Source: Minisyncoccota bacterium (GTDB lineage: Bacteria; Patescibacteriota; Minisyncoccia; Phycocordibacterales; JBBDKB01). Taken from it: DNA of 34,372 bases. Under the pieces are notes generated by a model that had not been told where the DNA came from, searched no databases, and worked only from the letters and a program-made list of their open reading frames with translations. Of this stretch, positions 1 to 34,372 are shown one piece after another. Both the position numbers and the translations under genes were made by a program. The stretch spans positions 6,821 to 41,192 of the forward strand of contig JBBDKB010000030.1 in the NCBI GenBank assembly GCA_040879605.1, in the 5' to 3' direction. Each line of letters begins with the position of its first letter. Position 1 is the stretch's first letter.

Positions 1-1073
1 TCTTTGAGCTCCTCGATGAGTTTTTTTGCTTTTTTTGAAAGTGATTTTGGAAGTGGAATATGTACTTTGATAAGTAGGTCTCCTCGCGTATTTCCACTTG
101 GGATCCCTCTGCCTTTAAGGCGCAACACTTCCCCGCTTGTGATTCCTGCTGGAATTTTTACTCCGAAATTCCCTTCCAGAGTATCAATCTGGTAGGTAGA
201 ACCAAGAAGTGCGTCGGTGAGCTTTACATTGAGTGTCATGCGTAAATTGCTCCCCTCTTTCTCAAAGTTAGAGTGTTTTTCAACATGAACTTTCACATAC
301 AAGTCTCCTGGCACTCCACCTTTGACGGCCTCTCCTCTTCCAGAAAGGCGAATCATCTCACCGTTGTTAATCCCCGCCGGGATTGAAACATGTATCTCAT
401 CTTCCTTCCTGAGCACTCCTTCTCCTTTACAGGTTTCGCATTTCTCTTTGGGGACTTTCCCTGTGCCATCGCAGACAGAGCACGCACGAATTGTGCTCAC
501 TGTACCAAGGAAGGACTGCTTTGTATCTCTCACTTTTCCTGCCCCGTTACATTTCTCACACGTCACAAGGGCTTCTTTGTCCTTTGCACCTGTTCCCTCA
601 CAAGCCTCACACACACCCGCCTTGGTGATGAGAAGCTTTCGTGTTGTTCCAAAGACAGACTCCTTAAAAGAAATTTCAACATCCACTGAAATATCTCGCC
701 CTCGCCTCGCCCCTTTGCGGGCGCCTCCAAAGAAGTCCCCAAATATATCCCCAATATCAAATTCCCATTGAGAGCCTTGGCCACCTTGTGCGCCTCCAAA
801 GTGTGATGCAAAGTCGCTAAAATCAAACCCTTCAAAGCCTGAAGTCTGTCCTCCACTGCCTCCACTGAAGACACGGCCATAGGCGTCGTACTCAGCGCGC
901 TTCTTTTCATTAGAGAGCACTCCGTATGCTTCATTCACCTCCTTGAAGCGCTTTTCATCGCCTGTTTTCTTGTCTGGATGGTATTTATGCGCGAGCTTAT
1001 GAAAGGCCTTTTTAACTTCTTCCTTCGAAGCATTTTTGCCAACACCAAGAATTGTATAGTAGTCCTTATCCAT
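1..1073 (-). CDS. dnaJ: Chaperone DnaJ (3' end runs off the window; missing from the ORF track)
   Basis: Manual translation from ATG at 1073 gives [11 protein letters not shown]...YHPDK (J-domain HPD), a G/F-rich region and four CxxCxGxG repeats (CEACEGTG, CEKCNGAG, CSVCDGTG, CETCKGEG). TAATG overlap with the dnaK stop. Confidence 0.97.
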   Translation of the reverse strand, partial: MDKDYYTILGVGKNASKEEVKKAFHKLAHKYHPDKKTGDEKRFKEVNEAYGVLSNEKKRAEYDAYGRVFSGGSGGQTSGFEGFDFSDFASHFGGAQGGQGSQWEFDIGDIFGDFFGGARKGARRGRDISVDVEISFKESVFGTTRKLLITKAGVCEACEGTGAKDKEALVTCEKCNGAGKVRDTKQSFLGTVSTIRACSVCDGTGKVPKEKCETCKGEGVLRKEDEIHVSIPAGINNGEMIRLSGRGEAVKGGVPGDLYVKVHVEKHSNFEKEGSNLRMTLNVKLTDALLGSTYQIDTLEGNFGVKIPAGITSGEVLRLKGRGIPSGNTRGDLLIKVHIPLPKSLSKKAKKLIEELK

Positions 1074-2992
1074 TACTTTTGTGTCTCGCCTTTATTATTC
1101 TCGTCGGTCTTGCTTTCGTCCTCTTCAGCGTCTTGCACATGCTCTCCCCCAGAAGTCTCTGGTGTCTTATTTTCCTTGTCTCCCTCTGTTTGAGTGTTGT
1201 AGAGAGCCTCCCCGATTTTACTCATTGCGGTGCTCAATGCTTCCGTCGTACTTTTAATCGCGTCTGTGTCATCTTTATCTCTCGCTTCACGCATCGCTTT
1301 AATTTTCTCTTCTACGTCGGACTTTAACGCCGCGTCAAGTTTCTCGCCTGCATCCTTAAGTGCTTTTTCAGCTGTATAGGCCAGTTGATCTGCAAGATTA
1401 CGAGTCTCAACAAGCTCCTTTTTCTTCTTATCTTCTTCTCCGTGCACTTCTGCTTCTCTTTGCATACGCTCAATTTCCTCATCTGAAATGCGTGAACTCG
1501 CTTCAATTCGAGTTGTTTGTGCTTTTCCGGATGCTTTATCTTTTGCAGTCACGCTAATGATACCATTCGCATCGACATCAAAAGAAACTTCGATCTGAGG
1601 AACACCACGTGGTGATGGCGGAATGCCATCAAGGATAAATTTTCCGAGGGACTTATTATCAGCGGCCATAGGGCGTTCTCCTTGTACCACATGCACTTCA
1701 ACTGAAGTTTGATTATCGGCGGCAGTTGAGAAGGTTTGAGATTGCGAAGCTGGAATAGTGGTATTTCGCTCAATCAACTTTGTTGCAACTCCTCCCATCG
1801 TCTCAATCCCAAGAGAAAGTGGAATCACATCAAGAAGCAGGATGTCTTTTACGTCTCCTTGCATAATTCCTCCCTGGATTGCAGCGCCAAGGGCCACCAC
1901 CTCATCAGGGTTAATCGACTTGTTTGGCTCTTTCCCGAAAAGTTCTTTGACTTTTTCAACAATTTTTGGCATTCGGGTTTGTCCGCCAACAAGGATGATC
2001 TCATCAATATCCTTAAAGTCAAAAGGCGATGCCTCTACCGTACGCTTGGTAATTTCAATTGATCGGTCGATATACTCAGCGACAAGCTCCTCAAGCTTGC
2101 TTCGTGAGAGCGGAATGAGGAGATGCTTTGGTCCATCTTGATCGGAAGTGATAAACGGAATGTTGACCTCTGTTTGCATGGTGTTTGAAAGTTCGAGCTT
2201 TGCTTTCTCTGCCTCGTCATTCAAGCGCTGAAGAGCAAGTGGATCTTTTGTAATATCAATGCCGTTTTCCTTTTTAAACTCGTCAGCGAGATAGCGGACA
2301 ATTTTTTGATCAAAATCCTTCCCTCCGAGATGGCTGTCTCCGTCTGTTGCTTTTACCTCAATTACTTCATTGCCCACTTCAAGAACGGAAACATCAAAGG
2401 TTCCTCCTCCGAAGTCATACACAACAATTTGCTCGTCTTTCTTTTTGTTAAATCCATACGCAAGCGCGGCGGCAGTGGGCTCATTTATGATGCGCTTCAC
2501 TTCAAGGCCGGCAATCTTCCCCGCATCTTTTGTCGCTTTCCTTTGGGAGTCATCGAAGTATGCGGGAACGGTAATGACCGCTTCTGTAATTTTCTCACCC
2601 GTGCGTGCTTCCGCGTCAGCTTTTATTTTTTGCAAAAGCATTGCAGAAATTTCCTCCGGACGAAGATCTTTCTCCCCGAGTGTAACGAGCACACCCCCAT
2701 CACTAGCCTTCTTTACTTCGTACGGCACGACTTCTTTATCTTTCTGTACGACTTGATCATCAAATCGATGGCCGATAAAACGCTTTATTCCGTAGACAGT
2801 ATTTTTTGGATTTGTAACAGCTTGTCGCTTTGCAATATGACCTACAAGCCTCTCTCCTGCCTTTGAGATCGCGACAATTGATGGAGTAGTTCTTGAGCCT
2901 TCCTGGTTCTCTACGATGTGTGGCTCTCCGCCCTCAACGATTGCCGCAGCTGAGTTTGTTGTTCCTAAATCAATTCCAAGAATTTTTGACAT
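1073..2992 (-). CDS. dnaK: Chaperone DnaK (Hsp70)
   Basis: [28 protein letters not shown] and [10 protein letters not shown] motifs; 639 aa. Confidence 0.99.
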
Positions 2993-3022
2993 ATGCGCCG
3001 TTTGTTAGCTACTAAGTAAAAT

Positions 3023-3547
3023 TTACGTAATTAACACTTTTGCGGTACGTAAGACTCTGTCATTGCGTCGGTACCCCTTCTGGAGCACGTCTGCAATGAG
3101 ATCTTCTTTCTCCCCCTCTGCCTTTCCTACCGGCTCATGAATTTCAGGATCAAAGGGGTCTCCCTCCTCGCCGTAGGATTCTACCTCAAAGTGCGCAAGA
3201 AGTGAACTCATTTGTTTATAAATGTTCTCTATTCCAGCTCCCCATGAGTCAGCTTCAGGAGCTTCGCCCTTCTTGCCCTCAAGTGCAGCTTCAAAACTAT
3301 CAAGAATTGGAAAAAGGCTCTTAAGAAAAGAATCGAGCTCCCTTGTGCCAAGTGCTTTTGCCTCATCATGAGAGCGCTTTCTATAATTGATGAGTTCAGC
3401 TTTTGCTCTTTGCCACCCATCAAGGTAGTCTTGTCGCTCTTTCAAGGCTTGGTCCAACCTTTTTTTAAGGGAAGAACTCCGATCTCGCACTTCTTGCTCC
3501 GTTGCCTCCTCATCCGGAACAAACTCGCTTTCGTGTTCCTCAGTCAT
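3023..3547 (-). CDS. grpE: Nucleotide exchange factor GrpE
   Basis: RAKAELINYRKR, FDPEIHE and VLQKGY...VLRTAKV motifs; directly upstream of dnaK. Confidence 0.96.
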   Translation of the reverse strand: MTEEHESEFVPDEEATEQEVRDRSSSLKKRLDQALKERQDYLDGWQRAKAELINYRKRSHDEAKALGTRELDSFLKSLFPILDSFEAALEGKKGEAPEADSWGAGIENIYKQMSSLLAHFEVESYGEEGDPFDPEIHEPVGKAEGEKEDLIADVLQKGYRRNDRVLRTAKVLIT

Positions 3548-3553
3548 ATGAGA

Positions 3554-3581
3554 ATTATACCTTATTTAACAGTCTTGTCAA
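3554..3581 (-). promoter_or_regulatory. Consensus sigma70 promoter of grpE-dnaK-dnaJ, probably leaderless
   Basis: Minus strand TTGACA-16 nt-TATAAT, then 6 nt to the grpE ATG. Confidence 0.85.
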
Positions 3582-3608
3582 AAACACGCGCCCCTTTGAG
3601 AGACGCGT
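3580..3608 (-). terminator. Intrinsic terminator of the ribosomal protein operon
   Basis: Minus strand ACGCGTCTCT-CAA-AGGGGCGCGT (10 bp with G-U pairs) followed by GTTTTT. Confidence 0.65.
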
Positions 3609-3670
3609 TATGAAGAAGTGGAGCATTCTTTTAAAATATTAGAGGATGTTAAAGCCCACTCCCCTTTCCT

Positions 3671-3715
3671 TCCTCCCTTAGTATAGGACACCGAGTGTCC
3701 TATACTAAGGGAGGA
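3671..3715. repeat. Perfect 21-bp inverted repeat with 3-nt spacer (ACAC-CGA-GTGT core family)
   Basis: TCCTCCCTTAGTATAGGACAC-CGA-GTGTCCTATACTAAGGGAGGA; no U-tract on either side. Confidence 0.95.
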
Positions 3716-3745
3716 GCAAGATACTGAGCGCTTTACGTTAGCAAA

Positions 3746-4141
3746 TTAGCGTTTCGACCACTGAGGAGCCTTTCGAGCTTTTTTCAAACCAAATTTTTTG
3801 CGCTCCTTCATACGCGGGTCTCGCTTCAAATAGCCTTCCTTCTTCAGGGCAACACGCAACTCTTGATCACTTTTAACAAGTCCTCGTGCAATGCCATGGC
3901 GAATTGCCTCGGCTTGAGCAACGCTTCCTCCTCCCGAGACGAGCGCAGTTACTGCGAAGTTCCCCCCTTCCACTTTCTGGAATGGAGAGAGAACCCGCTT
4001 CTGCAATTCAGCCATTGGAAAAAACTCTTCAAGCTTCTTTCCGTTTATCTCAACAGTTGTTTTTGTGGCAGGTGTAAGACGCACACGAGTAGTCGCTGTT
4101 TTTCTTCTGCCCACTGTTTCTATGTATCGCTTCTCAGGCAT
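3746..4141 (-). CDS. rpsI: 30S ribosomal protein S9
   Basis: GRRKTA at the N-terminus; RDPRMKERKKFGLKKARKAPQWSKR at the C-terminus. Confidence 0.99.
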   Translation of the reverse strand: MPEKRYIETVGRRKTATTRVRLTPATKTTVEINGKKLEEFFPMAELQKRVLSPFQKVEGGNFAVTALVSGGGSVAQAEAIRHGIARGLVKSDQELRVALKKEGYLKRDPRMKERKKFGLKKARKAPQWSKR

Positions 4142-4142
4142 T

Positions 4143-4499
4143 TTACTTTTTTACTTCCACCTGCTTCATAAGCTCATTTCGGAGTTTATTGGCAGGAAGC
4201 ATACCATAAATCGCTCTCCACACCACCTCTTCGTATCCACTTCGAGTAATAAGGTGCTCCAGGCTCTCCTCTTTCAATCCTCCTGGATGGCCAGAATACC
4301 GTATATACTTTTTCTCTACTTGCTTTTTTTCAGGCAAGTTAAGCTTGGATGCATTCAAAATTTCCACCTTTACTGGTGCAATTTCATGCTTTTCAAAATC
4401 AGTTCGCGCTTTCCCCATAAGCAGAATCGCTGCCTCGCTTGCGACGCGACCCAGCTTCTTTCCCGATGCATCAATCGTGTGTGTTTCAGTTTTTGTCAT
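4143..4499 (-). CDS. rplM: 50S ribosomal protein L13 (short, 118 aa)
   Basis: IDASGKKLGRVAS, YSGHPGGLK and AIYGMLP motifs; upstream of rpsI. Confidence 0.96.
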   Translation of the reverse strand: MTKTETHTIDASGKKLGRVASEAAILLMGKARTDFEKHEIAPVKVEILNASKLNLPEKKQVEKKYIRYSGHPGGLKEESLEHLITRSGYEEVVWRAIYGMLPANKLRNELMKQVEVKK

Positions 4500-4504
4500 A
4501 ATTT

Positions 4505-4858
4505 CTACACCAGTTCAATTCTAGCTTCTTTACGCGCGTCAGCCTTTGTACTTTGAAGTTTAAGAATCCGAGTATATCCTCCAGCTCTCGCTTTGTAGCG
4601 TGGACCAATGGTTTCAAAAAGCTTTCGAACAACACTCGGATCGCCGTTGAACTCCTCTGAAATATTTCGTCTCGCCGCTACGCCGTCAGTTCTGCTCTTT
4701 GTGATAAGCTTTTCCACATACGGACGCACTTCCTTTGCCTTGGCTTCAGTTGTGACGATACCCTCCTGAAGAATGAGCGAGCGAGCGAGCGAGCGCAAGA
4801 GTGCTGTTCTCTGCTTCTTCACTCTTCCAAGTGTTCTTTGTGCTTTATGATGCTTCAT
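4505..4858 (-). CDS. rplQ: 50S ribosomal protein L17
   Basis: MKHHKAQRTLGR, IVTTEAKAKEVR and RAGGYTRILK. Start reassigned to ATG at 4858 (the ORF track start at 4885 is upstream of the conserved N-terminus). Confidence 0.97.
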   Translation of the reverse strand: MKHHKAQRTLGRVKKQRTALLRSLARSLILQEGIVTTEAKAKEVRPYVEKLITKSRTDGVAARRNISEEFNGDPSVVRKLFETIGPRYKARAGGYTRILKLQSTKADARKEARIELV

Positions 4859-5103
4859 CTTAGTTTTGCTTCTCGAACATAGCAAAGCGGAGTGAGATTA
4901 GCAAACCTTAGATCCCGCCGTACTTTTGCGTTTGACGTTACTTTGCGCAATGCGTCTTCCGAATAGGCAGATACTTCTTTAGGCGAAGCGCTGCGCCCCA
5001 GAAGGGAGGGGGCTATTCGCCCCTCGCGCTTCGCAGAATATATGTTCTGCAAAAGTACAGCAGGGTAAGTTCGCACAACTGTATTTGACTTCGCGTTGTT
5101 CAT
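4859..5103 (-). ncRNA. Putative structured intergenic RNA element, copy A (rpoA-rplQ spacer)
   Basis: 16-bp stem 4914-4929/5049-5064 whose two irregular pairs are G-U only on the transcribed strand. Shares ordered motifs with the rpsM-rpsK spacer. Confidence 0.6.
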
Positions 5104-5120
5104 AAAATACAGGTGCTTAC

Positions 5121-6074
5121 TTACTTTAGCGTTACGCCGAAATTAGAAAGTGCTCGTTTGATTTCTTGAAGGCCTTTTGTACCAAGTCCTTCAATTCCAA
5201 GTAAGTCTTCTTCGCGTTTTCGCACAAGGCCACCGACAGTTCGTATACCTCCTGTGGCGAGAGCATTTACAGTACGAGAGGAGAGATCAAGGGTTTCAAT
5301 CCGAGTTTTAAGGAACTCTGTGTCATCTTGCGGTTCAACTGACTCGTCCTTTTTGTCTTCTTTCTCTTCAACTTTAACAGATTCCTCTTCCTTAAACCCG
5401 ATAACAGCTTTCAGCTGATGAATCATTGTTTCAATGGAGCGCTCAAGTGCTTCACGCGGGGTGAGCGTTCCGTCTGTTTCAATAATAATGCGAAGTCGAT
5501 TGAAATCTGTTCTATCTCCAACACGCATATTTTCAACTTCATAATTTACCCGACGGATAGGTGTAAAAGCCGCATCAAGAGCGATTGAGCCTGCGTCAAG
5601 ACGCTCTTCCTGGTGTACCTCCCGCGGCACGTAGCCAAGCCCTTTCTCAACACGCATTTCAATATCAATGTCAGTTTTTCCAGTTACTTCCGCTATCGGC
5701 TGCTCGGGATTTAGAACTTTAAGAGAACCACCGGCTTCAATGTCTGCCGCGGTTATGTTCTTTGGCCCTTTCACTTTGAGCGGTATGGTCTGTGGCTCCT
5801 CGGAGAGCATTTGGAAACGCACCCGCTTAAGATTGAGGAGGAGCGTGATGACGTCTTCCTTCACACCCTCAATGGTTGAAAATTCATGCCCCACCCCATC
5901 AATTTTTACAGATGTAATCGCCGCTCCGGGGAGAGAAGAGAGAATGATTCTACGAAGGGAGTTGCCAAGAGTATGTCCATAGCCGGGGTAGAGACCGTCA
6001 ATCTCATAAACACCAGAGAACTCCTCCTCTTTTACGATGCGTGGCTTTGATGGCAAGGTAACGTTATATTCCAT
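5121..6074 (-). CDS. rpoA: RNA polymerase subunit alpha
   Basis: GYGHTLGNSLRRIILSSLPG, HEFSTIEGVKED, and alpha-CTD LDLSSRTVNAL. Confidence 0.99.
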   Translation of the reverse strand: MEYNVTLPSKPRIVKEEEFSGVYEIDGLYPGYGHTLGNSLRRIILSSLPGAAITSVKIDGVGHEFSTIEGVKEDVITLLLNLKRVRFQMLSEEPQTIPLKVKGPKNITAADIEAGGSLKVLNPEQPIAEVTGKTDIDIEMRVEKGLGYVPREVHQEERLDAGSIALDAAFTPIRRVNYEVENMRVGDRTDFNRLRIIIETDGTLTPREALERSIETMIHQLKAVIGFKEEESVKVEEKEDKKDESVEPQDDTEFLKTRIETLDLSSRTVNALATGGIRTVGGLVRKREEDLLGIEGLGTKGLQEIKRALSNFGVTLK

Positions 6075-6088
6075 AAAATTGAAATTAG

Positions 6089-6700
6089 TTATTTGTTATA
6101 AAACTCAACAACGCCTCCGAGATCTTGATTCGTCTCGGTATTTTCTTTTGTCGGCTCTCCGATGACTTCCGCGGAGAGTTTTGTTTCATCAAATGAAAGC
6201 CACTTAGGCGGCGTGTACCCTTTCATACGCTCTTTAAACGCCTCGGAAAACGGTCCCTTCTCCTTGCTCCCATCACGCACAGCAATCACATCTCCCTTTC
6301 GCACTTGATGCGAAGGGATTGTCATTCTCCTTCCATTGACTGTGAGGTGCCCGTGGGATGTAAGCTGGCGCGCAAGACCTCTGGTATGCGCCAACCCGAG
6401 GCGATACGCCACATTGTCAAGCCGACTCTCAAGACGCTTCAGGAGTTCTTGTGCGGGCTCCCTTGCAGAAGTCGCTTCGGTTACGTAGCGGGCAAATTGC
6501 TTCTCGCTTATGCCATACGTGTAGCGAACTCGCTGTTTCTCAAGAAGCTGCTTTCCGTAATCAGAAGGCGCGCGAGGACGTCTCCCGGTTCGCTGCTTGC
6601 CGCCACGTGCTTCAGCAAGCGCAAACTTTTGTGTCTGGCACTTCTCAAACACGCTGCTTCCAAGTCTTTTACAAATTTTGAATTTTGACTTTACTATCAT
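6089..6700 (-). CDS. rpsD: 30S ribosomal protein S4
   Basis: SDYGKQLLEKQ, LESRLDNVAYRLG and ARQLTSHGH motifs. Confidence 0.98.
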   Translation of the reverse strand: MIVKSKFKICKRLGSSVFEKCQTQKFALAEARGGKQRTGRRPRAPSDYGKQLLEKQRVRYTYGISEKQFARYVTEATSAREPAQELLKRLESRLDNVAYRLGLAHTRGLARQLTSHGHLTVNGRRMTIPSHQVRKGDVIAVRDGSKEKGPFSEAFKERMKGYTPPKWLSFDETKLSAEVIGEPTKENTETNQDLGGVVEFYNK

Positions 6701-6705
6701 AATTG

Positions 6706-7140
6706 TTATACGCGACGTGCTTTAGGCGGTCGTGGTCCATTGTGCGGTACCGGTGTTCTGTCTTGGATTGAATTAATTGAAATACCCTTTGTCGCAAATG
6801 CTCGAATGGAAGATTCTCGTCCTGACCCCACTCCGCGAACAACCACATCAACTTCCTTAACCCCAATTGCTGCCGCCTTTTCTCCAATTAGCTCCCCGAC
6901 CTTTGCAGCCGCAAAAGGTGTTCCTTTCTTTGCTCCTTTGAAACCAAGGGAGCCGCTTGATGAGCGCATGAATGAGTTCCCAGCTTTATCTGTGAGCTGA
7001 ACCGCAGTGTTGTTGTAAGTAGCTTGAATGAAGAGAATCCCCACATCAAGCTTCCTTTTTGGAAGACGCGCAAGAGAGCGAGATTTGAGTCCCGCATCAA
7101 CGCTTCCACTTCCTTTTTTTACGATTCGTTTCTTACCCAT
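6706..7140 (-). CDS. rpsK: 30S ribosomal protein S11
   Basis: ATYNNT, GFKGAKKGTPFAA and DRTPVPHNGPRPPKARRV motifs. Confidence 0.99.
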   Translation of the reverse strand: MGKKRIVKKGSGSVDAGLKSRSLARLPKRKLDVGILFIQATYNNTAVQLTDKAGNSFMRSSSGSLGFKGAKKGTPFAAAKVGELIGEKAAAIGVKEVDVVVRGVGSGRESSIRAFATKGISINSIQDRTPVPHNGPRPPKARRV

Positions 7141-7330
7141 CTTAGATTAACTTAGCGAGTCCCCGCTGGTGACGAGATTAGTGATTCTTAGACCCCGCCC
7201 TCTATGCCCGTTTGAGAGCGTATCCGTGGCTTCTGCTTGATTCAGTAGTTTCTTTTCTGTTTGGTATCTCATAGCTCGCGCTTAGAGGGCGGGGTAAACA
7301 AAATCTAGTTCACTCCGCTCACAAGATTTT
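7141..7330 (-). ncRNA. Putative structured intergenic RNA element, copy B (rpsM-rpsK spacer)
   Basis: Perfect 13-bp stem 7192-7204/7283-7295; same ordered motifs and spacing as copy A. Confidence 0.6.
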
Positions 7331-7333
7331 GTA

Positions 7334-7711
7334 TTACTTCTTCTCAACTTTCTTCTTTCCTGAGCCCATTGTCTTTTTCGATCCCTTTAGAGTTCTGGCG
7401 TTTGTTTTTGTTCTCTGTCCACGAACAGGAAGACGCTTTGAGTGTCGCGAGCCACGATACGCCGCGATGTCTTTCAATCTCTTAATATTTCCAGAAACCT
7501 CTCTCTTTAGCTCACCTTCAATTTTTTCATTCTCAACCGCAGTTCTAATTTTTACCTCTTCATCAGCGGTGAGTTCACTGGGCTTCTTCGTGCTTTCAAT
7601 ACTAGCCTCCAAAAGAAGAGCTCTGGCTTTTGAACGTCCGATCCCATACACGGAAGTAAGCGCAAACTCAAGGCGCTTCTGCTCCGGTAATGTAATTCCT
7701 GCGATTCTCAT
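7334..7711 (-). CDS. rpsM: 30S ribosomal protein S13
   Basis: MRIAGITLP, ALTSVYGIG and RLPVRGQRTKTNART. Start reassigned to ATG at 7711 because the longer ORF overlaps rpmJ. Confidence 0.98.
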   Translation of the reverse strand: MRIAGITLPEQKRLEFALTSVYGIGRSKARALLLEASIESTKKPSELTADEEVKIRTAVENEKIEGELKREVSGNIKRLKDIAAYRGSRHSKRLPVRGQRTKTNARTLKGSKKTMGSGKKKVEKK

Positions 7712-7712
7712 T

Positions 7713-7826
7713 TTATCCTTGGCGCTGTTTGTGGCGAGGGTTTGAGCAAAGCACATATACTCGGCCGTTTCGCCGAGTAAATTGGCATCGTGCACAACGT
7801 TTTTTTACTGATGCTTTTACTTTCAT
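7713..7826 (-). CDS. rpmJ: 50S ribosomal protein L36 (zinc-ribbon form; too short for the ORF track)
   Basis: Manual translation [37 protein letters not shown]. Confidence 0.98.
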
Positions 7827-8017
7827 CCCGTTAGTGATAGGGCACGAACTAAAGCCGTACTCCTACGAAATTAGACTGGCAGTCCTTCTTATGTGCGATA
7901 TTCATACTCATATGCACATTCGTGTCCGTGACACTTGCGGGATTTATATTTTCTTATTTTTCCCACAGCGACGCGCACGAAAAAATGCCGGGAGCACCTC
8001 AGCAAGTGTATGCATAC

Positions 8018-8230
8018 TTACATACGACGCACAATTCTGGCTCGGCCACCATAAGGATCAAGCGCGAGTGTGACTTTGTCGCCTACAAGGACTTTAATGC
8101 GGTACATCCGCATCTTACCCGCAAGATATGCAAGAACTTCCTCTCCTGAGTCAAGATGAACCTTAAAAAGAGTATTTGGAAGTGCCTCTTCCACGACACC
8201 CTCTACTGTGTCCTTATCGTTGTTACTCAT
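8018..8230 (-). CDS. infA: Translation initiation factor IF-1
   Basis: VEGVVEEALPNTLFKV and AGKMRMYRIKVLVGDKV motifs. Confidence 0.98.
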   Translation of the reverse strand: MSNNDKDTVEGVVEEALPNTLFKVHLDSGEEVLAYLAGKMRMYRIKVLVGDKVTLALDPYGGRARIVRRM

Positions 8231-8243
8231 TCAGGGTTTTCCT

Positions 8244-8273
8244 ATCGTACCAGAAAATAAGCCATTTAGTCAA
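8244..8273 (-). promoter_or_regulatory. Putative sigma70 promoter of the infA...rpsI operon
   Basis: Minus strand TTGACT-18 nt-TACGAT with an extended -10 TGG, 13 nt before the infA ATG. Confidence 0.6.
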
Positions 8274-9534
8274 GAATTCTACTCACCGAGATTTCCTCAG
8301 GGTTCTCTGGGAAAGCTTGAGCCCAGAAAGGACGGACCACAACCTCTGCCCGTTCAATGCTTTGGTACCCAGAGAGGATGGTTGGAAGAGCTGCTTTGTC
8401 CTTTCCAGCTAAATCTTCCTTGAGCTGTGCTTCATCATAGTTCCATACGAGCCGTATCTCCCCTTCGAGAGAAACTGGAAGCTCATTCAAGGTCCACGGT
8501 CTCTCTGTCTCTCCAATCTCAATGCGGACAGAAAGCTCACTTGGATTGAGAATTTCTACCCGACCCCCATCGTAGCTTGCGAGCGTCTCTTGTGCTATGA
8601 ACCGAGCAAGTGCTTCTTTCTCAAAAAGTATACCGTGCAAAGTTCCTTTTTCTTCAACAAATGCATTATCTCCCTCTGATTCTCTCTGTGATGCCTCAAA
8701 CGTGTAATAGATACTCTCTTCAAAAAGATAGAAACTTTCCGGTTTCTCTGATTGTGCTGCGTTGCGAAGGTCATTCCGAAGAGTCTCCTGAAGCTCAGCG
8801 CGAGCCCTCGCTAACTCACCCTCCTCAACGCTTTTGCGCACCCCGATGAAACCCCCCGTCATTGATGTCTTTGAGCGCGCATAAAAATCTTCATATTGCT
8901 CTTTAAGTCCCGCGTCCTTAAACCCTGGCAACTTAAAATCTGCAAGGCCAATGTTATATTCTTCGCCAGGCTCATCGGCATATACGGTTACTTCAAGTGA
9001 ACCGGGGGCAATCTCTCCGTCTTCTCTAGTAAATCCTGGTACGCTGATGGAGTCTCTTATTCGATACACCAGTCCTTCGGGCGTTTGGAAGCGAGTATTC
9101 CGTATCAACCTTTGGCTATCCGAGCTAAACGAGTTGAAGACCACAATTTTCCCAGACGCACGCTCTTCAACATCCTCCTCGCCTGTCGCCCTAACTTCTT
9201 TCGTCTCGGTTCTCTCAAGCGAAATGGTCTGATAGGAAAGTTTGCGATCGCCTCCATTTTTTTGAGCACTGAAAGTGCCATTTACAAACGTAGTCGCCTG
9301 CTTTGGATGCACCGAGATGCGTGCGTCTCCAAAGAAAAATGAAAGCAAGAACCCAAAAAGTGCAACTCCAAGAAGAATTCCTCCCCAGATCTTCCAATTT
9401 TGAAAAATCCCTCCTCCTCTTTTTTTTCTTTCTCTCTCTACTTCTCTTACTTGTGTTTGAGAGGTCGCGCTGCGCTTGCTTCTGCGCGGCCCATCACCTG
9501 GTGTAAGTATATCGTGTAGCGGCTTCCTATCCAT
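8266..9534 (-). CDS. Membrane-anchored hypothetical protein with a baseplate-J/gp47-like domain
   Basis: One N-terminal TM segment (WKIWGGILLGVALFGFLLSFFF). The segment ASGKIVVFN...TRFQTPEGLVYR...VTVYADEPGEEYNIG resembles baseplate-J-like proteins common in CPR (from recall, not searched). Confidence 0.6.
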   Translation of the reverse strand: MDRKPLHDILTPGDGPRRSKRSATSQTQVREVERERKKRGGGIFQNWKIWGGILLGVALFGFLLSFFFGDARISVHPKQATTFVNGTFSAQKNGGDRKLSYQTISLERTETKEVRATGEEDVEERASGKIVVFNSFSSDSQRLIRNTRFQTPEGLVYRIRDSISVPGFTREDGEIAPGSLEVTVYADEPGEEYNIGLADFKLPGFKDAGLKEQYEDFYARSKTSMTGGFIGVRKSVEEGELARARAELQETLRNDLRNAAQSEKPESFYLFEESIYYTFEASQRESEGDNAFVEEKGTLHGILFEKEALARFIAQETLASYDGGRVEILNPSELSVRIEIGETERPWTLNELPVSLEGEIRLVWNYDEAQLKEDLAGKDKAALPTILSGYQSIERAEVVVRPFWAQAFPENPEEISVSRILD

Positions 9535-9540
9535 CCTTCT

Positions 9541-9549
9541 ATAGTAGCA
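9541..9549 (-). promoter_or_regulatory. Extended -10 promoter, leaderless
   Basis: Minus strand TGC-TACTAT, then 6 nt to ATG at 9534. Confidence 0.6.
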
Positions 9550-9557
9550 CCTTTGCC

Positions 9558-11306
9558 CTATTCAAGTACAGCCTTAATTCTGCGGATTCCTTGAGCAACT
9601 GCTTCTTCTTTCTTGATTTTGAAGGTCCCAAGCTCACTTGTGTTTTCCACATGCGGTCCACCGCAGAACTCAAGACTATATTGCTCTTCTCCTTTGCCAA
9701 TTCGATAAATCCGAACAGTGTCTCCGTAGCTTCCTTCAAAGAGTCCGAGCGCACCTGCTCTTTTGGCTTCTTCAAGCGGAACGTCTTCATAGGCCACTGG
9801 AAGTGCGGCTTTGATTTGTGAATTCACGATCTCTTCAACTTGAGCTTTCTCTTCATCGGTCATTTTTCTCTCGAAAGAAAAGTCAAAGCGAAGACGCTCT
9901 GGTATGATGTTGCTTCCTTTCTGCTCTACACTACTGCCAAGTACATCTTTGAGTGCCTGGTGAAGCAAATGTGTCGCCGTGTGATACTTAACTGACATCT
10001 CCGAGTGATCGGCGAGGCCTCCTTTGAATTTCTGCTCACCTCCTTTCCGTGAGAGTTCTTGGTGCTTCTTGAACACTTCCCTGGCACCCTCAACATCAGC
10101 TCTATCTCCGCGTTCCTCGGCAAGCTCTTGTGTCATCTCAAAAGGAAGTCCGTAGGTGGAAAAAAGCTTAAAAACAGTTTCTCCATCCAAATCACCCCTT
10201 ACTTTTTTAAATTCCTTGATACCGGTTGCAAGAGTTTTCCTGAATTGCTCCTCTTCTTGCTTGATCACTCGAGAGACTTCAGAGGTAAGCTCCGGATAGA
10301 CTTCTTTATACTGATCAATGACTCTTTGACTTAGCTTTGAAAGCGCTCCACTTTCAAGTCCAAGCATATCTCCATAGCGAACGGCTCGCCGAATAAGACG
10401 TCGCAGAATATATCCCTGATCTGTGTTTGAAGGCACAACACCATCGGCAACGATAAAAGTAGCGGTGCGGATGTGATCGGCAACAATTCTTTTTGCCTGG
10501 AGATTTTCATTAGTACCCGCCTCAAGTTCTTTCATCAGAGATAGAAAAAGATCAGTATCAAAAATGTTGTCAGTTCCCTGCATCACCATCGCAACACGCT
10601 CAAGACCCGCACCCGTATCTACATTTTTTTGAGAAAGCTTCCCGATTACCTTTCCGTCCTTTTTCTCGTACTCCATGAAGACATCGTTCCAAATCTCAAC
10701 CACTTTTTGATCATCATCAGCTTTAAGGAACTCTCCATGGCTTAAGTCTCCAAGCTTTCCCGTCACATCGTAAAACATCTCCGTATCTGGACCACACGGT
10801 CCATTTTCCCCAGGACTCCACCAGTTTGAATCTTTGCCGAGAAAATAAATCCTGTGCTCTCTAATACCAAGCGACATCCAGATTTCTTTTGACTCATCAT
10901 CCCGAGGAGCATCTTCATCTCCCTCGAAGCAGGTAATATAGAGCCGCTCTGGATTAAGACCGAGCCCCTCTTCTTTACTTGTCAGAAATTCATAGCTCCA
11001 CGTAATTGCTTCTTTTTTGAAGTAATCTCCAAGTGACCAGTTGCCCATCATTTCAAAAAAAGTGTCGTGTGTTTTGTCCCCCACTTCTTCAATGTCTTGC
11101 GTTCGTACACACTTTTGAATGCTTGCGATTCGCTTCCCTTTCGGATGCGGTTTCCCCATAAGATAGGGCACAAGCGGCTGCATGCCGGCAGTCGTAAAGA
11201 GCACGGATGCATCATCCTTCGGCACAAGAGAAGCTGAAGGAACTACCGCGTGTCCTCGCTTTTCAAAAAAATCTAAGAAACGCTTTCTTATTTCAGGTGA
11301 GTTCAT
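9558..11306 (-). CDS. alaS: Alanine--tRNA ligase (short, lacking the C-Ala domain)
   Basis: LFTTAGMQP, HDTFFEMMGNWS, EIWNDVF and DTGAGLER; editing motifs HTATH and CGGPH; ends right after the editing domain at 582 aa. Confidence 0.98.
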   Translation of the reverse strand: MNSPEIRKRFLDFFEKRGHAVVPSASLVPKDDASVLFTTAGMQPLVPYLMGKPHPKGKRIASIQKCVRTQDIEEVGDKTHDTFFEMMGNWSLGDYFKKEAITWSYEFLTSKEEGLGLNPERLYITCFEGDEDAPRDDESKEIWMSLGIREHRIYFLGKDSNWWSPGENGPCGPDTEMFYDVTGKLGDLSHGEFLKADDDQKVVEIWNDVFMEYEKKDGKVIGKLSQKNVDTGAGLERVAMVMQGTDNIFDTDLFLSLMKELEAGTNENLQAKRIVADHIRTATFIVADGVVPSNTDQGYILRRLIRRAVRYGDMLGLESGALSKLSQRVIDQYKEVYPELTSEVSRVIKQEEEQFRKTLATGIKEFKKVRGDLDGETVFKLFSTYGLPFEMTQELAEERGDRADVEGAREVFKKHQELSRKGGEQKFKGGLADHSEMSVKYHTATHLLHQALKDVLGSSVEQKGSNIIPERLRFDFSFERKMTDEEKAQVEEIVNSQIKAALPVAYEDVPLEEAKRAGALGLFEGSYGDTVRIYRIGKGEEQYSLEFCGGPHVENTSELGTFKIKKEEAVAQGIRRIKAVLE

Positions 11307-11533
11307 AGAAGATTCGGAATATACCCAAAGTGCATTGCCTCAAGCAAAAAGCCGGCAAGAATGAGCAAAATGGCAAGAAATGCGATGTTGCGCTCTCGAA
11401 GCATCGCAGACATAACCTTCTTGTCAATTCCGTGTTCCTTAATCACGCGAAGATGCACCATAACAACCGCCACTCCAAGAAGCACTTCCCCAAGTGTTGT
11501 TAATAATAGTCCTAAAAAATGTATACTCATCAT
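11303..11533 (-). CDS. Small two-TM membrane protein
   Basis: 76 aa with two hydrophobic segments; ATGA overlap with the alaS start. Confidence 0.75.
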   Translation of the reverse strand: MMSIHFLGLLLTTLGEVLLGVAVVMVHLRVIKEHGIDKKVMSAMLRERNIAFLAILLILAGFLLEAMHFGYIPNLL

Positions 11534-11555
11534 ACTTAATTCTAACTCCTTGATT

Positions 11556-13517
11556 CTAACGCGCTCCTATGCCCTTAAGAAAGGCCTTATTATTTGGCTT
11601 GCGCCCCAAAAAGTCGGCAACGAGAGAGAGCTCTGGAGCGCTTGAACCTCTCTCGAGCACCTTTCTTCTCAACTCTTTCCCCACTTTCTTATTTCTTTTT
11701 CCTTTCTTCTCGAAGCGGGTAAAAAGGTCATACGCAAAAACTTCAGCCCACAAGTAACTGTAGTAGCCTGAGTCGTAGCCCCCCGCAATGTGCGCAAACC
11801 CAGCAAGCCTATTGTGATTAGCAGGAAGCGCAACGCCCGTGTACTTCTTTTGTAGGCTTCTGTAAAATGCATTTGGATTTGCTATTTTCTTTGTGTGGAG
11901 TTCAATATCAGTAAGTGCAAGAACCGCCGTTCTTCTTGCAGTGTAGGCGGCGCCATATGAGCGCGATTTAATAAGAGAACGAAGCATCCTCTCGGGAAGT
12001 TTCTTGCCGGTTTTGTAGTGGGAAGACATTCTCCTTATGGTTGTTTCATCCCAGGCCCAGTTTTCAAAAAGCTGTGAAGGAGTTTCAACAAAATCCCACG
12101 CAACGCTCGTTCCGGACTGTGTCGGATACTTCGCATCAGAAAGTACGTGATGCATTAGATGGCCGAATTCATGGAAAAGCGTCTCAATTTCCGAGTGACT
12201 CATGAGGGATGGATTCTTTTTGTTCGGGCGAGGGAAATTAGCCACCATAAAGGCGAGCGCCGGATGATAGCGCCTTCCACTTCTCTCAAGCTGACCGGTC
12301 TGCACCGGGGCAACCATTGCGTGGCCATATTTCCCTTTTCGCGGATAAAGATCAAGGCCGAAATATGAAAGAGTCTCGCCCTTCTTACTCTTCACTTCAT
12401 AAAGCTCAACACTCTCATGCCACATAGGAAACTCTTTTCGCTTCGCAAAAGATACATCAAAAAGTGAAGAGAAGAGCGAGAGCATCTCACCTTTGACCGA
12501 CTGGAGTGGGAAATACTCTTTAAGAAGATCCGAGTCAAGCTGAAATTTTTCTTTCCGCAGTTGCTTAAAATAATAAGAGAGATCATAGTAGCGAAGCGGC
12601 GCTCCTTTTACTCTTTCAAGCTCTTTCATTTCCTTCTCTGTAGCACTACGGGTGTTCTTCAGTATGTCACTTAAAAAGGAGCGGATGTTCTTCTCATTTT
12701 TTGCTGTCCGTAATTCAACACGTAAATCAGGATAACTTTTGTATCCTAAGATCTTAGCCTGTTCTTTCCTGAGCTCGAGAAGCTCTTTTAAAATTTTGAT
12801 GTTCTTCTCGCCTCCCTTTTGGAGATCTTTATCCATAAGTTCTTTTCGCTTCTTTGTACTTTTTGCACCTGAAAGGAAAGGAAAGAGATCCGGATATTGA
12901 AGCGTTACTTTATACTTTCCATTCTTTTCTTTTTTAAGATTGGAGATATATGAGTCAGGAAGGCCTTCAAGTTCTTCTTTTGTGACAAGAATAGAGTCTT
13001 CCCAGTCGTTTATTCTATTTTCAAATATATTGGAAAGTTCATACATCCTTTTGAGCTTTTTCATGAGCAGTGCCCGATCGCGCCTCGGCAAGCCAAAGCC
13101 CATTTGTCGGAACCCTTTGCCCATATCTTCAAAAAGTTTCTTCTCTTCCCCTTGAAGCACCTCGCCCCTCTCTGCATATTCACGATATGCCCTGTAGAGT
13201 TCTACATCGTACTCAAGATCAATAAGTGCTGAAGAAATTTTAACTTCCGCCTTGCGGGCCGCTTCTCGAGTCCCCCTCTTCGGATGCACTTGGCTAAGTA
13301 AGTGGATACGAGATCCTTTCTCTGGAAGACCCTGCGAAGAATACTCTACTGCTTCAATAGTATTTTCAAAAGTTCTCTCTTCCTTCGGTATCGCTTTAAT
13401 CGCATCGTATCGCTCCGCTTTGACGCTAACCAAATCATTAGCAAGCTTCTCTACTTCTTTGGCGGAGTAAGAAGTCCATACAAAATCTTTTTTTGTGAGT
13501 TTTTTTCGTGTATACAT
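11556..13517 (-). CDS. M3 family zinc metallopeptidase (thimet oligopeptidase/oligopeptidase A-like)
   Basis: TLFHEFGH zinc motif, DLYPRKGKYGHA, DFVETPSQLFENW and GYYSYLWAEV. Confidence 0.95.
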   Translation of the reverse strand: MYTRKKLTKKDFVWTSYSAKEVEKLANDLVSVKAERYDAIKAIPKEERTFENTIEAVEYSSQGLPEKGSRIHLLSQVHPKRGTREAARKAEVKISSALIDLEYDVELYRAYREYAERGEVLQGEEKKLFEDMGKGFRQMGFGLPRRDRALLMKKLKRMYELSNIFENRINDWEDSILVTKEELEGLPDSYISNLKKEKNGKYKVTLQYPDLFPFLSGAKSTKKRKELMDKDLQKGGEKNIKILKELLELRKEQAKILGYKSYPDLRVELRTAKNEKNIRSFLSDILKNTRSATEKEMKELERVKGAPLRYYDLSYYFKQLRKEKFQLDSDLLKEYFPLQSVKGEMLSLFSSLFDVSFAKRKEFPMWHESVELYEVKSKKGETLSYFGLDLYPRKGKYGHAMVAPVQTGQLERSGRRYHPALAFMVANFPRPNKKNPSLMSHSEIETLFHEFGHLMHHVLSDAKYPTQSGTSVAWDFVETPSQLFENWAWDETTIRRMSSHYKTGKKLPERMLRSLIKSRSYGAAYTARRTAVLALTDIELHTKKIANPNAFYRSLQKKYTGVALPANHNRLAGFAHIAGGYDSGYYSYLWAEVFAYDLFTRFEKKGKRNKKVGKELRRKVLERGSSAPELSLVADFLGRKPNNKAFLKGIGAR

Positions 13518-13940
13518 TTAGCGAAGTGAAATCAATACTGCCCCTCCCGCCATAAGAACTGCTCCGAGAGCCACCTTAAGACCAAATGATTCTCCAAGGA
13601 AGAGTGCTGCGAGTATAACAACAAACACGATAGAGAGTCTATCAATCGCAACAACCCCGCTTGCAAGACCATGCTTGAGCGCAAAGAAGTAGAAAAGCCA
13701 TGAGAGCGCTCCAGCAATGCCCGCAAGGATAATCAGGAGCCACTCACGTCCGGCAAGTGAGGAGAAGTGAAAGCCGTCAAACTTACCGAGCGCGAGGCTC
13801 ACTGAAATAAGTAAAAACACCATGACAATCGCGCGAATCGTCGTCGCAAGCGTGGTGTCGAGCTCTTTCAAACCAAGCTTTGCAAAAATTGCGACAAGTG
13901 CCGCAAAAAGAGCCGAGAGAAATGCGTAAAATATCCACAT
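13518..13940 (-). CDS. EamA/DMT family transporter (single repeat)
   Basis: Five hydrophobic helices; FAALVAIFAKLG, FYFFALKHG and LAALFLGE motifs. Confidence 0.88.
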   Translation of the reverse strand: MWIFYAFLSALFAALVAIFAKLGLKELDTTLATTIRAIVMVFLLISVSLALGKFDGFHFSSLAGREWLLIILAGIAGALSWLFYFFALKHGLASGVVAIDRLSIVFVVILAALFLGESFGLKVALGAVLMAGGAVLISLR

Positions 13941-13943
13941 AGA

Positions 13944-14501
13944 TTAGGAGCGGATGAACTCTTTATAACTTGCAAATGCAACCTGAAGCTCATCGGCCAT
14001 TTCTTTTGGAATGCGTGGAAGAAGATGATCAACAATTCTCTTGTATCCTAGAATACGCTCTTCCAGATTGCCAGGGAAGCATCTCGTCATCATCTCATGG
14101 GATTCTTTAAAATCTCTTCGAGCGGAGTCAAAGTTGTGCATCTTATCTGCCGCTGAAACATATGCGGCCCCATCTGGAGCAGACTTCAATGACTTAAGAT
14201 ATTCTTTTTTTTGCTCAAGCCACGTTCCGTTTTCAGGTTGGCTCACTCCTTCGACAAGAGCCCTTACGCTACTCCCAAAATCCTTCTCGAGCTCCTTGAA
14301 TGTGTAGTCGGTATCTTCAACTGTATCATGCAAAAGCCCCGCAATGAGTATATCTTCCTCGTCTGTGTAGTGAGAAAGAATAAGCATAACACTCACCGGG
14401 TGGGTGATGTATGGTACCTCATCTTTCCCTTTTCTCTTCTGGTCTTTATGAAGTGAGGCTGCCTTCTGGAGCGCTTTCTCTAGATTCGCTGTATGTCTCA
14501 T
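13944..14501 (-). CDS. HD-domain protein, SpoT/Mesh1-like small alarmone hydrolase family
   Basis: H-x-x-Q-x-R-K...PYITHP, AGLLHDTVEDT and ADKMHN match the RSH hydrolase domain; no synthetase domain. Confidence 0.85.
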   Translation of the reverse strand: MRHTANLEKALQKAASLHKDQKRKGKDEVPYITHPVSVMLILSHYTDEEDILIAGLLHDTVEDTDYTFKELEKDFGSSVRALVEGVSQPENGTWLEQKKEYLKSLKSAPDGAAYVSAADKMHNFDSARRDFKESHEMMTRCFPGNLEERILGYKRIVDHLLPRIPKEMADELQVAFASYKEFIRS

Positions 14502-15094
14502 ATAAACTGCTTAAGCACTTGAAAATCTTCTTTTAACGTATCCATGAGCGAGCGATTATAAATTGCGGCGGCTGGATGATACTGAGGCACAATCGCCACA
14601 TCACCGGATGGACCCACTGTTTTGTAAACTTTACCATGAGCAAAACTAATTGGTTCAATTTCAAGATCAAGATCGTACTTCTTCATAATGTACTGCATTG
14701 AGAAGCGCCCGAGCGTCGCGATTACATTCGGCTCCAGAACTTCTATTTGGCGGTCAAGAAAGGGGGCGTAGAGCTCAATTTCAGAAGGAGTCGGATCGCG
14801 GTTTTCAGGGGGCCTGTCTTTCACAATATTTGTGATGTACACGCTTTCCCGAGGCAAATTGATTGAGAGGAGAAGCTCATCAAGGAGCTTCCCCGCCGAG
14901 CCACAAAACGGCCTTCCTGTTTGCGCTTCGTTTTTCCCAGGTGCCTCTCCAATAAACATAATATTCGCGTCATGATTTCCCTCACCAACCACCGGAAAAT
15001 AGCCGTTCTCCGTTCGATACTGATAAAGCGGAGACTCTTTAAGAGCTATTATCTCATTCTTAATACTCTTCATCGCCTCATATTTGGCGCTCAT
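14498..15094 (-). CDS. Uracil-DNA glycosylase, family 4
   Basis: IGEAPG, GRPFCG, YITNIVKDRPPENRDP and YHPAA. Start reassigned to ATG at 15094, 6 nt after a -10 box. Confidence 0.92.
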   Translation of the reverse strand: MSAKYEAMKSIKNEIIALKESPLYQYRTENGYFPVVGEGNHDANIMFIGEAPGKNEAQTGRPFCGSAGKLLDELLLSINLPRESVYITNIVKDRPPENRDPTPSEIELYAPFLDRQIEVLEPNVIATLGRFSMQYIMKKYDLDLEIEPISFAHGKVYKTVGPSGDVAIVPQYHPAAAIYNRSLMDTLKEDFQVLKQFI

Positions 15095-15100
15095 AATGCG

Positions 15101-15109
15101 AGTATACCA
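15101..15109 (-). promoter_or_regulatory. Extended -10 promoter, leaderless
   Basis: Minus strand TGG-TATACT, then 6 nt to ATG at 15094. Confidence 0.7.
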
Positions 15110-15274
15110 TACGCCTGTCACAGGAAACGCCCAGCCACTCACGGTGCCTGGGCGTTGTTGGGTATCTCAACTACTTTCAAGAGCAGGCCATCAGGAAGCT
15201 CCTGGATGTCGAAAGGGGCGCCATCTTTCTCCCACCATTTTTTTCCTCTCCAGAGAACTGGAAACAGAGATAAG

Positions 15275-15308
15275 TATGAATAAACTCACGATCGTGAGTT
15301 TATTCATA
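15275..15308. repeat. Perfect 34-bp palindrome
   Basis: TATGAATAAACTCACGA|TCGTGAGTTTATTCATA. Confidence 0.95.
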
Positions 15309-15342
15309 TTGTGCTGATCCCTTCGAAACGCCCTGAGATCCA

Positions 15343-15375
15343 TCACCTGTGCAAAACCCGGTTTTGCACAGGTGA
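15343..15375. repeat. Perfect 16-bp inverted repeat with 1-nt spacer
   Basis: TCACCTGTGCAAAACC-C-GGTTTTGCACAGGTGA. Confidence 0.95.
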
Positions 15376-15386
15376 ACATTCATCCA

Positions 15387-15638
15387 CTAGTCAAGCGCGC
15401 CTTCTTCTTTAAGCAGACGTTCTTTTTCCCCTTGAAGGCCGTTGTACTTCCCCACTTTCCCATCAGAACGAATGACGCGATGGCATGGCACGCTCTTGTC
15501 AGTATTCCCCGCCATGATATTTCCAACTGCTCTTTGCGCTCCTGGAGCTCCTGCAAGTTCTGCTACTTGCTTATAGGAGAGCGTTTTCCCTTTCGGGATT
15601 TCGCGAACAATATTTTGTACTCTTTCCTTAAACTTCAT
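15387..15638 (-). CDS. Minimal O6-alkylguanine-DNA alkyltransferase (MGMT/Ogt C-terminal domain)
   Basis: IPKGKTLSY, RAVG and active-site PCHRV; 83 aa. Confidence 0.92.
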   Translation of the reverse strand: MKFKERVQNIVREIPKGKTLSYKQVAELAGAPGAQRAVGNIMAGNTDKSVPCHRVIRSDGKVGKYNGLQGEKERLLKEEGALD

Positions 15639-15660
15639 ACATGTTTTACACTCTCCTCCT

Positions 15661-15698
15661 AAAACATTCTATTATTCTGCAGAATAATAGAATGTTTT
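15661..15698. repeat. Perfect 38-bp palindrome (ATTCTGCAGAAT core family)
   Basis: AAAACATTCTATTATTCTG|CAGAATAATAGAATGTTTT. Confidence 0.95.
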
Positions 15699-15767
15699 TA
15701 TTTTATCTTGATTCAATATATCTGCCTCACTCTTTATTCTTGCCACTGTTCTTTTTAAAACCGTTTG

Positions 15768-15795
15768 AAAACCTTACGATATATCGTAAGGTTTT
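15768..15795. repeat. Perfect 28-bp palindrome (GATATATC core family)
   Basis: AAAACCTTACGATA|TATCGTAAGGTTTT. Confidence 0.95.
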
Positions 15796-15850
15796 TAGTA
15801 CCTAGTTCGATTCTGCATCATTTTTATTCGTATTTCTGTTCGCCACCTTT

Positions 15851-15872
15851 TTGTTATGATATATCATAACAA
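15851..15872. repeat. Perfect 22-bp palindrome (GATATATC core family)
   Basis: TTGTTATGATA|TATCATAACAA. Confidence 0.93.
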
Positions 15873-15944
15873 GTCCTTTCTCCTTATCCCTTTCCCCCTG
15901 ATTCCTGATTCCTCTTACTTCCTTGCCCCGGGGCACTCGCGGGG

Positions 15945-16712
15945 TTACTTCCCTTTTACTATTTCTTGAAGTTTCTTCCCGGCCGCTTCCCTATATGTGC
16001 AATACTCGCAGTTCTCTCCGATTTCTGGGATCGCGTTTCTCTCAAGTGTTCCGCGAGCCTCTATGAGTGTTCCTTCAATCCAATCATCGCTTCCCTCATA
16101 AGGAATGATGTCCATGTCGAATTCTAATTTAGCATCGAATACATCGAGGTCAGCTTTCCCATTGACGTACACAAAATAGGCAGTCGGATGCACGTCAAAC
16201 CCATTTTGTCTAAAAAGCCACTGATATACTTCCGCCTGGCGTTTATACGCCTGTTGCCAAAAGCCATCGAGATTTGGCTTTTCAATTTTACTCGTCGCTT
16301 TATAGTCAACAATGATAAGTTTTCCTTCTTTGTCTATCCACACGTCATCAATACCTCCCCGCACAAGAAAGTTTGTTGGTTTATGGTGGTATTGAATACC
16401 TCGCCGAAGCGCATCCCGCCATGCTTCAAGCTCTTCATGCTGATACGGCACGGCATCAATTCCATGTTCTTTGCACAAAGGGTGAACACTTTGCGCTTCT
16501 CGATGCACATCAAATTCCTTTTTCAAAAGCGTGTCAACAGCGTTATTGAGTGTAAAAGCAGGGAAAGAAGGTCGAGGAATTCCGTAACGTAGGTCTAAAT
16601 AGAAACACCGCGGACAATCAACAAATAAATCTATTTTGGAGCGCGAGATTTTGAATGGTTCCGAAGAGTTAGGATCAAAAAGCCCCCGCTGTCTCTTTTT
16701 GTAGGCTGGCAT
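15945..16712 (-). CDS. PD-(D/E)XK nuclease family protein (RecB/AddB/Cas4-like fold)
   Basis: ISRSKIDLFVDCPRCFY, GGIDD, IIVDYK, QAEVY and C-terminal CEYC. Start reassigned to ATG at 16712. Confidence 0.88.
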   Translation of the reverse strand: MPAYKKRQRGLFDPNSSEPFKISRSKIDLFVDCPRCFYLDLRYGIPRPSFPAFTLNNAVDTLLKKEFDVHREAQSVHPLCKEHGIDAVPYQHEELEAWRDALRRGIQYHHKPTNFLVRGGIDDVWIDKEGKLIIVDYKATSKIEKPNLDGFWQQAYKRQAEVYQWLFRQNGFDVHPTAYFVYVNGKADLDVFDAKLEFDMDIIPYEGSDDWIEGTLIEARGTLERNAIPEIGENCEYCTYREAAGKKLQEIVKGK

Positions 16713-16718
16713 AGTGAA

Positions 16719-16727
16719 AGTATAACA
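16719..16727 (-). promoter_or_regulatory. Extended -10 promoter, leaderless
   Basis: Minus strand TGT-TATACT, then 6 nt to ATG at 16712. Confidence 0.7.
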
Positions 16728-16760
16728 CAAAAGGAGAGCCTAGCAGCTCTCCTTTTGTGT
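16725..16760. terminator. Intrinsic terminator (symmetrical, possibly bidirectional)
   Basis: ACACAAAAGGAGAGC-CTAGCA-GCTCTCCTTTTGTGT; 15-bp stem with T-tracts on both strands. Confidence 0.8.
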
Positions 16761-16777
16761 TCCTATTTTTAAGTTTT

Positions 16778-17389
16778 CTAGAAAGTCTCAAACGTTGTCA
16801 CAAGCGGTACTCCTGGCTGTGCTTCAAGGAGCGTATCCTCCCTGAAGTCAAACACTTCATCTCCGTCATCCACATAGAGAACAGCATGGTACTCTCTGTT
16901 CGCTTTGGTTTCCCGAAGAAGGGTAACACTCCCTGCATGCTCCCCTTCGCTGAAGCGAGCCGCACCAAGAATATTTCCAAGAGTTCCGGCATTGTCCTCA
17001 TGGATTGCCACCCATCCGGACGTTGAGAGAGAAACCCTATCAACCAGAACCAGAGCTCCCGCTCGCTGATCGGCAACAACAATCACATTACCAGCGGCCT
17101 GTCCTTCATTACTGTTTGAATTAAATTGCGCTCCGATAGGAGAAGGATTTGTAGCTCCTGCATTTCCTTGGCTTCCGGCCGTTCCAGAATCAATTTGAGT
17201 ATTGTCTGCCTCCTCGATGGGAGCATTTGCCTCTTGCGGCCCCGCAACCATCCAGAGAACTACTGCAAGAATCCCAACTGCAAGCCCCACAAGAAAAGAG
17301 CTTATTGTTTTTTTATCAAAGTAGCGGCGCTTCTCGTCGCCCCTCTTGTTGTTTTCTCCCTTATTCTCTTCCCAAATATTTTCTGCCAT
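16778..17389 (-). CDS. Membrane-anchored hypothetical protein with a low-complexity linker and a beta-rich C-terminal domain
   Basis: One TM segment (FLVGLAVGILAVVLWMVA), an N/G/A/S-rich linker, then VADQ...GWVAIHE...GNILGA...YHAVLYVDDGD. Confidence 0.8.
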   Translation of the reverse strand: MAENIWEENKGENNKRGDEKRRYFDKKTISSFLVGLAVGILAVVLWMVAGPQEANAPIEEADNTQIDSGTAGSQGNAGATNPSPIGAQFNSNSNEGQAAGNVIVVADQRAGALVLVDRVSLSTSGWVAIHEDNAGTLGNILGAARFSEGEHAGSVTLLRETKANREYHAVLYVDDGDEVFDFREDTLLEAQPGVPLVTTFETF

Positions 17390-17409
17390 ACGCGGGGTAT
17401 TCTACACGC

Positions 17410-18237
17410 TTAAGAAGCTCTGCACAAGACATCCGCTTCCTCAAGCGCTTCAGCGATCTTTTTGTCGCTTAACCCGGCCTCCTTCATCTCTTGCCGCTTT
17501 TCTTTTAGGGCTTTAGAGAGCACTACGTTCTTTTCAAGAAGATGGAGCTTTTCCTTGTTGGAGAGGCTCGTGAGGCACGTCAAGGGATAGACTTTTGTCT
17601 CCTCAATCAGATCTTGCAAGTTGCCTTCTCTTGGATGGCTCCAACTTATCACCTCGAGGCCAGCACACTTTGAATAATGAATGGTGTTTTTTGTAAATTT
17701 TGTGTTTGTAAGAAGTAATCCTGTTGCGCGGCATCCCTTCGGAACTGCCACTCCTTCTTGCAAATCATGGAAGCGCGCATACACATAAAGTGCCACCTGT
17801 ACGTCAGATTTTGTACCGGCGCGATTATGAAACTTGAGTTCTCCAAAGATGCATTCGTTTTCCTTTCGTGCAACAAGATCAACCTCATGGGTGGTACATT
17901 TCCCATCTAAAACTTCCCCCACCCTCACTCGGTACCCTTTCTCCTCAAAAATGCGAGCTACAAATACCTCAAAAGGAAACCCTGTTGGTCCCAAGGAGAG
18001 CACCGCCCGTTTGAGTGAATAGCGAGAAGCGGCAGGCTTCTCCAACTTTTTAAGAAGCCCAAAAGCTTTTCTATAAATCTGCCCTGTTGAATCGCCGTCA
18101 TTTATCTCTGAAGTTATTTTCTTCAGAACCTCTTCAATAGAGGCCTCGGAGGCTCCGGAACGGGTTAAAGAATAACGAAGTTTCTCCGGCTGGAATGCTT
18201 CCTCCGTGCCATCAGCTTTTTTTATAAGTGGATTCAT
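17410..18237 (-). CDS. ATP-cone domain fused to an Mrr-like restriction endonuclease domain
   Basis: N-terminal IKKADGTEEAFQPEKLRYSL (ATP-cone signature), then FEVFVARIF..KGY, HEVDLVA...ELK (PD-(D/E)XK) and LLTNTKFT. Confidence 0.8.
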   Translation of the reverse strand: MNPLIKKADGTEEAFQPEKLRYSLTRSGASEASIEEVLKKITSEINDGDSTGQIYRKAFGLLKKLEKPAASRYSLKRAVLSLGPTGFPFEVFVARIFEEKGYRVRVGEVLDGKCTTHEVDLVARKENECIFGELKFHNRAGTKSDVQVALYVYARFHDLQEGVAVPKGCRATGLLLTNTKFTKNTIHYSKCAGLEVISWSHPREGNLQDLIEETKVYPLTCLTSLSNKEKLHLLEKNVVLSKALKEKRQEMKEAGLSDKKIAEALEEADVLCRAS

Positions 18238-18657
18238 CTACTCGCTTAGCACAAGATTGAGTGGAGCTCCATTTAAGGTCGCCCTGATAAGGGCATCCTC
18301 ACCTGCGGTAAAGCTTACTTCAAACTCTCGTGGCGTAATAACTTGTGCACAAAGCTCATCTCCTGGCTCGCTCCGAAGCGCGATAAGTGCTTGTTTTGGA
18401 TCGGTTGAAAATACACTAATTGAAGTTGAGAGGGAGTGACACGGAGTTGGGAGATCAACGAATCCAGAAACAACGTATGTTGTCCCATCAAATTCCCTTT
18501 GAATTGGCACAACCTGGTGAACCTCATCATTGCTCTGTACTTCCCGCTCTCTGACATCCGTACTCTCCAGAAAGCTTCCGAGAAAGAAATTTGGAAACAT
18601 GAAAACAACAAATGCGAGTGCAAGCAGTAGAACAATAAAATTTGTTTTGTTGGTCAT
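18238..18657 (-). CDS. Exported or membrane-anchored hypothetical protein
   Basis: N-terminal hydrophobic segment; Cys pair LPTPCH...LCAQVIT. Confidence 0.8.
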   Translation of the reverse strand: MTNKTNFIVLLLALAFVVFMFPNFFLGSFLESTDVREREVQSNDEVHQVVPIQREFDGTTYVVSGFVDLPTPCHSLSTSISVFSTDPKQALIALRSEPGDELCAQVITPREFEVSFTAGEDALIRATLNGAPLNLVLSE

Positions 18658-18825
18658 AAAAATATATTAGATTTCTTTAAGTATATGAGAATGAATAGAA
18701 AGATGCGAGAAGGCTTTCCACAGTCCCTCTTATCAATCTTGGCGTCCACTTTTTCCTCCATCCTCCCGCTCAGTAAATGAACAGATCACCAAACCCCAAA
18801 TACTCAGCGACTTTCCTTTTCTTCT

Positions 18826-18868
18826 TTCCCCTTAAAGCCCAACACTCGGTGTTGGGCTTTAAGGGGAA
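18826..18868. repeat. Perfect 20-bp inverted repeat with 3-nt spacer (ACAC-CGA-GTGT core family, reverse orientation), overlapping the mnmA stop
   Basis: TTCCCCTTAAAGCCCAACAC-TCG-GTGTTGGGCTTTAAGGGGAA. Confidence 0.95.
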
Positions 18869-19908
18869 GTGATGATTCCACCGCCAAGACATTCATCTCC
18901 GTTATACAGAACACATGACTGTCCGGATGCTGCCCTTTCCCCATCTATCTCCACTCTCCCATTGCCTCTGCAGATGCAAGGAAGTGGAGTTTGCCGATGT
19001 CGTAGCCGACAGGTGTAGGGAGAGCCCTCTTGCGGAGAGGCACTAAGCCAATTTTCATCACGAAGCTTTATCAAAGCCTCCTCCTCTTTTGGAGGATTTG
19101 TTGACACGGTGAGCGTATTGGATTCTATATCTTTTTCGATGACGTAGTGCGGTTTTTTCTGTTCATCCACATCGCTAATCAAGAAGCCATGTCGTTGCCC
19201 TCGTGTATAAAAGAATGCTCCTTCGTGTGTGCCAACTTTTTCTCCTTTTTCATTGAGAACTACTCCTTCCTTTTCTTCTAGAAAATGCTTCAAGAAGTCC
19301 TGCATAACAAGCTCCCCAAGAAAGCAGAGCCCTTGGCTTTCTCTTTTTCTTGCTGTAGGGAGTCCAAATCGCTCCGCAAGCTGGCGTACCTCCTTCTTTC
19401 TAAAACCCCCTATTGGAAAAAGAGTGCTCTTTAGCTCCTCTTGTGTGAGTGTCCAGAGGAAGTATGTTTGATCCTTTTCTCCATCAACACCTTTAAAAAG
19501 CCTGCGCACTTCCCCTTCTTTATCCACTCGCGCATAGTGCCCTGTTGCAATTTTATCCGCTCCCATCTCTTTTGCCTTCTTTAGAAAAGAGCCGAACTTA
19601 ATATGCTGGTTACAAAGCACGTCAGGGTTTGGTGTCTCTCCTCTCTTGTAAGAAGCAATCATTGAGTCAACAACTTCTTTTTTATACTCTTCACCAAACT
19701 CAAAAGTGAGAAAAGGAATCTCAAGTGTTGCACACACTCGCATCGCATCGAGTCTGTCTTCCGGCCAAGTGCACTCCAAAAAATCAGGTTGCCATACTTT
19801 GATAAAGACACCCACAACATTATGGCCTTGCTCTTTGAGCAAGGCGGCTGAGACAGAAGAGTCAACGCCTCCGGAGAGTCCGACAAATACTGTTTCTTTA
19901 CCCTTCAT
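18859..19908 (-). CDS. mnmA: tRNA-specific 2-thiouridylase MnmA
   Basis: SGGVDSSV, TPNPDVLCN, ATGHYAR, KDQTYFL and ESQGLCF motifs. Confidence 0.98.
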   Translation of the reverse strand: MKGKETVFVGLSGGVDSSVSAALLKEQGHNVVGVFIKVWQPDFLECTWPEDRLDAMRVCATLEIPFLTFEFGEEYKKEVVDSMIASYKRGETPNPDVLCNQHIKFGSFLKKAKEMGADKIATGHYARVDKEGEVRRLFKGVDGEKDQTYFLWTLTQEELKSTLFPIGGFRKKEVRQLAERFGLPTARKRESQGLCFLGELVMQDFLKHFLEEKEGVVLNEKGEKVGTHEGAFFYTRGQRHGFLISDVDEQKKPHYVIEKDIESNTLTVSTNPPKEEEALIKLRDENWLSASPQEGSPYTCRLRHRQTPLPCICRGNGRVEIDGERAASGQSCVLYNGDECLGGGIITSP

Positions 19909-19914
19909 GCGAGT

Positions 19915-19923
19915 GTTATAACA
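19915..19923 (-). promoter_or_regulatory. Extended -10 promoter of mnmA, leaderless
   Basis: Minus strand TGT-TATAAC, then 6 nt to ATG at 19908. Confidence 0.55.
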
Positions 19924-19925
19924 TA

Positions 19926-19982
19926 TTGCTCACCCTCATGTAATCAGGTACTGTTCTCCTAGCGTATGTTGAAAGGAGGTGA
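19926..19982 (+). promoter_or_regulatory. Putative sigma70 promoter and strong Shine-Dalgarno site
   Basis: TTGCTC(19926)-17 nt-TACTGT(19949); AAGGAGGTGA at 19973-19982, 5 nt before ATG at 19988. Confidence 0.65.
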
Positions 19983-19987
19983 TTTTC

Positions 19988-20305
19988 ATGACTACGCAGA
20001 GTTCTTTACCCCGAGTGTCACTTGCCGGCGTCCAGCTCACCGCTGTGGTTGACAAAGAGCTCGAGCTCTTTGAATTCCCCGGATGGGAGGTGTCCGTCGC
20101 GACACTTCGGCCAAATAGTGTGCACGAGGTCCTCGTTGCCAACCTGGATGGTAGGCGAGCTCTCGTGTTTACAACGGACAATCATGTCCTTGCTTGGCCT
20201 CGCCCGGAGCAACTTCGAGGCTTGCTTGCACAGGGAAGGGTGCGACTCTTCCACCGTAACCTTGAACCGATTGCCGACGAGGAGCTAGCACCATGGCTTG
20301 GTTGA
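19988..20305 (+). CDS. Hypothetical protein (105 aa), the only plus-strand gene
   Basis: Fills the mnmA-mltG gap; has its own promoter, a full SD and a downstream hairpin. Confidence 0.75.
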   Translation: MTTQSSLPRVSLAGVQLTAVVDKELELFEFPGWEVSVATLRPNSVHEVLVANLDGRRALVFTTDNHVLAWPRPEQLRGLLAQGRVRLFHRNLEPIADEELAPWLG

Positions 20306-20311
20306 CCTTAA

Positions 20312-20357
20312 AAGAGCCACACGTAAGTGATCAATCGATCAAACTGCTGTGGCTCTT
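20312..20357. terminator. Hairpin between convergent genes
   Basis: AAGAGCCACA...TGTGGCTCTT, a 10-bp outer stem with inner TGATC/GATCA; followed by T residues on the minus strand. Confidence 0.55.
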
Positions 20358-20374
20358 CCCCTTTAATCCGAACT

Positions 20375-21361
20375 TCAGTCGAGGTAAAGCGCTCGGTTTC
20401 TCTTGTGTCCTTCAAACGTTTCAGCGTAGCGCATCACACCATTTCTATCAGTAAGATAGTAAAGATACGGTGTTTCAATCGGAGTGATTGCCGCATAAAT
20501 TGCATCTTCACCCGGGTTTCCAATCGGCCCGGGAGGAAGGCCAACATTCGTGTATGTGTTATAAGGAGATTCAACTTTAAGGGTCTCAAATGTTGGGTGG
20601 AATGTTGCTCTCTTTTCAATGTAGCCGAAGACCGCGTCCACCTGAAGCGGCATTCCAAGTTCAAGGCGCTTCCAGAGAATGCCGGCAATGATCTGTCGCG
20701 TTTCCATTTTCCGCGCCTCTTTTTCAAGGAGCGAAGCCATAATGAGCGCTTCTTCAAAATCATAGCCCGCTCTCTCTACTTCCTGACGAAGGAGTTCCTC
20801 TTTTTCCTTAAAATTCTTCTGAAATGCTTTGAGTACCACCTGATGACTGGTGGCAGGAAGAAAAAAGTAAGTATCAGGAAAAAGTTTTCCTTCTCTTCCC
20901 TCAGCGGTTTTTAAAAAAGCACCTCTATTGAAGTTTGAAAGTTCACGTGAGAGAATACTAGCGATTTCATAACTTGCCGCTCCTTCAGGAATGAGGACAG
21001 GAATGGTATCCACACCAAATTCACCTCTTGAAAGAGCATACGCGATACCAAGCGCTGTCTTCTTTTCTGGAAGATAGTAGCTTCCGGCAAAGACCCCCTT
21101 CTCGCCTCGAAGAAGAATCACAAAATTTCTCAACCATTTTGCGGATGAGACCACCTTCCTCTCCTCAAGTGTATGCGCTATTTCTGAAAGCGATTGTCCT
21201 TCCTCTACTTCAATTACACTACCGACAGGAAAATTACTCGGGGGTTTCAACGCAACCATATAAAATGCCCCGAACACTAATGCAAAACCAATCAATCCTG
21301 CCCTCACTCTCTTGCTTTGAAGGGCATGTGCTGTCTTATTTTGAAAATATCTTAAGCTCAT
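20375..21361 (-). CDS. mltG: Endolytic transglycosylase MltG (YceG family)
   Basis: N-terminal TM, EGKLFPDTY, MASLLEKE, MPLQVDA and SPYNTY..GLPPGPIGNPG. Start reassigned to ATG at 21361. Confidence 0.95.
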   Translation of the reverse strand: MSLRYFQNKTAHALQSKRVRAGLIGFALVFGAFYMVALKPPSNFPVGSVIEVEEGQSLSEIAHTLEERKVVSSAKWLRNFVILLRGEKGVFAGSYYLPEKKTALGIAYALSRGEFGVDTIPVLIPEGAASYEIASILSRELSNFNRGAFLKTAEGREGKLFPDTYFFLPATSHQVVLKAFQKNFKEKEELLRQEVERAGYDFEEALIMASLLEKEARKMETRQIIAGILWKRLELGMPLQVDAVFGYIEKRATFHPTFETLKVESPYNTYTNVGLPPGPIGNPGEDAIYAAITPIETPYLYYLTDRNGVMRYAETFEGHKRNRALYLD

Positions 21362-21362
21362 A

Positions 21363-22673
21363 TTATTCAGCCTCCGGTGCGCGTGGAAGATTTGACGGCG
21401 CTTCCGCTCTGATAGAGCCGATTCTCTCAAGTGCTGGAGCGCTCACTACTCTACCTGGGAAGTGGTATACTGTTGCGATTTCCTCAGCTGAAAGCACAAA
21501 GTGTGGCCGCTTATAAGGCGGATAGAAGAAAGAGCGCCACTTATATGCCGTGAATGCCCCTTTCTGCTTTCTCCTCTTTGCTCGTCCAAAGAAGTTCTGC
21601 CATGGAAAGTAGAAAGGCCCTACAAGAAACACAGGTTTGAACCCATTGTGTGTGTGAGCTTCAAACGCCCTCATTGAGGTGGGAAGGCCAGCATTTTTTG
21701 CTGAATCGTAGTACTCTTCTTTTGCAAAATAAAGCATCCGAATACCAGCATCAAATGGTTTTTTATTGAGGTTTTTCTGCATCGCTTCTATTCCCTCCTG
21801 GTCGCCTTTTGAAAGTCTAGAGAAATTTGGCGACTTACTATTTTCATCCATAGTTTTCTTAAGAATCTTTTCTATCTCTTCTTCGGCATCTTTTTGCCAT
21901 GCGTTATCTTGATGCGCTTTAATAACAATCTGCATCCAGAGATGCTCTCCCTTTCCGAGAGTCCCAAAGAACTCCATCAGCACGGAGAGAGGATCAATTT
22001 TAAACTCCTCTTTTTGCTCGCGATCGAGTCCGTAGTCTACATAGGTTTTGATTGGATATGGATCTGGTTGCTGAAGCGCCTGCTCAATTGCAAAAATTTT
22101 CATGGTATCGGGATCAAATTCATGCCCGGCAGTGTAGTCGGGGACTTCCTCAACCTCCACATTTGGGTACTGACTATAAATCTGCGCTTCTATAAGTTTT
22201 TTGTACTTTTCTTTTGTCCAGATGTAGAAATGGATTCTACCCTCGCTTGAAACCATCTCCAGGGAAAAAAAATGATCTGTAACTCCGCCGAAATATTTAT
22301 CAAAAATGGTATCTGCAGCTCCTGTTTGGAAGAGTGTGTTGAGAACCGTCTCCATTGCAAGCGGAGATTGAGTAATCTCTTGAGGAAGACGAATTTCAAG
22401 AAGAGTGAAGTCTGTTTCAGCATGATGTCTTGTCTGTGTGTATGCCATCCAGTTCCTCCAAAGAATTGCAGTAAGGAAAATCGGAATCCAGATGGGCCAC
22501 GACTTCAGAAGAAAAAGGAAAGCTGGAACGAAAAACCCAGGGAAAGCCGGAATCACAAAAAAGACATAAAGAAGTGTCCCGAGGCCTGCAACGTGCCCAG
22601 GAGAGATACCAATCTCCTTTAGTTTTTTCATCCCATCCTTGTAGAAAGGAACTTCGGTAAGTATATGAATCAT
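21363..22673 (-). CDS. Conserved membrane-associated hypothetical protein, resembling the N-terminal region of CPR VirB4/VirD4-like secretion-associated proteins
   Basis: N-terminal TMs, then LLEIRLP, FSLEMVS..GRIHFYI, IYSQYP.VEVEEV.DY, YPIKTY, DPLS and EIATVYHFP; no Walker A. Family link is from recall. Confidence 0.55.
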   Translation of the reverse strand: MIHILTEVPFYKDGMKKLKEIGISPGHVAGLGTLLYVFFVIPAFPGFFVPAFLFLLKSWPIWIPIFLTAILWRNWMAYTQTRHHAETDFTLLEIRLPQEITQSPLAMETVLNTLFQTGAADTIFDKYFGGVTDHFFSLEMVSSEGRIHFYIWTKEKYKKLIEAQIYSQYPNVEVEEVPDYTAGHEFDPDTMKIFAIEQALQQPDPYPIKTYVDYGLDREQKEEFKIDPLSVLMEFFGTLGKGEHLWMQIVIKAHQDNAWQKDAEEEIEKILKKTMDENSKSPNFSRLSKGDQEGIEAMQKNLNKKPFDAGIRMLYFAKEEYYDSAKNAGLPTSMRAFEAHTHNGFKPVFLVGPFYFPWQNFFGRAKRRKQKGAFTAYKWRSFFYPPYKRPHFVLSAEEIATVYHFPGRVVSAPALERIGSIRAEAPSNLPRAPEAE

Positions 22674-22694
22674 TGTCTCTATTGTAGCGGGAAA

Positions 22695-22733
22695 TACACA
22701 AAAAAGGGAGCGGACAGCCCCCTTTTTTGTGTA
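22695..22733 (-). terminator. Intrinsic terminator
   Basis: TACACAAAAAAGGGAGC-GGACA-GCCCCCTTTTTTGTGTA; the single mismatch is a G-U pair on the minus strand; T6 tract. Confidence 0.85.
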
Positions 22734-22735
22734 GT

Positions 22736-23764
22736 TTACTTGAGGGTATATCTACCTCCTCCTTCTCGCACAAAAAGTTTTCCGTCTTGAAGATTTACGA
22801 TAATGGTGTTGTCCTTCACGTAACGCTCCTTCTTTACGAGGTCAATAATCTCAGAGCGCGAAAGAGGTCCGTTCTTCTCTAAAATATCTTTAATAACATC
22901 CTTCACGACGCCGGTTGAGTACCCCCACTCAGAGAGTGCGTAAAGTCCTCTCCCGACAAGCACGAACCTGGAATCTTTAATTAGCTCATTATGGCATGTT
23001 GCTTCATGCGCTTTTCTATCAAAGAGCTCGGTGATAGAATGGGCAACCTCGCGAAAGTGCATCGGTGAGCCATGACGCTTAATTACAAGATACGCATAAT
23101 CACGCATTCCTTTTGCTTTTACATTCGGAGACTCTGCCTTCCCCCATTCTCCAAGCGGGTTCTTATCAAGTGTTTTTGAAAGAGAAAGCCATCGGCGAGC
23201 AATTTCCTCATTCCTATATTTCTCATTAAGCCCCTGTACTTCACTTAGGAAGTGTGCGATGAGGTCTGACTCAGGAACGAGATCATCATCAGAAAGATTC
23301 TGATAGAGTTTCCGAAGCGCATTTTGCACTTGCTTTGCAAGCGCCTGATCAATATGCCAGCGGTGGTGAAACTCGGCGCTTTCTTTTTCGTGAACGAAAA
23401 ACTCTCCTACAGTAAGAAGGAAGGTGAAATGGTTGCGAGTGCTTTTGTCTTTAGAGAGAGCGCCAAGAAGCTCACGCTCAGAAACAAGCCCCCCGAGTTC
23501 ATCGATCTCTTCTTTTAGTGCCTCAAAAATTTCTTGCTCCTTCTTGAGTACGTCGGACTTCTGAATAAGCTCAAGCGCGTGATTTTCAATCTGGCGGACT
23601 CTCTCTCGTGTGATCCCGTATTTCTTTCCAATTGCCTCCAAAGTAAGCGGATGGAGAACCTCTCCGAGACCGTATCGAGAAGTGAGAATTTCTTTAGCGC
23701 GAGGAGAAAGCGCTGAGAGAAGCCTCTTGACAACTAGCTTAGGTTTTAGCGCGCTTTTCTTCAT
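22736..23764 (-). CDS. Sigma70 region-4 HTH protein with a C-terminal winged helix (HARE-HTH/RNAP delta-like)
   Basis: LSPRAKEILTSRYGL...TLEAIGKKYGITRERVRQIE; C-terminal PMHFREVA...HNELIKDSRFVLVGRGLYALSEWG; no sigma region 2. Confidence 0.8.
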   Translation of the reverse strand: MKKSALKPKLVVKRLLSALSPRAKEILTSRYGLGEVLHPLTLEAIGKKYGITRERVRQIENHALELIQKSDVLKKEQEIFEALKEEIDELGGLVSERELLGALSKDKSTRNHFTFLLTVGEFFVHEKESAEFHHRWHIDQALAKQVQNALRKLYQNLSDDDLVPESDLIAHFLSEVQGLNEKYRNEEIARRWLSLSKTLDKNPLGEWGKAESPNVKAKGMRDYAYLVIKRHGSPMHFREVAHSITELFDRKAHEATCHNELIKDSRFVLVGRGLYALSEWGYSTGVVKDVIKDILEKNGPLSRSEIIDLVKKERYVKDNTIIVNLQDGKLFVREGGGRYTLK

Positions 23765-23799
23765 GATATCTATATTTGTATCACGCTTATAAGAAAGCG

Positions 23800-26769
23800 T
23801 CAAGCTTTCTTTACAACAAAGTTTATGAGCTTCCCGGGAACAAAAACAACCTTGGAAACCTCTCCTTCAGTAAGATACTTCTCGACTGCCGGAAGCTTCT
23901 CTGCCTCTGCCCTCACCTCTTCCTCGCTTGTCTCAAGAGGCAGCAAAAGTACACCTCTTAGCTTGCCATTCACCTGTATTGCGATTTCTGCAGTGGGTTT
24001 TTTAAGAAGCGCCTCATCATATTCTGGCCACGCCTGCATGTGGACCGAGTCATTCCGCGTCCATCCGCGTTCATTCTGTGTAGATCCGCGCTCGCGAAGC
24101 GAGAGCCAAAGCTCCTCCGCTAGGTGCGGCGCAAACGGCGCAAGTAGTTTTAAGAAAGTTTTGAAGGCCTCTTTGGGAACCTCTTCTTCTTTTGCAAACC
24201 GATTTGAAAGCACCATGAGTTGCGAGACACTTGTGTTGAACTTAAAGCTTTCGATGTCGCGCCCCACTTTCATGATTGACTCATGCAAAAGCTGAGTAAT
24301 TTCTTCTGATGCTTCCTTATCGCTCACCTTCTCACTCAACGTGTTCACTTTTTCAAGAAAGCGCCTCACCCCAGCAATGCCTCCCATGTCCCATGGATAT
24401 GCACCGACCTCGTTGTAGGGACCAATAAAGGCAAGGTAAGTGCGCACACAATCAGCGCCGACACGCTCGACATGTTCGTCTGGATCAACCACATTCCCCC
24501 ATCGCTTGCTCATTTTTCTTCCATCAGTACCGAGAATAAGACCGCGATTGAGGCGCTCCCTGTATGGCTCACTCTCTGTAACAAGGCCAAGATCAAAAAG
24601 TGCTTTTTGAAAAAATCGCGAGTAGAGAACGTGCATCGTGGTGTGCTCTGCTCCCCCTGAGTATCGGGCAACAGGCATCCATGCCTTTTGTACCTCCTTT
24701 GAAGAGAATTCCGTCTCATTATATGGATCAAGATAACGAAGAAAATACCACGAAGAATCTACAAATGTGTCCATCGTGTCATACTCAGGAGTCCACCCTA
24801 CTCCAAAAAGATGCTCTACGCGCTCATGGAGTTCTTTTGAGGTCGCAAGCGGCGACTTGCCGGTCAATTCCCCAAGCTTTACATCTTCTGGCAGAAGCCA
24901 CGGCAAATGCTCTTCCGAAACCGGATGCGGATTACCTTCCGGATCATACACAATCGGAATCGGGCAACCCCAGTAGCGCTGGCGCGAGAGAAGCCAGTCT
25001 CGAATTCTATATGTTGAAGTCATCTCTCCTCCCACTTTCTTTGTGATGGCCTCCTTTGCATCCTCGGAATCCAGCCCATCAAACTCTCCGGACTGAATAA
25101 GTTTCCCTGAATCAAGAATTGAACTGAGCCTAAGAAAATTGCTCCACATGTTTTTTTGATCCTCAGGACCCAATGCGTCAAGTACTTCTTCCTCATCGAC
25201 CCAAATCAGAGTGTGAAGCTTTGCTTCCTCCTCTGGAATTTCACCCTGTTCTGAAAGACTGTCAACTTCACAAATATACCAATGGGCAAAAGAAGTTCTG
25301 TTTACTCCCTTATGTGAAGCGCAATAGCGAGCAGACGAAATCCACGGATTTTTTCTTACAACCCGCGCATTGTTAATTGCAGCCTCTTCCTGGATCTCTT
25401 TTAAAACAGCTTCCTCAGGAGTCTCACCATCATCAATCCCTCCCATAATCCCTGTTGTAATGCCTTCGAGTGTTCCATGCCAATTAAGGAGTGCATACTT
25501 TCCAGTCGCATTATTCTTTAAGAACGCAACCACAACCTCGCGCTCAGTTTCCTCAAGTCCTTTTTGTGGCGGATTATTTCGATCTTCTTTGCAAGGAAGA
25601 ATAACCTGCTTTACCGGCAAATTGTACTTCTGTGCAAATGCAAAGTCGCGCTCATCATGCGCAGGCACCGCCATAATAGCGCCCGTCCCATAGGAAGCGA
25701 TCACATAGTCCGCAACAAAAATTGGAATCTCTTCTCTTGAGCCAGGGTTAATTGCCTTCACCCCCTTTAACTCAACACCTGTTTTTTCTTGAGCTTCATT
25801 CGTACGTTCAATTTCTGTCTTTTCCTTACTTTGATCAATGTAGCGCGCGACTTCGTCTCGATTCTCGATCTTCTCCTTTAGTTCTTCAAGAATCCTATGC
25901 TCAGGGGAAAGCACCATGTAGGTCGTTCCAAAAAGCGTGTCTGGCCGCGTGGTGAATACCTCTATCGAGGTCGCCGCCTCACGCGGACTGGACGCGGAAT
26001 TTCGCGGAAGTTCTTCTGCGTTTTTCTGCGTTTGCTCTGTGTTGTTCCGCACAGAAGGTGCGATTTTAAAATGCAAAATCGCACCTTCTGATCTCCCGAT
26101 CCAGTTTCTCTGTGCCTCTTTAATTTCCTCTGGCCAATCAAGCTCTTCTAAGTCATCAACAAGCCGATCTGCGTAGTCGGTAATTTTGAAAAACCACTGC
26201 TTAAGCTCCTTCTTTCCTACTTTTGCTCCGGAGCGCTCCGCCGTTCCGTCAGGAAGCACCTGCTCGTTTGCAAGCACAGTCTTATCAACCGGATCCCAGT
26301 TCACCACCGCCTTCCCCCGATAGGAAAGACCTTTCTCGTAAAGCTTCAAGAAAAGCCACTGCGTCCATTTGTAATACTCCGGATCTGATGTCACCACTTC
26401 GCGTGAAAGATCAAACGCATTTCCCATACGCTTAATTTGATCCCGCATGTGAGCTATGTTGTCATACGTCCACTCTCTTGGGTCAATGCCATGCTTGATG
26501 GCCGCATTCTCGGCAGGCAGACCGAAGGAATCAAATCCCATCGGAAAGAGCACATTCTCCCCTTTCATTCTCTTATACCGCGCAAACGCATCAGGTACAA
26601 CAAACGCATACCAATGCCCCGTGTGGAGGTTCCCTGAAGGATAAGGAAATTCTACAAGTGTGTAGTAGTTTTCTTTTCCCTCTGTCTTGTTCTCTACTTT
26701 ATAGAGTTCCTTCTCTTCCCATCTCTTCTGCCACTTCTCTTCTATCTTCTTGTGATCATAGCTCTTCAT
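23800..26769 (-). CDS. leuS: Leucine--tRNA ligase with an inserted Nudix domain and two repeat-derived peptide insertions
   Basis: FPYPSGNLHTGH (HIGH variant), FTTRPDTLFG, GTGAIMAVPAHD, SRQRYWGCPIP and KMSKR; 989 aa. Confidence 0.98.
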   Translation of the reverse strand: MKSYDHKKIEEKWQKRWEEKELYKVENKTEGKENYYTLVEFPYPSGNLHTGHWYAFVVPDAFARYKRMKGENVLFPMGFDSFGLPAENAAIKHGIDPREWTYDNIAHMRDQIKRMGNAFDLSREVVTSDPEYYKWTQWLFLKLYEKGLSYRGKAVVNWDPVDKTVLANEQVLPDGTAERSGAKVGKKELKQWFFKITDYADRLVDDLEELDWPEEIKEAQRNWIGRSEGAILHFKIAPSVRNNTEQTQKNAEELPRNSASSPREAATSIEVFTTRPDTLFGTTYMVLSPEHRILEELKEKIENRDEVARYIDQSKEKTEIERTNEAQEKTGVELKGVKAINPGSREEIPIFVADYVIASYGTGAIMAVPAHDERDFAFAQKYNLPVKQVILPCKEDRNNPPQKGLEETEREVVVAFLKNNATGKYALLNWHGTLEGITTGIMGGIDDGETPEEAVLKEIQEEAAINNARVVRKNPWISSARYCASHKGVNRTSFAHWYICEVDSLSEQGEIPEEEAKLHTLIWVDEEEVLDALGPEDQKNMWSNFLRLSSILDSGKLIQSGEFDGLDSEDAKEAITKKVGGEMTSTYRIRDWLLSRQRYWGCPIPIVYDPEGNPHPVSEEHLPWLLPEDVKLGELTGKSPLATSKELHERVEHLFGVGWTPEYDTMDTFVDSSWYFLRYLDPYNETEFSSKEVQKAWMPVARYSGGAEHTTMHVLYSRFFQKALFDLGLVTESEPYRERLNRGLILGTDGRKMSKRWGNVVDPDEHVERVGADCVRTYLAFIGPYNEVGAYPWDMGGIAGVRRFLEKVNTLSEKVSDKEASEEITQLLHESIMKVGRDIESFKFNTSVSQLMVLSNRFAKEEEVPKEAFKTFLKLLAPFAPHLAEELWLSLRERGSTQNERGWTRNDSVHMQAWPEYDEALLKKPTAEIAIQVNGKLRGVLLLPLETSEEEVRAEAEKLPAVEKYLTEGEVSKVVFVPGKLINFVVKKA
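24054..24105. repeat. In-frame phased TCYGYG repeats plus a GCGAAGC mini-hairpin inside leuS
   Basis: TCCGCG 24054, TCCGCG 24064, TCTGTG 24075, TCCGCG 24085 (period 10/11/10), then CTCGC-GAA-GCGAG at 24091. Confidence 0.8.
25982..26051. repeat. In-frame phased CGCGGA/TCYGYR inverted repeat array inside leuS
   Basis: CGCGGA at 25982, 25993 and 26003; TCTGCG at 26015 and 26025; TCTGTG at 26036; TCCGCA at 26046. Confidence 0.85.
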
Positions 26770-26825
26770 AGCATTTTTTTACGCACACTCTCACAAAGGA
26801 CAGCTCGCCCGTCCGTAGCTTTCTT

Positions 26826-26853
26826 GCCCGCCATAGCTTTAGCGAAGGTGGGC
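26826..26853. repeat. REP-like imperfect hairpin upstream of leuS
   Basis: GCCCGCC-ATA-GCT-TT-AGC-GAA-GGTGGGC, with a partial second copy GCCCGTCCGTAGCTTT at 26807-26822. Confidence 0.55.
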
Positions 26854-26908
26854 CACTTTTCTTCTATTTTTTTGTGGTTGTAGCCTCGCATGCCATTTGT
26901 GCGGAAGG

Positions 26909-27484
26909 TTAGCTCTTTATTTTCTTAATGCCAATCCAGATGAGTGCTGCCAGTGCAAGGCCGAGCATGCCGAACTTCACAAGATCATCAGCAGATTCCC
27001 AGTAACGAATAGCCGCAATAATGAAGGCAAGAATACCTCCGAAGGTGAGTCCATTTGAAACCGGTGCGAATGTCTTAAACGCGAGTCCCGCAATAATTGA
27101 GAGGACGCCGAGTCCAAGAAGAATAATGAACACATTTCGCTCATACATTTCTCGAGCGTCTTCGTATTCCTTTTGGCACGTAAAGAATTCGTTACAGTAC
27201 GCTTGTCTCTCCCCTGCCAGAGGTTTCTCAAGTACCGGGTGTCCATTCGAGGGAGTTCGCTCCGTTCCTTCAATCCATTGCCCTCCAACTGCAAGACACT
27301 GCTCTTTTGTTTCAATCGGTTGAACGACTTGTTCGTTGTTTCCGCAGAAAGTATTAAACTCTGGCTTTTCATAAACAAGTGCAATACCAACACTAAAAAA
27401 GAGATTAAGCACCACGACGATGCCAATCACGAGTGCCCAAGATATTACTTTCGAGTCCACTTTATCACCGCCGAAAATATTCAT
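26909..27484 (-). CDS. Four-TM membrane protein with a Cys-containing extracytoplasmic loop
   Basis: One TM, a loop with four Cys, then three TMs; TATAAT 8 nt upstream of the ATG (27493-27498). Confidence 0.82.
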   Translation of the reverse strand: MNIFGGDKVDSKVISWALVIGIVVVLNLFFSVGIALVYEKPEFNTFCGNNEQVVQPIETKEQCLAVGGQWIEGTERTPSNGHPVLEKPLAGERQAYCNEFFTCQKEYEDAREMYERNVFIILLGLGVLSIIAGLAFKTFAPVSNGLTFGGILAFIIAAIRYWESADDLVKFGMLGLALAALIWIGIKKIKS

Positions 27485-27562
27485 AATGAGTAATTATACA
27501 ATGCTTTTAAGTTTCTTCAACTATAACGCATCTCCTACTCCTACGCCACTCCTCTCGTCCCT

Positions 27563-27594
27563 CTATTCCGTAATTCTGCAGAACATTGGAGTAG
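27563..27594. repeat. Degenerate copy of the ATTCTGCAGAAT palindrome family
   Basis: CTATTCCGTAATTCTG|CAGAACATTGGAGTAG; 11 of 16 positions symmetric. Confidence 0.7.
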
Positions 27595-27647
27595 TTGAAG
27601 TGACCGAACTTCAAACTCTCGATTCTCGCTCCTTTCGCACTTCTTTT

Positions 27648-27667
27648 TACTCCAGTATACTGGAGTA
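27648..27667. repeat. Perfect 20-bp palindrome
   Basis: TACTCCAGTA|TACTGGAGTA; arms resemble those of the ATTCTGCAGAAT family without the core. Confidence 0.9.
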
Positions 27668-27674
27668 GTACGAC

Positions 27675-28769
27675 CTAAATCTTAAACTCCACTACGTCGC
27701 CGTCTTTGACAATGTACTCCTTGCCTTCCGTTCTAAGGAGCCCCTTCTCGCGAGCTTTTGCATACGAGCCGGACTCAAGAAGCGTATCCCACGGAATCAC
27801 TTCAGCACGAATAAACTTATCTCTAAAGTCAGTGTGAATTGCGGTTCCCGCAATTGGAGCCGTGGAGCTTTCTTTTATAGTCCACGCGCGTGTCTCATCA
27901 GTGCCGGTTGTGAAATAGGTAATAAGTTTGAGGAGCTTATAGCCTTCCTGAATAAGTGACGCAAGCCCATCTTCAAGTACTCCGAAGTCTCTCCTAAGTG
28001 CTATCTGATCATCCTTTGCCACATCCGCGAGTTCATTTTCAACTCCTGCATCTATGATGACATAGTGAGCCCCTGTTGATTCAAGAAGCTCTTCAAGCTC
28101 TTGCCATCTCTCTTTGTTCTCTTCATCGATATTGTTTGAGCCAACCGACTTGTTTAAGGCGTAGTACATAGGCTTCATAGTCAAAAGATGCACCTGCTTT
28201 ACGATGTGCTCTTCCTCAAGTGCAAGAGACGTAGCGCTCGCAAGATGTCCTTCTTCAAGTGTGTGGCGTACTTTGGTGAGACATTCAACCTCCCACTTTG
28301 CCTCTTTGTCTCCTCGCTTCACCTCTTTTTCTAGATTTGAAAGTCGCTTTGTTACCGTTTCAAGATCCGCGAGAATAAGTTCAAGATTAATAACGCCGAT
28401 GTCTCCAACCGGATCAACATCGCCATGAACATGCGTAATATCTTGATTATCAAAAATTCGCACCACATGGAGAATCGCATCCACCTCTCGGATATTCGCA
28501 AGAAACTGATTTCCAAGCCCTTCGCCCTCTGCCGCTCCCTTCACGAGCCCTGCAATATCAACAAACTCAACAGCCGCGGGGATCGTCTTTTCCGATTCTG
28601 AAAACTCACTCAATTTAGAGAGCCTCGGATCCGGCACCGCCACCACACCAACTGCTGGATCAATCGTACAAAAAGGAAAATTCTCGGCCGGCACGGCCTT
28701 CTGTGTTAACGCATTAAATAATGTGGACTTCCCAACATTCGGAAGCCCTACAATTCCGATTGAAAGCAT
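27675..28769 (-). CDS. ychF: Ribosome-binding ATPase YchF
   Basis: GIVGLPNVGKSTLFNALT, NFPFCTIDP, DIAGLVKGA and EGKEYIVKDGDV motifs. Confidence 0.99.
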   Translation of the reverse strand: MLSIGIVGLPNVGKSTLFNALTQKAVPAENFPFCTIDPAVGVVAVPDPRLSKLSEFSESEKTIPAAVEFVDIAGLVKGAAEGEGLGNQFLANIREVDAILHVVRIFDNQDITHVHGDVDPVGDIGVINLELILADLETVTKRLSNLEKEVKRGDKEAKWEVECLTKVRHTLEEGHLASATSLALEEEHIVKQVHLLTMKPMYYALNKSVGSNNIDEENKERWQELEELLESTGAHYVIIDAGVENELADVAKDDQIALRRDFGVLEDGLASLIQEGYKLLKLITYFTTGTDETRAWTIKESSTAPIAGTAIHTDFRDKFIRAEVIPWDTLLESGSYAKAREKGLLRTEGKEYIVKDGDVVEFKI

Positions 28770-28784
28770 GAAGAGAGAGTACTA

Positions 28785-29375
28785 CTAGAGCGCTTGTTTG
28801 CCAAGGTCACGGACTTCCTCCTCCCACTTTCGCCGCTGCTTTTTGCTTGCACGCTCGCATGGGCCGAATGTGCTGACGCGAACAGGATCAATCCCTGCAA
28901 AGCCTAAAATGGCGTGGGTTATTTCATTCGTAAAATCACCAAACTTGAGCCGGATAAGCCACGGATGCGCCGCCGCGGCAACAATTACGCGGGCGCTTCT
29001 TCCGGAGAGGAGTTTGTCCCATGAGTATCCTTTGTCCTTATGGAACTTGAACGCAAAACCCGGCAAAAACATACGATCGAACATTCCTTTTAGAAGTGCC
29101 GGCATCGTGCACCACCAGTTTGGATAGACAATCACAATGTGATCTGCCCACCTGAAGTTCTCCTGTACTTCTTTTAAGTCTGGCTCAAGCTCTTGAATTT
29201 CTTTATACCCCTTATGGAGAATTGGATCGAAAGTGAGCTCTCCTAAGTTGAGCCGCCTTATTTCATGCCCCGCCTCGCGGGCCCCTCGCTCATACTCCGT
29301 CGCTAGAGATCCGCTAAACGTTTCTTTGTCGGGGTGCCCCAGCAATAGGAAAATTTTCTTTGGAGTAGCGTACAT
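28785..29375 (-). CDS. NAD(P)H-dependent oxidoreductase, flavodoxin-like (quinone reductase/KefF-like)
   Basis: LLGHP..ETFS and [26 protein letters not shown] motifs. Confidence 0.9.
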
Positions 29376-29376
29376 A

Positions 29377-29871
29377 TTATTTTTTTAAGTAGAGAGATTT
29401 AATAACCCTTAAAAGCCCAACCATAAAGATCACAAACACCGCATAGTAGATTGAAAGCTCAATGAACCCTGCCGTGAGGTTCGGCCACACACTCACCGCA
29501 AAAAGTGTATACCAAGAGCCTCCCGCAAGTGCCGGGCCCAGCCACATCGGCATTTTGTGAATGTGCATTAACACTGCGTTAACAATGATAATTGCAATCA
29601 CTGCCCATCGGAAAAGAAGAATCTCAAGTGTCGGCGCAAGCGGAAAGTTTGCAAGTCCGTACTGATAGAGATAATAAACTTCAGTAACGATGATAAGAGC
29701 GAGCGCGAGACGAAGTGCAAAGTAAACCGCATGCATAAAGCGCTTCTCAGAGGCATCAATCGTGCCATCCTTGATTCCCATGAAATAGAATGTAAGTGCA
29801 AATGTAGAAGCACCCACAGTGAGAGCGAGTTCAAAAAGATCAAAGACAATTAAAAAATCCTGAAAAAACAT
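29377..29871 (-). CDS. Multi-TM membrane protein
   Basis: 164 aa with about five hydrophobic segments; tightly packed with neighbours. Confidence 0.8.
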
Positions 29872-29874
29872 ATA

Positions 29875-30102
29875 CTACTGACCCATGGCTTCCCTTAACT
29901 CTTTCTGATGCTTCTTCAGCACACGCGTTGTTGCGGCCATCTGGTTAGAGCCGCTCTTTATTTCTGCTTGTATTTCTTTGGCAATTCTCTCAAAAAGCTT
30001 TGGATTCTTTTCAACTGCAGCCATTATCATGTCGCGCTGGGGAGCAGGCATACCCTTGAGTTGCCTCTCCATTGCTTTTTTCATCAAGAAACTTTTCAAC
30101 AT
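29875..30102 (-). CDS. Small helical hypothetical protein
   Basis: 75 aa; leaderless promoter directly upstream; 3-nt gap to the next gene. Confidence 0.8.
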   Translation of the reverse strand: MLKSFLMKKAMERQLKGMPAPQRDMIMAAVEKNPKLFERIAKEIQAEIKSGSNQMAATTRVLKKHQKELREAMGQ

Positions 30103-30108
30103 GCAGTT

Positions 30109-30117
30109 AGTGTAGCA
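30109..30117 (-). promoter_or_regulatory. Extended -10 promoter, leaderless
   Basis: Minus strand TGC-TACACT, then 6 nt to ATG at 30102. Confidence 0.65.
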
Positions 30118-30182
30118 AAGACTCTCGCTCGGCCCAAGTCACATATGTAGATAGCAACGCATGGCTCTCTTGCTTCACCTAC

Positions 30183-30222
30183 TCCCTTATTCCAATATTC
30201 TGCAGAATATTGGAATAAGGGA
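30183..30222. repeat. Perfect 40-bp palindrome (ATTCTGCAGAAT core family)
   Basis: TCCCTTATTCCAATATTCTG|CAGAATATTGGAATAAGGGA. Confidence 0.96.
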
Positions 30223-30240
30223 CCTGTGGTTTCCCACTTC

Positions 30241-30268
30241 TTGACCTTAAGCGCAAAAGCGCTACACT
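30241..30268 (+). promoter_or_regulatory. Putative plus-strand sigma70 promoter with no downstream ORF
   Basis: TTGACC-16 nt-TACACT, pointing into the structured region 30295-30426. Confidence 0.5.
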
Positions 30269-30289
30269 GAAAATCAGAACAACGGGAAA

Positions 30290-30333
30290 TCAAAACAACG
30301 GGGACATCTCCCGCCAGGAGATGTCCCCGTTGT
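30290..30333 (-). terminator. Probable atp operon terminator
   Basis: 17-bp perfect stem ACAACGGGGACATCTCC/GGAGATGTCCCCGTTGT with a 5-nt loop; the minus strand ends GTTGTTTTGATTT. Confidence 0.7.
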
Positions 30334-30334
30334 A

Positions 30335-30426
30335 GAAGGAGGGGTTTCGGAGTCTGCAATCCGAGCAGATCACTGCCCCAGTCTGCGAGCGCGAGGGCCT
30401 TATCCTCCTGCGCTCACCCCTCCTTC
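30335..30426. ncRNA. Putative four-way-junction structured RNA element
   Basis: An 11-bp closing stem encloses three directly abutting hairpins; shares a module with element A. Confidence 0.55.
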
Positions 30427-30432
30427 ACTTCT

Positions 30433-32965
<2,533 letters not shown>

Positions 32966-32977
32966 TTTGCGAAACTT

Positions 32978-33009
32978 ACATTCCAATATTCTGCAGAATA
33001 TTGGAATGT
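32978..33009. repeat. Perfect 32-bp palindrome (ATTCTGCAGAAT core family) filling the atpA-atpG spacer
   Basis: ACATTCCAATATTCTG|CAGAATATTGGAATGT. Confidence 0.96.
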
Positions 33010-33010
33010 T

Positions 33011-34372
33011 TTACTTTTGACTTTGCGTGGTGGTGTTTGCAAACAATTCTGGATGCGTCGCCTGAAAGGCTTCCAACGCTCCCCGAAGTTTCTTTTCTGT
33101 CCCATCTTCAATTTTTTTTGTCTTTCGAATTGACTCGGCAATCTCTGGATACTCCCGCTCCATATAATGCAGGAGCCTCACTTCCGCTTCTTCAATTTTC
33201 TCAACCGGAACATTTCTAAAGTACTCGTTGACTGCCGCAAAAATGACAAGCACCTGCCGCTCAAACGCCATCGGCTGATTTTTGTTTTGTTTTAGAATCT
33301 CTGTGAGACGTTGCCCTGATTCAATGCGCCGCTTTGTATCAGGATCCAAGTCGGACGCAAACTGCATGAAGGCTTCAAGCTCGCGGAACTGTGCAAGCTC
33401 AAGACGAATTTTTCCAGCGACAGCCTTCATCGCCTTTGTCTGTGCTGAAGAGCCAACACGAGAAACCGAGAGCCCTACGTCAATCGCAGGCTTCAGGTTC
33501 TTGTTGAAAAGATCAGTATCAAGATAAATTTGTCCATCGGTAATGGAAATAACGTTCGTTGGAATGTAGGCAGAGACATCTCCCTCTTGCGTCTCAATAA
33601 TTGGAAGTGCGGTGAGTGACCCGCCACCTTTTTCATCACTAAGCTTCGCCGCTCGCTCAAGAAGACGCGAATGTAAGTAGAAAATATCCCCTGGGTAGGC
33701 TTCGCGCCCTGGTGGACGCCGCAAAAGAAGTGAGAGCTGACGATAAGCAACCGCGTGCTTTGAGAGGTCGTCATAAATAATAAGCGCATCCTTTCCCTTC
33801 TCCATAAAGTACTCTCCAATCGCGGCTCCTGCATACGGAGCCAAGAATTGAAGTGCCGCAGGAGCACTTGCCGGAGCATCAACAACAATTGTGTACTCCA
33901 TTGCACCGCGCTCTTTTAGCTCTGCGACAATACGAGCTGTTTTCGATTCCTTCTGTCCTATTGCAACATAAATACAAATCGGACGAGTCGCTTCTGGCTC
34001 ATTTTTCTGATTCAAGATTGTGTCTGTTGCAATTGTTGTTTTCCCTGTGAAGCGATCACCAATAATAAGCTCGCGCTGTCCTCGCCCGATCGGGATCATA
34101 GAGTCAATCGCCTTCAAGCCTATATGTAGCGGAGTATCGACAGATTTTCTGTCAATCACACCGTATGCTTCGCGCTCAACAGGGTAGCGAGTTGTAGAAG
34201 TAATTTTCCCCTTTCCGTCGATGGCTTCACCAAGCGGCGAGAGCACTCTCCCAATAAGTTCTTCTCCAACAGGAATTGAGAGCACTTCATTAGTCCGCTT
34301 TACAAGCGTGCCTTCAGATACCTCCTCGGCTCCTCCAAGAATCACTGCGCGCACCACATCCTCTTCAAGGTT
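33011..34372 (-). CDS. atpA: ATP synthase F1 alpha subunit (5' end outside the window)
   Basis: [29 protein letters not shown] and [13 protein letters not shown]; the frame is open to the window edge. Confidence 0.99.

What the first reader, a model, noticed from the sequence alone, without database searches (positions are those of the whole stretch)
4859..7333. Two homologous structured elements inside the ribosomal alpha operon, in front of rplQ and rpsK
Seen: the rpoA-rplQ (262 nt) and rpsM-rpsK (193 nt) spacers are long for these junctions and carry the same ordered sense-strand motifs. The pattern is TTACCCYGCY-[stem]...AAGCGCGAG...TCAAAC-[stem']-GGCGGGRTCTAAG-N5-CTAATCTC-N28/30-CTAAG-ATG. 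Plus-strand positions (A/B): GAGATTAG 4894/7174, CTTAGA 4907/7187, GTTTGA 4930/7210, CTCGCGCTT 5023/7275. The 5-nt and 17-nt spacings are identical in both. The central stems differ in sequence but both pair (A: 4914-4929 with 5049-5064; B: 7192-7204 with 7283-7295). The two irregular pairs in A are G-U only on the transcribed strand, which favours an RNA-level structure. Both copies end in CTAAG directly before an SD-less ATG. Inference: an undescribed RNA motif family, for example a shared ribosomal-protein leader, an mRNA processing site, an SD-independent initiation element, or a small mobile element that folds itself out to keep stop and start codons close. I do not recognise it as a known Rfam family.
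Basis: partly seen in the sequence, partly recalled or inferred. Interest (0 to 1): 0.85.

Follow-up and report, generated by a model that had tools for sequence, protein, structure and literature searches.

The report
Repeated start-codon hairpin leader cassette
The two long spacers belong to an undescribed multi-copy family of nested-hairpin leader elements that end exactly at the start codons of ribosomal-protein, NusA/NusG and other housekeeping genes in one class of tiny-genome bacteria, and probably give those genes a shared control point.

Summary
In detail: every motif, spacing and stem is at the stated coordinates, and the shared 26-nt pattern is absent from shuffles. It is not specific to the alpha operon. 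The 597-kb genome holds 15 copies plus one degenerate copy. They lie before rplQ, rpsK, rplX, rpsG, rpsS, rpsL, rpsH, rpmI, nusA, nusG and three other genes, in the rRNA leader, and once with no gene. Each copy has a 17-bp helix P1 with conserved ends and a variable apical insert. The insert is often a conserved 63-nt module or an inverted dimer of it. A hairpin P2 follows directly; its apex carries GCUUCGC and its 3' arm ends at or overlaps the start codon. P1, P2 and the module all show compensatory changes well above shuffled and slid controls. The family occurs in 40 of 150 other genomes of the order and the module in 30 of 150 of the class, with almost none outside. Rfam has no match. Best reading (confidence 0.45): a transcribed cis-acting leader that occludes the start codon and is read by one shared factor. 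NusB-S10 is only a lead, through a boxA-like stretch. Rivals include a MITE/REPIN-like repeat and an RNase III processing cassette.

The parts
4856..5069 (-). Element A, whole (P1, inverted module dimer, P2, rplQ ATG)
   Evidence: R1 covariance-model hit, 161.6 bits, E 3e-38; sequence
5049..5065 (-). A: P1 5' arm
   Evidence: Pairs with 4914-4929 in the MFE fold. P1 is 92.9% paired over 148 distinct rows, with compensatory changes at 16 of 17 pairs
4979..5043 (+). A: second module copy, read on the opposite strand (5' half of the inverted dimer)
   Evidence: R2 hit, 51.9 bits, E 7.6e-13
4937..5000 (-). A: 63-nt module in sense orientation (P3, GCUUCGC, P4 with UAUUC pentaloop)
   Evidence: R2 hit, 57.3 bits; alignment A6; pair counts
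4914..4929 (-). A: P1 3' arm
4858..4912 (-). A: P2 hairpin; its last paired base is the A of the rplQ ATG
   Evidence: R3 hit at 4856-4925, 32.8 bits; RNAalifold tail helix
4505..4858 (-). rplQ (L17), the gene fed by element A
   Evidence: ORF list; Pfam Ribosomal_L17 in 2 of 76 downstream ORFs
7138..7298 (-). Element B, whole (P1, unrelated insert, P2, rpsK ATG)
   Evidence: R1 hit, 44.2 bits, E 4e-9
7283..7295 (-). B: P1 5' arm
   Evidence: Pairs with 7193-7204
7193..7204 (-). B: P1 3' arm
7140..7192 (-). B: P2 hairpin ending at the A of the rpsK ATG
   Evidence: R3 hit at 7138-7205, 33.4 bits
6706..7140 (-). rpsK (S11), the gene fed by element B
   Evidence: ORF list; Pfam Ribosomal_S11. 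The same junction carries an element in G251, a genome listed only as 'same class'

Best explanation
The two spacers are copies of a transcribed, cis-acting leader cassette. Helix P1 closes off a variable insert, so the insert is looped out of the mRNA. Hairpin P2 follows directly. It pairs the 10-15 nt before the start codon, and often the A, the whole AUG or AUG plus the next codon, with an upstream anti-start arm. P2 displays a conserved apex (UC-GC-UUC-GC-UC followed by AUUAAG). I infer that P2 is a translational operator. It holds the start region of about a dozen ribosomal-protein, NusA, NusG and other housekeeping genes in one common structure, which a single trans-acting factor reads. 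The same invariant GCUUCGC heptamer in the 63-nt module would be a second site for that factor. The best candidate I can name is NusB-S10, because the 3' half of the apex matches the published boxA consensus at 10 of 11 positions. That identification is a lead only (about 0.2). Shown here: the architecture, the base pairing with compensatory change, the fixed polarity, the position at start codons, the gene set and the taxonomic range. Inferred: transcription through the element, occlusion of initiation, and the factor.
For: The family is multi-copy. The pattern search gave 4 hits against 0 for the reversed control. nhmmer and the covariance model then found 15 copies plus 1 degenerate copy in 597 kb. 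Position and polarity are fixed. Of 100 non-overlapping R1 places in 93 sources, 76 are followed by a distinct ORF of at least 45 aa on the same strand, starting within a few nt of the model's 3' end. The ORFs have native-looking N-termini. Pfam on those 76 gives NusA x5, L24 x5, L6 x4, Fpg x3, YebC x3, and L14, L17, S12, L11, S18, L10, NusG, SSB and FtsX x2 each. Single modules are in sense to the gene in 20 of 21 copies, and 7 further copies are inverted dimers. Pairing is maintained. P1 has 17 pairs, 92.9% paired, 16 with two-sided changes. The tail helices have 12 pairs, about 92% paired, all with two-sided changes. The whole-structure covariation score is 0.386 against 0.103 shuffled (0 of 500 shuffles reach it) and at most 0.066 when slid. 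For the P2 model, helix 2 is 90.7% paired and the 2-bp apex helix 85%, with GC to AU x8 and CG to UA x10. For the module the score is 0.598 against 0.192 shuffled and at most 0.134 slid. Copies are old. Identity within a genome is at most 0.77 in G000 and at most 0.87 elsewhere, yet the helices and the apex are kept. In other genomes of the class AUG or AUG-GCA lies inside the P2 3' arm, before rplK, nusG and tuf. No sigma-70-like promoter or terminator is predicted in either spacer. Canonical promoters lie upstream of the copies before nusA and rpsS, so these copies sit in 5' UTRs. The boxA lead rests on the consensus GYTCTTTAANA, on the search within 50 nt of start codons, and on repression of suhB primarily by translation inhibition in PMC5725501 (passages). 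NusB is present in G000.
Against: There is no G-U excess over A-C on the sense strand: P1 27 against 46, P2 11 against 14, module 23 against 34. This is unusual for RNA helices under selection. It fits DNA-level upkeep of palindromes. P2 is only moderately stable: mean MFE is -10.1 against -7.6 kcal/mol for shuffles. In single-sequence folds the A of AUG is paired in 38 of 76 copies and the whole AUG in 15 of 76. In one search, 23 of 100 places have no ATG at the 3' end. These include an orphan copy and an rRNA-leader copy whose module is antisense to the rRNA. Double-tailed copies carry a second P2-like hairpin facing away from any gene. Presence at one orthologous site varies. P2 abuts nusA in 5 of 29 other genomes at E<1e-3, plus 1 weak hit. 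There the element is an insertion into an older leader. The boxA match fails at position 5, which is U in all 4 rRNA-leader stretches that I read as boxA. The GCUUCGC shared with the module is not boxA. Rho was not found in the 92%-complete genome. No RNA data exist for this organism.
Confidence: 0.45

Rival explanations
1. A MITE-, ERIC-, Correia- or REPIN-like palindromic DNA repeat. It spreads or is copied at the DNA level, and template switching between its arms keeps it self-complementary. It is tolerated where it does no harm and has no dedicated regulatory role.
For: It has nested inverted repeats: the P1 arms, module dimers, and double-tailed copies with hairpins on both sides. G-U is not commoner than A-C. 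Distribution is patchy: 40 of 150 other genomes in the order and 30 of 150 in the class. The genes occupied differ between genomes, and nusA is occupied in only 5-6 of 29. At nusA it is an insertion relative to the ancestral leader. Orphan and degenerate copies exist, as does a tandem duplication in G079.
Against: Polarity towards the gene is almost absolute, and the 3' end meets the start codon in 76 of 100 places. Random insertion would give both orientations and variable distances. Non-complementary positions are conserved and strand-specific: the UC/UC apex flanks, the UAUUC loop and the GCUUCGC heptamer. No near-identical copies exist. No target-site duplication was seen by eye. The two Y1-transposase-like genes carry their own, unrelated flanking palindromes, and no TnpB was found. 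Fifteen copies sit in essential genes of a 0.6-Mb genome.
Confidence: 0.22
2. An RNase III processing and stabiliser cassette. P1 is a 17-20 bp perfect duplex that RNase III cuts. This excises the insert and splits the polycistronic mRNA. P2 is then left as a protective 5' hairpin on the downstream mRNA.
For: P1 is long and almost fully Watson-Crick, and its ends are conserved. RNase III is encoded in G000, near nusB on the same contig. Copies lie inside operons and in the rRNA leader, where RNase III stems are usual. Variable inserts at the tip of a conserved stem resemble rRNA intervening sequences (recalled).
Against: This does not explain the conserved P2 apex, the conserved module or the exact contact with the start codon. 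Copies with a minimal 3-4 nt loop have nothing to excise (rpsL in G000; gyrB and rpsL in G018). No cleavage data exist.
Confidence: 0.13
3. A riboswitch-like element. The 63-nt module closed by P1 is an aptamer for a small ligand, and P2 is its expression platform.
For: The module has conserved unpaired nucleotides and two covarying helices. It lies directly upstream of a start-codon hairpin.
Against: 50 of 78 gene-oriented copies have no module. The genes share no metabolic theme. A switch between an extended P1 and P2 is not supported: 2.60 continuing pairs against 2.70 with permuted partners. Modules also occur as inverted dimers and in antisense to the rRNA.
Confidence: 0.07
4. An upstream small ORF (leader peptide). 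It would be translated through the P1 3' arm and P2 and would stop at the main AUG, so that ribosomes reinitiate on the downstream gene.
For: In G000 the copies before rpsG, nusG, rpsH, the secD/F-like gene and the VirB4-like gene carry ATG-started frames of 53-84 codons. Copy B has one of 41 codons. All end between 9 nt before and 4 nt after the first base of the main ATG.
Against: Only 17 of 77 copies with an ATG have such a frame of at least 30 codons. Conserved nucleotides are read in different frames in different copies. P4 changes length by 2 nt between copies. Copies A and C lose a common frame. The minimal copies have no ORF.
Confidence: 0.05
5. A portable promoter inside P2 that starts leaderless transcripts at the AUG.
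For: The distance from the apex to the ATG is fixed (17-22 nt from GCUC). This is what a -10 element in front of a leaderless start would show. SD use is rare.
Against: The conserved positions are G+C-rich and lack the T at the last position of a -10 hexamer. The genome's evident promoters are canonical (TTGACA/TTGACC with TATACT or TACTAT) and lie upstream of the elements. The scan finds no promoter in either spacer. Stem covariation would not be needed for a promoter.
Confidence: 0.05

Closest known systems
BoxA (NusB-NusE site) in mRNA leaders, e.g. the suhB 5' UTR (Baniulyte et al. 2017, PMC5725501; passages read)
   Same: A short conserved RNA element lies within 50 nt upstream of a start codon. 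That paper reports repression primarily by translation inhibition. It reports enrichment before translation-related and Nus-factor genes. The P2 stretch GCUCAUUAAGA matches the published consensus GYTCTTTAANA at 10 of 11 positions.
   Different: Position 5 is A, C or G here, but U in the consensus and in all 4 rRNA-leader stretches I read as boxA in this order. The stretch is partly base-paired inside P2. It comes with P1, a module and the GCUUCGC heptamer, which have no counterpart in boxA sites. There are 15 copies per genome, against 0-7 putative sites per genome in that paper. Binding was not tested.
Small palindromic intergenic repeats transcribed within operons: ERIC, Correia/CREE, BOX, REP/REPIN (reviewed in PMC3184786 and PMC3733652, search listing and abstract only; details recalled)
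   Same: Multi-copy, 90-290 nt, with nested inverted repeats, variable internal inserts and patchy distribution. They lie inside transcription units and fold as RNA hairpins.
   Different: Orientation to the downstream gene is fixed and the contact with the start codon is exact. Copies are old and diverged, with no recent burst. No cognate transposase or RAYT flanked by the repeat was found, and no target duplication was seen.
Translational operator hairpins that contain the start codon (MS2 coat-protein operator, thrS operator; recalled, not looked up)
   Same: A hairpin holds the initiation region and presents a conserved loop to a protein that controls initiation.
   Different: Those are single-gene operators. 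This one is shared by a dozen or more unrelated genes per genome and is coupled to a second long helix.
Ribosomal-protein autoregulatory leaders in Rfam (e.g. the alpha-operon S4 leader)
   Same: Structured RNA in front of ribosomal-protein genes.
   Different: No Rfam family matches. One motif serves many ribosomal-protein genes as well as non-ribosomal genes.

Membership tests
Any Rfam 15 family | cmscan score at or above the family's gathering score | tested here: not met
   0 matches in the whole window. At E<=5 on L001-L004 the only matches were chance miRNA/snoRNA hits away from the elements.
BoxA / nut-like Nus factor site | Match to the boxA consensus GYTCTTTAANA (PMC5725501) | tested here: inconclusive
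   10 of 11 positions in the common P2 form. Position 5 is not U, and that column is variable.
BoxA / nut-like Nus factor site | Same sequence as the organism's own rRNA-leader boxA | tested here: not met
   I read boxA-like stretches in 4 rRNA leaders: GCUCUUUGACAA, GUUCUUUGAAAU, GACUUUGAAAAC and UUUCUUCAAAACAA. P2 resembles them but is not the same, and no co-variation with them was seen.
BoxA / nut-like Nus factor site | Binding of NusB-NusE | not testable with these tools
   NusB is encoded.
MITE (e.g. Correia, ERIC) | Terminal inverted repeats | tested here: met
   P1 arms of 17 bp; in some copies also outer hairpins on both sides.
MITE (e.g. Correia, ERIC) | Target-site duplication and either orientation relative to genes | tested here: not met
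   No flanking direct repeats were seen by eye. Orientation is towards the gene in 76 of 100 places, and single modules are in sense in 20 of 21.
MITE (e.g. Correia, ERIC) | Near-identical copies from recent transposition | tested here: not met
   Best pairwise identity is 0.77 in G000 and 0.87 in G122 and G070.
REP/REPIN with RAYT | A Y1-transposase (RAYT) gene flanked by the same repeat | tested here: not met
   Two Y1_Tnp matches exist. Each is flanked by its own different palindrome. The C30 palindrome is found only beside its gene; the pattern typed for the C11 palindrome matched nothing, so its spread is untested.
Riboswitch | Conserved aptamer present in all members, with a coherent gene set | tested here: not met
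   The module is absent from 50 of 78 copies. The genes span translation, transcription, repair and secretion.
Leader peptide / uORF | A conserved open frame ending at the main start | tested here: not met
   17 of 77 copies. The frame is not conserved between module types.
RNase III processing stem | Cleavage within a ~20-bp duplex | not testable with these tools
   The duplex and the enzyme are both present. There are no RNA-end data.

The most novel reading that the evidence does not exclude
In a class of small-genome bacteria that largely lack Shine-Dalgarno pairing, one portable RNA operator has been copied in front of many ribosomal-protein, NusA and NusG genes. It is a start-codon hairpin with a GCUUCGC/boxA-like apex, backed by a second site in the 63-nt module. 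Free NusB-S10, or another single ribosome-linked protein, would then titrate between nascent rRNA and these mRNAs. That would give a one-operator version of ribosomal feedback control that spreads like a mobile element.
Probability: 0.15. Interest if true: 0.9.

Novelty: new variant of a known kind. Interest (0 to 1): 0.7.

Why it matters
Gene regulation in these uncultivated, reduced bacteria is almost unknown. Here a single structured element occupies about 0.5% of a 0.6-Mb genome. It sits at the start codons of the core translation and transcription genes and recurs across a whole class. If it is an operator, it defines a regulon and a way of controlling initiation without Shine-Dalgarno pairing. 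If it is a self-maintaining palindromic repeat, it shows that strong 'covariation' can arise without RNA-level selection. That would be a caution for structured-RNA discovery pipelines. Either way the three covariance models give an annotation handle for hundreds of unannotated spacers.

Tried and rejected
Rfam gave no match.

The switch between an extended P1 and P2 was rejected. The 5' flank of P1 continues the helix into the P2 5' arm by 2.60 pairs on average. Permuted partners give 2.70 and shuffled flanks 2.53.

The uORF is not general.

The promoter and terminator readings found nothing in the spacers.

I looked by eye for complementarity of the P2 arms or apex to the 16S 3' tails of G108, G018 and G046 and saw none. 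The 16S 3' end of G000 is not in the assembly.

On a transposase link: the Y1_Tnp genes have other palindromes, and no TnpB was found.

On expression data: no RNA holder is listed for this DNA, only DNA runs of one study, one of which may be the source.

Literature: searches found no paper describing this element. The library is partial and supplements are closed, so the claim is 'not found in these searches'. The supplementary tables of PMC5725501, which list the boxA-associated genes, could not be seen.

The taxon (Patescibacteria/CPR) was not verified with any tool. It is inferred from the genome sizes of the order and class (0.4-1.2 Mb) and from the rRNA oddities.
Full report
OBSERVATION. 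On the minus strand the window carries infA, rpmJ, rpsM, a 193-nt spacer (B), rpsK, rpsD, rpoA, a 262-nt spacer (A), rplQ, rplM and rpsI. The 26-nt composite pattern occurs twice in the window and never in 100 shuffles. Both spacers fold better than shuffles, with z -4.65 and -2.70.

A FAMILY, NOT A PAIR. The window lies in a 597,565-bp, 31-contig genome that is 92% complete. The same pattern with up to 3 mismatches found two more copies, between rplN and rplX and between rpsL and rpsG. The reversed control gave 0. An nhmmer profile of the 3' tails and then a covariance model (R1, built from 7 copies) found more. The genome has 15 copies plus one degenerate copy.
- Before ribosomal-protein genes: rplQ, rpsK, rplX, rpsG, rpsS, rpsL, rpsH and rpmI.
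- Before transcription-factor genes: nusA and nusG.
- Before other genes: a secD/F-like gene, a VirB4-like gene and a membrane-protein gene.
- In the rRNA leader, between a TTGACC-N17-TATACT promoter and the 16S gene.
- One copy with no gene.
The window itself holds only A and B.

ARCHITECTURE.
- P1 is a 17-bp helix. Its outer end (ACCCCGC/GCGGGGU) and inner end (UUUUGC/GCAAAA) are conserved, and its middle varies freely.
- The tip of P1 carries anything from a 3-nt loop (rpsL copy, 87 nt in all) to about 200 nt.
- P2 is a hairpin that begins 0-1 nt after P1. Its apex reads UC-GC-UUC-GC-UC followed by AUUAAG. Its 3' arm ends with the A of the ATG, or lies 1-2 nt before it. In many relatives it includes AUG or AUG-GCA.
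- In about a third of copies the insert is a 63-nt module. The module has a 9-bp helix P3, the invariant heptamer GCUUCGC, a purine-rich strand, and a 4-6 bp helix P4 capped by the pentaloop UAUUC.
- The 'type 1' insert of copies A, C (rplX), E (nusA) and F (rpsS) is an inverted dimer of this module.
- Copy B has an unrelated insert.

PAIRING. Three alignments fitted to the models were counted. Such alignments lean towards the model structure, so the slid control is the fairer comparison.
- R1 alignment, 148 distinct rows including opposite-strand echoes of the same helices. P1 is 92.9% paired, with two-sided changes at 16 of 17 pairs. The 12 tail pairs are about 92% paired, all with two-sided changes. 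The score is 0.386 against 0.103 shuffled (0 of 500) and at most 0.066 slid.
- P2 model R3, 63 distinct rows. The main helix is 90.7% paired. The 2-bp apex helix is 85% paired and switches GC to AU and CG to UA. The outermost helix is poorly aligned (47.7%) because the register differs between subfamilies.
- Module model R2, 50 distinct rows. 88.9% of cells are paired, and the score is 0.598 against 0.192 shuffled and at most 0.134 slid.
Copies within one genome are diverged. The best pair is 0.77 identical in G000 and the medians are 0.43-0.63. The helices are therefore being maintained.

THE G-U TEST GOES AGAINST A SIMPLE RNA READING. I took the 78 copies whose orientation is fixed by the downstream gene. 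Mismatched cells are G-U 27 against A-C 46 in P1, 11 against 14 in P2, and 23 against 34 in the module. Helices selected as RNA normally tolerate G-U far better than A-C. Equal rates are what DNA-level correction of quasi-palindromes, or recent mutation in strictly Watson-Crick stems, would give. I keep this as the main unexplained point.

POLARITY AND CONTEXT. Of 100 non-overlapping places in the sampled loci, 76 are followed on the same strand by a distinct ORF of at least 45 aa that starts at the model's 3' end. Pfam gives NusA x5, L24 x5, L6 x4, Fpg x3 and YebC x3. It gives L14, L17, S12, L11, S18, L10, NusG, SSB and FtsX x2 each, then many singletons. By N-terminal sequence I also read GyrB, UvrA, SecY, RecR, RpoC and FtsK among them; these are my readings and are not in the listed Pfam output. 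Single modules are in sense to the gene in 20 of 21 copies. The rpsK junction carries an element in G251, and the rplQ junction in G145. The other 24 places lack P2, or carry a second kind of P2 hairpin with the same apex, other arms and no ATG. Several elements are 'double-tailed', with a start-type P2 facing a gene on one side and this second type on the other.

RANGE AND HISTORY. R1 matches 11 of 40 relatives, each from another family of the order. It matches 40 of 150 other genomes of the order, with up to 12 matches in one genome (only 16 candidates were scored per genome). The module matches 30 of 150 other genomes of the class and 1 of 150 in a phylum-wide sample. At nusA most genomes have a promoter, a conserved attenuator-like hairpin with a U-run, a short A-rich spacer and then the ATG. 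In G000 the element lies between the U-run and the ATG. P2 abuts nusA in 5 of 29 other genomes at E<1e-3, plus one weak hit. The element is therefore an addition to older leaders, gained or lost many times. It always ends at the start codon.

WHAT IT IS NOT.
- No Rfam family matches.
- No sigma-70 promoter or intrinsic terminator is predicted in the spacers.
- It is not a general uORF: 17 of 77 copies have a long ATG frame ending near the main ATG. Six G000 copies do have 41-84-codon frames ending there.
- It is not a P1/P2 alternative-pairing switch.
- It is not linked to the two Y1-transposase-like genes, which have their own palindromes.

CONTEXT OF INITIATION. GGAGG lies upstream of 4.2% of 480 long ORFs, against 0.8% in a background window. 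The 16S 3' ends of three relatives lack CCUCC. This agrees with a published report that many Parcubacteria lack the anti-SD motif (PMC9297842; passages). SD-less starts are thus the rule here, not a mark of the element.

THE BOXA LEAD. The 3' half of the P2 apex plus the start of the 3' arm reads GCUCAUUAAGA in the common form. This matches the consensus GYTCTTTAANA that Baniulyte et al. derived, and they searched for it within 50 nt of start codons. In suhB the Nus complex represses primarily by translation inhibition. About 25% of the associated gene functions are translation-related (PMC5725501; passages). The gene set here (NusA, NusG, ribosomal proteins, an rRNA leader) fits, and NusB is encoded. 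Against it: position 5 is not U, unlike the four rRNA-leader stretches I read as boxA. The stretch is partly paired. The most conserved feature, GCUUCGC, is shared with the module and is not boxA. Rho was not found. I rate the Nus identification at about 0.2.

MODEL. The most likely reading (0.45) is a transcribed leader cassette. P1 loops the insert out. P2 holds the initiation region in a common hairpin and presents a conserved apex to one trans-acting factor. The module offers a second site. The result would be coordinated control of translation initiation for the core expression genes. The main rivals are a MITE/REPIN-like repeat with no dedicated function (0.22), an RNase III processing and stabiliser cassette (0.13; RNase III is encoded), a riboswitch (0.07), a uORF (0.05) and a leaderless promoter (0.05). 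These are not fully exclusive. A repeat that spreads at the DNA level and has been recruited as an operator would fit both the polarity and the G-U result.

LIMITS. No expression data exist. All relatives are at family distance or beyond, so insertion borders could not be defined. The model-fitted alignments favour the model structure. The counts of copies per genome are lower bounds. Kin are not independent. The taxon name is an inference.

Noticed in passing
window 15664-15709, 27564-27593, 30187-30232, 32978-33023: A second palindromic repeat family (ATTCYAWTATTCTGCAGAATAWTRGAAT), in two of these copies followed by a T-rich run, so terminator-like. There are 7 copies in the genome and 4 in the window.
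   Followed up: partly
G000 contig C30:50774-51493 (about 10 kb beyond the window's end) and C11:25991-26674: Two Y1-transposase-like (PF01797) open frames of 228-240 aa. Each is flanked by its own 22-25 bp palindrome. These look IS200- or RAYT-like and are unrelated to the element.
   Followed up: partly
L105, L107, L109 (16S 3' ends of G108, G046, G018): The 16S 3' tails lack the CCUCC anti-Shine-Dalgarno core. In G000 only 4.2% of 480 long ORFs have GGAGG upstream. In G108, G046 and G018 a terminator-like hairpin and protein genes follow the 16S, so 16S and 23S seem unlinked.
   Followed up: partly
L124-L153 (nusA upstream regions of 30 genomes); G000 C17:~7340-7470: A conserved nusA leader: a canonical promoter, then a GUUCGCC-loop-GGCGGAC hairpin with a U-run just before nusA in most genomes of the order. 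It looks like an attenuator.
   Followed up: no
L111 (G093 C1:426700-427535): The 3' part of the 16S gene of G093 is interrupted by an insert with an open frame carrying a LAGLIDADG-like motif. The motif is my recognition and was not tested.
   Followed up: no
L126 (G079 nusA leader): A tandem duplication of an ~84-nt unit that contains P2, directly before nusA.
   Followed up: no
G000 C11:20040-21381: RNase III (rnc) and nusB lie about 550 bp apart on the same strand. Rho was not found in the 92%-complete assembly.
   Followed up: no
L104 (G108 rRNA leader): A minimal P1-like hairpin (CCCCGCAC-GGG-UGCGGGG) lies in the rRNA leader just before a boxB-like hairpin and a boxA-like stretch. P1-type stems therefore also occur in rRNA leaders without the rest of the element.
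   Followed up: no
window 8244-8273 (minus strand): TTGACT-N18-TACGAT with an upstream TG, just before infA. It is the likely promoter of the transcription unit that contains elements B and A.
   Followed up: no
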